IMG/VR virus record: IMGVR_UViG_3300037454_000906 | Span: 128,001-192,000 of that record | Direction: 5' to 3' (one strand) | Origin: a virus | DNA length: 64,000 nt | In this document: one piece after another, positions 1 to 64,000 of the stretch | Layout: every line of letters starts with the position of its first letter | Position numbering within the stretch: the stretch's first letter is position 1 | The notes under the pieces: model-generated | What the model saw: only the letters and a program-made list of their open reading frames with translations | Databases searched by the model: none | What the model was told of the DNA's origin: nothing | Position numbers and translations under genes: made by a program

Positions 1-2
1 TT

Positions 3-395
3 GAAGACATTATCCGCACTTCCGACAAGAAGCGCCACGAAATCGTCGAGGACCGCATCCGCGCCCTGTACGGCCACAGCGTACCTATGTTCATCAGGAA
101 GGACCCCGGGATACCCCCCGATGTCCTGTACCACGGAACCAACGACATTGCCATGGATGCAATCGCGGAGACGGGGCTTCTCCCCATGAGCCGCCAATAC
201 GTCCATATGTCCATCACTCCGGATATCGCGGTGATGGTGGCAAAGAGACGTAAGGGAAACATTGTTATCCTGGAAATAGACACCGTGAAGGCAAGGAAAG
301 CCGGCGTGGAATTCTATGTCGGCAACGACAAGGTATGGCTCGCCAAGGCTATCCCGGCGGAATATTTGCGGCCCGTTGCGGTGCCCGGGCCGTAA
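3..395 (+). CDS. kptA: RNA 2'-phosphotransferase Tpt1/KptA (5'-truncated by window edge)
   Basis: Frame is open from nt 3: EDIIRTSDKKRHEIVEDRIRALYGHS...LYHGT...RQYVHMS...FYVGNDKVWL. RIRAxxGHS, LYHGT and VHxS are KptA motifs. Confidence 0.9.
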   Translation, partial: EDIIRTSDKKRHEIVEDRIRALYGHSVPMFIRKDPGIPPDVLYHGTNDIAMDAIAETGLLPMSRQYVHMSITPDIAVMVAKRRKGNIVILEIDTVKARKAGVEFYVGNDKVWLAKAIPAEYLRPVAVPGP

Positions 396-418
396 GGCAA
401 TTCACCCAATTCAACCAA

Positions 419-1801
419 GTCAACTACCCACGCCCTAAAGGGCGTGAGCTTGTACGGCTCCCGTTGTTACCGCAGGGAGGCTTATGTACGATTGGGCGGT
501 TGACATACACCCTGCCTTCCAAGTTCTCAATGCACCATCAAGGGGCGTCTTGAACGAGGAAGGATGTTTGCTCTTCCGAGCTATATTGATTGCGGCATTC
601 CAGTCGGCATCCAGGACAGTACCGTTCTTGCAATAGAATCTACGATTCTTGCGAGTACCTTCCTTCTTGCCGGTGGTGCAATCTGTTTGGCTTGTCATGA
701 ACGGAGAAACCGTTTCCACTGTCTTACCGTACAGCGGTGCCTTGTATGACAAAATTTGCTTGAACTTGTAGAATGGAATTTGGTACATCCTACGATTATG
801 GGATTTCCGTTTGAATCCCTCTTTAGACTTTGAAGTCTTCTGCTTAATTCCGCTTAAATCTTCCATTACGATAATGGAAGCCGCTGTGCTTTGAATTACC
901 GCATTGGCAATCTTTCTGCACATATCGGTAGACTGGTTATGTTCCTTGATGGATAGCTTACGAAAATGCCTATGAGCTGACTTGGTTCCTTTCTTCTGCA
1001 AGCATCGTTTCAAGTAACGTAGTTTGCGTTTACGCTTGTTATATTCCTTGTCATGGAACATGATGCCATCGGAGGAAATTGCGAAACGGCGTTCGCCCAT
1101 ATCCAATCCGATGCAGTTGTCATCATATAGAGGTACATCGGGAACATTGAATGTTATCGAAAGGAAGAAACGCCCATTTCGCATGAAAATCAACGGGTCG
1201 GCGGTGGTATATTGCACAAACAGCGACTCCAGCCTGTCATAGCCGACCATATCCGCTACGGCTCTTTTGCAAGCCTTGCCGGAGCACAATGCAATGCTCT
1301 TGCGATTGAACTTGGAATACAGCCGCTTGTCCAGCCTCATTGATAGACCATGCTTTTCTGGTATTTTGTGCTTCTTATGACCGTTGCTCTTGATGGAACG
1401 AAATGCCGATATACATTCCTTGTATATTTTGATTACGGCTTGGCTTGGAATTGTTGGATATTCTTCTCGGAGAATATCATACACGGCTTTATGGACTGAA
1501 CGCAAGTCTATATGGACATTGTTGGAATCTAATATGTTAGCACACTTGTTATAGGCTTCCCTGGACAATGCAAGAATACTAGACCAGTATTCGTGGTCTT
1601 CCTTGGTACGGAACCGTATCTCTGCATTGTAGGTCAGTTCTACCATATAACTTTCACCCGTGTTCACCTATAAGTTTAGATAATTTCGGTTTGCAAAGCA
1701 AGTATTTTAGGCACAATATTGGAATAAATTGTTCCCAAAGTGTTCTCGTGGGCATTCCTATGCCGCCCTAAAGGGACGGCATCTTCCTACCCACTCTTTC
1801 T
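419..1801 (-). mobile_element. Non-autonomous IS200/IS605-family element (tnpB only, IS1341-like); TAM TCAC
   Basis: Left end (minus strand): TCAC|agaaagagtgggtagGAAG then hairpin atgccgtccc-TTTA-gggcggcat, with guide GAAG at +16..+19 as in IS608. Right end: CAAG, hairpin ctcacgccc-TTTA-gggcgtggg, then tagtTGAC. Both guide/cleavage-site pairs fit IS608-type pairing rules. Sits between convergent kptA and glf. Confidence 0.85.
435..1667 (-). CDS. tnpB: RNA-guided endonuclease TnpB
   Basis: RuvC motifs GLDMG, VMEDLS, DADWNAAINI; basic helix RKLRYLKRCLQKK; degenerate Zn ribbon; ORF runs into the right-end hairpin. Confidence 0.9.
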   Translation of the reverse strand: MNTGESYMVELTYNAEIRFRTKEDHEYWSSILALSREAYNKCANILDSNNVHIDLRSVHKAVYDILREEYPTIPSQAVIKIYKECISAFRSIKSNGHKKHKIPEKHGLSMRLDKRLYSKFNRKSIALCSGKACKRAVADMVGYDRLESLFVQYTTADPLIFMRNGRFFLSITFNVPDVPLYDDNCIGLDMGERRFAISSDGIMFHDKEYNKRKRKLRYLKRCLQKKGTKSAHRHFRKLSIKEHNQSTDMCRKIANAVIQSTAASIIVMEDLSGIKQKTSKSKEGFKRKSHNRRMYQIPFYKFKQILSYKAPLYGKTVETVSPFMTSQTDCTTGKKEGTRKNRRFYCKNGTVLDADWNAAINIARKSKHPSSFKTPLDGALRTWKAGCMSTAQSYISLPAVTTGAVQAHAL

Positions 1802-1806
1802 GTGAA

Positions 1807-3036
1807 CTACTCCTTGTCGTTGAGTATGTCGTCGAGTATACCATTCTGAATTTTGGGAATCCACTTCTCCGCCATTTTCAATGCGGATTCGATGCAATCA
1901 TCCATGTCGAAATACCGGTACAGGCCGAGCCGTCCACACAGGTGTACTTTACTCCCGAAACGGTACTTTTCCGCCCCGTTTTCACCCTGTTCCACCCATC
2001 TCGCATACTTCCGATATACTTTGTCATTTTCCGGGTTGTTTATCGGGTAGTATGGCTCATCGGTCTCTTTAAGACATGGGACTGGCGTTTCAACCGTAAC
2101 GACGGTCGTGTTGTTGCGGATACCGTAACGATCGGAATCGCGCCACGGCTGGAAATGCTTGTGCTCGATGGTCCGGGTGTATGGAACGTCCAGTGTGGTA
2201 TGGTTCACCACGGCGGTTCCCTGGAAATCGGGTACGGGGTACACGTTCGTCGTGAAGTCGAGACCCCTGAATTCCAGGGTATTCAATCCGAGCAGGAGGT
2301 CGGGACGACCGGAATAGAATATGTGGTCAGCCAATGGAAACAGGTCCGGGAGGCTCTTCACGAAATCCGTATTGAGCATCAAGTGCACCCGGGAGGGGGC
2401 GTCGCGGAAGATCATGTTCTCGATCCATTTGGTGTACCCCTCTTCCGGAATTCCCTGGTATTTGTCGTTGAAATAGTTGTTGTCCCATGTGAAACGCATC
2501 GGCAGGCGCTTGATTAGGTTAGCCGGCAGCTCGTCGCAGGAACGGTTCCACTGCTTCTCGGTATAGCCCTTGACAAGAAGTTCGAACACCGTTTTCCCCA
2601 CCATGCGCATGCAGCATCCGGAAAGGGTGTCCGGATCGCTGTTCGCCTTGGCCTCTTCGATTTCCTCGTCAATCTTCGCGGTGATTTCCTCGGGGGAAAG
2701 ACCGGGCCAGATACGGGAATACGTGTTCATGTTGAACGGGAGGTTCAGGTACAGGTACTTGTCATTCTGCTTGGTCATGGCGATGGGCGAGTTCTGGAAC
2801 GGCACGAAATTGGCGAAGTTGGTAGCGAATCGCCATACTTCCTCGTTGGATGTATGGAAGATGTGCGCTCCATACTTGTGCACGGTGATGCCGTTGAGTT
2901 CATACGTATGGCAATTTCCACCGATCTCGTTCCTTTTTTCTACAATGAGCACGGAGAATCCGTGGTTTGCAAACTTATTGGCCAGGACGGCATTATACAG
3001 GCCGGCGCCAACTAGCATTATGTCATATTTTTCCAT
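1807..3036 (-). CDS. glf: UDP-galactopyranose mutase
   Basis: FAD motif LVGAGLYNAV, IGGNCHT, HKYGAHIFHT, YQGIP, PYYPIN, GRLGLYRYFDMD. Confidence 0.95.
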   Translation of the reverse strand: MEKYDIMLVGAGLYNAVLANKFANHGFSVLIVEKRNEIGGNCHTYELNGITVHKYGAHIFHTSNEEVWRFATNFANFVPFQNSPIAMTKQNDKYLYLNLPFNMNTYSRIWPGLSPEEITAKIDEEIEEAKANSDPDTLSGCCMRMVGKTVFELLVKGYTEKQWNRSCDELPANLIKRLPMRFTWDNNYFNDKYQGIPEEGYTKWIENMIFRDAPSRVHLMLNTDFVKSLPDLFPLADHIFYSGRPDLLLGLNTLEFRGLDFTTNVYPVPDFQGTAVVNHTTLDVPYTRTIEHKHFQPWRDSDRYGIRNNTTVVTVETPVPCLKETDEPYYPINNPENDKVYRKYARWVEQGENGAEKYRFGSKVHLCGRLGLYRYFDMDDCIESALKMAEKWIPKIQNGILDDILNDKE

Positions 3037-3089
3037 GAAAGTTTCCTTTTTATTGGGCTATACCCGCCCAAAATGTTGACTGTAGTTTT

Positions 3090-3362
3090 TTAGCATATCG
3101 TTTTGTAGGCAGCACTTGGATGGGCATAACCGTTGAAACGAAGAGTCGCAGTGGCCCACCCCGGTATAGACCCGAGTACAATGGCCCGGGCGATTTCTTC
3201 CGCCGTCATGGTTTCCTGTGCCATGTATAGAAGTGCGTCCATGTGCTCTTCCGAACGCTCCAAGCGTTCCCGAGGCACGTCCTCGTTACGGGAAAGCCAT
3301 TGCATCACCTCGGTGCGCTTGACTTCATCATCTTCACACAGAAACCTACTATATCTCGACAT
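3090..3362 (-). CDS. hypothetical protein
   Basis: 90-aa ORF starting just after repeat copy 1. Confidence 0.6.
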   Translation of the reverse strand: MSRYSRFLCEDDEVKRTEVMQWLSRNEDVPRERLERSEEHMDALLYMAQETMTAEEIARAIVLGSIPGWATATLRFNGYAHPSAAYKTIC

Positions 3363-3364
3363 CG

Positions 3365-3402
3365 GATTTTAACCTCTTGGTTAGGGAGCACCGTTAAACC
3401 TA
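3365..3402 (-). repeat. 38-bp intergenic direct repeat, copy 1 (TAGGTTTAACGGTGCTCCCTAACCAAGAGGTTAAAATC)
   Basis: 36/38 identical to 3782-3819; begins with the TAG stop of the upstream ORF. Confidence 0.9.
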
Positions 3403-3570
3403 TAAACTTCCAACTTCTTTTAGCCTATCATACTCTGCTAAGGCATTTGCAAAAGCTCCATGTTCTCGTTCTTGATTAATTCTTTTCATTTCCTTAGCAA
3501 TATCTTCAACAGAAGGTCCATTGTAATTCGGCGTTTTGGAAAGAAAATCGAATATCGATCTCTTCTTCAT
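3400..3570 (-). CDS. small hypothetical protein (MKKRSIFDFL...)
   Basis: 56 aa; purine-rich RBS (aaaggaaa); stop is the first 3 nt of repeat copy 1. Confidence 0.6.
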   Translation of the reverse strand: MKKRSIFDFLSKTPNYNGPSVEDIAKEMKRINQEREHGAFANALAEYDRLKEVGSL

Positions 3571-3584
3571 TTTTATTTTCCTTT

Positions 3585-3764
3585 TCAGTCCTTGAAGGAG
3601 TGTCCACACTGCGGGCACGTATGGTATTCCGAGCGGTCGGGGCACAGCCGTCCGAGTTCTTCCTGCATCTTGGCAAGGAATTTCGGGGCTATGAGCGGGT
3701 AGTCGTTCACTTGCCTGATGCGGCCTTTCAGATCTTTTTCACGTTTGCCGTGCATGGCGGTCAT
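3585..3764 (-). CDS. small protein with C-terminal CPQCG Zn-ribbon half-site (not in ORF track)
   Basis: Translated by hand: MTAMHGKREKDLKGRIRQVNDYPLIAPKFLAKMQEELGRLCPDRSEYHTCPQCGHSFKD*; RBS aaaggaa. Confidence 0.6.
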   Translation of the reverse strand: MTAMHGKREKDLKGRIRQVNDYPLIAPKFLAKMQEELGRLCPDRSEYHTCPQCGHSFKD

Positions 3765-3781
3765 GGGTGTTTCCTTTATTT

Positions 3782-3819
3782 GATTTTAACTTCTTGGTTA
3801 GGGAGCGCCGTTAAACCTA
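3782..3819 (-). repeat. 38-bp intergenic direct repeat, copy 2
   Basis: TAGGTTTAACGGCGCTCCCTAACCAAGAAGTTAAAATC; begins with the TAG stop of ORF 3817-4410. Confidence 0.9.
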
Positions 3820-4410
3820 GATACTCTTCGATATATAGCAGAACGAGTTTACGAAGTTCCTGATGCGGTTGACCGCATCGGCGTCGTTGGCGAAATAGCA
3901 ATGAAGATTGGCCACCTTCTTAACTTCCCGGCTGGTCCTGTCGACACGCTGATACTTTTCAAATGTTACGCACCATACACGCGGGGCATCGAGGTCATAT
4001 CCGGTGGCGGACTGGTGTATGCTCACCTGTTCGAACGGGAACATCTCAAATTGTTCGACGCCCTCGACCCTAACAGAGCCCTGCCGGGAAATGTGTACGT
4101 CGGTGTTAGAATCGCCATAACTCGATACACGGTACGAAAAATCGGATCCATCGGCAGTGCGCCGGTCGTTGTCAATTCTGTCGATATGGTCAAAGAACTG
4201 TTCCACGTTTACCGTGACAAGCTGTTTGGTAAGACCTTCATCGCCTTCAGACGAGTTCTTGATGAAGTCCGCCTGCTTCATGAACATCTGTATCGCGGCA
4301 TGCTTGACCTGATTAAGCTCGGTTTCTGAAAGCGGGCTCGGGTAGATTTTCATCTTCCCGTCGTCAATCTCCACATCATATGAGTGGTCGTTTTCCAGGG
4401 TTACTTTCAT
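3817..4410 (-). CDS. hypothetical protein
   Basis: 197-aa ORF in minus-strand block. Confidence 0.65.
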   Translation of the reverse strand: MKVTLENDHSYDVEIDDGKMKIYPSPLSETELNQVKHAAIQMFMKQADFIKNSSEGDEGLTKQLVTVNVEQFFDHIDRIDNDRRTADGSDFSYRVSSYGDSNTDVHISRQGSVRVEGVEQFEMFPFEQVSIHQSATGYDLDAPRVWCVTFEKYQRVDRTSREVKKVANLHCYFANDADAVNRIRNFVNSFCYISKSI

Positions 4411-4426
4411 TCGTCACCCCCGCCAG

Positions 4427-4741
4427 CTATCTACATTCGGGACGGCTGACCGTCGTCTTGTTCGTAACAGTGACCTTCAGCTTGGAGAAGTCGCCGTTGA
4501 AAATGAGCGAACCGGGCTTCCAGTGGTTCGAGATTTCGGACCCGATCGACTGGGATTCCCAGAAGCTCTTTTCGACGGGGATGTTGAACTCGATCGCGTT
4601 CATGCTGTTCTTGATATGCTCGCTGATGCTGAGCGTAAAGGTGGACTGCTTGACCTTGAGGGTCAATACATAGTAATACGGGTCCGAGCACGCGGCGGAA
4701 ATTCCAACGGCTGTGAGAATGGCCAATGCGATTTTCTTCAT
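4427..4741 (-). CDS. putative lipoprotein
   Basis: MKKIALAILTAVGISAAC signal peptide with lipobox Cys. Confidence 0.65.
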   Translation of the reverse strand: MKKIALAILTAVGISAACSDPYYYVLTLKVKQSTFTLSISEHIKNSMNAIEFNIPVEKSFWESQSIGSEISNHWKPGSLIFNGDFSKLKVTVTNKTTVSRPECR

Positions 4742-4820
4742 TTTATTATCCTTGTTGGTTGTCTGCACATTTTGGGTGGGCATAGACTTTTACTAAATAT
4801 AGTAAAAATGCGAACAAAAA

Positions 4821-4850
4821 TTGCCATTTCCGCAACATTTTTATTATATT
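4821..4850 (+). promoter_or_regulatory. promoter TTGCCA-N18-TATATT
   Basis: Matches window-wide consensus; upstream of the 4876 gene at a divergent junction. Confidence 0.6.
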
Positions 4851-4875
4851 TCGGACATATGCAACGGAGGCCACG

Positions 4876-5319
4876 ATGAGGCGAAAGAAGGACCTATTGT
4901 CCAGCATTCATATGCTCGATTACAGATTTTATGACTCCACGGGAAAGCCGTACAACCCCAAAGGAAAACCGAAAACCCAACGGGGAACTGTACCGGCTGC
5001 GATAATGCGTGACGCGAACGAATACAAGTTCCCCGAAATGTTCTATATAGTGCAAAACCTCATCGAAGTGTATGGAAATGATTCCACGCTCGGTGAAATC
5101 ATCTGCAAATTCCGTCCACTCGGCTTCAAATGCCCGCAATGCAACGGGAGCGGCAAAATACAGGAAAAGTATGATGCGTATCCAGCCGGCATGCCCGATT
5201 CCGGGTGCGTGCACGATTGGCAGTATCGGGACGTGGAATGCTCCCTTTGTAACGGGTCCGGCGCGCTCGAAAAGAAAATGAAGCCGCGCATGGTCCGGGA
5301 TGGATGGGAGGAGGCGTGA
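4876..5319 (+). CDS. protein with DnaJ-type CxxCxGxG zinc finger
   Basis: CPQCNGSG...CSLCNGSG; GGAGG RBS. Confidence 0.7.
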   Translation: MRRKKDLLSSIHMLDYRFYDSTGKPYNPKGKPKTQRGTVPAAIMRDANEYKFPEMFYIVQNLIEVYGNDSTLGEIICKFRPLGFKCPQCNGSGKIQEKYDAYPAGMPDSGCVHDWQYRDVECSLCNGSGALEKKMKPRMVRDGWEEA

Positions 5320-5702
5320 ACCACAAGGAATGGATTCTCCATGAAGTCGAGGAGGCCGAACGGCGTTATTGGACCTTCGGTGTCCATTTCGGTTGCGGAA
5401 TCGAGCAGCTTTTTGCCGATCTTCCATATGAGTTCAAACTGAATCCATCAAAGGAATTTATGGCCAAGTATGCCGGCGCGGTAGAACGGTACCTTCCGAT
5501 AACCCCGGTCGCCCCGCCACCTCGACTCCGACCGGGTACCCTGGAATATGTCATAGAGACCACCGAATACGGCCACGTCATGAAAGAAATGTATGACCTG
5601 GGGATAGAGCTTTCCGTTGAGTCGATTCGGGACTATATTGATGGTATTCGACGCGCAGACTGGGCTCGACGCGCGGCCCGGGCATCACTTTCCACCATAT
5701 AG
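5316..5702 (+). CDS. hypothetical protein
   Basis: GTGA overlap with upstream stop. Confidence 0.6.
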   Translation: MNHKEWILHEVEEAERRYWTFGVHFGCGIEQLFADLPYEFKLNPSKEFMAKYAGAVERYLPITPVAPPPRLRPGTLEYVIETTEYGHVMKEMYDLGIELSVESIRDYIDGIRRADWARRAARASLSTI

Positions 5703-6386
5703 TTCACGGAGGGATTTGGGAAATTCCACCGGACCGGCAACCGGGGTAACGCCTATTATGTGGTTCGCCAGCAGGTCCGGATGTCGCCTTTCATTGCGAT
5801 TCCTCGGTACGTTCGGAATTTTCAGGGAATCATCCGGAAACATTGGGGGAAATTTTCTACATCCGCGTACACGGGGACGTTCGAATGGAACAATATCCCG
5901 ACTCGTTCTGCACAGTTCCTTGCGGTAAGCATCGGCCTCAGCTTTCCTTGCCGTGGCAAGCTCATCCAGGAGATTGAGATATCTCCTGTATGCCTCGACG
6001 TTCCTGCGGAACACGATGCGGTCGCCGCAGATGGTATATTCGCCGAATGCCGGGGAACCCCCGTCCGCGCCATGTGCCGTGTCACAGATGAACACCGGAA
6101 CGTCTATGTAGCCACCCCACTGCCCGAATGATTCGTTAACCATGCCCACCGCGTCGGAGCAATCCCCCGGATGGAGTTCCCAACGGTAACTGTGCATGAA
6201 ATCATGTATCCGGGTGAACCTCCCGGGCACCTCGTCGTTATGCGCATCCACCAGGTAGATTTGCTTATCACCGTAACGGCGGCAGATGTCCCGGAGTTCG
6301 CCGCAGGTAATCTGGTGATATTCTCGACCGAGTGACCTGATTTCGGTCCTTATTTCGTTGCTTTTTCTCATGGTTATCCCCAACAA
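5685..6386 (-). CDS. hypothetical protein
   Basis: 233-aa ORF abutting the upstream gene. Confidence 0.6.
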   Translation of the reverse strand: MLGITMRKSNEIRTEIRSLGREYHQITCGELRDICRRYGDKQIYLVDAHNDEVPGRFTRIHDFMHSYRWELHPGDCSDAVGMVNESFGQWGGYIDVPVFICDTAHGADGGSPAFGEYTICGDRIVFRRNVEAYRRYLNLLDELATARKAEADAYRKELCRTSRDIVPFERPRVRGCRKFPPMFPDDSLKIPNVPRNRNERRHPDLLANHIIGVTPVAGPVEFPKSLRELYGGK

Positions 6387-6653
6387 TCAGTAATCCCGAA
6401 CGGATTCGGGCTCGTGTCCAATATATGCCGTGATTTTCGCCTGCAGTGCATCCGTTGCGTCGACCGCGGTAACCTTCTTCCCGTTGACAAGCACAACATG
6501 CTTGCAGTTGTTCGGCAATTTCATGGAGTACGATTCCATGAACACCGATGCCACCGCATTCGGGATCGGGTGATGCGGGGAGTCCTCCATGGCAATGATG
6601 TGGCAGAACTTAATCGTCTCGTAAGCTATGCGGCGCTTCATACTCACCACCAC
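6387..6653 (-). CDS. hypothetical protein
   Basis: 88-aa ORF coupled to neighbours. Confidence 0.5.
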   Translation of the reverse strand: MVVSMKRRIAYETIKFCHIIAMEDSPHHPIPNAVASVFMESYSMKLPNNCKHVVLVNGKKVTAVDATDALQAKITAYIGHEPESVRDY

Positions 6654-7306
6654 TCCTCTGGATGGAACGGCTTCGGGTCGGGGAATTTCGATGAGGGGAA
6701 TGCCCTCACGCGATCCAGCATTTGGTCGAATTTTTGTTCGGTTTCGGCCTTCTTCTGTGTCAGGACATCCGTAACGTCAGAGAAATCGGCCATCTTGAAC
6801 CGTCTCGACATTATCGCCATATATTCCAAAAAGTCACGTTCAAGATCATGCAATTCAAATATGCTTTCATCGCGATGAGTCAGGCATATATTCCAGAGGT
6901 TCTTATCCACGCCCGGGCCGGAAATCATCAGTGTCCCGCCCCCGTCTTGGTAAAGGTCAACCGAGTTGACCATAATGTACGTGCAATCGTCAGCGAGCAC
7001 CACCTTCCCAAGAAGCCATTCGCGACACTCCTTTAAGATCGTCTTGTAGCACTCGAACACTTTAACCTGCAGGGCATTTCTTTTCGAGTTTATCTTGTTC
7101 TCCTTTTTTCTCATTGTTTCCAGCAGCCGCCTCTCTTCTTCGGTCGGATCCTTGAGCTGGGACAACGAGAACCGGACATCTGCCCGGATTCTGCACGAGC
7201 CACCCGTTGCGTACGCATCGGTAAACTCGGATTCTTGGTTTTTGCTCGCGAACAGCTTCATTATTGCGGTCCGCACGGAATTGGGCATAGAAAATTCAGC
7301 TATCAT
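6644..7306 (-). CDS. hypothetical protein (probably leaderless mRNA)
   Basis: 220 aa; TGC-TATATT at 7318-7313 lies 6 nt before ATG. Confidence 0.65.
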   Translation of the reverse strand: MIAEFSMPNSVRTAIMKLFASKNQESEFTDAYATGGSCRIRADVRFSLSQLKDPTEEERRLLETMRKKENKINSKRNALQVKVFECYKTILKECREWLLGKVVLADDCTYIMVNSVDLYQDGGGTLMISGPGVDKNLWNICLTHRDESIFELHDLERDFLEYMAIMSRRFKMADFSDVTDVLTQKKAETEQKFDQMLDRVRAFPSSKFPDPKPFHPEEWW

Positions 7307-7332
7307 ATCCCAAATATAGCAAAAAATTCAGA

Positions 7333-7361
7333 ATTGACACCGGTGATGGTTTTTGCTATAT
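7333..7361 (+). promoter_or_regulatory. promoter TTGACA-N17-TATATT (extended TGn)
   Basis: Exact 17-nt spacing; heads the plus-strand block 7405-11035. Confidence 0.7.
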
Positions 7362-7404
7362 TCATGTACAAGGAGAGAGCAATTCCTCTCACCCACTAAA
7401 AACA

Positions 7405-7620
7405 ATGACCATATCATGTATCATCCTCATGGCAGCCATGTATCTCGGGCTGCTTTCGGCGGTAATCCTGGGTGGATTCCTTCTGTTTACAAAGCCAGAC
7501 CCCAGGGTCCCGGCGTTTAACGCCAGCCGCAGGTTCTGGATCCGGCAATGCGCTACGATGCTCTGCATCTGCGTGGTGGCAATCATCTGGTGCCTGGCGA
7601 ACATCACCGGAGTTCTATGA
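7405..7620 (+). CDS. small membrane protein
   Basis: Two hydrophobic segments. Confidence 0.55.
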   Translation: MTISCIILMAAMYLGLLSAVILGGFLLFTKPDPRVPAFNASRRFWIRQCATMLCICVVAIIWCLANITGVL

Positions 7621-7621
7621 C

Positions 7622-8335
7622 ATGAGTTCGACGCGGACCAACAGAAAGTTCAAGATAGCAAGCCCGTTCCTTAACCAGCGGGAGATTTCGTCCAATTTCC
7701 ATGGACAGGAAGTGTATAAGTCCGACACATGGCACCCGTATTACCGTTACGAGGAACGGGATGAACTTGGAAGGCTTACCGGCATCTACTACGCCGACGA
7801 AAACAAGAAGCCGAGGCCGAGGAGGCTCGTGGTCAAGTATTCCGACGACAGCAAGCGCCCGTATGCAATATGGTTCTGCTACGACGGGACCGAAGACATG
7901 CACTTCTGCTTCAAGTACACGAAAACCGGGGACCTCGACACGATTTACTTCTGGGGCAACGCCGGGAATACATGCAACGAGTTCCATTACAAGAAGGCGA
8001 CACAGACAACCACGGTCAAGGAAGGCCGCCGGACGACATACAAGGAGAGCTGGTCGGCGGTCACGATCAACGGCCACCCCGCGCTGTTCCTCCGTAAACT
8101 GCCGGACATGACCGATGTCGCCGGGTTCTTCCATACCCACATGAAGGACCCTCCCTACCCCCAGACCCTGCTCGAAAACGACCGGGCAATCCACGACTGG
8201 CTGGGCATAAGCGCGGAAATCCTGCACGACAGGTACCCGAAGGAACCCCCGCGCCCCTTTGACCCGAAACTGGACGGTTACTGGCTGCGGCAGATGAATG
8301 ACATCCAGAATACCATCAACAAGCCGCACCCGTAA
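7622..8335 (+). CDS. hypothetical protein
   Basis: Start reassigned to MSSTRTNRK just after the upstream stop; GC3-rich codon bias. Confidence 0.65.
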   Translation: MSSTRTNRKFKIASPFLNQREISSNFHGQEVYKSDTWHPYYRYEERDELGRLTGIYYADENKKPRPRRLVVKYSDDSKRPYAIWFCYDGTEDMHFCFKYTKTGDLDTIYFWGNAGNTCNEFHYKKATQTTTVKEGRRTTYKESWSAVTINGHPALFLRKLPDMTDVAGFFHTHMKDPPYPQTLLENDRAIHDWLGISAEILHDRYPKEPPRPFDPKLDGYWLRQMNDIQNTINKPHP

Positions 8336-8363
8336 ATAAATTTTAACTTTTTCTGAGGTCACA

Positions 8364-8795
8364 ATGCAACAGCAACCAGTCCAAAATCCGCTAGTCCATG
8401 TAATCATCCCCAAGTGGGTGACGGCGGAATACACATTCCAGCCGGTGCCGCGGTTCGTCATACTGCTGGAAGCCGCGATTCCCGTAGGGACCGCGCACAA
8501 GCTGCGCAGCTCTGGGCGCGTCACCGACTACTTCATCGAGACCTGGCGGACGCCCGCCGAGATCCGCGAATACATCCACAAGTTCGACATGGTGGTGGCA
8601 CCGGTCCACTTAGCCTATACCGAAATAGAGAAGTGCCCCCGGAAGCTGTCCATCGCGCTCTCCAGGGAACGGGCCAAATACTGCGTGACCCGTTCCGACG
8701 AGGACGAGAAAAGAAAATCATTCCTGCTCTCGCTTTCATGCGGGCTCAACAGCGGACGGAGAATCCCAGATGACACCGAGAAGACAACACGCTAA
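8364..8795 (+). CDS. hypothetical protein
   Basis: 143 aa; GAGG RBS. Confidence 0.55.
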   Translation: MQQQPVQNPLVHVIIPKWVTAEYTFQPVPRFVILLEAAIPVGTAHKLRSSGRVTDYFIETWRTPAEIREYIHKFDMVVAPVHLAYTEIEKCPRKLSIALSRERAKYCVTRSDEDEKRKSFLLSLSCGLNSGRRIPDDTEKTTR

Positions 8796-9276
8796 AGCAC
8801 CGAACGGCATGAGCGGCCTCAGGGCACGAGCGAATTGGAACACGACCACCATAGTGAATCCTTACAGGAAGGCCCTCGTGTTAGCAATCGGGAAATTGAT
8901 CTGGCCACACATAAGGAGCATGTCGGGGTTCTGTGGACGCTGTTCGTCTGATGTCATCCTTACATATGCCAATGTTGGCGGATACAAGGCATTCAAGAAG
9001 AGATTCGGTATAGACTTCGTGGAGAGCAAAACGGTATACTTCGGGCCGAACACGATTTCGTCTGAACTTGTCGAGACAATCGACCATGTCCTCCCCCGCG
9101 ACGAGGACATGTCATACGTTGCCTCGATAGATGTCACCAAGCCATTCAATGAAAATGAGACGGTACGGATAGCCAACCCGTATCCGCCTCCCCCGAAATA
9201 CCCGAGGTGCAGAGACGAGCAGGGTGATGGCGGCGAATTAAAGCATCGGAATACTAATCAAAGGAGCGATACATGA
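8770..9276 (+). CDS. hypothetical protein
   Basis: 168 aa; ATGA-coupled to next gene. Confidence 0.55.
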   Translation: MTPRRQHAKAPNGMSGLRARANWNTTTIVNPYRKALVLAIGKLIWPHIRSMSGFCGRCSSDVILTYANVGGYKAFKKRFGIDFVESKTVYFGPNTISSELVETIDHVLPRDEDMSYVASIDVTKPFNENETVRIANPYPPPPKYPRCRDEQGDGGELKHRNTNQRSDT

Positions 9277-9947
9277 GCGAAGAGCTGAGAACATACGACT
9301 TTCCTGTTGACCATGGGGACTTCACGACTACCGTTGAGCTGTTCTACCTGAAATCCGATGTCGACGAGCGTATACGCTCGATGAAGCAGGAAATTGGCGA
9401 ACTGAAGGACAAGCTGCGCCACTATCCGATGATGGTGTCAATCATCGCATCGGGCAATAAGAAAATCACCGAACTGGAAGCCGAACTCAGTGAACTGCGC
9501 GGCGGCAACAAGGATGTGCCGGCGAGCGCCGATTTAAACTCGACCCCAAAAACGCCGGAGGTTAACGAGACAACCAGTACGAAACCCAAGAAAACACCGG
9601 AAGAGCAAAAATTGGCCGACTACAATACGATGCTGAAAGACATCGAAAGGACAGCCGCACGCCCAATCCCGCCCGATACACAAGTACAGTACATCGGCGG
9701 CGTGCTGGATTGCTGGGAAGAACGGGGTATCCAGGTGAGCATGGTGCTTAATGCCGGAACCACAAATATATCGTGCCATCTTGTCTGGGGGCGGGAGATC
9801 AGTGTATTCCAGTATCGCCGCGAGGAACACCACGATGGGGCGCAGTTGTTGGTGGAAACTACCCTCGGGGACAAGGAAACATTCTTCAAGGCCTGGGATG
9901 CCGTTTATGGCAACGGCGACGCCAGTAAATTGTTCGGCAAATCGTAG
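9273..9947 (+). CDS. hypothetical phage protein with coiled coil
   Basis: 224 aa; heptad-like segment ...IGELKDKL...ITELEAELSEL. Confidence 0.6.
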   Translation: MSEELRTYDFPVDHGDFTTTVELFYLKSDVDERIRSMKQEIGELKDKLRHYPMMVSIIASGNKKITELEAELSELRGGNKDVPASADLNSTPKTPEVNETTSTKPKKTPEEQKLADYNTMLKDIERTAARPIPPDTQVQYIGGVLDCWEERGIQVSMVLNAGTTNISCHLVWGREISVFQYRREEHHDGAQLLVETTLGDKETFFKAWDAVYGNGDASKLFGKS

Positions 9948-9962
9948 AAAGGAGTCAGCGCA

Positions 9963-10490
9963 ATGGGAAGAGACGCCGAGAAAACCAGAATCAAGGAACT
10001 ACGCGAGTCCGTCATAGAGGCCATGCGGAATTCAGTAAAGGATCATCCGGAAAAGTACGATCCGGACCGGCTCCAGGCGGCGATTGACGCCATCGACAAG
10101 GTCAAGGACAGTAACCTTGACGCATGGCTCATTCTAGGCAAGCATATGGCCATACTCATGCGCCAGATTTCCTTCAGCAAAGAAGAACTCGACAAGATCC
10201 GTGCCGTGTTCAAGGAACTGGATTGCGAGGTGCTGATGGACTTCCAGGGCAAACAGGAGCGACGGGACCGCGACGACTGGTACTGGAAACTGAAGACTCC
10301 CACAATCGCCAAATATGCCGTCTCGGTAACCAAATGGAACCACAAGGATCCGTATGTCCTCGGGGCATGCGGCAAGTGTGGATGGGGATGGAGAGCACTG
10401 TGCACCTTCGAGCACAAGGACATCGATACTCTCGTGAAGCGTATCCGCTGCATACTCAACGAAGACATCCAGTACGGGGAGGACGACTAA
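9963..10490 (+). CDS. hypothetical protein
   Basis: 175 aa; AAGGAG RBS. Confidence 0.65.
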   Translation: MGRDAEKTRIKELRESVIEAMRNSVKDHPEKYDPDRLQAAIDAIDKVKDSNLDAWLILGKHMAILMRQISFSKEELDKIRAVFKELDCEVLMDFQGKQERRDRDDWYWKLKTPTIAKYAVSVTKWNHKDPYVLGACGKCGWGWRALCTFEHKDIDTLVKRIRCILNEDIQYGEDD

Positions 10491-11035
10491 TGCTTGACAG
10501 AATTTATCCCAAGCCAGAAAACCAGTTTCTCAAGCACGGTGTCGACCAGTTCACCTATGACGAGACCGAGAAACTGCCGTATGACACGTGCGACTACTCG
10601 AGCGACCTGCTGACTCTTGAAGACTACATCAGCATATCGCGTGAATACGGCTTGAAGATTCTCATCTATCGCGGCTATGGCATATATTGCAACGGGTACG
10701 AACACAACCGTCGATACTTGGCATTATACAAGGATGTACCGGTATGGACATGCACATTCCCTCGCTACGAATGGCGTTTGTTCAATAACGAAATGCGTCT
10801 GCTTGATGACGTGGAACATAACGAAGATTGGACTGACGGGCATGCGTGGATGATTCCCCTGGACCGTTGCTACATACGCGAACCGGTGTTCCGCAAGTGT
10901 ATCGAGCTGATCAAGAAGTACATCGACGAATCCGGGTTCAGCCGAGAAAAGTTCGCCTCGCTAGGTGGCGAACGTGCCATCGGCCTCGACGAAATCACAA
11001 ACCCCAAGATTCAAGACATCACGGATCCGAAATAG
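10490..11035 (+). CDS. hypothetical protein
   Basis: Start reassigned to MLDRIYPK (TAATG overlap). Confidence 0.65.
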   Translation: MLDRIYPKPENQFLKHGVDQFTYDETEKLPYDTCDYSSDLLTLEDYISISREYGLKILIYRGYGIYCNGYEHNRRYLALYKDVPVWTCTFPRYEWRLFNNEMRLLDDVEHNEDWTDGHAWMIPLDRCYIREPVFRKCIELIKKYIDESGFSREKFASLGGERAIGLDEITNPKIQDITDPK

Positions 11036-11110
11036 GGGAACCCGGGCAACTTACGGCCACAGCTCCGATCTTGTCCAAGGACAGTGAATGGCCTAAGGAA
11101 AACGCGCGGT

Positions 11111-11989
11111 TTACCCAAACTCGTGTAATACTATCGACTCGTTTGACCATCCACCGGTAAGCCGACCGTCGGCATGCAATACGAAGTTTCTTATGTATGA
11201 ACCGGACATTTCGATTCTTCGTTCAAGCGCAACGTCAACATCACGGTATTCCACCATGACATCCCCCATGTGCCCATGCATGCAGTGGCACTTGGTTGAA
11301 TCCTTGCGACCGGCAAGGTTATTGGCGAACCAATTCAATATGGTGGGATTCCGTGTGCCGAAGTAGTCGGGGCGGAATAGTATGGATTTGATATCATGTT
11401 CCGATGCTGACTTTATGTAAGACTGTATCCATTCCGGGTTGATGTCAGCCGTATGCATTGTGCAGTTCAACCGGCTCCGTATTACATCCGGTTTCAACAT
11501 GTGCAATATGGCGGCCACCGTATCCAGCCCGGGAATATCCCTGTCACCGAATACGTCACGATTCGCCTCATCGTCGTAATGGTGACGGCTGATGTTCAGG
11601 TATTTCAATTTGGTCAGCCCATCAAGAAGTACAAAATTTTTCGCCAGGTATCTACCGTTGGTCGTCACTGCATAGTAGTCCAGTCCGCCGTTGTCCAATA
11701 CGTTGAACAGATTGGACAGGGTGATATAATCGGGGACGATAAGCGGTTCACCCCCGGTGACGGATACGCGGTCAACCACGCCAGCTGACACGAGTTCGGC
11801 CAAGCATTTCTCCAACGATTTCGGCGATAGTACCCTCGTGCCATGTTGCGCCGAGCAAAATGGGCAGTGGGCATTACATACGTCGGTAAACTCAACATAT
11901 AGGGTGCGCTTGGGGGAGTTGCTTGTGCAACACGAACCGTAAAACACTTGGTATTCGTTGCCAAATAGAGTCACATTATTGTATTCCAT
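11111..11989 (-). CDS. radical SAM protein
   Basis: CNAHCPFC (CxxxCxxC), VSVTGGEPL, VTTNG, LNISRHHY; promoter TTGCCC-N17-TATATA 6 nt before ATG 11989. Confidence 0.85.
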   Translation of the reverse strand: MEYNNVTLFGNEYQVFYGSCCTSNSPKRTLYVEFTDVCNAHCPFCSAQHGTRVLSPKSLEKCLAELVSAGVVDRVSVTGGEPLIVPDYITLSNLFNVLDNGGLDYYAVTTNGRYLAKNFVLLDGLTKLKYLNISRHHYDDEANRDVFGDRDIPGLDTVAAILHMLKPDVIRSRLNCTMHTADINPEWIQSYIKSASEHDIKSILFRPDYFGTRNPTILNWFANNLAGRKDSTKCHCMHGHMGDVMVEYRDVDVALERRIEMSGSYIRNFVLHADGRLTGGWSNESIVLHEFG

Positions 11990-12165
11990 GATCCATATAT
12001 AGCAATTTTTGTCCCCCTGGGCAACCGGTGGCATGGCCACGCATATATTTATATATGGCGCGTGCCCGGTATAAACTGATCGTGGAAGTCAGTGCTCATT
12101 TTTCGAGGATTTGTGAATAAGAATAACCAGCTCGTCCTTGGTAAGCGGTCGGAACGTTGAGTGAG

Positions 12166-12229
12166 TTGCAAAATACTTAATTTTTGCTATATTAAATGTT
12201 GACATGTAATGAAGTATGTCAATATTTAA
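12166..12229 (+). promoter_or_regulatory. promoter TTGCAA-N16-TATATT overlapped by a 14-bp-arm inverted repeat (operator-like)
   Basis: Arms ttaaatgttgacat (12192-12205) and atgtcaatatttaa (12216-12229), 1 mismatch, 10-nt spacer. Confidence 0.5.
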
Positions 12230-12241
12230 AGGAATGCCCAA

Positions 12242-12823
12242 ATGGATATCAATTTAACCGAATTAGGTAAATTTTCAATAGGTGCATTATGCTTTGTAAT
12301 CTGTGTATATCTTATTTGTAAATCAAAATGGACTGGCCCGATAGAAGCGGTAAAACTGGCGGTATCATATTTAACCAGTATTGGAACACGAATAAAAAAT
12401 ATATTGAAACACATTGCTTACCGACAGTTGTATGATATGGCTTGGTTCTTTAAGGAAACCGGTTACGGTGCATTACATGATTTTTTAACCGAGCTTCGTG
12501 ATAAAGCTCGAACCAAGCACGTATCGGCAAATGAGATTATTGACGGTATTAGAGAGTACGAGACCAGAGTTGATTTGACCGGCTTTGATTTTTTACACAG
12601 ATGCATTCGAATAGCAAAGAAACATTCAACGACAATTCATACGTTACTCGAACAATTATCTAAACACATTGAAACTTGTGCAAAAACTAAATATAACATC
12701 GAGGAGCTTTCCGACAACGATCGAAACACTCTCATATCGGATTGCACTAAATTGATTGACGTTCTGCAAGGATTTGTAGAATCAATCAATGAGCACCATA
12801 TACAAGTATTAATGCTATACTAA
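12242..12823 (+). CDS. hypothetical protein with N-terminal TM helix, AT-rich
   Basis: 193 aa; hydrophobic stretch FSIGALCFVICVYLIC. Confidence 0.6.
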   Translation: MDINLTELGKFSIGALCFVICVYLICKSKWTGPIEAVKLAVSYLTSIGTRIKNILKHIAYRQLYDMAWFFKETGYGALHDFLTELRDKARTKHVSANEIIDGIREYETRVDLTGFDFLHRCIRIAKKHSTTIHTLLEQLSKHIETCAKTKYNIEELSDNDRNTLISDCTKLIDVLQGFVESINEHHIQVLMLY

Positions 12824-14592
12824 ATCTGCATCAATCCACGCCGTAAGAAATCTAGGCTTCCTTGGCGGAAGTACAAGATATAATTCTGGACGTTAGGTGT
12901 CGCATTCAGCAAGTCTGTGTTACATATATCAGCGACTTTGGTTACGAACTGGTTCCTAATTGGTTTGAACCGGAAGCACAAGTCATCGAACCTGTCGTTC
13001 CCACGAGCGACGTTACGATACGTTATGAATGGCTTGTTGAATATCAAACTGAATACAGTACCGTGGTATGAATCGGTTATGACATACTTAGCTTTGTTCA
13101 TATTGCTGATAAACTGCTCACAGCTCCCATCAAATGGAAGAACTTGCGTTCCTAGTGTATTGGCTAGTTTGTTCAATGAAGACTGCCATTCGGTACTGTC
13201 GTCAAGTATATAGGCAAATATACCGTCATTATCAAGGCAAGGTGACTCATTGATAGTATTTAAGTAGAAATTAGCGTCGTGCAACATCGTCGGATCGAGC
13301 ACCGGCGTCGAGTCGACGTGGAACCATCGCCGGGTCATTACCTGACCAAACAGCTCGCGAGTCGATATGTACTTGACTTGTTTAAGCGACTCTCTAATAC
13401 GACGTATTTCGTCATCACTATATAAGTAGTCGTGATGACCGAACGAAGCTGCATAGACAACTTTTTTGATGGTTGGATGAATACAATATTTATCATTAAA
13501 TGGTACCGGCGTACAGTAAAGTCGATTCCATACTTGATCGCTACCAACCACCATCACCTGGTAACTATCATTTATTGAGTTAGACTCCCATTTACAGTGC
13601 TTATCAAAGTATTTAAGATGCCCATTGTCAATTTGGTTAGGAAATACTGGTTGGAATCCAGTATATTCTTGAATTATGCTGGAAAGCGACACCGCCTGTA
13701 AAATTCCGCCAACATTTTTGTACACTTGATCCGTGACGATGCCAATTTTCGGTTGTGTTGTGAGTTTAGTGTAAAATGAATGATATGGTGGAACCGTCAG
13801 TTTCATATCAATACAGTTGTTCTTGGTAACAAAGGAATAATCAATTTGTACCTTGTTGATATCAGCCAACTCAACCAGTTTCTGACCCTTCTCAGTATGA
13901 ATGACGACAGCGGATAACCCTCGATTGTCGCTAGGCACTTTGTCACCGAGTTGTGTGTAACCCCACAGGTCGCCAATACTAATATCGGCCACGCTGTTCG
14001 CTCTATATTTACACTCGAAACACGACTTATTTAAAATGGTATTATTTAAGAATAACTGTATATAACGATTAGTATTATGGGATTCGTATAGCTCGGTTCC
14101 ATCCTTGAACTTAATCGAAATACCATAATTTGTCCACCCGTTTCGCTTGTCACGAAAATTAACTGATTCAATTGGTTTTCCAAGTTCCCTTAAATAGCGT
14201 TGCCATGCGTTCGCATTCGGTGTTCCATGGCAAAATATATCGACCGTGTACAAGTTTTCATAGTCTTTCTTTAGGAAGGCTTTTAAACCATATATTTGGC
14301 ACGGGGTTCCCGTGTATAACACCGTCGTACCAGCTTCCAATAAGTCTTCGCAATCCTTGAATGAGGTACCAGGTTTAGCCCTCAAATATTTCGACCCCAT
14401 CATAGGCGTGATATCGGAGTTAGTTCCTTTCATAACCACACTAAAGTCCGTATCGAACACCGCGCCGAATACGTACCCATCATCGGCTAAAACTTTGCTG
14501 GCAAAAGCTGAAAACATACCCCCGCTGCTACTATTAAACCGATCGATATCATGACGATTGTATGCGGCATAGACTTGCATAATTTTAGACAT
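12820..14592 (-). CDS. fusion: coenzyme F420 hydrogenase/dehydrogenase beta-subunit-like (FrhB/FdhB) + polysaccharide pyruvyltransferase
   Basis: N-half: SSSGGMFSAFA, GSKY, GTPCQIYGLK, DIFCHGTP, SCFECKY, ADISIGDLWG. C-half: NVGGILQA, VVGSDQVWN, YAASFG, ISTRE, VLDPTML, VITDSYHGTVFSLIFNKPF. Confidence 0.85.
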   Translation of the reverse strand: MSKIMQVYAAYNRHDIDRFNSSSGGMFSAFASKVLADDGYVFGAVFDTDFSVVMKGTNSDITPMMGSKYLRAKPGTSFKDCEDLLEAGTTVLYTGTPCQIYGLKAFLKKDYENLYTVDIFCHGTPNANAWQRYLRELGKPIESVNFRDKRNGWTNYGISIKFKDGTELYESHNTNRYIQLFLNNTILNKSCFECKYRANSVADISIGDLWGYTQLGDKVPSDNRGLSAVVIHTEKGQKLVELADINKVQIDYSFVTKNNCIDMKLTVPPYHSFYTKLTTQPKIGIVTDQVYKNVGGILQAVSLSSIIQEYTGFQPVFPNQIDNGHLKYFDKHCKWESNSINDSYQVMVVGSDQVWNRLYCTPVPFNDKYCIHPTIKKVVYAASFGHHDYLYSDDEIRRIRESLKQVKYISTRELFGQVMTRRWFHVDSTPVLDPTMLHDANFYLNTINESPCLDNDGIFAYILDDSTEWQSSLNKLANTLGTQVLPFDGSCEQFISNMNKAKYVITDSYHGTVFSLIFNKPFITYRNVARGNDRFDDLCFRFKPIRNQFVTKVADICNTDLLNATPNVQNYILYFRQGSLDFLRRGLMQI

Positions 14593-14622
14593 ATTATCCT
14601 CGGATAAATAGGTTGAATGATG

Positions 14623-15366
14623 TTAGTAATTTTGAATACATTTATTCTTATCCCAAATCTTCTTCAATTCTGGGGAAACCTTCCACAGCTTATTCCACAT
14701 AGATGAAATCTGCCCCCACTGGTCACTCATAATTCGACCCATAGCGACATCTTGATTACTAGCTTGCATATGCAAGATCGAATAAGCGTCAACCGCTCTA
14801 TATCGTGTACCATTCAGAACATGCAACAGCCGCATAAATTCGTCATCCATATCCTTAAAGAACTCATGACCAAAAGTCTCATCCAACGGATAAAGTGAAT
14901 TAGGCGGATAAAGGGCAACACCATACCGAACATTGTCGATACAGCCGTTAAGTGTTAAATCGGGTAATACGTGGTTATACCCATAGATAACTCGATCTGG
15001 ATCCTTGGTATGGAGTTCCCACAGCGTAGTCAAGAAATTGTTCTTCGCCGGGGAATCGTCGTCGACCGTGATGATAGGAACATCTGGGTAAGCACGAGCC
15101 ACTGGGAAGTATTTTTTGTAAGCCTTAGTATTCGCACCAGTCCACATCAACTCAGCGTTCGGGGCTAATTTTATAACAGTAACCAGTTCGGCGGGCAGCT
15201 CAACTTCCTTCATAGGAAACTCGTCCGTACTAAGCACCAAGATAACCTTAAAGTTACACACCTTGGGCTGCTTTATAAAACTAAAAAGAGTTAATCGAAG
15301 GATTTCGCTATTGATGCGGCCCTTCCATGAAGTCATTGCAATTATGCAGTCTAGTCTTTCGCTCAT
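14623..15366 (-). CDS. glycosyltransferase-like protein (GT-A type)
   Basis: AMTSWKGRI...VILVLSTDEFP...KAYKKYFP...IITVDDD (DxD); start MSERLD has ATGA overlap with the upstream ORF. Confidence 0.7.
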   Translation of the reverse strand: MSERLDCIIAMTSWKGRINSEILRLTLFSFIKQPKVCNFKVILVLSTDEFPMKEVELPAELVTVIKLAPNAELMWTGANTKAYKKYFPVARAYPDVPIITVDDDSPAKNNFLTTLWELHTKDPDRVIYGYNHVLPDLTLNGCIDNVRYGVALYPPNSLYPLDETFGHEFFKDMDDEFMRLLHVLNGTRYRAVDAYSILHMQASNQDVAMGRIMSDQWGQISSMWNKLWKVSPELKKIWDKNKCIQNY

Positions 15367-15599
15367 ACCACCAAGTTTATACAGTCGCTTAACCGGATCG
15401 TAGCGAGGCGTAGACACGCCGATACGAATTTGCTATAAAGCACTGCTACATACTCTCGGAGACCGACTGGACGCACATCAGCCCGTACGTGGCAACTACG
15501 CACCGGTTCGAGCAAGTAGGCAACCCTTCGCAAGTCCGGAACTATGGGTACCATAGTCTCGAATGCATGGACACCCGCGAAAGTAGCCAGATTGAGCAT
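15363..15599 (-). CDS. hypothetical protein
   Basis: Stop overlaps GT start (ATGA); start uncertain. Confidence 0.4.
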   Translation of the reverse strand: MLNLATFAGVHAFETMVPIVPDLRRVAYLLEPVRSCHVRADVRPVGLREYVAVLYSKFVSACLRLATIRLSDCINLVV

Positions 15600-15618
15600 T
15601 TGTTGCTATATTAGTGGC

Positions 15619-16368
15619 ATGAAGGTATACAGAGAAGACAAACTGGTATGGGAAGGCGAACTTTCCATACGCGATGGGAAACCCTTTCCGTTATTCATCA
15701 TAGGAGAAATCCTGACCATCATAAAAAAGGATGGGACGGTGGTAGAAGGGGCCGTCCAGTCAAGAGCATGGAGCAATTCGGAAGACTTCGCCGCGGTCAT
15801 ATTGGTGTTACCCGGCGGAACAGCCGAGAAGGTCATGATCAATCCTGGGGAGATTGACACCCTCACCATCACGTACCCCGAAGTAAAGCTGGAGTTCACG
15901 GTAGAGTCCAAGACGGTTCCGCACAATGAAGGTTCGTTCTATGTCGCGGAATTCCACATAGACCAGAACGACCGGAAGAATATCGTGATTTCGTCCGTCC
16001 GCAAGCCGGGAAAGCCGAGCAGGGAGGAACTGGGCAGGTTCAGCCTCATGAGCGGAAAGTACACGGAATTGATCAAGAGCAACCCCGCGAGCGGCAAGTA
16101 TAGAGAACTGGGCTTCTATGGAAAATGGGACGATGTCCCCCTGATGCAGAACGCACTCGCGTCATATCTGTATGGGCGCATTTATAACCCGGCCAGCGGG
16201 TTCAAGATCATATCGGTCCAAGTATGGGGATACGACGCTGACCTCGGTGAGTTCATTGAATACAAGCTGCCCACGCTGGAAGATATGAATATCGTACCTG
16301 GAGGAATTACGCTGGAACAGGCCTATGCTACCCTGTTCAAGGATTTCAACGTCGACCACTGGAGGTAG
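15619..16368 (+). CDS. hypothetical protein (probably leaderless)
   Basis: TAGCCA-N17-TATATT(15607-12)-N6-ATG. Confidence 0.65.
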   Translation: MKVYREDKLVWEGELSIRDGKPFPLFIIGEILTIIKKDGTVVEGAVQSRAWSNSEDFAAVILVLPGGTAEKVMINPGEIDTLTITYPEVKLEFTVESKTVPHNEGSFYVAEFHIDQNDRKNIVISSVRKPGKPSREELGRFSLMSGKYTELIKSNPASGKYRELGFYGKWDDVPLMQNALASYLYGRIYNPASGFKIISVQVWGYDADLGEFIEYKLPTLEDMNIVPGGITLEQAYATLFKDFNVDHWR

Positions 16369-16372
16369 TTCT

Positions 16373-16672
16373 ATGGCAACCGAATCCGAACTCCGTGTCC
16401 TTTCAAGGTTGCAGACCTACTTCAACCAGCCCAACCACTTGCATACAGTCACCCAGCACTCGCGTTGTGTCCAAATCCAGAATTGGGACTGCGACATCTA
16501 CGGAGACCTATATTTGATAACACTGAATGGTCGTCTGTCATCATTGGCAAAGCTGCTCAACAATAATGGATTTTCCATAAGCTATCAAGCAAACGATATG
16601 TGCGGTGGGAAATGCTGGCACGTCTGGAAACCAACCTTTAACGAGAAACCGGCATTCCTATATTCCCCATAG
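16373..16672 (+). CDS. hypothetical protein
   Basis: GGAGG RBS, MATESELR start. Confidence 0.55.
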   Translation: MATESELRVLSRLQTYFNQPNHLHTVTQHSRCVQIQNWDCDIYGDLYLITLNGRLSSLAKLLNNNGFSISYQANDMCGGKCWHVWKPTFNEKPAFLYSP

Positions 16673-16673
16673 G

Positions 16674-17303
16674 TCAGTCTTCGTTGGAAGTCTCATCTTC
16701 TTCCGGCTCATCCTCTTCGGGTTCAGGTTCTGCCTCGTACCAGTGGACTCCGATGTTCTCTTCGTTGTATTCGAGGAACGGCCACCCGAAACTGTCCTCG
16801 CAGTTGAACTCGTCTCCGTCCGGACCGTAGTCGGGTGAGTACACGAACTTGGAATACGTGTCCTTATGTTCCACCTCTGTGTCGTTGATGATGGTAGTGT
16901 AGGTATATTCAAAACTCGTGAGCAGTTCCGGACAATTCTTCTCGACCCATTCGCGAGGAGCCGATACCAGATAGTTCTGGCTCATATCGATGTAGCCACA
17001 GCGGACACAGAGCTTGTTTTCCTTCACCCATTCCTCGTTGCGAAACGTCTGGTTGAGGTCGTTTCCTAGCCACTTGCGGAAGTTCTCGGTCGGAGGATAG
17101 TCTTGGCCGTACATCCAGTTGTTCACCGAGAAATAGATGATACCGCTGTCCATACGGTTAAAGTCTTGAAGCACGGCGTCCGGCAACCAGTCGGAATCGA
17201 ACAAGTGTTCGGAGCCGAATAACTTGTCAAGCTCGTATAGCACGTTCTGCGGGGTGTAGAGCCTGGAAAGCAGCTCCATCGAGAACTTCGTCCGATAAAT
17301 CAT
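16674..17303 (-). pseudogene. 3' portion of a phage gene split by IS607 (may be translated from an IS-supplied ATG at 17303)
   Basis: Joins in frame with 21808-21698 across the shared CGG core: ...NVIRDTR|TKFSMELL...; acidic C-terminus. Confidence 0.65.
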
Positions 17304-17305
17304 TT

Positions 17306-18697
17306 CTACACATTTCTACCAATTAAATATGTATTGGTGATTTCTTGCTTCATCGCCATGCACTGCTCTTGTGTTTCAAAGAACTGCAACCTCATGTCTT
17401 TGGGGCTGGTGTAAACCATACCTTCCCGATAGGTGACACATTGTATGTCGCCGTGGGGGCAAGCATTCGCAACGGAATTGTCGCTTACGGTGTATCTCAC
17501 CGCATTGTCATTAGTCGGGACTACTAGGTTTAGTAGCCACAGGCCATAGAACTGCAAGTTCCTGGCTGCATTGTAATCTCTGTCATGGTGATGCCCACAT
17601 ACCGGGCATACCCATTCCCTGTCATCCAGGGCCAAATCCTTGTTGTAGTATTGCCCGCAATGCGAACAGTAACGGCTAGAAGCGTAGAACTGCGGAGCGA
17701 AGAACAGCAGTATGCCTAGCCAAGCACACTTGTATTCCAGGAACTGCCGCATCCTACCGAAGTTGGCATCGAGGATAGCGGAGGCCAGCTTGTGATTTTT
17801 GGACATATTCTTCGGCTTCAAGTCTTCAAGAACAATAGCTTTTGGCTTCGTATGCTTTGCGAGGTCAGCCGTAAGCTGGTGAGCCGCATTGACTCGGATA
17901 TTGGTTATCCTTCTGTGGATTCTAGCCAGCAACTTGCGGCACCGTTCACGGTTCTTGGAGTGTTTCTTCTTGCGTGATAATGCTCGCTGGAATCTGCGGA
18001 GTCTAGCCTTTGCGTGTCGGTAGGCTTTCGGGTTGGTGTAAACGATACCGTCGCTAGTGATTGCTAAGTCCTTCACACCGAAATCGACGCCTACGATGTC
18101 CTGCTCATCGAATGAGGAGATAGATTCGTGGAATGGAACGATGTCAGCCACATAGGCGAAGGAAACATACCACTTCCCAGCAGCATCGACCGATACTGTC
18201 GCCATTGCAAGCGGTATCTTCTCGGAATCCTTCGGAATCTTGATGTAGTCCTTCTCACGGAGCTTAATTCTGCCGAGGGTAGGTATCTGTACGAAATCAC
18301 GACCGATGAACACCCCACCGGAGCAGCGGAACGAGTTGTCCTGGTTATATCGGTGGAAGCGTGGGTGCTTGGCTAGACCCTTGAAGAACCGCTTCCATGC
18401 GGAGCCGAGGTCGATGAGGGCTTCCTGGCCGCAGAACTTGGAGACTTCCGTCATCCACTTGTTATCAGGGAGCTTCTTGTAGATGCACCATTCCTTGTGC
18501 CAGTCCCTCGGCGTTCCGAGGGTGCATTTGACCTTCTCGCCTTCCGGCGTGTTGACCTTGGCTTCCTCGTAAGCCTTGTTCTGCTCGGCCAGTTTCCAGT
18601 TGTAGGCACGGCGGGAAACGGCACACATACGGTACATCGTCCGTACCTGTGCCTTGCTCGGTTTCAAGCATATCTTCCTTCCGCACTGCTGTTCCAT
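17306..18697 (-). CDS. tnpB: RNA-guided endonuclease TnpB (IS607 type)
   Basis: HTH_OrfB-like N-terminus; GVDFGVK, VLEDLK, CSHCG...CPVCG, DRDYNAARNL; C-terminal extension over the presumed omegaRNA region. Confidence 0.9.
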   Translation of the reverse strand: MEQQCGRKICLKPSKAQVRTMYRMCAVSRRAYNWKLAEQNKAYEEAKVNTPEGEKVKCTLGTPRDWHKEWCIYKKLPDNKWMTEVSKFCGQEALIDLGSAWKRFFKGLAKHPRFHRYNQDNSFRCSGGVFIGRDFVQIPTLGRIKLREKDYIKIPKDSEKIPLAMATVSVDAAGKWYVSFAYVADIVPFHESISSFDEQDIVGVDFGVKDLAITSDGIVYTNPKAYRHAKARLRRFQRALSRKKKHSKNRERCRKLLARIHRRITNIRVNAAHQLTADLAKHTKPKAIVLEDLKPKNMSKNHKLASAILDANFGRMRQFLEYKCAWLGILLFFAPQFYASSRYCSHCGQYYNKDLALDDREWVCPVCGHHHDRDYNAARNLQFYGLWLLNLVVPTNDNAVRYTVSDNSVANACPHGDIQCVTYREGMVYTSPKDMRLQFFETQEQCMAMKQEITNTYLIGRNV

Positions 18698-18707
18698 AAC
18701 TTAGCCC

Positions 18708-20780
18708 TTATGCTGCATCAGCGTAAGCCCACTTATAACCACCGGCAGTTTTATTACGCCCAGTTAATACTTCATGTATAGAAGATGTATGGATACCTAC
18801 GGCATCCGCAGCGGCTTTAATAGAATCGTAAATTTGGACGACATGATTATTTTTAGATATCTGTTTAATAGCGCGTTTTGTATTTTTGGGCTTATAATTC
18901 ATACCAGGAAATACAATATCGCTTATCGGGGTTGTGCTGTATGCCCATACATATCCGCCCGCCATGTGGTGTTCGCCCATCAAAACTTTTCGAATTGATG
19001 TTACTGATACTTTGCATTCACGCGAGGCTTCATTAACTGACCCAAATTGGTTAATACGGTCACCATCTAAGTTGTATTGAATCACAGGCCGTTTAGAAGA
19101 TGGTGGGATATATTGGCTCCCTGGAAATTTAATATCAGATATATCGGTCGTACTATATGCCCAGACATAACCACCTGCCGTCATTGCATCCCCTCTAAGA
19201 ACTGAACCAATGTTAGATTGTGCTATTCCAACCGCCTTGGCGGCATCCTTTATTGAATTATATTGGCGAATAAGTGTTCCATCATAATTATACTGGGAAA
19301 CTGGTTTTCTCGGTCGAGATTTCGAACGATAATCATAACCAGGAAATACGATGGTTGCTTTAGGAACCGATTCATATACCCACACATAGTTTTTTAATGT
19401 TCTCTGACGGCCAGATAAGCATTCGCAAATGGCACTTGTTTGTACATCGACTGCCCTAGCAGCCGCTGCAATAGAGACATGAGTCGCAACAAATTTACCA
19501 TCCAAAGTATATTGGCATACTCGCTTGGGTGCCGATAAGTTGTCAGAAAACCATTCATCAATCCAGCCTCGCTTACTACAATGGTCTGCCAGTGTTTTAT
19601 AGGCATCCCTAAATTCGCGTCGTGTATTGAATTGCATTGCATAATGGTAAGCATCGTCCTTAGACATATTAGACCACATACCATTGTTCGATTTCTTTAA
19701 TTTCAACCAAGGAAACTTTCCGCGAAGATGCTTATGACAAATAGAGCTATATAATCCTGGATACGCTTTTGCAAAGTCGTTCCAATACTTGAACGGCTTA
19801 GCCACTTTCAGTAATTTTGGCATTGTCCATTTACCAAAGCCAATGCTACCCATACTTCCGCCTCTTGCCTTATTTAGCAGAGTCCACCCTAAACTTCGAT
19901 ATAAAGCAATCATCTTGCATTCCATTTCCCCATGCTTATCGCCCTTTGTCTTTATTGCAAATGTGGCAAGAATGCGAGGCTCCGGTATCGAGACGCCAAT
20001 AGATTTAGCATATTGAACAATAGAATCGTTATCGTTATGACAATGGTCGTAATGGCGGCGTTTTAGGTCGATAGTTCTACCAATGTATGCTACATTCGTC
20101 ATCGGAAATTCATATACATATACGGTATCATATAGTAAACCATTCTTATAGCCATTAGATTGTTCCAAGAATGCTATTTTTTCGTGCCAATGATTTTTAG
20201 ATACAACAGAATACATACCCGGATATTTTTCGCGGAAATACTTGAGGGTAGGGCATTGCTTCGCCGTATTAACTATCACTTCTTCCGTATATATCCGTCT
20301 GCGTTCGATTTCTTGCCGACGAGTTGTGAGTGCATCTTGTAGTCCAAGTTTGTCTAGCCATTTTTCTCTAACAGCAATTCTATACATCTGGGGTTCAGCT
20401 TGCTTAAAATCTATTCGTTTACAGCAGCCAGCTGCTAATAATTTATCCACAACAGCTTTACATTTTTCAAAAGTAATTGCAGTTTTTCTCCAATGATATT
20501 CAGGTATCCATTTATCAAGCCATCCAGACCGCATAGCTTTATAATATGCAGCATGGTCCATTTTGAAGAACTCGGTTCTAGTTTTGCATTGTTTGGCAAT
20601 GTTATGACAGGTGTCATAATCCAAGGTTTTGAATACAGTATGGGGTATGAGAGTTTCAATCCATCCCATTTTGCATGCCTTGCGATATGCTTGCCTATCC
20701 AATCGCTTAAACTCATAGCGAGTGTTACACTTGCTTGCCGATGCAAGACAGGTTTCATAATCTAACTTTCTATTAGTCAT
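18708..20780 (-). CDS. GIY-YIG homing-endonuclease-like protein with six ~40-aa helical repeats and four NUMOD1 domains
   Basis: VYVYEF...AYIGRT..LKRRH..H...EME...LLN (GIY-YIG); four repeats K/RxVxQYxxDG...SIxxAA.......I...L.G...TAGGYxWxY; visibly AT-rich versus flanking tnpA/tnpB. Confidence 0.8.
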   Translation of the reverse strand: MTNRKLDYETCLASASKCNTRYEFKRLDRQAYRKACKMGWIETLIPHTVFKTLDYDTCHNIAKQCKTRTEFFKMDHAAYYKAMRSGWLDKWIPEYHWRKTAITFEKCKAVVDKLLAAGCCKRIDFKQAEPQMYRIAVREKWLDKLGLQDALTTRRQEIERRRIYTEEVIVNTAKQCPTLKYFREKYPGMYSVVSKNHWHEKIAFLEQSNGYKNGLLYDTVYVYEFPMTNVAYIGRTIDLKRRHYDHCHNDNDSIVQYAKSIGVSIPEPRILATFAIKTKGDKHGEMECKMIALYRSLGWTLLNKARGGSMGSIGFGKWTMPKLLKVAKPFKYWNDFAKAYPGLYSSICHKHLRGKFPWLKLKKSNNGMWSNMSKDDAYHYAMQFNTRREFRDAYKTLADHCSKRGWIDEWFSDNLSAPKRVCQYTLDGKFVATHVSIAAAARAVDVQTSAICECLSGRQRTLKNYVWVYESVPKATIVFPGYDYRSKSRPRKPVSQYNYDGTLIRQYNSIKDAAKAVGIAQSNIGSVLRGDAMTAGGYVWAYSTTDISDIKFPGSQYIPPSSKRPVIQYNLDGDRINQFGSVNEASRECKVSVTSIRKVLMGEHHMAGGYVWAYSTTPISDIVFPGMNYKPKNTKRAIKQISKNNHVVQIYDSIKAAADAVGIHTSSIHEVLTGRNKTAGGYKWAYADAA

Positions 20781-21429
20781 TAGTAACCTCGCTTATTGTT
20801 TTAGCTTCTTTTCGTTTCTTGCGGTTCTCCTTACCGCGTCTGCTGTATAGTTTCGCCGAGAAGACGGCAAGGAGTGACAGCATGTCCTTCACCAGGTCTG
20901 CCTCGAACGACTCGCTCAAGACGGACTCGGTATATTCCACATCGACCCCGTGGGAGCGGAAGTATTCGACCAATAGATTGTAGTTGAACCTGGTCAGTCG
21001 GTCGTAGTGCTCGATAACCACCTTGTCGAACTTGTGCTCGGCAGCGAGACGCATCATTCGGAGCAGCTTCTTGCGGTTGTCGTTCAGACCCGAACCCACT
21101 TCCTCGAAGATTTCCACCACCGAATACTTCTTGCTGACGCAGTATTCCATCAGGCGGAGCTTCTGACGGTCAAGGTCTCCGTGGGACTTTTGGTCGGAGG
21201 TCGATACTCGGCAGTAGATGACCACACGGGTTCCGGCCTTGTTTTCAACCTCCGGTTCATCCACCTTCTCGCCCAGGTAGCGGCGAAGGTCGTCCTCGTC
21301 CCAGCGTCTATTCCCGCTCTTGCCGGAGCGGTAGACCTTGAACTTGCCTTCTTCCGTCCATCTGCGAAGAGTGTTCGGGCAGCAGCCGAGAATATCGCAG
21401 GCAGCCTTAGTTCTTACTTTCTTCCCCAT
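20773..21429 (-). CDS. tnpA: IS607 serine recombinase/transposase TnpA
   Basis: MerR-like HTH (AACDILGCCPNTLRRW), YCRVST catalytic Ser, EVGSGLNDNRKKL, EHYDRLTRF, DLVKDMLSLL.VFSAKLYSRR; start reassigned to MGKKVR. Confidence 0.92.
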   Translation of the reverse strand: MGKKVRTKAACDILGCCPNTLRRWTEEGKFKVYRSGKSGNRRWDEDDLRRYLGEKVDEPEVENKAGTRVVIYCRVSTSDQKSHGDLDRQKLRLMEYCVSKKYSVVEIFEEVGSGLNDNRKKLLRMMRLAAEHKFDKVVIEHYDRLTRFNYNLLVEYFRSHGVDVEYTESVLSESFEADLVKDMLSLLAVFSAKLYSRRGKENRKKRKEAKTISEVTND

Positions 21430-21589
21430 CTTCCACCTCGATACCCATATATTCGGCTGCGTTGTCGAGATACTTCTGGAACTCTTCCAAGGTCGGAAGA
21501 GGGTCAATGTCCAGCATCATCGGCTGGATGGTGCCGTCTTCCAGCTCAAACTCGTCTTTAGTCAGTCGCACTACTTTCATACGCTTCAT
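21407..21589 (-). CDS. small acidic ORF at IS607 left end, overlapping tnpA start
   Basis: 60 aa, AAGGA RBS, inside element bounds. Confidence 0.55.
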   Translation of the reverse strand: MKRMKVVRLTKDEFELEDGTIQPMMLDIDPLPTLEEFQKYLDNAAEYMGIEVEDGEESKN

Positions 21590-21655
21590 TGTGGTTGTCC
21601 TTGATAAAGTTTATAGCGTGATGACTAAAATATAGTTAATTTTTGGTAGAAAAGG

Positions 21656-21808
21656 TTAGAAATTATGAAAAAATTTGTTTACAGTTGACTTCCCAGTCCG
21701 AGTGTCGCGGATGACGTTGCACCACGACTCCGTCGACTTGTCGAGCGCGATTTCGAGAATACCTTCCCACTTGTCGATAAGCGGTTTGAGCATTTCGGGT
21801 GTAATCAT
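21656..21808 (-). pseudogene. 5' portion of IS607-interrupted gene (37 native codons, then reads into the IS end)
   Basis: GGAGG RBS, MITPEML...DTR then junction CGG at 21700-21698. Confidence 0.6.
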
Positions 21809-21988
21809 ATATACCTCCAATTTCATTATACGCAGTCCCAGAGATACTCTTCGATAATCCCTGCGGCATCCTACTAAATTACACGTTAATTTTAAAACAA
21901 TCGAGCGTGGTTGGATTTTAACCAACATCTGAGTCCAATAAGGACATTCCGCACTCTCCTACAGCATTTAACTGCATTAACACTTGTG

Positions 21989-22252
21989 CTACACGCCCAA
22001 TAGCTTCACCAAAACAATTAACCCAACAAATGCCGCAAATCCAATAGGTGTATATATTATCCCTACATGGCCCTGGCTATCGTAATCGGCTTTGGCATCG
22101 TCCATGGTATCAAAGGATTTGCCTTTACCGCAAGCATGATGCCATTTACCCTTACCGTCTTGCCAATACATCTCACGTGGACCTTCTCCTATATCGGGGC
22201 ATTCATTATTCTCCTTATACAGGTGATAATCTAGTAAATCAACCGTTTCCAT
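21989..22252 (-). CDS. hypothetical protein, C-terminal TM
   Basis: 87 aa; hydrophobic tail. Confidence 0.5.
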   Translation of the reverse strand: METVDLLDYHLYKENNECPDIGEGPREMYWQDGKGKWHHACGKGKSFDTMDDAKADYDSQGHVGIIYTPIGFAAFVGLIVLVKLLGV

Positions 22253-22255
22253 ATC

Positions 22256-22759
22256 CTACAGTACCATGGATTCCGCTTCTTGAATCTTTACCGGATCGGC
22301 GTCACCGGCCTCTTTCATGCGATCCGCAATAAATTTCTGCATCCCTTCACGTGTTAGCCCCGTCAGGTGTTCCTCGTTGACCCAGCCGCACCACAGCTCA
22401 ACGTGCCTGTCGTGGTTTTCGTGAATGGTGACGTACGTGGTCGGCGGAAAATCGTGGTATGTGAACACTTCCATCGCCAGGCCGCGAATTTCTATGTCGG
22501 ATGAATCAGTGGGCGGGTTGCATGCAACATATTCGCTCTTCAGTACATACTGTTCTGTACGGGAGCCCACCTCGAGCATGTTCCGTATGCATATGACGAC
22601 ATATGGAAACTTTTCCGCGACGTGCTTGACCAAATTATACGCCTCGGCCTTGCTATCCTCAAGCGCTATATTTTTCCTGACCGAGGCCAGCCGTTTGGCC
22701 AGTTCCGCTTCCTCGGATACCAACAAATCTCGTCTCGACCTATCGTACTCTTGGACCAT
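22256..22759 (-). CDS. hypothetical protein
   Basis: 167 aa; GGAG RBS. Confidence 0.6.
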   Translation of the reverse strand: MVQEYDRSRRDLLVSEEAELAKRLASVRKNIALEDSKAEAYNLVKHVAEKFPYVVICIRNMLEVGSRTEQYVLKSEYVACNPPTDSSDIEIRGLAMEVFTYHDFPPTTYVTIHENHDRHVELWCGWVNEEHLTGLTREGMQKFIADRMKEAGDADPVKIQEAESMVL

Positions 22760-22813
22760 GATCCCGCTCCACTCGTTTCAACATGTATAGCCGGCATTTC
22801 GCGGCTTTGGCAT

Positions 22814-23512
22814 CTAATCAACTTTTTCGAATAATTCCCTGGCGCTGACACCCGGCCAGAACTCCCTGACTTCGGCACGTTCGTTATCACGCAGGTTTTC
22901 GAAGTGCTTGTCGATTTCTGCCAGCATGAGCTCGTACAAGTCCGGTCGCTTGCATTTAAGGCCGTTCATAACACCCAAAACGTCGTAGAAGGACGCCTTA
23001 TCCCCGTCATCATACTTTACGTAGAATACGGAATCCTTGAACAGGTGGTTGTTGTCCTTCACCCATTTGTATTCAATGCTCTTTATGCTCGTCACGTCCA
23101 CCCAGCTATTCCAGTTCGGGTTCCGCAACATGACAAAATCATGCGGCGGGCTGGACTGGGTATACTCGTCGGATACCTGGTAGGTATCGGTCCCCCAGTC
23201 ATAGTAGTACAGGTGCTGCTCGTAATCGGGATCATCGGAAACCATGTGGCAACCCTTTTCGCCCTTCCAGGTAATGCCGAAAATGTCGGTGAAGGTACAC
23301 GAGCGCATTCCAAACTGGTTCGCGTCCTTCTCGATGGAATCGAAGAACGGGACCTTGTCCATGTTGCGGCAATTCTTGTCCTTCCGGGCACGATAGCGGA
23401 TGTACAGGTCATTGTCCTTATTAGGATTCTCGATGGACCAGCGCCACTTGCTATCGTCATAGTAGGGGTAGGCGCTCATATACTCGTGGATTGTGTTCAT
23501 AGTGTCATCCAT
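22814..23512 (-). CDS. hypothetical protein
   Basis: 232-aa ORF. Confidence 0.6.
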   Translation of the reverse strand: MDDTMNTIHEYMSAYPYYDDSKWRWSIENPNKDNDLYIRYRARKDKNCRNMDKVPFFDSIEKDANQFGMRSCTFTDIFGITWKGEKGCHMVSDDPDYEQHLYYYDWGTDTYQVSDEYTQSSPPHDFVMLRNPNWNSWVDVTSIKSIEYKWVKDNNHLFKDSVFYVKYDDGDKASFYDVLGVMNGLKCKRPDLYELMLAEIDKHFENLRDNERAEVREFWPGVSARELFEKVD

Positions 23513-23615
23513 GTGGTTTAACCGTTATCCGTTTTGGATGCGGTGCGGAAATTCGCATTTATATGCCAAATATAGTATTTTTGGAGCGCAAGCGTCATGA
23601 GAAAAATACAATTTT

Positions 23616-24074
23616 TTACTTAAAGAGTTCCGGGTGCTTCCGGTATTCGGCGCTGTACTTATTGTTGAGCATGATGAACTCGTCGTATTCTTTCTCCGTC
23701 AGCTTCTCTTTTTCGGCCCGCATCTTTTTATCTTCTTTCGCCCGACGTTTTTCTTCTTGCTTGGCGCGAATCGCCTCCCACCTTTTCAGCGCATCCTTGT
23801 GGGTATCCGGGTTTGCGATGAGCTTGAGCCACTTCTTGGGTAGAGCCATCCATTCATCAGTGGTCATGCACCAGCTCAGGATGCCCTGCATCTCTGTCAA
23901 GAGATATACCAGGTTTCCCGTCTCGGGAATTGCCACCATTCGCACCGTCTGGTAAATCGGGTCTTTACGCGAGCGGCGCGCAACCATGTCCTGACAAGCA
24001 TGAATGACTTTATTAAGTGCCTCGTTGCGATTATTGGCCAGTTCTATGAGTTCGGCAATTTTCCCCATGATCAT
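23616..24074 (-). CDS. hypothetical protein
   Basis: Start via ATGA overlap; charged helical C-terminus. Confidence 0.55.
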   Translation of the reverse strand: MIMGKIAELIELANNRNEALNKVIHACQDMVARRSRKDPIYQTVRMVAIPETGNLVYLLTEMQGILSWCMTTDEWMALPKKWLKLIANPDTHKDALKRWEAIRAKQEEKRRAKEDKKMRAEKEKLTEKEYDEFIMLNNKYSAEYRKHPELFK

Positions 24075-24598
24075 CCCCCGACAAACTTCTTCCGCAGTTC
24101 TATGAACCGCTTGCGTTCCCGGCACTTTTCTTCTTCCGCGGCACAACGGCGCGATTCGTCTATCTCCGCCTTCTTTTTCCTGAAAAGCTCGATGATCAAG
24201 GCGTCCTGTTCAGCCTTCTTACTGACACTAAGCCACTTTTCCAGGAAATCAGTCTGGACCCGATATGCCCGGCGGCCATTGATACTGACGGTGACATAGA
24301 AACCGTCGTTGGATATGGACACGCTACTCAGGGCGCCGAGACGCTTGCTGCCATTCATCACGTTATTGGATTTGCCATCAACGACATATTTGAAGTGAGC
24401 GCTGACTTCGCCGAGATTCTTCCTGACGCTCTTCCGTACGGAGGATACCGCCTTCGGTATGTCAGACATCTCCACGGTATCAAACCAGTCATATGCATAT
24501 TGGTATACCAGTTCGGCATATCCAATCTTTTCAATGCTCTCCTTCACCTTCTTGTCGAGTTGGAAGAATTCGTCCACTACGTCTTCTTTCGGTTGCAA
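24071..24598 (-). CDS. hypothetical protein
   Basis: 175 aa; AGGAG RBS, TTG start. Confidence 0.55.
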   Translation of the reverse strand: MQPKEDVVDEFFQLDKKVKESIEKIGYAELVYQYAYDWFDTVEMSDIPKAVSSVRKSVRKNLGEVSAHFKYVVDGKSNNVMNGSKRLGALSSVSISNDGFYVTVSINGRRAYRVQTDFLEKWLSVSKKAEQDALIIELFRKKKAEIDESRRCAAEEEKCRERKRFIELRKKFVGG

Positions 24599-24641
24599 TG
24601 TCTTTACTCCTATAATTTACCGGGATTCAGTGCCCGCGCCA

Positions 24642-24953
24642 TTAGAACCATCCCGACGCCGCGCTTATTGGTAGGCGAATACGTGCATTGTATGACATGC
24701 ACGACCGTTGCATGGATTCAATGGCCGCCTTGACCTTCTCCTTCTCGCCCCGGAACCTGATGTTGTATTCGGTGCGGTAGTCCTTGAATATCAGCCCACC
24801 CGCGCAATAGGTATCGGCGTCGACGCTCACGGAAAGGCCGTACTCGTCGGCAAGTTCGTTTGCAACCCGTCTAATGCCCCGTGTCCTGCTGCCCGCGCGG
24901 ATGCAACAGCTCTCGCTATACTGTTCCGGCATCGCTCCCCTCCTCGGTGTCAT
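24642..24953 (-). CDS. hypothetical protein
   Basis: 103 aa, overlaps upstream ORF end. Confidence 0.45.
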   Translation of the reverse strand: MTPRRGAMPEQYSESCCIRAGSRTRGIRRVANELADEYGLSVSVDADTYCAGGLIFKDYRTEYNIRFRGEKEKVKAAIESMQRSCMSYNARIRLPISAASGWF

Positions 24954-25113
24954 GGATGCACTTCTGCTCAGATGAACACTTGCACATGAACACCTTGACC
25001 AGTTCCAGAATGAAGTTGAATGTACCCGACAGGCCGACCAACATCACTATGGCTACGAAGATGCTGGTCCACGGATGGCATGATATAAAAGTCAGTAATG
25101 TTATTGCGTTCAT
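24916..25113 (-). CDS. small membrane protein (probably leaderless)
   Basis: TM helix; TGC-TAGTTT 6 nt before ATG. Confidence 0.55.
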   Translation of the reverse strand: MNAITLLTFISCHPWTSIFVAIVMLVGLSGTFNFILELVKVFMCKCSSEQKCIHDTEEGSDAGTV

Positions 25114-25133
25114 GGTGAAAAACTAGCATAAAG

Positions 25134-25162
25134 TTGCCATACGGTGCTCCCTTTGCTACATT
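25134..25162 (+). promoter_or_regulatory. promoter TTGCCA-N17-TACATT
   Basis: Exact consensus; upstream of small ORF 25209-25343. Confidence 0.65.
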
Positions 25163-25208
25163 TCGCGCATAAGAATATTCATTTACCGACCGGTTCAGGA
25201 TACATCAC

Positions 25209-25343
25209 ATGAGCATTTTGGACGATTTCAAATCCATAGAGGAACGCCACAAGACCGATATTGAAAAATGTGAGCGCACTCTGCAGCTGGCAAGAGAAGC
25301 CATCATGGAATACGACAGCATCATGGAACAGGAGCAAAAATAG
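25209..25343 (+). CDS. small helical protein (44 aa, not in ORF track)
   Basis: MSILDDFKSIEERHKTDIEKCERTLQLAREAIMEYDSIMEQEQK*; downstream of a consensus promoter. Confidence 0.5.
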   Translation: MSILDDFKSIEERHKTDIEKCERTLQLAREAIMEYDSIMEQEQK

Positions 25344-25344
25344 A

Positions 25345-25992
25345 CTACCGGATCATCTTCCAGTTGGAAAAGAACATCTTCCTGCCGGTGTATTCGAGCC
25401 ATGCTCCGAACAGGAACTCGGTGAAGTAACCGCATGCCCTGTCGGGGATCACCCGCCCGTGCCGGCTCTCGCAATCCATGAACGACAAGACCGCAGGGAA
25501 GATATATGAACAGTACGCATCAACGAGGTTCTTGCGGGCAATGAACATGTTGCCGAGACAGTGATAGTCGCCATCCAGGTGGTCGATGCATTTCCGGTAG
25601 AACCTGTCGCCGCAGGTCGCGTGTATCCATGCGAGGAACTTGATCATGTCCAGGTATTTACCGTTGCGTATCAGCCATGTCTTCGGGGGCCTCGCTCGAG
25701 AGTAGTTCGCCCTGGGCACGATTATGTCGTAGTCGGTCAGTATGGAGTGAATGTCCCCTTTCGACAACAGACTGCCGTCCGGGTCGGCGAAGTGCCTCCG
25801 GTAATGCTCCAGGCCGAGGATGTCCTCCGGTTCATTTTTCCACATGTAATATAGGCCAGTCATCTCACACAGCCACCGGTTGAGTTGGTCGATGTTGTCC
25901 CCGGGGTGTGGGGAATCGATGAGGAATTTCTTCCGGATCCCGTCTAGCTGAAAAAACCGATTCCTTGAACTGCCGACTACATAAATCTTCAT
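25345..25992 (-). CDS. DUF4422 (WciB-like) glycosyltransferase, candidate galactofuranosyltransferase
   Basis: GDNID.LN..LCEMTGLYYMWKN...ILGLEHYRRHF...GNMFIARK...YCSYIFP...RACGYFTEFLF; start reassigned to MKIYVVG. Confidence 0.8.
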   Translation of the reverse strand: MKIYVVGSSRNRFFQLDGIRKKFLIDSPHPGDNIDQLNRWLCEMTGLYYMWKNEPEDILGLEHYRRHFADPDGSLLSKGDIHSILTDYDIIVPRANYSRARPPKTWLIRNGKYLDMIKFLAWIHATCGDRFYRKCIDHLDGDYHCLGNMFIARKNLVDAYCSYIFPAVLSFMDCESRHGRVIPDRACGYFTEFLFGAWLEYTGRKMFFSNWKMIR

Positions 25993-26085
25993 GTTACCGC
26001 CGCGATTACCTGTCGTTTCGAGTTTATACGCGATTGCCCGGTGCATCCTGTTGCCACCCGTCCCGCATTTTGCTACATATCCACC

Positions 26086-26541
26086 ATGAAAACTACTATC
26101 GTATTGTCCTCCGACGTTCCAAACGAGAAACCCCGCGTCCTGCGTATCGCGGTCGAAGTTGTGTCCCCGGACGGGAAACCACCTTGCCCGGGCAAGCCCG
26201 ACGCAAGCATAACATGTGTCGCCGTGAACTGCTCGTCGGAGGAACGGACCGTCGTTTACGGCCACGTCGAGTATAATGGCGACCCGTTCTCCGGTACATA
26301 CGTGAAGTGCGAATCTGAGACAGATGTCATAGCCAAGGCGCTCGGGTACATTGATGCCACCAAGTGCAACTGGATCCACGCGGACACCACCGACCTGAAA
26401 TACTTGTATGCCAGGGCCGCCAAGCTCCGGGTACGGTCATGTTTCCCGTACATCGAGAAACTGTTCCGTCAGTATGACCGGTATCCGTCAACGCGGACGA
26501 GGGCCGTCGGCCAGATGGATGGCGTCTCATTGAACCGATAG
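26086..26541 (+). CDS. degenerate family-B DNA polymerase 3'-5' exonuclease-like domain (probably leaderless)
   Basis: PRVLRIAVEV..PDGKPP.P.KPD.SI...CESETDVI...DLKYLYARA resembles PolB Exo I/II with DxE changed to AxE; TTGCCA-N17-TACATA-N6-ATG. Confidence 0.55.
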   Translation: MKTTIVLSSDVPNEKPRVLRIAVEVVSPDGKPPCPGKPDASITCVAVNCSSEERTVVYGHVEYNGDPFSGTYVKCESETDVIAKALGYIDATKCNWIHADTTDLKYLYARAAKLRVRSCFPYIEKLFRQYDRYPSTRTRAVGQMDGVSLNR

Positions 26542-26547
26542 TCGAGC

Positions 26548-26883
26548 ATGATGTCCAATATGGAGAAACTGAAATACTGCATCTACGGCCTCATCACGGG
26601 CGTGATGGTAAACCGGCTAGTCAGACGGGTTCTGTCGCTGCATGTCACCGATCCGTTCGACCGTTTCATCGAATACAACAACCTAGTATACGAAAGTCCA
26701 AGCGGGGATGCCGGTGACATCGACCCCTGCCGGAGATTGTACAACATGCCGGCTCATAGGGAGACGACCGTGCGGGTCATGCTGAGACACGGATACCTTT
26801 ACATGAAAGGACCCGGAGGGAAACCGACTACACGTCTCGCGGAGTCCGATTTCCACAACGGCAGTGTAAAAATTGTCAACTGA
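26548..26883 (+). CDS. hypothetical protein
   Basis: 111 aa following the previous gene. Confidence 0.5.
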   Translation: MMSNMEKLKYCIYGLITGVMVNRLVRRVLSLHVTDPFDRFIEYNNLVYESPSGDAGDIDPCRRLYNMPAHRETTVRVMLRHGYLYMKGPGGKPTTRLAESDFHNGSVKIVN

Positions 26884-26920
26884 CCGCCTCGACGGCACCA
26901 AAAATTGCTATATTAATGCC

Positions 26921-27103
26921 ATGGAACCAACTGAACAGACCAGGAAGGAACAACGGGCGGCCATGAAGCGCCTGCGCGATGCACTTGTGGAGATGAACGT
27001 ACTCAGCATGCTTCAGCGCTTCAGTGTACCCGAAGAACTCATCACCAAGCTGGAATCGGTCGAGCGGGAATGCCGCGCGGCCATAGCCGGCCATGTAAAA
27101 TAA
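26921..27103 (+). CDS. small hypothetical protein (probably leaderless)
   Basis: TGC-TATATT(26909-14)-N6-ATG. Confidence 0.55.
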   Translation: MEPTEQTRKEQRAAMKRLRDALVEMNVLSMLQRFSVPEELITKLESVERECRAAIAGHVK

Positions 27104-27123
27104 CCTTTACACAAGGAGACATC

Positions 27124-27726
27124 ATGGACAAGAACGACATCGAAATCCTAGCAGTAATCGACATGCAGCCAGACTTTATCGACGGGGTGCTCCCCAACCT
27201 GGCTGCCCAGAAGATCATCCCCGCGATAATCCGCGAAATCAACGCTTGGGACGGCGCCATCATCGCCACCAGGGACACCCACCTCGTGGAAGACTACAAG
27301 AACTCCATCGAGGGCCAGAGGCTCCCGATCCATTGCATCAAGGGCACCGAGGGCTGGGAGGTCCAGAAGGACATCAAGGCTGCCCTGGACAAGAAGGGCG
27401 CCACCTACGTGGACAAGCACAACTTCGGCTTCATCAACTGGCCGAAGGTCCTCTTCAATATCGACTCCACGGACCAAGATGCCGTTGCCGCGCTCACCGC
27501 CGGCAAGAAGATCCGCATCAGGATCGTCGGCACCTGCACCGACATTTGCAACATGGCCTTCCTCGTTATCTGCCGAACGTGGTTCCCGAACGCCATCATC
27601 GAACTGGTGGCTGATGCCAGTGCCGCATCCGGCCTCACCGAGGAGGACGTGGCGAAGAACCAGGAAGCCGCGCTCCGCATCGCCAGAAGCATGCTCTGCG
27701 ACGTAGTGCAATCCGTGGCCGCCTAG
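27124..27726 (+). CDS. pncA: nicotinamidase / isochorismatase-family cysteine hydrolase
   Basis: VIDMQPDF, TRDTH, PIHCIKGTEGW, DK.NFG, GTCTDIC; catalytic D-K-C and metal ligands present; AAGGAG RBS. Confidence 0.85.
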   Translation: MDKNDIEILAVIDMQPDFIDGVLPNLAAQKIIPAIIREINAWDGAIIATRDTHLVEDYKNSIEGQRLPIHCIKGTEGWEVQKDIKAALDKKGATYVDKHNFGFINWPKVLFNIDSTDQDAVAALTAGKKIRIRIVGTCTDICNMAFLVICRTWFPNAIIELVADASAASGLTEEDVAKNQEAALRIARSMLCDVVQSVAA

Positions 27727-27789
27727 TAATCCCTGGCGAATTCATGAAAATGCAGTCTGAACACAAACCCACTGAGAAGGAGGACCAGA

Positions 27790-28254
27790 ATGTTCGGTAA
27801 GACACCCGAAGACGAGGTGGCCGATCTCGACCGCCAGATCAAGGACCTCGAAGCCAAGAGGCAAGGTATAATCGACTCGGTAAAGGGCCGAAAGCTCAAC
27901 AAGATGCTTGAACCCCGTATGGGCAAGTGGGTCATCATTCACGGATGGGGACACCATGACGAGGCGAATGGAGAACTTTCTGATACCGGTCATTACCGAA
28001 TTTTCAAACTGGTCGCGGTCAACGGCTGGGAAGGCAACAGGAGCTTCCGTGTTGTCGCGCAGCATATTCTCATGGTTTCCCCCACTTGCGAGATTATCGG
28101 GGCGTATGTTGTTGATCCAAACATGCTCATCAGCAACATCGATCACTGCACAATCATCGAGCCCGAAGATGCCAAGCGCATCTACGACAAGGTCACCGCC
28201 AAGCAGGGGCGCGCGATGAAAAAGATCATGGATGCACTGGAAAAGGACATATGA
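27790..28254 (+). CDS. hypothetical protein
   Basis: 154 aa; AGGAGG RBS. Confidence 0.65.
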   Translation: MFGKTPEDEVADLDRQIKDLEAKRQGIIDSVKGRKLNKMLEPRMGKWVIIHGWGHHDEANGELSDTGHYRIFKLVAVNGWEGNRSFRVVAQHILMVSPTCEIIGAYVVDPNMLISNIDHCTIIEPEDAKRIYDKVTAKQGRAMKKIMDALEKDI

Positions 28255-28269
28255 AAAGGCACGATTACA

Positions 28270-28668
28270 TTAGGATGAAGAAGCTGAGTGGCCGCGCACT
28301 TCAGTGCGCGGCCACTCAGCTTCGTCTCTATCGGGATGTCCGTCGTACTGATCATCAAAGGTACGTCCAGGTAGTCGTGCTCCACGTCCAGTATCTTTCC
28401 AGGCGTCCATTCCCTTGCGAGGCATTCCATCAGTTGTATGTTCGTCACCATACAAAAGTTCTTTCAATATGTCTGGTTTAACGGAAACTACATCAGTGAT
28501 GGATTCAATCCCGTGTGCAGCAATCATTCGTCTAGCCACATCCGAGTCGTGGATTATTTTTGCTTTCAAATCATTTAGATGATCCGCACACACTAAGTGC
28601 TCTATTCCACTATATGTAAACCCTCTAATGATTCGTACCGATTTAGAATCACAATAGCAGCAATGCAT
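28270..28668 (-). CDS. hypothetical protein with N-terminal Cys/His motif
   Basis: MHCCYCD...VCADH; AGGAG RBS; C-terminal third doubtful. Confidence 0.4.
   Translation of the reverse strand: MHCCYCDSKSVRIIRGFTYSGIEHLVCADHLNDLKAKIIHDSDVARRMIAAHGIESITDVVSVKPDILKELLYGDEHTTDGMPRKGMDAWKDTGRGARLPGRTFDDQYDGHPDRDEAEWPRTEVRGHSASSS
28280..28323. repeat. perfect inverted repeat, 21-bp arms, 2-nt centre
   Basis: GAAGCTGAGTGGCCGCGCACT-TC-AGTGCGCGGCCACTCAGCTTC, at the convergence of plus- and minus-strand blocks. Confidence 0.95.
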
Positions 28669-28724
28669 GACTACTCTCCTACATATATCTCTGTATCACA
28701 ATATAGTTTATGACATCTCACAAG

Positions 28725-29333
28725 TCAACCGTTTGTGTCACCCACACTTTGAGGGACAGAGCCTAACTTATTTACACACTTCTCTATTGTATGAATTATT
28801 CCGCAGGTTTCAACAACATCATTATCCTTAATTAGCCTTACTCGGTAACACCTTGAACTAGAGTCACGACCAATCCATATATCGTCTTTATCGGTAATAG
28901 TTACAAAATGATGGGCTCTTGACATTGTTGTTTCAGTGTCTTTTGCCAAATCACTACACCAGTAGCGTGCCCAGTCTTTAGATATAAATCCTGTATCAAC
29001 TTGAATACCACTAATGGTATATGCCGAATGGCCAAATTCATATCCGGCACCGGGAATAAACCCAAACTTTTTCTTAAAGGATTCGATCCCAGTGTACGAG
29101 AAATTCCAAATTTGTTCACACGGTTCATACTTACACTTACACAGTTCGATGGCTTTCATAAATTCTTCGTGTGATGGAATGTGATAGCCCTTTATCTGAG
29201 ACGCTACCCTCATCGCGGCATCCCATTCATAATAGTATATTCCGTCAATAACTTTAATGCCGCCTAGACCGTCATCAATAGACAAATCTTTCTTTTGCCA
29301 TTGCTGATAGCCAATTTTAATTTTTGAGAACAT
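28725..29333 (-). CDS. FISUMP / Fibrobacter succinogenes major paralogous domain-like protein
   Basis: IKIGYQQWQKKDL...YYYEWDAAM...GYHIPSHEEF...GAGY...YWCS...YRVRLIKD follows the KIGxQxWMxENL / YxWxAA / GWHLP / YSVRCVKD pattern. Confidence 0.75.
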   Translation of the reverse strand: MFSKIKIGYQQWQKKDLSIDDGLGGIKVIDGIYYYEWDAAMRVASQIKGYHIPSHEEFMKAIELCKCKYEPCEQIWNFSYTGIESFKKKFGFIPGAGYEFGHSAYTISGIQVDTGFISKDWARYWCSDLAKDTETTMSRAHHFVTITDKDDIWIGRDSSSRCYRVRLIKDNDVVETCGIIHTIEKCVNKLGSVPQSVGDTNG

Positions 29334-29349
29334 AGCTATTCTATCTCCT

Positions 29350-29733
29350 TTATTCAACCGCCGCATGGTCGAACTTCTGTAAACAAAGGTTTACATTCTC
29401 GCATACCCATTGACCCCGGCAATAACCTATGATAGTGACATCGTGCTTATATCCATCAGAATCATCCCACGCCTTTCCTGCTACCGGTTTACCATTCCAG
29501 TCTTCAAAGAATAGTTCTCCAGGCATCTTAACTGCCACTATATCATACTTGTCGCCACGTTGAAATCTATGAATCAACTTCAGATTGTCATCATATTCTT
29601 CTTCATCTACAAATGAACCATCCCAGGTTTTACCAGGCTGTCTAAATTTGGCACTTTTTCCTTTAACGGTATATACATTGCCACTATTGTCAATGAGCTG
29701 ATATCCGTCTTTCCAGTAAGTTTTCTTATCCAT
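29350..29733 (-). CDS. hypothetical protein
   Basis: 127 aa, AT-rich. Confidence 0.55.
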   Translation of the reverse strand: MDKKTYWKDGYQLIDNSGNVYTVKGKSAKFRQPGKTWDGSFVDEEEYDDNLKLIHRFQRGDKYDIVAVKMPGELFFEDWNGKPVAGKAWDDSDGYKHDVTIIGYCRGQWVCENVNLCLQKFDHAAVE

Positions 29734-29738
29734 TTTAG

Positions 29739-30386
29739 TTATCCTCGAGTAATGGGTTCAACGCCCGTCACATCCCGCCCATACATTTCTAAAGCGAGCC
29801 GTGCCGCCCAGTATGCGGTATGCCACTCCATACAGGTATTGCATGGCTTAGGGCCGCACTTTTCATGGGTATCGTTGCGGATACCATCACACTTGAAACA
29901 CCTGCATCTTTCATTTGCCGCTTGTTGAGCATACTTGTCGCGTGTCTTTTCGTCGATCATCCCCACTGCCGGTTCTGATGGAATGTTGACGGCTTTCCAA
30001 TACTTGATTTCAGCCCCGTTGCAGCAATGGAAATTTCCTACTGGGAGATCGTAGCAGAGAGCATCGCCTTCTTTGTTTTCAGTCCATGTGAGGGACTTGG
30101 CTGGGTGCATCTTGGCGACGATGACTGCAGGTCTGAGTTTTTCGGGGTCCATCCTGTCTTCTAGCAGGGCGAAGATTTCCTCGTTGAGTGGGATTTTCGT
30201 GTTGGATGCATCGTTCCAGTCGTTGAATTTCTTCATTGTGTTTAATGCATCCTTGCCCCTTTCGGCAAGAACCGCAGCGACTTCGGACAGGAACTTGTCC
30301 ATCTCTTCTTTCTCGTATCCGGCAACAAACCCATCACTGTTGTTGTGTCGGAATTGCAGTGCGGCAGGTTTCTTCAGTTCGCTCAT
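29739..30386 (-). CDS. hypothetical phage protein, Cys-rich C-terminus
   Basis: Start MSELKK via ATGA overlap. Confidence 0.6.
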   Translation of the reverse strand: MSELKKPAALQFRHNNSDGFVAGYEKEEMDKFLSEVAAVLAERGKDALNTMKKFNDWNDASNTKIPLNEEIFALLEDRMDPEKLRPAVIVAKMHPAKSLTWTENKEGDALCYDLPVGNFHCCNGAEIKYWKAVNIPSEPAVGMIDEKTRDKYAQQAANERCRCFKCDGIRNDTHEKCGPKPCNTCMEWHTAYWAARLALEMYGRDVTGVEPITRG

Positions 30387-31024
30387 TGTCTTTTTCCTTT
30401 TATAGTTGCTACATTTATGTCCGGCCACGGAATCCACATCAACGCTTTCCACTGGTCCATGTCGAACTTATGGCCGTGCACGTCGGTGAAGCCGGTTCCG
30501 TCGAAGTTTATTCTCAGTGGTGACGGGCATGCGTCAAAGATAAACACGTAGTCACCTGGGCTGGCCACCTTCTTCCATTCGTCCAGACCGGGGAAAGCAT
30601 TCCATGTAGGACGGATGTTCAGCTTGATTTCTAGTGCCACCTTTTCCGCGTACAGCTCGTTCTCACGTTCAAGTGCCTCGTCCAGTTTCCTCTCCCAGAT
30701 TGCTAACCGCTTTTCCGCAGATAACTGATTCTCCTGGTCATATTTGTCCAGTTCGGTCGCCATCGGACCCCACGGATTGCTGTCCGCTGTGTAACCTACG
30801 AGAATTCTGTCACGGTCATCACCGGGGAAGGTGATGAGGAACCCCTCCGTATCGCCGGATTTGTGTTCCTCCAACGAGAACGCGGTTGTTCCGAGCCACG
30901 TATCCGTGACATCGATTACCTTGTCCCCGTCCCTTTCCACCACAGACGACGCATAGCGGTCCTCGTAGCCTTCCTCGATAAGGAAGTCGAACGTCTTCTT
31001 GATTTCTTCCATTGTACACGTCAT
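30383..31024 (-). CDS. hypothetical protein
   Basis: Promoter TTGCCA-N17-TATATT 7 nt before ATG. Confidence 0.6.
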   Translation of the reverse strand: MTCTMEEIKKTFDFLIEEGYEDRYASSVVERDGDKVIDVTDTWLGTTAFSLEEHKSGDTEGFLITFPGDDRDRILVGYTADSNPWGPMATELDKYDQENQLSAEKRLAIWERKLDEALERENELYAEKVALEIKLNIRPTWNAFPGLDEWKKVASPGDYVFIFDACPSPLRINFDGTGFTDVHGHKFDMDQWKALMWIPWPDINVATIKGKRQ

Positions 31025-31031
31025 AGTAATA

Positions 31032-31082
31032 AATATAGCATTGTTTCCTTCTGTTGGCAACCGGGAACATTTTTGCTACATT
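31032..31082. promoter_or_regulatory. back-to-back divergent promoters with overlapping -35 boxes
   Basis: Minus: TTGCCA(31060-55)-N17-TATATT(31037-32). Plus: TTGGCA(31054-59)-N17-TACATT(31077-82). Confidence 0.7.
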
Positions 31083-31108
31083 TGTAACATCCAGCACAAG
31101 GAGTAAAC

Positions 31109-31792
31109 ATGAGCAACATAGTAATACCCAAGGAACTGCCGGAACTAATCGACGGCATCCACTATTGGAGAAGCAAGCGCCGGGACATCAGAAATCGGTG
31201 CATAGATTCGGAACGTCATCATATTCTCGATAAACTCCGCAGCCTAAGTACGCCAAGTGAACTGGAAAAGCGCCTTATTGAACAACTTGCAGCCGAAGAG
31301 CAAAAATTCATGCTTAACGGTCCAGAAACCGACAAGGAATACCGGGAAAAGGAAATTTCCCTGTACGAGAAAGTGCGTCTGGTATGCAAGGACATGCTCC
31401 TGGGTAAATACATCAAGCACATTACCGCATGGTACACCATATACATGCGGGTGGATAAGGTATCCATGACAAGCGGAAACACCGTGTACATTTCCGGCAA
31501 AAGCATCAGCTTTTACCGGGAACACGACACTTTCCAGTGGGCATGCGAGCAGCAATATGACCTACTCGACATCGGGAAAGTCATGTACGGGCACTCCACG
31601 CCTACCATGGAATCCATCGCAGATGAATTGAAACTGTATGATATCATGAGCCGTGAAGAAGTAATCAACATTATGAAAAAATACAAGGACAAGCTGGTAA
31701 AGGAATGCGACCACGTCATCGACTATGCCGAAAAGATGGAAGATGACCCCTTTCCGGCAGATGAACCTGTAGATACAAGCAAATTGGAGTAA
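31109..31792 (+). CDS. hypothetical protein
   Basis: 227 aa; AAGGAG RBS. Confidence 0.65.
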   Translation: MSNIVIPKELPELIDGIHYWRSKRRDIRNRCIDSERHHILDKLRSLSTPSELEKRLIEQLAAEEQKFMLNGPETDKEYREKEISLYEKVRLVCKDMLLGKYIKHITAWYTIYMRVDKVSMTSGNTVYISGKSISFYREHDTFQWACEQQYDLLDIGKVMYGHSTPTMESIADELKLYDIMSREEVINIMKKYKDKLVKECDHVIDYAEKMEDDPFPADEPVDTSKLE

Positions 31793-31803
31793 AGGAGTAA
31801 CCC

Positions 31804-32187
31804 ATGGGAAAAAGCAAGTATTGGAACTGGTGTGGAAACGACCCGATGCCTGAGGTGGCAGAACGGTACTACGACCTTCTCGAAGAGGTGAACAACTCGT
31901 TTCCCGACGAGATGTGGGATGCCGACAAGGTACCGGGCGTGGAATCCGGACGGTACGAGGGATACGTGTCCGTCTACCATATATGCCATGACGGTCCGGA
32001 AGACATCCACCTCGACATTGACAAGGACGATAATGGCAAGTGCACCGTAGCACTATGCTCGTTGCGAGACAACGGCGCCAAGAATTTCTGGGACTTTCCG
32101 AAACGGGTGTTCATGAAGTACAGGGTGCTTATGAACCTGGTCGCAACGATGAAGGAGTTGTTGTTCAGGCACACCACTTCCGTATAG
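31804..32187 (+). CDS. hypothetical protein
   Basis: 127 aa; AAGGAG RBS. Confidence 0.6.
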   Translation: MGKSKYWNWCGNDPMPEVAERYYDLLEEVNNSFPDEMWDADKVPGVESGRYEGYVSVYHICHDGPEDIHLDIDKDDNGKCTVALCSLRDNGAKNFWDFPKRVFMKYRVLMNLVATMKELLFRHTTSV

Positions 32188-32282
32188 GGGTTATAGTGCT
32201 TGTAGTCCCAGAACGTGCAGAATGCCGGTACCCCCACGAGCAGGATGGCTATTACGATAAAAACGATTGCTTCGACTGTCAT
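31974..32282 (-). CDS. small membrane protein (C-terminus overlaps convergent gene)
   Basis: N-terminal TM; promoter TTGACA(32332-27)-N17-TAGTTT(32309-04). Confidence 0.4.
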   Translation of the reverse strand: MTVEAIVFIVIAILLVGVPAFCTFWDYKHYNPYTEVVCLNNNSFIVATRFISTLYFMNTRFGKSQKFLAPLSRNEHSATVHLPLSSLSMSRWMSSGPSWHIW

Positions 32283-32352
32283 AACATTGTCTCCGTTGCC
32301 CTAAAACTAGCCTTTTGTTGCCATCTTGTCAATACTTTGCTACATTTTGAGC

Positions 32353-32665
32353 ATGCGAATTATCGAACCACCATTGGCGAGCATCTGCCAGGACATGATT
32401 GACTGTATCGGCAACAAGGATGCCGAACCGGAAATTGTCACATTCTTCTACCGGATGCAGCAGCTGTACTTGAAGGGATGGCGCGAATGCGGTTTCTGCA
32501 AGGGAACCGGTAGAATCACGACCGTCTATCCAAACAAGTGGGGAGCCAAGGAAACCGTCGAACACACATGCCTTACATGCAAGGGTCTTGGTTTCTACGA
32601 CTTCGACGCGATGGTCAGGGAAGCCGAAGAACGCCGGAAGAAACGATTGGAAGAGGGGGGAATAG
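32353..32665 (+). CDS. protein with DnaJ-type Zn finger; stop codon out of frame by one G in a G6 run
   Basis: CGFCKGTG...CLTCKGLG; TTGCCA-N17-TACATT-N6-ATG; frame as given stays open to 33318. Confidence 0.5.
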
Positions 32666-32914
32666 ATGGAAAGAAGCGAAACCAAGTTCATCATCGTGAA
32701 CTACAGGCGCGACCAGGCGGTGCAGAACTGGTCATTCGCCGACAAGAAGCACATCATCTACTGCAACAGTGCCGAATGGGCGATGAAGTTCGCCGACAAG
32801 GCTGGCGCCAAGCGCACACTGGACTACCTGAGGAAGAACTTCCCGGGACAGGATCTCAGCATTGTGGAAGCGACATTCTACACAGACGTTACGTTCAAAG
32901 AGGTCAAATGCTAG
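32666..32914 (+). CDS. hypothetical protein
   Basis: 82 aa; protein-like, unlike the overlapping frame. Confidence 0.55.
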   Translation: MERSETKFIIVNYRRDQAVQNWSFADKKHIIYCNSAEWAMKFADKAGAKRTLDYLRKNFPGQDLSIVEATFYTDVTFKEVKC

Positions 32915-33318
32915 TATTCTTCGCATTTGTGGGAATCGTCGGCTGTGCCATCGCATTCACCGTTGGCATCGTGCTTCTCGCGAAGTTCATATATGACCGG
33001 TTCATCAACTCATGTCGTCACCGTATCAAGGTAATCGCCAGATATCGCCGTGACTACCCCGATATGCACCTGTACAGCGTGGATCCTACCGATGACATGT
33101 TCGGACCCCCGTTCCTGCATACCGACCCGGACAAGGGGTACAAGTTCCGCGCATACAGCATCTACCATGCTGCCGAACGGTACTTCAAGAGCTACCGCCG
33201 GCGCAACAAGAAAATGTCCGACCACGAGGACAGCGCCAGTCACGAATGCAAACCCATGTGGGCACATCTGCGCCTGAAGGACATGACAACCGGCTTTACA
33301 TATTACCTGGGAAGATAA
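32908..33318 (+). CDS. hypothetical membrane-anchored protein
   Basis: GAGG RBS; MLVFFAFVGIVG TM start overlapping the upstream stop. Confidence 0.55.
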   Translation: MLVFFAFVGIVGCAIAFTVGIVLLAKFIYDRFINSCRHRIKVIARYRRDYPDMHLYSVDPTDDMFGPPFLHTDPDKGYKFRAYSIYHAAERYFKSYRRRNKKMSDHEDSASHECKPMWAHLRLKDMTTGFTYYLGR

Positions 33319-33400
33319 CATAGTTGCCAGTTCCACCCCCAAGTTGCTACATTTTGAAAAAGGAAATCAACCGAGGAAACAAGACATAAACGAGGAAACA

Positions 33401-34198
33401 ATGAACAGAAACGCATCAGACCTGAACAGGGCAGTGAACTTCATCAAGAACTGGGAATGCCAGCACGAACATCCCGAGTGGAGGAGCGCACTCGACGAGG
33501 CAAACTGGTACATCGCCAAGGTCACCGACATGGTGGACCGAATCAACGGTGAACGCGAAGCGTTCCATAAGCTCCTCGACTGCGACATCAGTATCAAGAA
33601 CCGCCCGAAGGGTCTCCCCGACCTCCACCGGGTCTACACGCTCGTGAAGAACTCCTCGTTCATCCGTGCAGCAAAGTACAGCAAGATTCGCCGTAAGTAC
33701 ATCAACGTGGTCAAGCTGTTCAAGGGCATCAACCATATCGACGGGCACTTCTTCGAAGCACTCGATCCATCCAAGGCCAATAAAGACCGCAAGTACCACT
33801 ACGAGTCCGAAATCGAGACTACCGGCAAGTGGTACATCCCGCCCACGGAAACCGTCGAGAGCATCAGTAGCCTCTTCCACAAGACCGGCGACCGCGACCT
33901 CCAGGAATACGCGATCAAGTGCGTCAAAAAACACAAAGTATGTCCCGAAGAGGTCGATTTAGAGGATATCGCATTCTTCCGCGGACTGGTGTACTTCGGC
34001 AAGTCCAAGCACGGGCGCCCACTCTTCGCCCTTGTGGAACTCCATGCGGAACCGGGCAAGGCGATCGAGTTCCCCAAGGAATGGCGCATCGTGTACATAC
34101 GTGAATGGCGTAAGAAAAAAACGGCCATTACATCACCGACGGCGAAGGCACATATGCCGGAGCCCAATACTCCATGCCAGGTTAGCTCCGATCGATAG
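33401..34198 (+). CDS. hypothetical protein
   Basis: GAGG RBS; promoter TTGCCA-N18-TACATT at 33324-33353. Confidence 0.65.
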   Translation: MNRNASDLNRAVNFIKNWECQHEHPEWRSALDEANWYIAKVTDMVDRINGEREAFHKLLDCDISIKNRPKGLPDLHRVYTLVKNSSFIRAAKYSKIRRKYINVVKLFKGINHIDGHFFEALDPSKANKDRKYHYESEIETTGKWYIPPTETVESISSLFHKTGDRDLQEYAIKCVKKHKVCPEEVDLEDIAFFRGLVYFGKSKHGRPLFALVELHAEPGKAIEFPKEWRIVYIREWRKKKTAITSPTAKAHMPEPNTPCQVSSDR

Positions 34199-34204
34199 GT
34201 AACT

Positions 34205-34735
34205 ATGGCTATTGAACATGAATATATTGCTAGACGCAACTTGCCGTTATGCGATTTTGCAAAGGACTGCTTCTACGGCAGACGCAAGGCGAAGATTAGC
34301 ATGGGTGACTATCATGATCCTGAAACTAACGAGAAACATATACACGGACAGAATGCGGTCACAATACAGTCGATCGAGAAGGGGCGCTTTGAGACTGATG
34401 GAGAGGTATCACCGAGGATAGACCCGAAAAGGCCGGAAACTTTCGTGCCGATTGAGATAAGCATCCCCTGGAAATACCGGCTCCGGATCCAAATGGCGGA
34501 CAATTCAGTGAACACCGTGTACACGAACGACATGGAGGCCGAATGGCTGCTATACCTCATGTCATCACAGAAAGCCATTGATAGGTATAGGTCCATGGCC
34601 TTTTCCGGAAAGTGGGACGCCGCATTGCTCGAAGTACAGCAGATGTGCAATTCCTTCGTCAACTCGGCAACCAACGTGAGCGCCACCGACTCCCTGGGCA
34701 ACCTCGCCGGCTACCGGGCGGAACCTAAATCTTAA
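34205..34735 (+). CDS. hypothetical protein
   Basis: 176 aa. Confidence 0.55.
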   Translation: MAIEHEYIARRNLPLCDFAKDCFYGRRKAKISMGDYHDPETNEKHIHGQNAVTIQSIEKGRFETDGEVSPRIDPKRPETFVPIEISIPWKYRLRIQMADNSVNTVYTNDMEAEWLLYLMSSQKAIDRYRSMAFSGKWDAALLEVQQMCNSFVNSATNVSATDSLGNLAGYRAEPKS

Positions 34736-35090
34736 TTATTGGGGTATTGTGCGTTAGCGGCGCGTGCTTCTTGTCCAGTAGTTCGACCATCTTGTTCATG
34801 GCATCCAGATAGTCGCCTCCTTCGACAAACACGTGTTTGAACTTGGCCACCTCGTCAACCGAGCCAGCCTCGAAAATTGTCGCGAGGCCATTTGGTTCTT
34901 TTATTGAGAAAAGCCGCTTGAACCACGACATGCGACTTAACTTTTCGCCAGTCTTGACGAATCGCACGCAATCGTCGGAGTTGAGCTTTTGGCGAATCCA
35001 CTCGCAGTCCGCTATATTCGACGAAGCGATCACGTGGTAGACATGCCCGTCCGGGTACGCGATTCGCCAATGAATCTGGTTGATTGGCAC
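34725..35090 (-). CDS. hypothetical protein
   Basis: 121 aa. Confidence 0.5.
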   Translation of the reverse strand: MPINQIHWRIAYPDGHVYHVIASSNIADCEWIRQKLNSDDCVRFVKTGEKLSRMSWFKRLFSIKEPNGLATIFEAGSVDEVAKFKHVFVEGGDYLDAMNKMVELLDKKHAPLTHNTPIIKI

Positions 35091-35129
35091 GGATTCTACC
35101 TCACGTATATATACGGGATATGCGCAAGC

Positions 35130-35768
35130 TCATTCCGGACACGATACCACATTCTCCCCGTCCCCCGTATCCTTGTTGATGCCAAGAAGGTCCATGACGA
35201 CCTTCTTGAACGTGTTGGTTGGATCGACCAGATTTAATTCGCTTTCCACCTCGTCCCATGTGACGAAATTCATGCGCGGGAAAGCAAGGTCGTAATGCTG
35301 GCCGTCACCGAGGTTTAACTTCAATGGGGAAGGCGTCGCCTTCACGACAGCCCCATAGGTGACGAAATTGTCATCGGCTTCCTTATGGAACGTATCGAAC
35401 GCCTTGCCGCTGAACTTCACGACCGGATTCGGCTTGGCGGTGAACTCGACGTTGTCAAAGCGGGCGAAAAGTGAATCCGCTATACGAACGATGCGCCCCT
35501 TGAAGAACTGGGTTAGTTCCTGGGCAAGTTTCGTCCTTACAGCAGGTTCCCGCTCGTTGAGCGAATCATCCACCTTCTGCAACATGCGCAACTTCCACAG
35601 GATGGATTTCTGGAGTGTCATCCCGTAATAGTCGGATTCCATCTGGATAACTTTAGCCAGTTCCTGGTTGCATACGCCATATTGACGTTTCGCCTTGCGC
35701 ACGACCAGTTTTTGCGCAATCTGGTCAGCAAGAACACGAATTTCCTCAGTATATACAATCTTTTCCAT
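35130..35768 (-). CDS. hypothetical protein
   Basis: TTGCAA-N17-TAGATT 7 nt before ATG. Confidence 0.65.
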   Translation of the reverse strand: MEKIVYTEEIRVLADQIAQKLVVRKAKRQYGVCNQELAKVIQMESDYYGMTLQKSILWKLRMLQKVDDSLNEREPAVRTKLAQELTQFFKGRIVRIADSLFARFDNVEFTAKPNPVVKFSGKAFDTFHKEADDNFVTYGAVVKATPSPLKLNLGDGQHYDLAFPRMNFVTWDEVESELNLVDPTNTFKKVVMDLLGINKDTGDGENVVSCPE

Positions 35769-35809
35769 ACCACATAATCTAGTATTTTTTCATGCACGTT
35801 GCAATGGAA

Positions 35810-36202
35810 CTACAAGTTTCCCATGAGTTTTAACAGTATTGCTGTGACCGAAGTCGAAAACAGCACCGCCGCGCCGGCAGCCGGGGGCAGCTTACTCCAT
35901 TGCGTCTTTATGCTCGCTTTCCAATAGATTCGGCGCACATAATGAACCAATAGGGCAAACATTGCCACCGCAAGACATGCCAGCACAATCACTGCCGGGA
36001 CCCAGGGCCATATCCGCCACAGCTCGTACAGCCCGTTGATGAGGATCAGTGCTTCACACCCTACCATGAACACGGTCTTACATGCAACCAAGAATGGATC
36101 ACCGTCAGTCTCATTCTTCCACCAGTCCTTCCTCATCTCGTACACGAATACAGGGGTGAACCCGATAAGTGCAAAGACACTCAGTATCATAAATGGTGTC
36201 AT
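35810..36202 (-). CDS. membrane protein (4 TM)
   Basis: Hydrophobic segments; ATGA overlap. Confidence 0.6.
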   Translation of the reverse strand: MTPFMILSVFALIGFTPVFVYEMRKDWWKNETDGDPFLVACKTVFMVGCEALILINGLYELWRIWPWVPAVIVLACLAVAMFALLVHYVRRIYWKASIKTQWSKLPPAAGAAVLFSTSVTAILLKLMGNL

Positions 36203-36606
36203 TGTTTCTCCTTTGATGCCTCGTTGGCCTTCTTCATGCATTCGACCACGAATTCCCCAAGACTGTCCTGGATGCCCGCGGCCACCTTGTTGTCCAGTTT
36301 CATTCCCCCGGTGAGATGCCCCCACCCACGGATGTCCAGGCAGAGTTCCGTCCCGTTGACGGAGAAACGGATCTGTGCATCCAGGTCGCTACCCGTATAG
36401 CTCGGGCTATCGAACGTGACCGTGTTCCGGGGCGGGTTTCCGTTCATCACATCCACCAGTGACTCCATGTGCCCCATGTATTCGTCCGAGGACACTTCAT
36501 CGCAGCTTGGCGTGATGACGGTGACTCCATTGGAATCCCACACGATGCCCGGGACCATCGGATCATGGCTGAACGGGGCCTTAAAATACTTCTGCCATTC
36601 AAACAT
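36199..36606 (-). CDS. hypothetical protein
   Basis: 135 aa; coupled to neighbours. Confidence 0.6.
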   Translation of the reverse strand: MFEWQKYFKAPFSHDPMVPGIVWDSNGVTVITPSCDEVSSDEYMGHMESLVDVMNGNPPRNTVTFDSPSYTGSDLDAQIRFSVNGTELCLDIRGWGHLTGGMKLDNKVAAGIQDSLGEFVVECMKKANEASKEKQ

Positions 36607-36812
36607 CAGATTTCCTTGTCGGTAAGCTCGATGATCGCTTTCCCCTTGCCATCGATAATGATTCTCGCGCTGTGTACCGAAATGGGAACACTGGTTCGCA
36701 TATCAAATGTGGCCGACGGCTTGAATACTATCTCGGCATCATCGAACGAACCGCTGTATCCAAATCGCGTCGATGCATCGTTCATGTACTGCATTAAATC
36801 ACGGTAGTTCAT
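36606..36812 (-). CDS. hypothetical protein
   Basis: 68 aa; coupled to neighbours. Confidence 0.55.
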   Translation of the reverse strand: MNYRDLMQYMNDASTRFGYSGSFDDAEIVFKPSATFDMRTSVPISVHSARIIIDGKGKAIIELTDKEI

Positions 36813-37768
36813 TATGTTTCCCCCAGATTGATTTTGATTTTATCTTCCGATGGCGGGGTTCCCAGTTGGGCGCAATCTTCGCCGGCAATTCCGCCCATGA
36901 TCGCATTGAGACAGAGGGGGGCCTTGATGTCATGGAGGACGTTGGCACACCGCTTGCGACGCTCGTTTTCCGGCTTGATCGTGGTATGGTATTTGGTCTT
37001 CCACGTGTCCGGCGTATCGATGGGAATTGACGGGCGATTATAATCCACCGCCGTCGGGCCACCGTACGCACGCACCCTGTACTGCCATATGAGCTCTTCG
37101 CGCCAAGCGTCACGTTCTTCATCGGTAAGCGAAGTCTTGCCCAGGTTCACGTTGCTGATGAATCCGTCCAAGAGTTCCGGGGTGATTTCGAAGCCCGATA
37201 CCGACCAGATACCTTGGATATAGCTTAACTGGATACGGTTGACATACGGTATTGCCCACTCGTACTCCGAGACGACCTTCCTCAATGACTCGACCCTGTC
37301 GCGCCATGCCGCCAGCCGTCTCGCAATGTCGCGCACAAGCATCGGAATGGTATAATAGGATTCGTCATATCTATGCCTTACGACAAAATTCAACTCATCA
37401 GGTATGGAATCGAAGTACGGAGGGGGCGATGGCGGACACGGGCCGTCGATACTGTAGCGATAAGTGGATACAGGGCAGACTAGCTTATGCTCGACGATGT
37501 ATTGGTTTATCTCGTCGAGCTTATTGCTTCTAACAATAATATCGCCGACCCCGATACGTAGATCGATATCGAGCCGCTTATCCCCCAGCACATTGGTCAG
37601 CTGCCGGCTAAGCTCGTCATACAGTAATCTCTCCTTGTAGCAGTAAGTATCTGGAGAATTACGTTCCAACAGCGGATACTGGGTGTCCATAATGGCACCG
37701 ATAGGCATATGGTTGATCTCGTCGATGGTGAGTGGCGCGAGAAATTTTCTGATTAATCTTTTAAGCAT
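36812..37768 (-). CDS. hypothetical protein (probably leaderless)
   Basis: TTGCCA(37803-798)-N17-TATATT(37780-75)-N6-ATG. Confidence 0.65.
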   Translation of the reverse strand: MLKRLIRKFLAPLTIDEINHMPIGAIMDTQYPLLERNSPDTYCYKERLLYDELSRQLTNVLGDKRLDIDLRIGVGDIIVRSNKLDEINQYIVEHKLVCPVSTYRYSIDGPCPPSPPPYFDSIPDELNFVVRHRYDESYYTIPMLVRDIARRLAAWRDRVESLRKVVSEYEWAIPYVNRIQLSYIQGIWSVSGFEITPELLDGFISNVNLGKTSLTDEERDAWREELIWQYRVRAYGGPTAVDYNRPSIPIDTPDTWKTKYHTTIKPENERRKRCANVLHDIKAPLCLNAIMGGIAGEDCAQLGTPPSEDKIKINLGET

Positions 37769-37822
37769 GTACCAAATATAGCAACATGGCTACCGCATGG
37801 CAACATGGTGTAGTTTTAGGAC

Positions 37823-38407
37823 ATGAAGATGCATATGAAATATAGGTGTGTATTCCCGGGATGCGGATATGAGACTGACGAGCGCTCCCTCATCGAAATC
37901 CATCACGTGAACCCAAGGGAACTTAAACGGAAGCTGAATAAAGACTTGGAGCTACCATTCTGCCCGACTCACCACAAGCTGATATTCCATCCCGAGTCGG
38001 GTTCCGGGCAGCACTCCATCGCCCATGGCAACTCGCTGTCCGTGGTCCAGGTGGCCAATACAACCACCGGGAAAGCGGTCATATTCAAGGACATGCAGGG
38101 GAGGGAGATAACCGTATGCATTGACACTCGGGTGCCAAAGGCGGATGCCATTTACGAGATCGGGTGGGACATCCTAAAGGGAATACAGGAATCCGAGCCG
38201 CCCGAAATCGATTCCTACGTGGAAACCCAGGTTGACGCCAAGGGGTATTGCCAGGTCGGGTGCAAGGTATTCTTCTCCCCCGGGAACCGCCACGTGGCAC
38301 GGGACTTGCTGAAACAATATATCACCCAGTACATGATCAGGGCAAAAAACGAATATGAGGGTGCCTTGGCCAAGGCCAGGGCCGACTATAGGTCCCTCAT
38401 GGATTAA
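37823..38407 (+). CDS. HNH-like Zn-binding endonuclease domain protein
   Basis: CVFPGC...IEIHHV...PFCPTHHKLI; TAGTTT-N6-ATG. Confidence 0.6.
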   Translation: MKMHMKYRCVFPGCGYETDERSLIEIHHVNPRELKRKLNKDLELPFCPTHHKLIFHPESGSGQHSIAHGNSLSVVQVANTTTGKAVIFKDMQGREITVCIDTRVPKADAIYEIGWDILKGIQESEPPEIDSYVETQVDAKGYCQVGCKVFFSPGNRHVARDLLKQYITQYMIRAKNEYEGALAKARADYRSLMD

Positions 38408-38413
38408 GATTGG

Positions 38414-38638
38414 CTAGTGGAATATGATTATACCGATTGCTACCAGTATGGGCGGAAGACCGAGCACGGTGAGCTGGAACACCCATTCGGAGCGGGGCTT
38501 AACGGGCTTGATTTTGCCGGTCCATGTCCGTCGCCACCCACGGTTCACCTTGCAATCACCGATGCCGTTGATGAACGCGAGAGCGCATGCACCGATGTAC
38601 ACGAAGAACGAAACCAGACAATACAAGAACATACTCAT
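38414..38638 (-). CDS. small membrane protein
   Basis: Two TM segments. Confidence 0.5.
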   Translation of the reverse strand: MSMFLYCLVSFFVYIGACALAFINGIGDCKVNRGWRRTWTGKIKPVKPRSEWVFQLTVLGLPPILVAIGIIIFH

Positions 38639-38642
38639 ACAC

Positions 38643-38768
38643 TTATCCGTTCAACGGGGGCGCGATGCAATTGAATATGATTGTCGCTGTCCCAAATCCC
38701 ATCATCAACCCGACAATAAACGTCCACATCGCCATGTCATCTACAATGATTTTCTTCAGCAATTTCAT
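38643..38768 (-). CDS. small membrane protein
   Basis: MKLLKKIIV... with AAAGGAG RBS and ATGA overlap. Confidence 0.5.
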   Translation of the reverse strand: MKLLKKIIVDDMAMWTFIVGLMMGFGTATIIFNCIAPPLNG

Positions 38769-39241
38769 GGTTTCTCCTTTTGATTTAACCTGTATATGAC
38801 CCGATCCATGAATTTCATCATGAGATGGTGGGCACCTGGTCCCCACAGGACGGTGACCACCATCATCACAATGAACTGTACCATGCCCGGTCTGTAGTCG
38901 GTGAAGTAGCAGTAAAGTGCACTTGCGAGCACCGGCAGGAGGCAGCCCCCGAGATATGGGATTACCAACAATGCCATCCCGGCGCCCTTCAGGAAGGACA
39001 TGTAGTAATCTCCCCACCTGCTGCGGTATTCATATTTAAACCGGGGGTATAGTGGGATAGGCGCCCAGAGAATACTCGTCACCACCGTTATGGCCACGGC
39101 GATGGTGGATATGTCAGTGTCCCGGGTGGCAACCTTGTAGACCAGGATAATGACCGAGGGGAGCACCACGGTGAGAGCCATGAAGATTGTCTTGATCCAT
39201 CCCCACACGGTTTCAATCACTGATAAGTATGTTTCTAGCAT
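38765..39241 (-). CDS. membrane protein (4 TM)
   Basis: GGAGG RBS; hydrophobic helices. Confidence 0.6.
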   Translation of the reverse strand: MLETYLSVIETVWGWIKTIFMALTVVLPSVIILVYKVATRDTDISTIAVAITVVTSILWAPIPLYPRFKYEYRSRWGDYYMSFLKGAGMALLVIPYLGGCLLPVLASALYCYFTDYRPGMVQFIVMMVVTVLWGPGAHHLMMKFMDRVIYRLNQKEKP

Positions 39242-39292
39242 GTTTCCTCCGTCTTTAAAATTAGGATATGTCCACCCAAAGTGTTGCTAGTT

Positions 39293-39787
39293 TTAATGCC
39301 CCTGTTCCGGGAGATCCGTTAGCCGGTCGAACTCGCTTATGACGTGCTTATAGGCAATCCGGCAGTATGTCATGAGCTGTTCCTTGTCGGCCACCGGTAT
39401 GTTCTTCTTGACTGATACGCCTCGCATCCACACCGGTGATATAGTTCTGGATTCCTTGAATTCATTTGATTTCATAATCTCCGGTACGGCATAGTTAGAC
39501 ATGTCGTTGAAGTTCGGTGATACAATGATTCCGGAGAAATGGCGGCAATGTGGGTCTTCGGATGCGATAGTGTACAAGGAGTACGCCTCAGGCGTGAGTT
39601 CGCACTTGTTTCCGTTCGGACTTATAACGGTCATGCAGTGCTTCGTCAGAAAGTTGAACTCGAACGCGTTGTAGTTGTAGCATATGGTATGGCGGAACCC
39701 GGTGGACAGAGTCAACTCGTCCGCACCGTATTTTCTCGCTCGCTCAGTAACGAGGTCATATAGTTCTTCTGCTGATTCTATGTGCAT
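39293..39787 (-). CDS. hypothetical protein, possible MmcQ/YjbR-like
   Basis: C-terminal W..V.....V...EQL...C..AY..V loosely resembles YjbR. Confidence 0.4.
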   Translation of the reverse strand: MHIESAEELYDLVTERARKYGADELTLSTGFRHTICYNYNAFEFNFLTKHCMTVISPNGNKCELTPEAYSLYTIASEDPHCRHFSGIIVSPNFNDMSNYAVPEIMKSNEFKESRTISPVWMRGVSVKKNIPVADKEQLMTYCRIAYKHVISEFDRLTDLPEQGH

Positions 39788-39840
39788 GAAACACTCCTTT
39801 CTGGGTAAGAAACTACATGGTTTTTTGCCAGTTTGCTGGC

Positions 39841-40056
39841 TCAGTGGTCCCGGTACCCGTGCTTCCGGCAGATTTCCTTGACTGCATTTTCGATCTCCTG
39901 GGCGGTTGCCAAGTCCATGCCGTGGATGTCTTCGAGGAAACCGATGCCGATTTCGTCGAAGCAGGTATGTTCAGGGCAGTAATCTTCGCCATCCCCGTAT
40001 TTTTCGATGGCGCATCGTTCGAGTTCTTCACGATCGTTGCGCATTTGCTTCTCCAA
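39841..40056 (-). CDS. hypothetical protein
   Basis: 71 aa. Confidence 0.5.
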   Translation of the reverse strand: MEKQMRNDREELERCAIEKYGDGEDYCPEHTCFDEIGIGFLEDIHGMDLATAQEIENAVKEICRKHGYRDH

Positions 40057-40183
40057 AAAACAAAAATTTAAACCAAAAAATTTTAGCGGGTTTAATTCCT
40101 CGTTTTGAAAACACCGTTAAACTTAATTCCTTGGAGTTTTCATCAAGGGCTGTTGCAGTCCTCCTTAAACCAAACGAATCAAT

Positions 40184-40486
40184 TTAGGCCTTCTTGGTTT
40201 CACCCTCCATTTCACCCCAGTTTCCAAACTCGATTACATCCTTTACCGCCGAATCAATATCGTTGACAGACTTGGTTGCAACCAATTCATCCTCATCGTT
40301 ATAACGCTCTAACATCTGCTCTGTGTCATCAAATATAAGACTACCATCTTCACCATAGACAACACATCGTGGCACATCGTTGATTACGATGGTCTCTATT
40401 TCTATGTTAACTTCATCTGCGGCATATGCAGGGTTATTCTTGATAGCGGATTCAAATTCTTCTTTACTTACCATACTTAGCTTCAC
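40184..40486 (-). CDS. acidic hypothetical protein
   Basis: 100 aa. Confidence 0.5.
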   Translation of the reverse strand: MKLSMVSKEEFESAIKNNPAYAADEVNIEIETIVINDVPRCVVYGEDGSLIFDDTEQMLERYNDEDELVATKSVNDIDSAVKDVIEFGNWGEMEGETKKA

Positions 40487-40599
40487 ATTACTTGAAAAGT
40501 TTCCGTTTTGGTTTTATCCCTCATTAAATTTGTCGGCAAGTGCAAGCCAACGCTTGTGCCACTTTCCGTTTTAATTCCTCGTTCCGGAAACCGAATAAT

Positions 40600-42003
40600 T
40601 TATGATTCCGACGATTCATCACCCGATTCATCGACCGAAACATCCTGCTCGGATTTTTCTGAAGCCCTGGCACTCATCCAATCATAGTGGTCGTTCAATG
40701 CGCTGTTGGAAATCTCATTGAGGAGTCGCATTGGGTGCTCAAGTCCATCCGGCGGAAAGTAGTCATCTACTTTGCCAGCATCCGGTGATGCCGGGATAGT
40801 TTCGGGCCCATATGCACATGTAGCTACGGGAATGCCGATCCTGCTTATTCCATAGCGGAAATAAAGCCACTGTGCATCGCGTGTGGTGATGCGCCAATCC
40901 CCATAGAATACACTTTTTGCATACTCATCATGCAACTTATCGGATTTCTCAGTCTTTTCGGGAAATTCTTTCTGGAACAATGCGCGTACTTTTTCGTAGA
41001 TATCATCGCGCACCTTCACCTTGCCATGAACTAGATTAGAATCATTATTACCTATCTTGATGTCGATTTGGCACGTTGTCCAATCGAAGAACATGAATTC
41101 ATTGCCGATGATGTCAAAAATGTCACGGTGGATAAACGTCTTGAAACGTGTTTTCTGGCGCCAATCATCGCTTTCAAGTATCATTGGCGCATATACGCTT
41201 AGAGCAGCCAAGTCTGCCAGATCCGGTGCACAACTTGTGCGGCTTGCGCATGTACGGATGACGTTATCGAGGATGGGAATAATCTTCGTGAACTTAGCAA
41301 GGAATTCTTCCTTCTCCTTCCGGATGATATCCCCCAGATGGGCAGATTTATTGACAATGTCATCAACGAGCGCATTGACAACATCCAGGTTGCTTGCAGT
41401 TTCGGGAAGTCCGAGAATTTTCTTAGCATCGTCAATATTTTTCCAGTCAGCCTTATAACTTTTAATATTTCCGCCGCTATCAAATTCATACCCGACCTTC
41501 ACGATAATATTGCCATCCCTATCGAACCCGATGAGTTCATTCACGTGCTCTTTGGCCTTTTCGGGCAGCATCTTAATGTTGTGAATACCGACCGCACCAT
41601 CGAGCGTATTGCGTACCAGTTCAAACCATGGTTGCTGCATGCACTCAATCTTCAACCGGAGGAAGTCAGCGTATGTTGCGAGCGTAGACTCTTCAGGATT
41701 GATTGCCTTTGTACACTTCTCGATGATTTCCGGGGTGATTTCCTGGGCAGTATAGGTAAGGGGACCCATCTTCCACCCGTTCTCTTTTAGATACTTGTTG
41801 GCATCCGCAATGGCGGTTTCAAGGGTTTCATCCTCGGAGAACCCGGCCATGCCGGAACCATCGCACCAATGTACAGCATACCCGAAACGGGAAAGCTGGA
41901 TGTGATCACCGGTACAATGTTTTCCTTCATGGTTGAAGATTTCCGCCTGGGCCTCCACCAGCTTGGATGGCATGTAGGCGGCAAATAATGAAAATCGTCT
42001 CAT
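40600..42003 (-). CDS. hypothetical protein
   Basis: 467 aa; AAGGAG RBS. Confidence 0.7.
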   Translation of the reverse strand: MRRFSLFAAYMPSKLVEAQAEIFNHEGKHCTGDHIQLSRFGYAVHWCDGSGMAGFSEDETLETAIADANKYLKENGWKMGPLTYTAQEITPEIIEKCTKAINPEESTLATYADFLRLKIECMQQPWFELVRNTLDGAVGIHNIKMLPEKAKEHVNELIGFDRDGNIIVKVGYEFDSGGNIKSYKADWKNIDDAKKILGLPETASNLDVVNALVDDIVNKSAHLGDIIRKEKEEFLAKFTKIIPILDNVIRTCASRTSCAPDLADLAALSVYAPMILESDDWRQKTRFKTFIHRDIFDIIGNEFMFFDWTTCQIDIKIGNNDSNLVHGKVKVRDDIYEKVRALFQKEFPEKTEKSDKLHDEYAKSVFYGDWRITTRDAQWLYFRYGISRIGIPVATCAYGPETIPASPDAGKVDDYFPPDGLEHPMRLLNEISNSALNDHYDWMSARASEKSEQDVSVDESGDESSES

Positions 42004-42068
42004 GGTTACTCCTTATTGTTTACGGCATTATTGTCATTGTTTGGTGATTGGCTGGATGAACAGCATGA

Positions 42069-42227
42069 TCACCTATTATCCATTTCTTTCATTTCGAACT
42101 TCATGCGTTGTTCCTCCTTGTACTTGTTCAGCGCATGATGGAAATCGCGCTTGTTGAACAAGTACCCGAAACTGCGTTTGCCGGTTTTTGCCCAGTACAT
42201 GAATCCCCAGAAGAAGTGCTTCGCCAT
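42069..42227 (-). CDS. small hypothetical protein
   Basis: MAKHFFWG start just after the upstream stop. Confidence 0.45.
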   Translation of the reverse strand: MAKHFFWGFMYWAKTGKRSFGYLFNKRDFHHALNKYKEEQRMKFEMKEMDNR

Positions 42228-42231
42228 GGTC

Positions 42232-42792
42232 CTATCCTTTGGAATGCAACAGGTTCCTGAATTCCAATTCCTGCATGATGTGTTCGAACACCTGTTCATA
42301 TCCGGACTGCTCCCCGCGCATCACCGCATAGGGAACGCCCTGGTCATCGAGCATCTTCCGGATGGTCTTGTCGATTTCCTTGGATTCCTCCTCGGTCTGG
42401 TTCCTTCCGTTGGGGTTGTACGGCTTGACCCTTTCCAGGAAAATTTCGATCGTGCTTCCACGATACTGGTCGGCTTCCTCAACACAGGCAAGTCCAAGTT
42501 GTGGGCGGCCATTCAGGTCAGCATAGATTTTACCGAGCCGGATGGGCGAATCGGTAACGATGACATCGACCTTACCGAAGCACCGGGATACGCGGAATGA
42601 CTGTTTGCCTGTAATGTAGAACTGGCACTTGAACGCCTCCTGGCTGCCTTCCCACACCTTATCCTTAGCGACCTCGGTGACATATTCGGCATCGACCCCG
42701 GCCATTTTCAACTTAGCGAATATATAGGCAGCGCCGGAACTTTTTCCCGTTCCGGGGCCACCGTAGAGGTTCACGATAATCGTATTCTTCAT
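42232..42792 (-). CDS. P-loop ATPase/kinase (AAA_28, NadR-kinase-like)
   Basis: VNLYGGPGTGKSS...EYVTEVAKD...IVTDSPI...FLERVKPYNPNGRNQTEEES. Confidence 0.75.
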   Translation of the reverse strand: MKNTIIVNLYGGPGTGKSSGAAYIFAKLKMAGVDAEYVTEVAKDKVWEGSQEAFKCQFYITGKQSFRVSRCFGKVDVIVTDSPIRLGKIYADLNGRPQLGLACVEEADQYRGSTIEIFLERVKPYNPNGRNQTEEESKEIDKTIRKMLDDQGVPYAVMRGEQSGYEQVFEHIMQELEFRNLLHSKG

Positions 42793-43022
42793 ATTTCGAC
42801 GGGCTCCGGCCTCTTCACGAAAGTGTACTTGAACTGCTCGAACATACGTCTGAATATGCGAACAATAAGGTTTGGTTTGTGATAGGGGCACATTATGATT
42901 CCATTGCGCCTGCCATTGTTTCTTCCCTTGTACCCCAGCAGGGCGTAGCTCGCGTCCGCGTAGATGTCACGGTAAATCTTGATCTCACTTTCTGATAACA
43001 GGCTCGCATTCGAGTTTTCCAT
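42789..43022 (-). CDS. hypothetical protein
   Basis: 77 aa; coupled to neighbours. Confidence 0.45.
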   Translation of the reverse strand: MENSNASLLSESEIKIYRDIYADASYALLGYKGRNNGRRNGIIMCPYHKPNLIVRIFRRMFEQFKYTFVKRPEPVEI

Positions 43023-43899
43023 TCTTAACCTCGCACTTTACGTTGATGTGGTCCACCGATTGTTCAGCGGTACAGCGCATGTGCACATGCAGATATGTAG
43101 GGCGGTGCGCTTTATAGATACGGTCCTGGGCGATTTCGTAGTATTCCGGATCGATTTCCATCCCGACGAAGCGACGCCCAGTGTTCAACGCGGCAATCCC
43201 GCATCCGCCGGCACCCATGCAATTATCTAATATAACTTCACCCGGATTGGTGAAGGTCCTGATGAGGTATTCCAGGAGCGGGATTGGCTTCTCGGTCCTG
43301 TGGTTGCTCGCCGAAGGGTGTGGCTTGGCCAGCTTGACAATCGACGTGGGATATTTCTGCGTGCTGCCCTTCCTGGTGTCATCGGTGGCCTTGAAATCCC
43401 CGTAATTGTTGTTGACCATGTCCTTGCTCTTATAGGCATTCCCGCGCCCGTGTAACGGTTTGCCCTCATGGAACTGGGGGTTGTATGTCGGAAGTTGCTT
43501 GTAGAACACGGCGATTTGCTCGTGTTGCCGCAACGGCATCTTCCTGGCATTGAGGAACCCGGTGGTCAGCACCTTGTCCCACACCATGTCATATCGGAAC
43601 ATCTTGCGGTTGGATGCCACCAGGTCCACATAGAACAGCCCCTGTGCAAAAAGAACTATGGCGCCGTTGTCCTTGATGACCCGCTCGTATTCTTTCCAGA
43701 GTGGCTCGAACGGCAGTCGCTTGTCATGGGGGTTGTGCGTGACGCCGTAGGGAAGGTCGCACAGGATCATGTCGACGGACGCATCGTCCAGGTCCTTCAT
43801 GTATGTCAGGCAGTCGCCGCGGTACAGCATTGTGTCATACCCGCCGGTTCTCGGGTTCACCCCGCGCGGTTTCGTCATTTGTTCACCGGTTTCGCTCAT
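42985..43899 (-). CDS. DNA methyltransferase (N6-A/N4-C, beta class), orphan
   Basis: GDCL...ILCDLPYG...H.TEKPIPLLEYLIRTFTNPGEVILDNCMGAGGCGIAALNTGRRFVGME. Confidence 0.9.
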   Translation of the reverse strand: MSETGEQMTKPRGVNPRTGGYDTMLYRGDCLTYMKDLDDASVDMILCDLPYGVTHNPHDKRLPFEPLWKEYERVIKDNGAIVLFAQGLFYVDLVASNRKMFRYDMVWDKVLTTGFLNARKMPLRQHEQIAVFYKQLPTYNPQFHEGKPLHGRGNAYKSKDMVNNNYGDFKATDDTRKGSTQKYPTSIVKLAKPHPSASNHRTEKPIPLLEYLIRTFTNPGEVILDNCMGAGGCGIAALNTGRRFVGMEIDPEYYEIAQDRIYKAHRPTYLHVHMRCTAEQSVDHINVKCEVKNGKLECEPVIRK

Positions 43900-43910
43900 T
43901 CACCAATCCT

Positions 43911-44774
43911 CTAAAATAACCTGGGATCGCCATACCATAGCGGCAAGGAGGGCACGGTTACCATTACCGGCTCCAGCAAATCATTGTGTTCTTTGGCAAG
44001 CGCAATCAAGTTATCGCTCGCCTGATTAACCAAATCCTCGTTATCGCCAACGAATTCGATGCTGTACCGAATCTTTCCCCAAAGGAATCCAACATACTCG
44101 GCGTATGCTATGACGGATACATTGTAGTGGTGTGCCAGCGTACGGAGGGTTTCCTCGACCTCGTCCTTGTCGCACTTGGGTACGGTGAGAACGCGATTGC
44201 ATGTAATGTCACGCCTGATCAATGCTTTCACGGACCCGACGAAAGCCTCCATGGCTTCATTGAGTTTGCCGTTATTGAACACTACCGCATCCCATGGGGC
44301 ATTCTGCTCGAACTCGTCAAACTGGGCGTTTTCGTCCTCGGTTCGCTTGGCCCAGGTCGAACTGTCCCCGTTGCGCAGGTTCGCGCGTGCCTTGCGGTTT
44401 TCTTCGCTCGTGCTGACATATATCACCTTCATGTTGAACCGGTCGGCGAACTTCTTGCAGAAGTAGTAGCCCTGTGGGTCGATGACATAGAACACCACGT
44501 CGGCATCGATCTTGGAAAGCATCTCGACCGTGGTGCAATACCGGTACCCGGTCTCCCCAATCTGCGTGTAGGCGAACGGCTCCTCGCGTTCGAGCAGGGC
44601 GGTGAACTCGTCCTTGGTGAGAAAAGTATGTTCCACGCCTTCCGTTTCGGATGCGCGTTTCGGACGATCGGTGTAAGACGGTATGGCCGATGCGCCGAAT
44701 ACGGACTGGGCGTGCCTGACAAGGGTGTCCTTGCCGGAGCCGGAGCGACCTATGACCAGAATCAAATTCTTCAT
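43911..44774 (-). CDS. guanylate-kinase-like (dNMP kinase) with extra C-terminal domain
   Basis: VIGRSGSGKDT, SYTDRPKR..E..GVEHTF, YVIDPQG. Confidence 0.8.
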   Translation of the reverse strand: MKNLILVIGRSGSGKDTLVRHAQSVFGASAIPSYTDRPKRASETEGVEHTFLTKDEFTALLEREEPFAYTQIGETGYRYCTTVEMLSKIDADVVFYVIDPQGYYFCKKFADRFNMKVIYVSTSEENRKARANLRNGDSSTWAKRTEDENAQFDEFEQNAPWDAVVFNNGKLNEAMEAFVGSVKALIRRDITCNRVLTVPKCDKDEVEETLRTLAHHYNVSVIAYAEYVGFLWGKIRYSIEFVGDNEDLVNQASDNLIALAKEHNDLLEPVMVTVPSLPLWYGDPRLF

Positions 44775-44776
44775 GC

Positions 44777-45190
44777 TTACTCCGCCCCGACTTCAATCAC
44801 GTATTCATCATTGAGACCCTCTTCACGCCACGTGTCCACTTGTTTCGGGTTCCAGTTGGCAATAGTGCCGTTTTCGTCGATATCCATGATGATGTAGTCA
44901 CCATATCCCTCGCTCTTGGGGCACATGAAATCCGGTACGTACTCTTCGCGGGGGGTCTTCCAGGTGCGGGCGCCATCATGCAGGGTGACCATGCACTGGT
45001 CAGACACCTTGGCATACACCGAACATTTAACTCCCCGGGTCCAGTTCGTGATCACCCCGGTATCAACGTCGATGGTGGGCTTCCATTGGTACTCGCCCGA
45101 CACCTCGTGAATACATGGAATCTCCGTTCCCGGGATTTCAGGTTTGAAATCCTCTAAATAGACAACTGCAGAAATTTCGACTGTTTTCAA
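44777..45190 (-). CDS. hypothetical phage protein
   Basis: AGGAGG RBS then TTG start; WKPTIDVDTG...GYGDYIIMDID. Confidence 0.6.
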   Translation of the reverse strand: MKTVEISAVVYLEDFKPEIPGTEIPCIHEVSGEYQWKPTIDVDTGVITNWTRGVKCSVYAKVSDQCMVTLHDGARTWKTPREEYVPDFMCPKSEGYGDYIIMDIDENGTIANWNPKQVDTWREEGLNDEYVIEVGAE

Positions 45191-45269
45191 AATGGCCTCC
45201 TGACCAATAGTTATAGTGAAATATAGCAAATAATGAATGGGAATGTGCAAAAAATGATAAACTTTTTGC

Positions 45270-45446
45270 ATGGAGCCATACAAATACTCGATCATCTATG
45301 TGGATACCCGTTCCGGCCTGTGCGGATGCTCGCCGGATGTTTTTTATCACGCCAGGGACATGATGGACCTCATTTCCTGGTACGAATGCAGGCATAGGTT
45401 CACCAAAGTGGTCGCCGTGATTCCACATGAGAAAAGGCCGGACTGA
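45270..45446 (+). CDS. small protein (58 aa, not in ORF track)
   Basis: MEPYKYSIIYVDTRSGLCGCSPDVFYHARDMMDLISWYECRHRFTKVVAVIPHEKRPD*; TGA-TAAACT-N6-ATG. Confidence 0.45.
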   Translation: MEPYKYSIIYVDTRSGLCGCSPDVFYHARDMMDLISWYECRHRFTKVVAVIPHEKRPD

Positions 45447-45455
45447 GCCGGCCTT
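45432..45455 (-). terminator. intrinsic terminator after AAA ATPase
   Basis: AAGGCCGG-ctcagt-CCGGCCTT followed by TT on the minus strand. Confidence 0.55.
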
Positions 45456-45475
45456 GCGCGTATGTCACGGATTTC

Positions 45476-46705
45476 TCACCTATCTACCAGGTAGAGGGGT
45501 CTCCGTTCTCTCTTCATGGACAGCAACCTGATGTCACCCACGTTCGCCAGTTTGGAGGGTTCGAAATCACCAAAGGACTTTCCGCCGACCTTGAGTTCGT
45601 GCGAGACGAGCTTGATCTTGGAAATCGCCGTCTTCGGGATTATCGCCAGGCCCTCCTTGTTCAACTTGACCTTCCGGCCATCGAACGTGATCTCGATTAC
45701 GGAGCCCGGAGGATCCGTCCTCCCGATGGTCTTCTTATCGGTGTAGGTAGCCGGCAGTTCTCCGTAGAAGTTTTCCCTGTACTTCGTTGAGGTACGGATG
45801 TCTTCCAGGTCGTTGTACAGCTCGGTCGTGTATTCGACCCCGTTGATGATCACCGATGCCAGGAATCCGGATTCGCCGTCACGGTCAAGGTTCAAGTCGC
45901 GGAGGGCGTCTTGGATGCTCGAACCAGCATTGAGTTCTTCCACTACCGCGGAAATCCCATCGTAGTTGATGGCGTAGGTCCCCATGCAGGATACCGCGTA
46001 CTGGATGTCCTTCTTGCTGACTACCTTCGGGTCGCATTCCCCCTCGAGGTACTCGAACATCTCGTCGTGAGTCAATGTACGGAACTCAAAATGGTAGTAG
46101 AATCGCCCCGGGCGGTTCAGCATATATTCGTTGAGGTCGTCTGTGTCATTGGCCGTCGCGATGAAAAGGCGCTTCTCCGAAGATCCGATGCCGTCAAGCA
46201 TCGAGAGGAACCTGTTCTGTTCATTCTTGGCATCCTCGTCCTTATCCGCGTCATCCGGGAAGTTCTTTTCAAATTCATCCATGATTACCACGATCGGCTG
46301 GGTAATCATCTCAAGGATGCCCACGGTCTCGGACACCTTGCAGCCTCCGTCCACGATAATCACCGGAAATCCGTTTTCGATGGCGGTCACCATGGCGCAA
46401 CGGGCGAACATGGATTTCCCCATGCCCCTTTCACCGGTCAGCAATACGCCGGTACTGCGCGGACGGCGCTTGAACGCGGCAAACGTCTTTTCCAGCATGG
46501 CCGGGATTCTTCCATAGATTTTCTTGGGGACCGACATGTCCACCTGAACCCTCTGTTCGAGGATGGTTCCCTGGAACGGGAGGTTCCTGATGACGTATAC
46601 GCCAACCGGTAGAGAACTGCTGATATCGCGGAGGTCTCCGACCGGAATGAACTGTGTACCCGATACCAGGTACTGGGTCTTGCTTGATTGTGTATTCTTG
46701 TTCAT
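45476..46705 (-). CDS. AAA+ ATPase (probably leaderless)
   Basis: GVLLTGERGMGKS, VVIMDEFEK, LSMLDG, IATAN, NRPGRF; TTGCCA-N17-TACATT-N6-ATG. Confidence 0.9.
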   Translation of the reverse strand: MNKNTQSSKTQYLVSGTQFIPVGDLRDISSSLPVGVYVIRNLPFQGTILEQRVQVDMSVPKKIYGRIPAMLEKTFAAFKRRPRSTGVLLTGERGMGKSMFARCAMVTAIENGFPVIIVDGGCKVSETVGILEMITQPIVVIMDEFEKNFPDDADKDEDAKNEQNRFLSMLDGIGSSEKRLFIATANDTDDLNEYMLNRPGRFYYHFEFRTLTHDEMFEYLEGECDPKVVSKKDIQYAVSCMGTYAINYDGISAVVEELNAGSSIQDALRDLNLDRDGESGFLASVIINGVEYTTELYNDLEDIRTSTKYRENFYGELPATYTDKKTIGRTDPPGSVIEITFDGRKVKLNKEGLAIIPKTAISKIKLVSHELKVGGKSFGDFEPSKLANVGDIRLLSMKRERRPLYLVDR

Positions 46706-46763
46706 GGACCAAATGTAGCAAGACTCATTTGCCGTGGCAACCGCACGACCCGGCTACCGGCAA

Positions 46764-47912
46764 TCAACCTTTCTTGACATTCAGTTCCATCACCGTGAAG
46801 GCCAGGAAGTAGAGCACCGCAAGAACCAGATACAGCGTGGTTCCGGTGAACATGTTTGCCAGCATTGGGCCGAATATCCCGCCAACGCTCCACCCGGTCA
46901 ACGTAAGTGAATGAATCCTGGACGTATTGGCCATCCCGAACCTCCGGGCAAGCAGGCTTGGCAGTACACTGAAGTTGCCTCCGTAGGCGGCCTCGCAGAG
47001 GAGGATGCCGATGACGCTCACCAGGGGGTTCCCCGTTATGCAGAATAGGGCCCCCAGGATTCCGAACGAACACACGAAATGGTAACTTGCCTTGCGCCCG
47101 ATACGGTCACTCAGGGTCGAGAACCCTATACGCCCGCCGGCATTGGATAGCGCGGTTCCCGACAGGACAGCGGCAACCGAGGCGACGCCCAGGCCGAGCA
47201 AAAGCATTTTTTCCTGGGAAATGATGGCCAACCCGCACGATATGTTCACCATGAACATGAACCATATCGCCCACCATTCCTTCCGTTTCAGGAGTTCCAC
47301 ATAACTAAATTCGGCAGCCCCATAATCCTTGGCCATGTAGGGGTACTTGCGCAGCAGGAGGGCGGAACCGGTCATCACAATCGCATATATGCCCCCCATG
47401 ATGAAGAACACCTTTGCCAACGACACGTTGGCCAGAAGCCACTCGATGACCGGGGACGCGATGAACTTCGCCAAGCCGAACCCGGTAATCGCCAGGCCGG
47501 ACGCCATCCCCTTGTGGTCGGCGAAGAAAGCCATGAGGGTCTTCACGGGGGTGACATACCCTATGCCGGTGCCCGCGCCTATGATAGCCGTGGCGGCGTA
47601 GAAGCATGGAAGGCACTGGGTGGCCACCGAGATACCCAGTAGGGCAAATCCCGCGATGAACACGACGGTGGAGATCCATGCGCCGAGACGAGGATTCTTC
47701 TCGATGGTGTTGCCAAAGATGGCGGCACACATGCCGAGAAAGAAAATGATGAGGGTGAAGCCGATATCCGTCTGGAACCGGGTGATGTCAAAGGTCCGCA
47801 TCAGGTCCGCCGAGAACTGGGACCAGCAATACACGGAACCGATACAAGTAGTGAACGCTACCCCAGGGATGGCGCAGTTTAACCATTTATTGGGCATTTT
47901 ATCCATGACCAC
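46764..47912 (-). CDS. MFS transporter, oxalate:formate antiporter (OFA)-like
   Basis: ~12 TM; GIGYVTPVKTLMAFF.DHKGMASGLAITGFG; GGRIGFSTLSDRIGRK; YGGNFSVLPSLL...FG. Confidence 0.85.
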   Translation of the reverse strand: MVMDKMPNKWLNCAIPGVAFTTCIGSVYCWSQFSADLMRTFDITRFQTDIGFTLIIFFLGMCAAIFGNTIEKNPRLGAWISTVVFIAGFALLGISVATQCLPCFYAATAIIGAGTGIGYVTPVKTLMAFFADHKGMASGLAITGFGLAKFIASPVIEWLLANVSLAKVFFIMGGIYAIVMTGSALLLRKYPYMAKDYGAAEFSYVELLKRKEWWAIWFMFMVNISCGLAIISQEKMLLLGLGVASVAAVLSGTALSNAGGRIGFSTLSDRIGRKASYHFVCSFGILGALFCITGNPLVSVIGILLCEAAYGGNFSVLPSLLARRFGMANTSRIHSLTLTGWSVGGIFGPMLANMFTGTTLYLVLAVLYFLAFTVMELNVKKG

Positions 47913-47915
47913 AGT

Positions 47916-48188
47916 TTATCGGGGAACCTCGTTGCAACGGGCCGGTTTCCCCATGGCATTCATGTATACGGTGATGCCACCCCTATGATTGCTACCCCAC
48001 CACCGGAGATACGCGATATCCGTCTTCTTGTCACAGAATATGTCGAATTCGTGAGAAATTTCGATGGTGTTGACGATACGAGTGTTGTCATGGAGGTGCT
48101 CCACGTCATCACTACCCTGACAGCAACCTGCCATCATCAATGCCATCACGGCAACAGCAAACCACATTTTCTTCATAAAAGACCTCAC
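47916..48188 (-). CDS. putative lipoprotein, DUF6440-like
   Basis: Signal peptide ...MMAGC; DKKTDIAYL...GGITVYMNAMGKP. Confidence 0.6.
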   Translation of the reverse strand: MRSFMKKMWFAVAVMALMMAGCCQGSDDVEHLHDNTRIVNTIEISHEFDIFCDKKTDIAYLRWWGSNHRGGITVYMNAMGKPARCNEVPR

Positions 48189-48547
48189 TTTTTAGGCGGA
48201 TTGTATTCGTTTAATGCCAGTCCATGGGATGATACCGCCTCGTGGTCACACTTTTCCATGGCCCGCTGGAGCCTGGCGACCATGTTCGCGATGTCGTTCT
48301 TTTCCGCGACCACGTACACCTTGTCGTCCTCCAGGTCCAGATCCCCGTCCCAGTCCCATTCACTGAATGGGTCATCGTCTTCCCCGTTCGGATCCGGATC
48401 CAGGTCGACTGCGCCAAACACGTGGCCGTGCGCGTCGCGACCGCTGGTCAACAACCAGCCAACGTCATTGTACACGTTAGGTTTCCATTCTCTGATCAGA
48501 AGCGGGCAGTCCATACTCAGGATTTCCGCCTTAGTCATTACTCTCAT
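48185..48547 (-). CDS. hypothetical protein
   Basis: 120 aa; acidic. Confidence 0.55.
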   Translation of the reverse strand: MRVMTKAEILSMDCPLLIREWKPNVYNDVGWLLTSGRDAHGHVFGAVDLDPDPNGEDDDPFSEWDWDGDLDLEDDKVYVVAEKNDIANMVARLQRAMEKCDHEAVSSHGLALNEYNPPKK

Positions 48548-48574
48548 ATGTCTTCCTTTGCCATTATCTTCGGG

Positions 48575-49663
48575 TTAAAGTTTCACGTCATACTTCTCGA
48601 TTAGTTCCTGAAGGTCCTTATCAATCGGCATCTTGTAGGTGTCGTGAAGCCAATGCACCTGCCGCTTTATAGGTTCACTCGGCGAGAATGCGCTCTCGAT
48701 GACTGTCGGAAGCAACCCATACTTGTGGATAAGCACTCTATTGACGCCTTGCGTGAGAAAATGTATCGAGTCGGGTACCTTCTGGCAGCAGATTTCATCC
48801 ACTTCTTTCGCGGTAAAGGTTTGTCCATCGTAAACGCAGGTTAACAGGTCATCACTATATTCGACATGCGGAATGCCCGGACAATATTCGCGAGCTTCCT
48901 TATATGCCGCAATGAAATTTTTGTTAAACTTGGTATTGTCACCCTTTCCAACCGTATCCCGTCTGGTGTATGCGTCAATGACACCAAGCTGGTCGTGCTT
49001 GTCCTTAAATTGCGACACATCAGGATATGTGTCATATTCCGACAGGTCAACCTTGAAAAGCGGATCCTTCTTTAGCAAGTTCAGTTCCGCCTGCATGTCC
49101 TTGGCAATTTGTGCAAATTCGTCATGGAACCCCGGTTGCCCGGAACACTTAACCTTGGGTTTATATGCTACGCGAATCTTTCCGCCGGCGCGGGACAAAT
49201 CGAAATCAATGTCGATTTCTATCCTGCGATAAATCGAATGTCCATAGCCGATGTTGCGTTCTACGTTGATGCAATAGGGCTCGATGTCCAAGCTGTCCGT
49301 CTTGGTATTTTTTGCCTTTATTCGGTCAGCGAACTTATCTATGACCTTCTTAGTAGCAATGGTATTAAAACCATGCGGATACCAGCCATATTGATACGGC
49401 GATCCATTACCGGTAGTGAAATCGGTATCGACTACATGCAGCATGGACATGCCCTTGATCCACCAGCGGACATATTCCCGGATGACATCCTGCCAGTCCA
49501 TCGCTTCAAGACGTTTCATCTCATCGGCAACACGCTTGGATAACAGGCGTACATGGTGATTGTCGTAGATATCAAAGATTTTTGGTGTCCAGTACGCCGG
49601 ATCTTCCGGTGTACGGGAATCAAAATAGACAGCCGCCTGTTTATGAAAAGCATCAAGGTCCAT
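48575..49663 (-). CDS. hypothetical protein
   Basis: 362 aa; TAATG coupling. Confidence 0.65.
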   Translation of the reverse strand: MDLDAFHKQAAVYFDSRTPEDPAYWTPKIFDIYDNHHVRLLSKRVADEMKRLEAMDWQDVIREYVRWWIKGMSMLHVVDTDFTTGNGSPYQYGWYPHGFNTIATKKVIDKFADRIKAKNTKTDSLDIEPYCINVERNIGYGHSIYRRIEIDIDFDLSRAGGKIRVAYKPKVKCSGQPGFHDEFAQIAKDMQAELNLLKKDPLFKVDLSEYDTYPDVSQFKDKHDQLGVIDAYTRRDTVGKGDNTKFNKNFIAAYKEAREYCPGIPHVEYSDDLLTCVYDGQTFTAKEVDEICCQKVPDSIHFLTQGVNRVLIHKYGLLPTVIESAFSPSEPIKRQVHWLHDTYKMPIDKDLQELIEKYDVKL

Positions 49664-50247
49664 TATTCGCCTCCCAGCACTTCCATTGCGCCGACCACTT
49701 GGTCATAATACGGTTTTAGGTCGATCCGCCTGGTAATTGGTTCATTCTTCTTGGTATTCTCGGTGATAGTGAGCATCTCCAATTTGGCCTCAGTGAACGG
49801 CCCGTTTATGTCATCCCAGCAATCCCTGCAGTATGGACATATCCATCCCCTCGTTATAGATACGTGGGGCTTTCCGCATTGGCAACAGAAGTACCCGGCT
49901 AGATCCTCAAAGACGAAACATACTTCCGAGAAGGCCTTGCCACCGGGCATCGGGGTACAGAAATCCATGCGCAGGGTGCCATACTTTTCCTTGGCATCCG
50001 TCATGTAAATCTTCCCCGGGTCCATGCCATCGGACTTGATGGCGACCGCCATGGTTTCCAGCATGGTTTCCAGGAACCACGGCTTTTGCCATCCTACTGG
50101 GATGCATGCCAGACAGGACAATGTATCACTAAAGACCGGTTGTAACCAGTCCTTCGTCTTCCCACAGTCCACCGATTGGATGAATGGATACTTCTTGATC
50201 AGCGCGGTGAAATCCGGGCGGTATGTGTCATCTGCCATGCTACGCAT
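49663..50247 (-). CDS. hypothetical phage protein (KEKYGTLR motif, CxxC...CxxC)
   Basis: AKEKYGTLR...CCQCG...WICPYC. Confidence 0.6.
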   Translation of the reverse strand: MRSMADDTYRPDFTALIKKYPFIQSVDCGKTKDWLQPVFSDTLSCLACIPVGWQKPWFLETMLETMAVAIKSDGMDPGKIYMTDAKEKYGTLRMDFCTPMPGGKAFSEVCFVFEDLAGYFCCQCGKPHVSITRGWICPYCRDCWDDINGPFTEAKLEMLTITENTKKNEPITRRIDLKPYYDQVVGAMEVLGGE

Positions 50248-50253
50248 TGGGTG

Positions 50254-50520
50254 CTAGATCCTGGCCTGGTATTCCAGCTTGGCCACGGTTACGATGGCGG
50301 CCTTCTTGTCGGCCTCGACACGGAGCGCCGCAATCTTGTCATCGGAATCTATCGTGGCCAGGATGAGCGCTTCGGTTGGTTTCTTGGATCCATCCTTCGG
50401 ACAGGACAGTTCAATGAACTTCTTCGCCTTGGCCACGCGGAAAGCCTCGTAAGCCGCGTCCGCTTCGTTAATCGCCTTCAACAGTGTGTCCGTGTTCACT
50501 TTGATTTCTTCAGGTGTCAT
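50254..50520 (-). CDS. helical hypothetical protein
   Basis: 88 aa; AAGGAG RBS. Confidence 0.55.
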   Translation of the reverse strand: MTPEEIKVNTDTLLKAINEADAAYEAFRVAKAKKFIELSCPKDGSKKPTEALILATIDSDDKIAALRVEADKKAAIVTVAKLEYQARI

Positions 50521-50536
50521 ATTGGTCTCCTTTTAT

Positions 50537-51364
50537 TTAAATGTCGATTATGCAGTCATGCATCTCAGTGATGTAGCGTTCGCCCGGGTAACCATGCGGG
50601 TTCGCTATGATGTGGACGATGCCCCCGTTGTCCTTGGTATAATCAGTCTTAAACTGATTGTGCACGTGCCCGCATACCCAGTAAGAATCGTCCGGCATTT
50701 CTTCCAAGAATTCCTTCCCGTTGAAGTAGAAAAACGGGGTATTCCTGTCGAACCGGTATTTGGCGGCCACCCCCATTTCGTAGGGGGCGAAATGGGTCAC
50801 CATGACCTTCGGTTTCTGTGCAATCAACCGGTGCATTTCGTCCTTGTAATGATTCCAGATCGTTTCCGGCTGCATGTCCATGTACCGCCAGTGAACCCCA
50901 TCGTACCAATGGCGCTTCCACATGAGATGCATGGGCGGGTCAATGTCGCACATGCCCATGCACCCGGCCACTCCGTCAACCATGTCCCCTTCGAGGAGGT
51001 GCACGTTAGGGCACTTCTTTTTCAGAAAGGCCCGCATTTCTCCAATCTTGTTTTCGGATGTCTTAAATTTCTGGTTGGATTTCGATGGGGTCGCACCGCG
51101 TACCGTAAGGTCATGGTTTCCCAGGACAATGTAGACCTTCTCATACTTGCTGGCAAGGAACGGCATGAACTGCTTAAAGGTGCGGTAGTCGTTGGAAAAA
51201 TCGCCGGCACTGATCAGCGCGGGAGTATCCGGAAGCGATACCACGTTCCACCATTCGTTGAATGTCGTGAGGCATTCATCGGCGGTATAGTCATCCTTCG
51301 CGGGAAACACCGAATACTGGTACCGGAAGTCTATGTGTATGTCGGAGAGCAGAAGAGCTTTCAT
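50537..51364 (-). CDS. calcineurin-like metallophosphoesterase
   Basis: SDIH, AGDF, LGNHD, THFAP, GHVH; start MKALLL via ATGA overlap. Confidence 0.88.
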   Translation of the reverse strand: MKALLLSDIHIDFRYQYSVFPAKDDYTADECLTTFNEWWNVVSLPDTPALISAGDFSNDYRTFKQFMPFLASKYEKVYIVLGNHDLTVRGATPSKSNQKFKTSENKIGEMRAFLKKKCPNVHLLEGDMVDGVAGCMGMCDIDPPMHLMWKRHWYDGVHWRYMDMQPETIWNHYKDEMHRLIAQKPKVMVTHFAPYEMGVAAKYRFDRNTPFFYFNGKEFLEEMPDDSYWVCGHVHNQFKTDYTKDNGGIVHIIANPHGYPGERYITEMHDCIIDI

Positions 51365-51696
51365 CAGGGAGCCCCCGTAGTGATTGTTGAGATGAATCCG
51401 CTCACCACGCCGATACCCATATACAGTGCCATGCTTGTGACGATGATTGCCAAAATCGTCTTCATGACAGTCAAGATGATAGGAGCCGGCTTGATGACGG
51501 CATACGCGAGTACGCCGCCAAATATGAATACCGTTACCACTATGACGAACGCCTCGGCGGCCTTTTCCGTATTTACTATCATTGCACTGAAAATAGCAAA
51601 CAGTATGATCGAGCAAATGGCTGCGGCTATTACGCCCACGCCATAACCTATAACCCGGTTCAATATTTTGTTGTATTTTTGAAGTTTCGAAGTCAT
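51364..51696 (-). CDS. membrane protein (3 TM)
   Basis: Strongly hydrophobic; coupled to the phosphoesterase. Confidence 0.6.
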   Translation of the reverse strand: MTSKLQKYNKILNRVIGYGVGVIAAAICSIILFAIFSAMIVNTEKAAEAFVIVVTVFIFGGVLAYAVIKPAPIILTVMKTILAIIVTSMALYMGIGVVSGFISTITTGAP

Positions 51697-51706
51697 AATA
51701 GTAAAA

Positions 51707-52174
51707 TTATAAAACCGACCGGTTTTTGTCAATGATTCCCACTCCGCATACCGTGTAATTCGTCACCTGCTCGATATTGTCGTCGCGAGTGAACGTGTTC
51801 CCGACCACATATAATGCCGGAACGGCTGTCCCCTGTTCCATCATTGCACAGAGTTCCTTTATAGTGTCAGTGTTCTTGAGGATGGCCATGTCCGCTTTAA
51901 TCATGTTTCCTTCGATTCGCAAGTTGGAAAACCCGATTGTCTTCGACATGTCCACCTCAGCCACAGCAGGCAACTCATTGGCGGGCAAATCAATTCGGCA
52001 CGGAAGAGGCCTGCCGCCCAACTCGTCAATAAGAGCCTGTGCAACTTCCTTGGACACCAGTCGCCCATTACGGTTGACTTGGTCCAACGGAAGGACATCG
52101 CTCGTGATGAAGTAGATATCATCCTCATTCGCGTGCAACTGTGCCCCGAGCATCTTCTTGGTCTCTGTATTCAT
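51707..52174 (-). CDS. possible degenerate T4 gp21-like prohead protease homolog
   Basis: DQVNRNGRLVS.E... and NLRIEGNMI.....ILKNT resemble gp21-like proteases; the DHP and SSRG catalytic motifs are absent. Confidence 0.4.
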   Translation of the reverse strand: MNTETKKMLGAQLHANEDDIYFITSDVLPLDQVNRNGRLVSKEVAQALIDELGGRPLPCRIDLPANELPAVAEVDMSKTIGFSNLRIEGNMIKADMAILKNTDTIKELCAMMEQGTAVPALYVVGNTFTRDDNIEQVTNYTVCGVGIIDKNRSVL

Positions 52175-52185
52175 GATTTTACCTC

Positions 52186-52980
52186 CTATGGCCTCTCTGG
52201 CAAGAATGTCGACCAGTCCTCAAAGGTGAACGGGTGCAACGTATCCAGCTTGCGTTCGCCGGGGTTCATGCTATCCGCATCAAGTGTTGATGCATGCAGA
52301 AGGCCATCGTATATCTCCACATTCGTCGTGACTATATGGTTGTCCTTGCTACTGTACGATGCCAGCCCGAACAGTTTCTCGTTCGGGATGTACGCATCAT
52401 ATTCCTTTTCCGGCTTCCACCACCCATTCTCCATGCATTCTTCAACGCGGCGGATATATGTACGTATCCGGTTGGTCGACAGCACATTGTGGATAGGGAA
52501 GGTGCGGTTGTCAGGGCAGTCGCTGCACGTAATCCGTATTCGCACGTTCTTGGCCAGTCCCCTGCGCACCATCTCCTTGGTGGCATACCAGTACATGTTG
52601 GCAAACAGCATTTCCGGCTCGTCCGTAAGCAGATACCGGTCGATTTCCCTCTTCACGTTACCGAAGCTGTCCGTGAACATCGAATCGCAGTGCAGGTCAT
52701 CCAAGCTGAAATTGGCATAGGCGCTGAACAGGTGAAGCGCCTTGTTGGATCGGTAGGGCACCCTACCGATTTCGAACACGTCGCTCACTTCCATCAATCC
52801 AGTTTCCTCACGCAGTTCCCTCATGGCGGCCTCGAGAGGTTCCTCGCCGGCCTCGATGTGCCCTTTCGGAATATCCCACGAATGCCGGTCGGCACAAGCA
52901 TGCCCGGTAGGATGGGATACCAGGAGACGGTCAGATCCTCTCTGGAATATTATGAACCCGGCACTTACTTCCTTGGGCAT
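52186..52980 (-). CDS. NUDIX hydrolase with uncharacterised C-terminal domain
   Basis: WDIPKGHIEAGEEPLEAAMRELREETG Nudix box. Confidence 0.88.
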   Translation of the reverse strand: MPKEVSAGFIIFQRGSDRLLVSHPTGHACADRHSWDIPKGHIEAGEEPLEAAMRELREETGLMEVSDVFEIGRVPYRSNKALHLFSAYANFSLDDLHCDSMFTDSFGNVKREIDRYLLTDEPEMLFANMYWYATKEMVRRGLAKNVRIRITCSDCPDNRTFPIHNVLSTNRIRTYIRRVEECMENGWWKPEKEYDAYIPNEKLFGLASYSSKDNHIVTTNVEIYDGLLHASTLDADSMNPGERKLDTLHPFTFEDWSTFLPERP

Positions 52981-53960
52981 CAGATTTCATCTCCCGTGTT
53001 GGAAGTCTCGTTTGGCATAATTATTTCCGGCAACTCATCCTTCTTGAGTAGGTCATTGGGGGCGTGCAGGTTGACGTGGAACTCGGCTATTTCCGACCGT
53101 ATGACGGTAAGGTCCGGGTTTCTCCTGGCTTCGTGAAGAGCCGGGAGCCGTTCGATTTCCTCCGCAGTAAACTTACGCCTGAGCAACTTGCGCTTAAAGT
53201 AAAATCCGACTATCTGGGGAGCAGTGTATTTGGACCAGAACCTGATTCCCTTATCTTCAATCATCTTCAGCTTCTCGTCTGAGTTCTTGTTCAGTAGGGC
53301 CTTGTGGGAGTACAGCGATTGGGCAACTGCAGAGATGGCGTTTCTTGTCGCATCCCTCTCTCGCCATAGCTGGTAATAGTTGACCAGGTTGTCATCGGGA
53401 ATCCCGAAGGCGCGCCCGTCGAATGCAGGGAGCTTGGATAATTTCTTGCCGGTGCTATCCTCATATGACCTGATGAACGAGGCCGTCGCCACAGAAGCGG
53501 CCAGGGAAGCCAGCTTGTGCGCCTTTCGCCCGTAGTCAAGCGATTCCTTGGGGAGCACGATAGTTATCTCGTCCGACTGGGTATACCCGTAAAGTGCAGG
53601 GAAGAACTCGATGAGACTCTTGGTCGCATCGTGCATCGCCTTCTGCATGTTCTCGTCGAACGGCTTCGCCATTTTCTTGGTGAACGTGTGGAATGTGTGG
53701 CCGTCCACACGGATGACCGGGTACATGCCATCCGGGATCACGGTATAGCCGTTGTAATATGGCCAACCAACTCTGATCCGGCAGCAACCCCTTGTGTTCG
53801 CGGGATGCCCGGCGCCGGTAAAATCGCCTTCAATGTCCTTGAAAAAATCGGCGATTGGTACTTTCTGTATCTCCTCACCAGACTTTTTATCGGCAACGAC
53901 CTTCGCTGAACCGTCATTTGTAAAATTAAATTTTCGTTTTATCCATTCAAACATTGACAT
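52980..53960 (-). CDS. thg1: tRNA(His) guanylyltransferase Thg1-like 3'-5' polymerase
   Basis: VIRVDGHTFHTFTK...PFD, GYTQSDEIT, K..S..AS..TA.F, FDGRAF, Y..WRERDATRNAI. Confidence 0.9.
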   Translation of the reverse strand: MSMFEWIKRKFNFTNDGSAKVVADKKSGEEIQKVPIADFFKDIEGDFTGAGHPANTRGCCRIRVGWPYYNGYTVIPDGMYPVIRVDGHTFHTFTKKMAKPFDENMQKAMHDATKSLIEFFPALYGYTQSDEITIVLPKESLDYGRKAHKLASLAASVATASFIRSYEDSTGKKLSKLPAFDGRAFGIPDDNLVNYYQLWRERDATRNAISAVAQSLYSHKALLNKNSDEKLKMIEDKGIRFWSKYTAPQIVGFYFKRKLLRRKFTAEEIERLPALHEARRNPDLTVIRSEIAEFHVNLHAPNDLLKKDELPEIIMPNETSNTGDEI

Positions 53961-53963
53961 ATC

Positions 53964-54269
53964 CTATAATCCATGGTATTTCAGCACCTTGCCCAACGCA
54001 TCCTTCAGATCATTGATGACGGCGAGGTTGGCATTTTGGTACGTTTCCCATAACTGCGCTATCTCGAGGTCACAGAGCATTTCGTACACGGGGTTGTTGT
54101 CCGTGCAGTCACCTTTCTCGACTATGCTCCTCATTTCTGAGCATGCGCTTTCGATTGCATCGAGTCCAGAGTTTGCCGAAGTCTCATAATCGGGCATCGC
54201 CGCGCGTATTTCGCCGACGTATCCCTCAATGTCCTGAATGTAGGACTCTATTTCTTCATTTGTTGACAT
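53964..54269 (-). CDS. helical hypothetical protein (probably leaderless)
   Basis: TTGCCA-N18-TATATT(54281-76)-N6-ATG. Confidence 0.6.
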   Translation of the reverse strand: MSTNEEIESYIQDIEGYVGEIRAAMPDYETSANSGLDAIESACSEMRSIVEKGDCTDNNPVYEMLCDLEIAQLWETYQNANLAVINDLKDALGKVLKYHGL

Positions 54270-54348
54270 ACACAAAATATAGCTAATTTTTTCAGATTTT
54301 GGCAATTTGCCTTGAAAAATTTCCGATACGCTCGCCGCCGGATATGAA

Positions 54349-55620
54349 CTACCCACCGGCTAAAGACCGGTGGGTTTCGGTAACCACCGGTGCAACCAGT
54401 TGAATTTCCCGCATCACAGCACCGCTGCTTTTTAGGTCACAAAGACGTTCATCCACAGTTGGGTTCTCCGCAAGGCATAGCGGTCGCAAGACCACGGCTT
54501 CCCCGGTTCGCGGGGTACCTTCGTTATCTAGTATTCTAAATCCTTCATCAAGTATGTTCTTGGCAGCATTCCAATCTCTATCTACTAGGCTACCGCAGTC
54601 TGGACATATCCACGCCCTTTCGCTAAGTTTCAATGTATGGTATCTATGCCCGCAGTTGTTGCATAGTTGCGAACTGGGGAAGAACCGTCCTACCTTAACG
54701 ACCGTACGGTTATGCCATTGAGCTTTGTACTCTATCATCTTAGTTAGTGTACCGAGTGCCTGATTGGCCAACGCGCCAGCAAGACAGTGGTTCTTCTGCA
54801 TTCCCTTTATGTTAAGGTTCTCCATACAGATTATGTCATAGTCACGAACTAGCCTGTGTGATACTTGATGAAGGAAGTTATTCCTTCTGTTACCCAGTTT
54901 TTCATGGGCTGTGACAAGTTGAATACGGACTTTCTCGTATCGACTGCCGCCTTTCTTCGCCTTTGCGAGTTTCCTCTGCAAATGCCTAATCTTTCGTTCC
55001 GACTTCTGTTCAAAGTGCGGATTCTTAATTACTTCTCCGTTGGACATCACGATGGACGACTTGATACCGAGGTCGATGCCCACACATTCACCGGTATGCA
55101 ACATCTCAGGTTCATCAACATCACAGCATATTGAGCAATAATAGTCGCCTTTCTTGCTTTTCTTGATTGTAACATTGTAAATTTTAACGATGTTTTCGTG
55201 TTCGAATGTCTTACCGAATCGACACTTGACTGCGCCAACTTTCGGCAGTACAATGGAATTGCCAACAATTAGTTTCTTAATATCCTTGTGGCACATAGCA
55301 TTACGGTAACTCTGTTTGTCCTTCTTGGACTTGTATCTCGGATACTTGGATTTGCCGGTAAAGAAGTTCTGGTAGGCTTGGTTCATATCCATATAGGCAT
55401 TAGCCAATCCTTGTGAGTCAGCCTCCTTCAACCATTCCCATTCTTCCTTAAACGACTTCAATTTCGGCTGGAAAGACATCTTGGTCTCTTCGTAGATATA
55501 TGACTTAATTTTAAGGCACTGGTTATACACAAAACGACAGCAACCGAAGGTCTTTGCAAAGAATACCTTCTGCGCCTTGTTCGGATATAGCTTGATTTCG
55601 ATGCCTTTTTTAACTATCAT
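54349..55620 (-). CDS. tnpB: RNA-guided endonuclease TnpB
   Basis: HTH_OrfB (FFAKTFGCCRFVYN), GIDLGIK, CMENLN, CNNCG...CPDCG, DRDWNAAKNI. Confidence 0.93.
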   Translation of the reverse strand: MIVKKGIEIKLYPNKAQKVFFAKTFGCCRFVYNQCLKIKSYIYEETKMSFQPKLKSFKEEWEWLKEADSQGLANAYMDMNQAYQNFFTGKSKYPRYKSKKDKQSYRNAMCHKDIKKLIVGNSIVLPKVGAVKCRFGKTFEHENIVKIYNVTIKKSKKGDYYCSICCDVDEPEMLHTGECVGIDLGIKSSIVMSNGEVIKNPHFEQKSERKIRHLQRKLAKAKKGGSRYEKVRIQLVTAHEKLGNRRNNFLHQVSHRLVRDYDIICMENLNIKGMQKNHCLAGALANQALGTLTKMIEYKAQWHNRTVVKVGRFFPSSQLCNNCGHRYHTLKLSERAWICPDCGSLVDRDWNAAKNILDEGFRILDNEGTPRTGEAVVLRPLCLAENPTVDERLCDLKSSGAVMREIQLVAPVVTETHRSLAGG

Positions 55621-55626
55621 ACAAAA

Positions 55627-55758
55627 ATCCTACCGGAACTGGTCCTTCCGGTAGGATACAATGTACCTAAGTACATTTTAAACTCTTCTACGACGGCAAG
55701 GACCAGTTGCCTTCGTATATCAGTTTATATATGTAGCAAAATTTCCGAAAATCGTCAA
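55627..55758 (-). promoter_or_regulatory. tnpB promoter and structured 5' leader (three hairpins; complementary loops; terminator-like hairpin before ATG)
   Basis: TTGACG(55758-53)-N17-TACATA(55735-30); hairpins 55689-55717, 55660-55677, 55627-55657; loops CUGGUCC and GGACCAG. Confidence 0.65.
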
Positions 55759-55835
55759 GCGGCTTTCATCTCACCCACTAAAGATGGGTGAGTTTTCTCG
55801 CCGCCACATTATAAACTGCTACCCGAGGTACCCCA

Positions 55836-56309
55836 ATGACCAACGAATATACACAAGAACTGGACAGCATGGGCACACGGAGTGGACTAACTCTGCTGAC
55901 CGAGGCAATCAAGAGCGCATATATCGCCCTGCTCGAATCCGAGCAGGCGCCCGGTGAACCCGCATCCCCCGACAGTACACCCCCGCTCCCCGATGGCGGG
56001 GTGTACGTTAGCCCCGACGGCAGTGAGGTGCTCGGGCTTATCTGGTCCGACAACAGCGACAACATCGATGACGAGGACTGGGACCAGGGGTATAACTGCT
56101 ACACGATCGCCGACCGGTATCGTGTCAAGGAAGGGTTTGACCCTTCCCAGCTCCCGTGCGATCCGGCTGAGCTCGATGGGGCCCATGAACTGGAACTTAC
56201 CGAGAACATGACGCAGTTCCTGTACAAAAGGAATTCGTTGCCATCCGAGGAGGATGCGCTCGACGCGTATTACGCCGCGGGGTGGAAGAAGTTGCCATGT
56301 GGCCAGTAG
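55836..56309 (+). CDS. acidic hypothetical protein
   Basis: 157 aa; GAGG RBS. Confidence 0.6.
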   Translation: MTNEYTQELDSMGTRSGLTLLTEAIKSAYIALLESEQAPGEPASPDSTPPLPDGGVYVSPDGSEVLGLIWSDNSDNIDDEDWDQGYNCYTIADRYRVKEGFDPSQLPCDPAELDGAHELELTENMTQFLYKRNSLPSEEDALDAYYAAGWKKLPCGQ

Positions 56310-56319
56310 TGGGTGAGCC

Positions 56320-56961
56320 ATGTACGACTATCGCATAGACAAAACCATCGACCAATTGGACCCGGTTCCATCGGAGTCATGGAGTTCGGACCAGGTAGAT
56401 GCATTCTTTGATTCGGCATTGGTGCCTGTAGCGGGAATAACCCCGCAGGGCTCTTACAGGACGTTCAATAATTCGTTTAAGTCGATAATCGAACGTTATA
56501 CGCCGATGTTCACGCCAAAACTTCCCGTGTTTATTGGCAATTCGGGTAGTTCACCGACCTCCCCGACCAACAATACGGCGACTTTTGGAATCACCAAGGT
56601 GTCAAGCGAAGGGGATGCCATTTTCCTCCAGTCCAATGTCTTGAAGGTGAAACCGGGGTGGTATCATGTCGATGCGGTAGCCACAGTAAACTTTTCGGGC
56701 ACCGCGTCGAATACTATTGTTCCGGTAACATTCAACCTTGAACTCGATGGCGCGGAAGTATGCTCCGACGCCATTCAGTTTGACTATTCGTATCCCAGCA
56801 ATTCGGCTACCCTACATCTGCATGGCATTACGGTAAATTCGGGAACCGATGCAGCATCGTTGGTATTTAAAGTTACGGGATTGCTTGACGGGTCCACGGC
56901 GACATTGAATCACGCGGCCCTCTTCCAGGTCAGGCCAATTGACACCGCAGCGGCCCAATAG
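56320..56961 (+). CDS. probable virion structural protein, beta-rich (BclA/C1q-like) C-terminus
   Basis: S/T/N-rich; LKVKPGWYHVDAVATVNF resembles C1q/BclA-type jelly-roll strands. Confidence 0.45.
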   Translation: MYDYRIDKTIDQLDPVPSESWSSDQVDAFFDSALVPVAGITPQGSYRTFNNSFKSIIERYTPMFTPKLPVFIGNSGSSPTSPTNNTATFGITKVSSEGDAIFLQSNVLKVKPGWYHVDAVATVNFSGTASNTIVPVTFNLELDGAEVCSDAIQFDYSYPSNSATLHLHGITVNSGTDAASLVFKVTGLLDGSTATLNHAALFQVRPIDTAAAQ

Positions 56962-56975
56962 TCCTTACATATGAA

Positions 56976-58202
56976 CTACCCACCGGCTAAAGACCGGTGG
57001 GTTTCGGTTCCCACCGTTACCAGTGATGCTTCCTGCTCAAGACAGCTATTGCTGCCAGTATCAACAGGCTTAACCTCTAAGGTTCCCCCAGTCCCTGGGG
57101 TACTTGAATTGTTAAGACGACGACCTTCAACGAGTATGTTGAGGGCTGAGTTCTCGTCCCTGTCCAGCGGTTCTCCACATACAGGGCAAGTCCACTTGCG
57201 GTCTTCGAGAGTAAGTTCGTCGTTCTTGAAATGACACTTGTGACATAGCTTCGTGGACGGGAAGAACATACTTACCTTCAAGTAGGTCCTTCCATACCAT
57301 GCCGCCTTGTATTCCACCTTGTCCAGGAACGAGCTCCACGCAGCATCCGCAATGGATTTCGCCAGCTTGTGGTTCTTCATGAGGTTCCTGACTTTCAGGT
57401 CCTCGGAGTAGATGCATTGGTTTTCTGCAACTAGCTGCCAGGAGACCTTGTGCTGAAAGTCGTTCCGCTGGTTTTTAATCTTCTCATGCACCAATGCCAC
57501 TCGCAACTGCTGCTTTTTGTAGTTGTTCGAGCCCTTGGTGCGGTGGCTTAATTTCCTCTGTTCCTTCGCAAGGCTTTCTTGCGATTTATTAAAATACTTC
57601 GGATTTTCGATAACACATCCATCGGAATCCACAAGGAAATCTTTTAGTCCTAAATCAAATGCAATGTCGTTGGCCGTATGTGGTAGTGAGTTCGGTTCTT
57701 CCACTTCGCAGCATATCGAACAAAAATACTTTCCTGTCGGAGTCTTCTTTATTGTTATGTTCCAGACTTTAATGATGCCTATATTGTTGAAATCATATCC
57801 CTGACGGAATGTGACTGGACCTGCTTTCGGGATGATTATCTTGTTGCCGACCACCAGTTCTTTGATGTCAGAATGCATCATCGCATTACGATAGCTCTGC
57901 TTATCAGTTTTCTTCTTGTATTTCGGATATCCGGTCCTTCCGGAGAAGAAATTCTGGTAAGCAGTATTCATGTCCATGTAGGCATTTGCCAGTCCTTGAG
58001 AATCGGCTTCCTTCAACCACGGCCACTCCTCCTTGAACGAGCGGAGATTTGGTTTGAAGTTCATGTATGTCTCTTCGTATATACAGGACTTCATCCATAG
58101 GCAGTGGTTGTACACAAAACGACAGCACCCGAACGTCTTGTTGAAAAACGTCCGCTGTTCTTGATTAGGATATAGTCGTATCTCAAATGCCTTCTTTATC
58201 AT
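56976..58202 (-). CDS. tnpB: RNA-guided endonuclease TnpB
   Basis: FFNKTFGCCRFVYN, AFDLGLK, YSEDLK, CHKC...CPVCG, DRDENSALNI. Confidence 0.93.
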   Translation of the reverse strand: MIKKAFEIRLYPNQEQRTFFNKTFGCCRFVYNHCLWMKSCIYEETYMNFKPNLRSFKEEWPWLKEADSQGLANAYMDMNTAYQNFFSGRTGYPKYKKKTDKQSYRNAMMHSDIKELVVGNKIIIPKAGPVTFRQGYDFNNIGIIKVWNITIKKTPTGKYFCSICCEVEEPNSLPHTANDIAFDLGLKDFLVDSDGCVIENPKYFNKSQESLAKEQRKLSHRTKGSNNYKKQQLRVALVHEKIKNQRNDFQHKVSWQLVAENQCIYSEDLKVRNLMKNHKLAKSIADAAWSSFLDKVEYKAAWYGRTYLKVSMFFPSTKLCHKCHFKNDELTLEDRKWTCPVCGEPLDRDENSALNILVEGRRLNNSSTPGTGGTLEVKPVDTGSNSCLEQEASLVTVGTETHRSLAGG

Positions 58203-58517
58203 ACTATTATACAGTCTATAACCACAATAGTAAACACACTAAAATAATAGGTGCGCTAATTATTGGTATCATATACCAATGTAATTTCATATCATCTTGA
58301 TTAATGGCATGGCTATGTGAGTTTTGACCGAATATGAATCCTATCATAAATGCTATGTAATTATCCATATATGATGCCTATATACAAAATGACCCCGATG
58401 CGACAATACTGCGGAACCTTGTACGCACCGGAGCCGAAATTGCTATCTTTGTATAGATGATGGAAGGTTCCGCCAGTCCTCATCTACTCATAAGTTTATA
58501 GCATCAACATAGAAATT

Positions 58518-58928
58518 ATGCAATACAAATCCAAGAACCATACCAAATTTTTGTTGCAATATCATATCATTTTCGTTTCAAAGTACCGTAGAGGCATATT
58601 TTCCAATGAAATGGTACGGGAACGAACCAAACAAGTGATGTTGGACATTGCCGAAAGGTATGATTTTAGCATCCAAACACAGGAAATCGACCCGAACAAA
58701 CCTGACCACTGGCATGGATTGATATTGAGTACACCAAATCTGTCTCCATCACAGATAGTCCGTGTACTCAAACAGGAGTCCAACCACAGGTTATGGTTAG
58801 AATTTGAGCAATATCTTCGGTACTTTTATTGGCATGACAATTTGCTATGGACTAGGGGATATTTCGTAGCGTCAATCGGAAATGCATCGGCAGATACCAT
58901 TCAAGCCTATATTGATGCGCAAGGTTAA
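58518..58928 (+). CDS. tnpA: IS200/IS605 Y1 (HUH) transposase TnpA
   Basis: LQYHIIFVSKYRR, DHWHGLI (HUH), LKQES, LWTRGYFVASIG, IQAYIDAQ (catalytic Y). Confidence 0.93.
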   Translation: MQYKSKNHTKFLLQYHIIFVSKYRRGIFSNEMVRERTKQVMLDIAERYDFSIQTQEIDPNKPDHWHGLILSTPNLSPSQIVRVLKQESNHRLWLEFEQYLRYFYWHDNLLWTRGYFVASIGNASADTIQAYIDAQG

Positions 58929-58990
58929 TCCCCAGGCCTCTCATCTCACCCACTAAAGATGAGTGCGTTTTCTCGGCCCATATTATAACG

Positions 58991-59015
58991 AAAAACGGCG
59001 ATTTCTCGCCGTTTT
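58991..59015 (-). terminator. intrinsic terminator after the 1631-aa gene
   Basis: AAAACGGCGA-GAAA-TCGCCGTTTTT on the minus strand; A/T runs on both sides. Confidence 0.75.
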
Positions 59016-59016
59016 G

Positions 59017-62000
59017 CTACCATATGAACTCGACACGCAGCCAGTAATCATTAAATGAACCGGCTGAACCATGCACATTATCAGAAATTTCGTACCGAAT
59101 ATACCGTTCGCCGCGCTCAATGATACGGAAGAAATCTGGATCATCAGAGTATTTTTCTTCCTGGGGTTCACCACCATAAATAGTGATGATACTCAAATAC
59201 GGCATGCCATCCACCAGTTTAAGTCCAGTAACTTCAACCGGTTCGGGTATCGGCGTATCTCGCCCCATTTCATGGAATAGTTCAATTTTCTCCCCGTTTT
59301 TTTGGACTGCGTATATGCTACTTGGTGAGTCAACATCCTTATTTTCAACCGTAAACTTGAACGCCCGGGGTTCGGGAGACAGGTTCGTTGCGGGTAGCCG
59401 GTAAACCGGGTTCGCGTTTTGGATCTGGTCCTTTCTCGGAAAATCGAACTGACCCCAGAGGACCGCATCGCCCATGGTGCCACCCGCACGATCATGTACC
59501 CATGCGCCATCATGGTAAGCGACGGCGGGCACGTCGGAACCACGCGCCACCGATGTCGCCGGACGCAAGTGCTTGCGCATGGCCCAGAAACTTGCATGGG
59601 CCTTGCTTGCCCAGGCGCTCTCATTCGACTCACTCAATATATTGCCGCCGTTCACGTCATACGGGGCCACGATGCCCAGGCCGCCGGAAGGTATGGGGAG
59701 ATACGGCTTAGCCAACCGCGGGATCGCAACTTCGCTGGTGGGCAGGTCAGTATTGTTTTCCAATTCAACCTTGTCGCTGGCCGGCATGTTCGAAATGAGC
59801 TTCGGTATGATACTCGGGTTGATGTCCATCGGCGGATATTTGTAGTACGGGTGCATCAGGACATCTTGCCAGCCACGGTTTGGTGGGCATATCGATTCCG
59901 TCCATACACGTACGCCATCAATCTTCGCTTCGAGGGCGTTCGCTCCATATAGCGGGGTCAAGTACGACATCGGGGTCTGTATGTAATCGACCGTGTACCA
60001 ACGCCCCGCGCTTGCCGAGAATTTGAACTTCATGTATACGCGAATGTAGCCGCTGGGGCCCGCGAATATACCGGTGCCATTGAATATGCTATACCAATCA
60101 CGGGTCACCTTAACGGGCGGTTCGCTCCAGTTCGTGACCGACGGGATTCCATCATCGTCACGCATCGACGCGTAGTGGATATTGGAATCGATTCCCGACC
60201 ACTGTGCGCTGGTGGACCTGGATATGAAATTATCCCGAACGATTGCATCGCGAACCGTGGGATCAAGACCACTCAATCCATCGCAGTCATCTTCGCCGCA
60301 GCATTCCGTCTCCGGCCAAATGATTCTAGTGGAATCTATTAACTTGATATGCCGCCATACCGGATCGGTCACGTCCCCTTCCGGATACATCAGCCCGGAT
60401 TGCGAAATGCCGGTGCGGGTGCTATCCCAGAACCTGGTGGGCATGTGTCCGCCGTATGGGGCGACCATCGATCTCAGTAGCTTCGTTAACGCAGTCGATT
60501 TAGGCACGCCATCTATGAATGGCAAATTATACGACACGAAGTATATGTTCAGGATTTTTTCCCATTCGGTGTCGTAGCCCATGATTTTTGCGCGTTGGGT
60601 CACATACAATCCTTCGATGTACCCAAGATACGTAGCCATCGCATCGCCCGAAATCAGCGGCAGCATTTGGGGATTTGTTTTCCCAAGATATTCCAGCAAA
60701 TCCTGATTCAAAGTAGCGCTTCCCGGAGACGGTATTGTATCTACGGAGAATACGTTGGCCGTGGCCGAATAGATATCCTTCCACATCTCGGACTCGGATG
60801 CACCGATCAAATTTGCATATGGCTCGGTGATGTCAAAGTCACCACCAGGTGCCCAATCTTTCAGGCCAGTAATCTGAAGCTCGGCAACACGGCACGCGTC
60901 CCGGAACAGCTCATGCCGAACTGCATCAGAATCGCTTTCAATGCGGGCATTTATTACACTACGGTACCCGAACATTTCCTTAGGCCATGCGGCCAGCTTG
61001 TAATCACACGGGATCGGTGTTGCGGACGCGCTTGTCCAATATTCGCCATTCCCGTAGATGTTTTCCGAATACCGTGCGCCCACTTCGCCATCTACAAACG
61101 GATCGGCGCCTACGATGGAATTTCCGTCGGCGTATTGGTCTTGCCCCGACGCGCGGATATAGTCAGGCAAATGCCTTGCCTTGATTTGCCATGCTGCGCC
61201 CGCCAACTTGTTATTGATTACCTCATCGGTAGGTTCGCCACTCGCCCTGGTCCACCCGCTTAGGAAGATGTCATGGAGGGAGCCAGGATATTCCGGGTTG
61301 GTGCCCATTCGAGAACTTCTCGAGATCCCCGGTATCTTCTTGTACTCTCTGGCCAGACGCATCTTGCGGAAATCACTTGCCAGCATTTCCACCGCTTTCC
61401 TGGCCTGGCGCACCGGATTACTTGCCGCGTCACGGTAGCTTCCGCTGCCATCGGGAATCCGGATGCGCAGCTGGGAACCGACCAGGGACTTCTCCGCGCC
61501 GGAATTTTTCCGGGCATACACGAGCGGCATCGTATCGGCGGTAAATCCGTAGCCGTTCTGCCCGCCGCCCACGTCGCCATACCCGAAGAACCCGACCGTA
61601 TCGTTGAAGTCGATTATCTTCTTGTTCTCATGCCATATCATCGAGGATACGGAATGTTCCCCGAGGTCCCACTCGTCCGTCATCAGACGTTCCAGGTGGC
61701 GCATCTTGTGCCTGCCGACAATCGCCCACGGGAACGTATTCGTGGTAGTCGGGTAGACCGTGGCCACTACACGGCGACCGTCATCCACCAACGCCATGCG
61801 GCCAGTGTCGGAAAACGTTGGGGAAAGAATCTTGTTGTATCGACCGATTCCATTGCCTTCGCCCATGTCACTGGACCCAAGCGTGGTCTCGTTGCGGGTG
61901 TGGAGGCCCATCAAAGTCGACGTGCCCGTACCATAGAGCCGATTTGTTTCGCAGTCATCATTCGGATCAAGGTAAGCGACGCCGCAGATACGCATGCACC

Positions 62001-63912
62001 TGTCCCTCAGCCGGTTCCCGTAAGGATAACCTTCAAGGTCCACGATGGTAACGTTTCCGGCCTCGTTAGTTTCCAGTGTACCCATCACGTCGGCATGGCG
62101 CGGGCAGTTACTGCCCCCATCCAGGGTGAATCTAATACGGATTCCGGTGGGGAGCGCGACACCGTCACGATCCACAAGAGGGGCGACATTATCACCGGTG
62201 ATTTCGAAACTGCCAGTCGATGCCGGCGTTGATGTACCAAGATCCCATGAAAGGGAGCTCTCGCTAAACTTCCAGTTGCCGCTCAGGACATATACGCGCG
62301 GCTGGGAGACATACTCGTAGTATGCGCTGAGTTGCTTTACACGGTTTGCGACCGCGTCGCGTTCCACCCCGTTACCGAAAGCCTGACCGGGATTGATGAT
62401 TGGCAAAGACACGGTGACTTCAAATTCATCGCCATCGGGCGTGTCTATCGGAGCCGGAAGGTGGACATAAGTCTTTTTAAGATGGGGTTCGCCATCGCCT
62501 ACATTCTTAAAGTCATTGTTTACGCAGATATGAATTCGATTGGATTCGCTGTGCCCAACAACCAGCCTACCGTCCCCGTCGCAGTCCGGGCACGGCGAAC
62601 CATCGACTTCGCCGGTTCCGCCACATGTCTCGCATGTATCGTAGATGTCATGAACGAGCCCACCAACACAAGAAGCCGAATCAACCGGGCCGGAGCGCTG
62701 CCCGTCATTGTCGTACAAGCGGTTGGCGAACTTTTTCAAGAGGGTGATGTTGTTGTCCGTCTCCGCGGACGCATAGTTGCTGAACGTGGTAAACGGCCAG
62801 TCGCGCGGAATGGCGGTCGCATCATCGCGGTTAGTGGAGATGTTGAATACCGTCAGGGGGCGGTCCACCGGTAGGCCATCGCCTACAGGCTTTCTCCTGG
62901 GAGGGCACGTGTCGCCATAATTGCACTCCCCGCTCGCGTAACCCCCAAGCCCAAATCCTTCGACGGTGACGGTATCGCCACCCTCATGGGCACTGCCGAG
63001 CTGGACGGGGCCGCATTCGACAAACCATCGGGTAAGCGCACCCGCTCCCGCAAGGTCGCCCGGACGAGAAAGCGGGTGTAGTGTGTTGCCAATCACCTCG
63101 CGCGTCTGCTCGGCCACGCGCTCGGTAACCTCGCCGTCACTGTAACTATGCCTTACGTGACCGCATACCTGGCTGTTATCGAGCGATTCAACATGGTCAT
63201 ATGGATCCTCGCCCTCGGCAAAATTCTGACCCTTTACGCGCCCCACCGAAGCACGCCGGAACCAGGTACCGTTATCGACAGTATACAGCCCGTTCTCCGC
63301 GGGATTGTCCTGCCCCGTCAGCAATATGGCGGAATTCGGGATGGGCTGTTCCACCTTTATCCTATCCGGCCCAATACGCCCGTCAACTCGCTGCTCCTGC
63401 GGGTCGCCGCGTGGCACGAACAACGTGGTGACATCGTGTTCCGAATCATACGTGCGACTGTCCACAGTGAAATCCACACCAAGCAAGCCAGTGACCGAGT
63501 AATCCTCGTAACCTGCATTGGCAAACCGGAAAGCCGAGTCAAGCATTTCACCGGGGTTGCCGGGGACGGTGACCTTGTAGAAATCATTTTCGTCGCCCAC
63601 GCACTCAAGACCGTTTACCGGGATGAAGATCGAATTGCCCGACAGCGGTTTCACGTTCACCGGGATTTCGACGTATTCGCCAATCACGTAATTGGCATCC
63701 TCGACGGAAAAATTGGGTGACTGGGGGAACTCGGGGTTACCCCTGGACAGACACTCCACCGAATCGCCACATACGTTGGTATTCGGGAACCCGAGCGGAT
63801 CGATCGGGTATATGCCATGGGAATCGGCTGTACGGGCCTCGACCGGATCAAGCGAGGGCGAAGTCACGTACTCGTGGATGGTAGTCTTGTCCGTATTTAC
63901 AAAATCGCTCAT
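59017..63912 (-). CDS. large probable virion structural/tail-associated protein
   Basis: 1631 aa, G/D/S-rich; ILLTGQDNPAENGLYTVDNGTWFR matches a motif common in phage tail/decoration proteins; internal CETCGGTG...CPDCDGDG Zn finger; GGAGG RBS. Confidence 0.6.
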   Translation of the reverse strand: MSDFVNTDKTTIHEYVTSPSLDPVEARTADSHGIYPIDPLGFPNTNVCGDSVECLSRGNPEFPQSPNFSVEDANYVIGEYVEIPVNVKPLSGNSIFIPVNGLECVGDENDFYKVTVPGNPGEMLDSAFRFANAGYEDYSVTGLLGVDFTVDSRTYDSEHDVTTLFVPRGDPQEQRVDGRIGPDRIKVEQPIPNSAILLTGQDNPAENGLYTVDNGTWFRRASVGRVKGQNFAEGEDPYDHVESLDNSQVCGHVRHSYSDGEVTERVAEQTREVIGNTLHPLSRPGDLAGAGALTRWFVECGPVQLGSAHEGGDTVTVEGFGLGGYASGECNYGDTCPPRRKPVGDGLPVDRPLTVFNISTNRDDATAIPRDWPFTTFSNYASAETDNNITLLKKFANRLYDNDGQRSGPVDSASCVGGLVHDIYDTCETCGGTGEVDGSPCPDCDGDGRLVVGHSESNRIHICVNNDFKNVGDGEPHLKKTYVHLPAPIDTPDGDEFEVTVSLPIINPGQAFGNGVERDAVANRVKQLSAYYEYVSQPRVYVLSGNWKFSESSLSWDLGTSTPASTGSFEITGDNVAPLVDRDGVALPTGIRIRFTLDGGSNCPRHADVMGTLETNEAGNVTIVDLEGYPYGNRLRDRCMRICGVAYLDPNDDCETNRLYGTGTSTLMGLHTRNETTLGSSDMGEGNGIGRYNKILSPTFSDTGRMALVDDGRRVVATVYPTTTNTFPWAIVGRHKMRHLERLMTDEWDLGEHSVSSMIWHENKKIIDFNDTVGFFGYGDVGGGQNGYGFTADTMPLVYARKNSGAEKSLVGSQLRIRIPDGSGSYRDAASNPVRQARKAVEMLASDFRKMRLAREYKKIPGISRSSRMGTNPEYPGSLHDIFLSGWTRASGEPTDEVINNKLAGAAWQIKARHLPDYIRASGQDQYADGNSIVGADPFVDGEVGARYSENIYGNGEYWTSASATPIPCDYKLAAWPKEMFGYRSVINARIESDSDAVRHELFRDACRVAELQITGLKDWAPGGDFDITEPYANLIGASESEMWKDIYSATANVFSVDTIPSPGSATLNQDLLEYLGKTNPQMLPLISGDAMATYLGYIEGLYVTQRAKIMGYDTEWEKILNIYFVSYNLPFIDGVPKSTALTKLLRSMVAPYGGHMPTRFWDSTRTGISQSGLMYPEGDVTDPVWRHIKLIDSTRIIWPETECCGEDDCDGLSGLDPTVRDAIVRDNFISRSTSAQWSGIDSNIHYASMRDDDGIPSVTNWSEPPVKVTRDWYSIFNGTGIFAGPSGYIRVYMKFKFSASAGRWYTVDYIQTPMSYLTPLYGANALEAKIDGVRVWTESICPPNRGWQDVLMHPYYKYPPMDINPSIIPKLISNMPASDKVELENNTDLPTSEVAIPRLAKPYLPIPSGGLGIVAPYDVNGGNILSESNESAWASKAHASFWAMRKHLRPATSVARGSDVPAVAYHDGAWVHDRAGGTMGDAVLWGQFDFPRKDQIQNANPVYRLPATNLSPEPRAFKFTVENKDVDSPSSIYAVQKNGEKIELFHEMGRDTPIPEPVEVTGLKLVDGMPYLSIITIYGGEPQEEKYSDDPDFFRIIERGERYIRYEISDNVHGSAGSFNDYWLRVEFIW

Positions 63913-63920
63913 CAGGCCTC

Positions 63921-63998
63921 CTACCCGATCATGTTGCGGTACTCGTCATCAACCAGGACCGGCGACATGTCATATGTCGAGAACGGGTCTTGCACCAG
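63921..63998 (-). CDS. 3' end of a gene starting beyond the window
   Basis: Open frame LVQDPFSTYDMSPVLVDDEYRNMIG*; stop overlaps RBS of the next gene. Confidence 0.4.
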   Translation of the reverse strand: MVQDPFSTYDMSPVLVDDEYRNMIG

Positions 63999-64000
63999 AG

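Follow-up and report, generated by a model that had tools for sequence, protein, structure and literature searches.

Does a homing-endonuclease gene reside inside an IS607-family transposon, and if so, is it a passenger there or a working part of the element? The question is raised by a locus in a 253-kb rumen jumbo phage, for which a preliminary description had proposed one IS607 element with a second nuclease between tnpA and tnpB. All coordinates are positions in the window, the 64,000-nt stretch of DNA that was analysed. The genes of the element are co-oriented on the minus strand in the order noted before, small ORF, tnpA, 690-aa nuclease and tnpB:

21407–21589, minus strand: small acidic ORF of 60 aa that overlaps the start of tnpA
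20773–21429, minus strand: tnpA, 218 aa with a likely ATG start at 21429, IS607-type serine recombinase
18708–20780, minus strand: GIY-YIG nuclease, 690 aa
17306–18697, minus strand: tnpB, 463 aa, with OrfB_IS605 and Cas12f1-like_TNB domains

As expected for the IS607 family, TnpA is a small serine recombinase in which an N-terminal HTH precedes the C-terminal catalytic domain. Pfam places HTH_17/MerR at residues 32–78 and Resolvase at residues 95–235 (E = 3.5e-24; numbering of a 244-aa ORF), the motif YCRVSTSDQ is present and the best PDB matches are the catalytic domains of IS607-family TnpA (6dgc and 6dgb). The 244-aa ORF, which starts at a TTG and had been listed as tnpA, is longer than the likely gene. 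The small ORF is conserved with the IS (100% in L065 and L067, 63–80% in L002, L005 and L068), and Pfam, PHROG and Atlas gave no lead for it.

The tnpA, nuclease and tnpB genes are parts of one mobile unit. The uninterrupted target site is present in two related phage contigs (L072 and L073), where window positions 21817–21691 on the LE side correspond to L072 2875–3001 and positions 17293–16693 on the RE side to L072 2999–3593. Because of this empty site and the matching subterminal inverted repeats, the locus is to be read as a single 4.4-kb insertion, which bears out the proposal of one IS607 element and removes the concern that tnpA and tnpB might belong to different ones. Its borders and the interrupted phage gene are arranged as follows:

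about 17292–21693, minus strand: whole IS607-family element, 4,400 bp, with its empty site in L072/L073
21693–21691 and 17293–17291: element borders, ambiguous within the common GGA
21600–21696, minus strand: left end (LE) with target/TAM-like cTGGG, GG core and TnpA-site-like repeats
21643–21666, no strand: LE subterminal inverted-repeat arm with two GTAGAAA-type motifs
17299–17322, no strand: RE subterminal inverted-repeat arm, partner of the LE arm
21656–21928, minus strand: phage gene split by the element, N-terminal fragment; LE supplies the final 11 codons and the stop codon
16674–17303, minus strand: C-terminal fragment of the same gene, with an in-frame ATG within RE

In L072 an intact 266-aa ORF (2821–3621) runs across the empty site. 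The element is inserted at cTGGGA; both junctions show GGA, and the target is not duplicated (empty site ..GGACTGGGACGAAG.. versus element junctions ..CTGGGA/AGTC.. and ..ATCGGA/CGAAG..). The GG core, the preference for TGGG and the lack of a target-site duplication are those of the IS607 family and agree with its published insertion behaviour (10.1101/2023.11.20.567912). Homology of LE begins at GGG among six loci, six other LE junctions show GGG, mostly preceded by T, and tnpA-less elements align with the same type of LE. A likely promoter (..TATAAACTT..) lies in LE upstream of the small ORF. The two arms, the first-listed inverted repeat in the element, are 24 nt long and 83% complementary, and an equivalent pair is found in L005. 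The element ends are the same in L065 and L067, the X2 contig ends correspond to 17290/21695, and identical ends stand in differing flanks in L065, L067, L068, L095 and run X2.

The order small ORF, tnpA, GIY-YIG gene, tnpB with a 10-nt nuclease-to-tnpB spacer recurs in L062, L065, L067, L068 and L095, and in a 35-kb contig of another study. Such composites are rare: only two occur in IMG/VR, and none was found in 185,579 species genomes. An artefact, either an assembly chimera or a tnpA and a tnpB from two adjacent unrelated elements, might be suspected from the existence of tnpA-less LE–tnpB–RE elements, from a separate small ORF–tnpA unit elsewhere (L002) and from Logan contigs that are fragmented within tnpB. 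Against this, different studies yielded at least six other assemblies that have the same four-gene unit with the same ends, and with it the three-enzyme layout, and one source-run contig bridges 18647–21595 and thus both nuclease junctions. Given the empty site, which marks one insertion, and the independent assemblies, we regard an artefact, including the chimera that the preliminary description had allowed for, as extremely improbable.

The nuclease consists of four helical repeats, the GIY-YIG core (around residues 215–305), two further helical repeats and four NUMOD/I-HmuI-like modules. The six repeats of about 40 amino acids end near residues 40, 87, 141, 198, 355 and 406, and Pfam recognizes four I-HmuI_NUMOD-like/NUMOD1 stretches (E = 1e-29), while its GIY-YIG match falls just under the cut-off (20 versus 22.6 bits). 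The AlphaFold2 model matches the catalytic domain of I-TevI (1ln0_B; TM score 0.71 on the target, match probability 0.94) and the fold of I-HmuI (1u3e), and the C-terminal region (residues 416–615) resembles T4 MobB. Pfam, conservation and model thus agree with the domain layout first described. Tyr221, Tyr223, Tyr232, Gly234, Arg242, His246, Glu287 and Asn303 are invariant in 53 homologues, and the catalytic residues of a GIY-YIG homing endonuclease (two Tyr, Arg, His, Glu and Asn) are all present. The enzyme is likely to be active, with no sign of the inactivation that would have spoken against the original proposal, and its NUMOD/HTH modules probably form a sequence-specific DNA-binding region. 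About ten DNA-binding modules flank the catalytic core, which suggests a long and specific target.

The junctions on both sides of the nuclease gene are as tight as had been noted: its ATG overlaps the tnpA stop (..GTTACTAATGACTAA), and tnpB starts exactly 10 nt past its stop. The earlier remark that it is AT-rich also holds, with a GC content of 0.40 versus 0.53 in tnpA, 0.51 in tnpB and 0.52 in the whole phage. Every nuclease allele shows this offset (0.37–0.47 versus 0.50–0.54 in the flanks).

The remaining gene, tnpB, and the right end involve two further features:

17292–17530, minus strand: omega-RNA scaffold region, from the 3' part of tnpB through RE
17272–17291, minus strand: predicted guide-matching flank (ACGAAGTTCTCGATGG..), directly 3' of RE

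TnpB matches ISDra2 TnpB (E = 2.5e-50) with the D/E/D motifs aligned, and these RuvC motifs (VDFG, LED and HDRD) are intact. The C-terminal approximately 75 codons of tnpB overlap the guide-RNA scaffold. Conserved nucleotide blocks run through this region in lineages about 65% identical overall, compensatory changes are seen in 13 of 42 predicted pairs, and RNA-library contigs cover 17317–17495, which is weak evidence for the omega-RNA. An intact RuvC-type TnpB with a putative omega-RNA scaffold at the right end is again what membership of the IS607 family predicts. In the alignment of the empty site the predicted guide-matching sequence comes right after TGGG; the rule for this flank is taken from work on IS607 (10.1101/2023.11.20.567912).

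If the element is one unit, is the nuclease gene as stable a part of it as its neighbours? Near-identical IS copies diverge sharply within it, which delimits two features:

18713–20804, minus strand: replaceable cassette, where near-identical IS copies diverge (blastn breakpoints)
18698–18735, minus strand: conserved cassette 3' end and 10-nt spacer, containing the likely tnpB ribosome-binding site

Further breakpoints fall at 18741–18749 and 20767–20841, and in blastn and alignments they are sharp, at the tnpA end and about 25 nt before the GIY-YIG stop. Four IS copies share 95–99% of TnpA and 96–97% of TnpB, but their nucleases (442–690 aa) are only 31–78% identical, and in the X2 contig, from another study, this slot is filled by another insert, of 1,166 nt (2090 letters skipped). 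In the GIY-YIG tree the IS-resident alleles interleave with free-standing copies, and at least four switches are needed. A sister element, L096, is cargo-free, with the tnpA stop overlapping the tnpB ATG; this only cargo-free relative is 82–85% identical in nucleotides to its cargo-bearing sisters. L096 versus L095 and L068 is the comparison with and without cargo that was first suggested. Presence, absence and replacement at one locus among close relatives, as known for homing endonucleases, are thus observed. Cargo-free copies were not found within the sublineage of the window's element, and among the copies compared no case of recent nuclease gain or loss came to light. Forms lacking tnpA (LE–leader–tnpB–RE) also exist and are abundant, and neither phage G001 nor phage G003, whose elements are cargo-free or tnpA-less, has a GIY-YIG homologue. 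The 5' sequence of tnpB does not consistently set cargo-bearing forms apart from cargo-free ones, so that there is no obvious polymorphism for self-immunity.

Since the cassette differs between otherwise near-identical IS copies, one selfish element appears to ride in another, and we consider it probable that the jumbo phage carries nested selfish elements, a homing-endonuclease gene being resident in a fixed slot of the IS607 element. Two possibilities were offered at the outset, a dual-nuclease element and a homing endonuclease that parasitises the IS; the evidence favours the latter, because of the cassette replacement, the free-standing relatives and the distinct GC content. A nuclease that is ordinary cargo and serves the phage through host-DNA degradation, competitor exclusion or anti-defence, with no homing, would be in keeping with other viral transposons, which carry nucleases and methyltransferases as cargo (PMC3627910), and the flanking genes yield no functional clue. 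However, site-specific homing enzymes typically have such NUMOD/I-HmuI-type and helical arrays and a MobB-like region, and a cassette that turns over in a fixed slot marks a mobile nuclease gene, which makes ordinary cargo very improbable.

For the nested homing endonuclease the following mechanism can be envisaged. TnpA would excise and integrate the element at TGGG sites via the GG core, as its family does. TnpB, guided by an omega-RNA encoded at the 3' end of its gene, is expected to cleave the site once vacated (TGGG then ACGAAGTTCTCG...), whereupon the element would be restored there, or copied into co-infecting phages, by recombinational repair. The nuclease is probably translated in series with tnpA and tnpB, through the ATG/stop overlap and the tnpB ribosome-binding site in the cassette tail. 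Its gene, with differing alleles, free-standing relatives and a nuclease-less sister IS, behaves like an independently circulating cassette. It would most likely spread by a double-strand cut near the tnpA/tnpB junction of IS copies that are nuclease-free or carry another allele, with tnpA and tnpB as homology arms for repair, and may thereby hitch-hike on both transposon and phage.

The slot itself is conserved. Its tail and spacer read ..TAYGCTGATGCRGCATAA GGRMTARNNN ATG (window version GGGCTAAGTT) and are kept in 6/6 IS-resident alleles, even at 33% identity; free-standing L061 shares the tail through the first 8 nt past the stop (GGACTATA), and it is absent from L063, L064 and L069. Architecture, translational coupling, slot, spacer and the last approximately 25 nt of the cassette are retained across two IS sublineages with about 60% identity in TnpA and 63% in TnpB, which leaves room for co-adaptation, and this conservation would fit parasitism and an old, perhaps co-adapted association equally well. 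The nuclease might then be a third component of the IS lineage in a two-tier gene drive: TnpB and its omega-RNA would cut the site-specific vacant locus and restore the element wherever it is resident, and the nuclease would cut a constant sequence, which might lie in the genomes of rival phages, in LE–tnpB–RE elements without tnpA or in cargo-free tnpA–tnpB elements. Inheritance of the full element during co-infection would be raised, repair would turn elements without the tnpA–nuclease block into full autonomous copies, and the rapid allele turnover would be an arms race over the constant target. In the window's phage and in G002, both searched whole, the only copy of the nuclease family lies inside the IS, and elements without tnpA are homologous in LE and tnpB, on either side of the tnpA–GIY-YIG block, and could therefore be conversion targets. 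A giant-virus Mariner has a parallel order of transposase, GIY-YIG nuclease and Fanzor1 (PMC3627910). On the other hand, alleles are freely exchanged and, with free-standing copies among them, are polyphyletic, one sister element is cargo-free and canonical tnpA–tnpB relatives are numerous, every copy has a foreign GC content and nothing links the nuclease to transposition chemistry. We therefore hold a co-adapted third component to be rather unlikely and retain the homing-endonuclease passenger.

A literature search found no description of a tnpA–nuclease–tnpB IS607 element. With the IS607 family, including the work on CboIStron, the element shares a small serine recombinase with an N-terminal HTH, TnpB downstream, a GG core at both ends, a TGGG target/TAM with no target duplication, subterminal repeat motifs and a guide-RNA scaffold overlapping the tnpB 3' end. 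It differs in the 2.1-kb GIY-YIG gene between tnpA and tnpB, which overlap in canonical elements (L096 and many loci), and in the extra conserved 60-aa ORF upstream of tnpA. IStrons (IS607/IS605 with a group I intron) likewise nest a second selfish module in a TnpB-bearing IS, and group I introns commonly host homing endonucleases. Here, however, the phage gene remains in two parts, and what is nested in the IS is a nuclease cassette that encodes a protein; the space between LE and the small ORF is only about 100 nt, AT-rich and promoter-like, so that a group I intron would have no room and an IStron is improbable. The free-standing GIY-YIG and HNH homing-endonuclease genes of T4-like phages (Seg and Mob, e.g. 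MobB) resemble the nuclease in combining a GIY-YIG core with NUMOD-type modules. They too are AT-rich, lie tightly between two conserved genes whose signals overlap or nearly abut, and vary among close relatives by presence/absence and allele replacement. Unlike in T4-like phages, the flanking 'host' genes are the transposon's own tnpA and tnpB, the catalytic domain is central and not N-terminal and there are six extra helical DNA-binding repeats. The nearest precedent appears to be the PGv-1 Mariner of Phaeocystis globosa virus (Bao and Jurka 2013; PMC3627910), with transposase, GIY-YIG nuclease and TnpB-like Fanzor1 in the same three-enzyme order within a transposon of a large DNA virus. That element has a DDE Mariner transposase and TA duplications, inhabits a eukaryotic virus, is single-copy with no evidence of cassette turnover and encodes a nuclease of 291 aa with an N-terminal GIY-YIG domain (PMC3627910).

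The element is an IS607-family transposon inserted in a phage gene, and it carries a gene of the homing-endonuclease type in a fixed, translationally coupled slot between tnpA and tnpB. Its four genes all run in the same direction:

21589-21407, minus strand: small ORF, 60 aa, no family match
21429-20773, minus strand: tnpA, 218 aa, HTH and Resolvase domains
20780-18708, minus strand: nuclease, 690 aa, GIY-YIG core and I-HmuI/NUMOD modules
18697-17306, minus strand: tnpB, 463 aa, match to ISDra2 TnpB (E 2.5e-50) with the RuvC motifs aligned

The solved structures closest to the tnpA product are the catalytic domains of IS607-family TnpA, and the small ORF gave no lead in Pfam, PHROGs or Atlas. 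The ATG of the nuclease gene overlaps the tnpA stop codon, and 10 nt separate the nuclease stop from the start of tnpB. With a GC content of 0.40 the nuclease gene is AT-rich compared with its neighbours (0.51-0.53) and the phage (0.52). Its product combines a GIY-YIG core, the key residues of which are invariant in 53 homologues, with six helical repeats of ~40 aa and four modules of the I-HmuI/NUMOD type. The gene order, coupling, composition and domains given in the preliminary description are confirmed, and its reading of a second nuclease placed inside an IS607 between tnpA and tnpB is supported.

The GIY-YIG core superposes on the catalytic domain of I-TevI (AlphaFold model, mean pLDDT 85). 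The six helical repeats of the predicted model match the small DNA-binding fold of 8b6e, and residues 416-615 are similar to the DNA-binding part of T4 MobB. Foldseek E-values are poor for the whole beads-on-a-string model, and the per-target TM-score and probability were used instead. By sequence, the nuclease profile gave only marginal matches in the PDB. A pattern scan of IMG/VR with the single nuclease protein found nothing, an alignment-based scan returned mostly NUMOD-only relatives, and no homologue of the family was found in a scan of 185,579 species genomes.

The two flanks of the element are directly joined in the related phage contigs L072 and L073. Window positions 21817-21691 correspond to L072 2875-3001 and positions 17293-16693 to L072 2999-3593. 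The empty site reads ..GGACTGGGACGAAG.. and the occupied junctions read ..CTGGGA/AGTCAAC.. and ..TTATCGGA/CGAAG.., so that the insert amounts to 4,400 bp. The target is a TGGG site, GG(A) is common to both junctions and nothing is duplicated. The same behaviour of IS607 TnpA (shared GG, no duplication) and the same TnpB target motif (TAM) have been reported (10.1101/2023.11.20.567912). As the empty site defines a single insertion, tnpA and tnpB are parts of one element, in line with the preliminary description. In an early reading the relatives were taken as tnpB-only with their left border at the ATG, which would have made tnpA and tnpB possibly separate elements; this is ruled out by the tnpB-only loci having their own left end (LE) ~240 nt upstream and by the empty site, which fixes the unit. 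The first-listed inverted repeat (I1) pairs 17299-17322 with 21643-21666, and each arm contains two GTAGAAA-type motifs.

A phage ORF of 266 aa, intact in L072 (2821-3621) and in L073, is interrupted by the insertion. Its fragments lie at 16674-17303 and 21656-21928 in the window. The right end (RE) supplies an in-frame ATG (ATGATTTATCGGACG..) to the C-terminal 205 codons, and the LE adds 11 codons and a stop to the N-terminal piece.

The sequence directly 3' of the RE is identical to that of the empty site after TGGG. By the rule of the family, a TnpB guide derived from the RE flank would match vacant sites in sister phages. Across lineages only ~65% identical, nucleotide blocks are kept in the final ~240 nt of the element, and compensatory changes affect 13 of the 42 predicted pairs. 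A putative scaffold of omega-RNA, the guide RNA of TnpB, would show this pattern. Contigs from a bovine metatranscriptome (run X20) lie exactly, with 0 mismatches, on 17317-17495 (the omega-RNA region) and 21554-21704 (LE/promoter); they are a weak hint of expression, and DNA carry-over is possible. Judged from its sequence, the element has all of the features by which IS607 is recognized.

The layout is not confined to the window. When metagenomes were scanned with the nuclease family and viral sequences with TnpA, the identical gene order and 10-nt spacer turned up in L062, L065, L067, L068 and L095. The ends of these composites, where present, match those of the window and their flanks are unrelated. 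In the probable source run, 18647-21595 is spanned by one contig. Recurrence in other assemblies together with this bridging contig excludes the assembly chimera considered in the preliminary description. A 35-kb contig of a different study (run X2) has the same ends as the window (17290 and 21695), with 1,166 other letters replacing 18713-20804. Of the runs with a small share of the window, X2 and X5 served as evidence, in the stretches that their contigs cover. In source run X1, a Logan contig of depth 10.8 connects 18698 with 21615 on opposite strands, and its shorter side covers 43 nt; the tnpA-nuclease block may be inverted in a variant, or the join may be a repeat artefact, and no conclusion rests on it.

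The nuclease gene turns over independently of its carrier IS. Among the window, L062, L065 and L067, TnpA is 95-99% and TnpB 96-97% identical; their nucleases are 31-78% identical and consist of 442, 500, 545 or 690 aa. Nucleotide identity among copies drops sharply right after the TnpA codons ..KKRKEAK and returns ~25-50 nt before the nuclease stop. Free-standing copies occur among unrelated phage genes in L061 (78% identical) and L063 (53%); in L061 the shared cassette extends from 13 nt 5' of the ATG to ~6-8 nt 3' of the stop. In a maximum-likelihood phylogeny of 23 members of the family, at least four context switches, forced by well-supported branches, are required to place the six alleles that reside in an IS. 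All nuclease alleles are AT-richer than their flanks. The locus polymorphism, catalytic motif and DNA-binding modules are those of a free-standing GIY-YIG homing endonuclease, a class to which the enzyme would belong by sequence. Just upstream of the free-standing nuclease, L061:1060-1130 resembles the T-arm of a tRNA (GCAGGTTCGAAGCCTGC), and ARAGORN predicts no tRNA at this place. The 473-kb contig L068 encodes a second, shorter member of the family (L068:92-634, a 180 aa ORF) ~4.4 kb upstream of the LE of its composite.

The search for the element with and without its cargo succeeded. In L096 the small ORF, tnpA and tnpB are present without a nuclease, the stop codon of tnpA overlaps the ATG of tnpB, and nucleotide identity to the cargo-bearing L095/L068 sublineage is 82-85% on both sides. 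Many of the more distant relatives are canonical tnpA-tnpB elements. Reduced or cargo-free forms are present in the phage records G001 and G003, where no nuclease homologue was found.

We regard the nuclease as probably a homing cassette resident in IS607. TnpA would move the element, and TnpB with its omega-RNA would defend and spread the occupied site. The GIY-YIG enzyme would most likely cut nuclease-free or other-allele copies of the IS near the tnpA/tnpB junction, and its gene would then be copied in with tnpA and tnpB serving as homology arms. A co-adapted two-nuclease drive, instead of a purely parasitic passenger, is an unlikely alternative that retains some probability because two sublineages differing by ~40% in TnpA have both kept the slot, the spacer and the cassette's last ~25 nt, the window's own sublineage yielded no cargo-free copy, and no immunity polymorphism is visible at the 5' end of tnpB.

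Other relatives are without tnpA and consist of an LE, a structured leader of ~110 nt, tnpB and an RE. The leader forms two hairpins with complementary and covarying loops (alignment A9):

L002:5870-6000, loop pair GTGGTAGTT/AACTACCAC
L003:5870-6000, loop pair GTGAGAGTC/GACTCTCAC
L006:5870-6000 and 12340-12471 (two elements), loop pair GTGGTGGTT/AACCACCAC
L007:5870-6000, loop pair GTGGAAGTC/GACTTCCAC

The window's element is without such a leader because its tnpB is coupled to the nuclease gene. In L005 an element of the tnpA-less type that carries a 98-aa ORF sits inside the tnpA of another copy, at CGCTGGGAC, so the family is able to insert into its own transposase gene. The second LE (5098-5204 and 5490-5596 are the two copies, 92% identical) breaks this tnpA after codon 46, and the site resembles the window's own target CTGGGACGA.

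The 253-kb IMG/VR record that contains the window (bases 128001-192000) is ~99% complete (CheckV). Its size, and a bovine gut metagenome being the sequencing run that best covers the window, point to a jumbo phage of the rumen; megablast found no match to the region among deposited phages. The phage has a single tnpA and a single nuclease of the element's families, and in both this phage and the phage record G002 the sole copy of the nuclease family is IS-internal. This phage additionally has six TnpB-like genes that are distant (24-28% identity):

582-1175, 54493-55605 and 57015-58184, inside the window
18566-19207, 28603-29853 and 109032-109721, genome positions outside the window

TnpB elements are now seen as transposons that home by means of an RNA-guided nuclease, and homing endonuclease genes perform the same task by protein-guided cutting. 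Here the two strategies are combined in one small element with a defined, recurrent slot. Several nuclease alleles, a cargo-free sister, tnpA-less derivatives and an empty target site provide natural variants for comparison, so that one can test directly how protein-guided and RNA-guided selfish nucleases interact, and whether cooperation or competition prevails among layered selfish elements in phage populations. They also provide a family of GIY-YIG enzymes in which the DNA-binding arrays are long and modular and specificity probably differs from allele to allele. A full-text search of the literature gave no account of a GIY-YIG or NUMOD nuclease situated within an IS607. IStrons likewise nest a second selfish module in a TnpB element and are a conceptual parallel; the window's element apparently contains no intron. 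As a precedent for the composite, PGv-1 comes closest: this Mariner element of Phaeocystis globosa virus has genes for a transposase, a GIY-YIG nuclease and Fanzor1 (PMC3627910).
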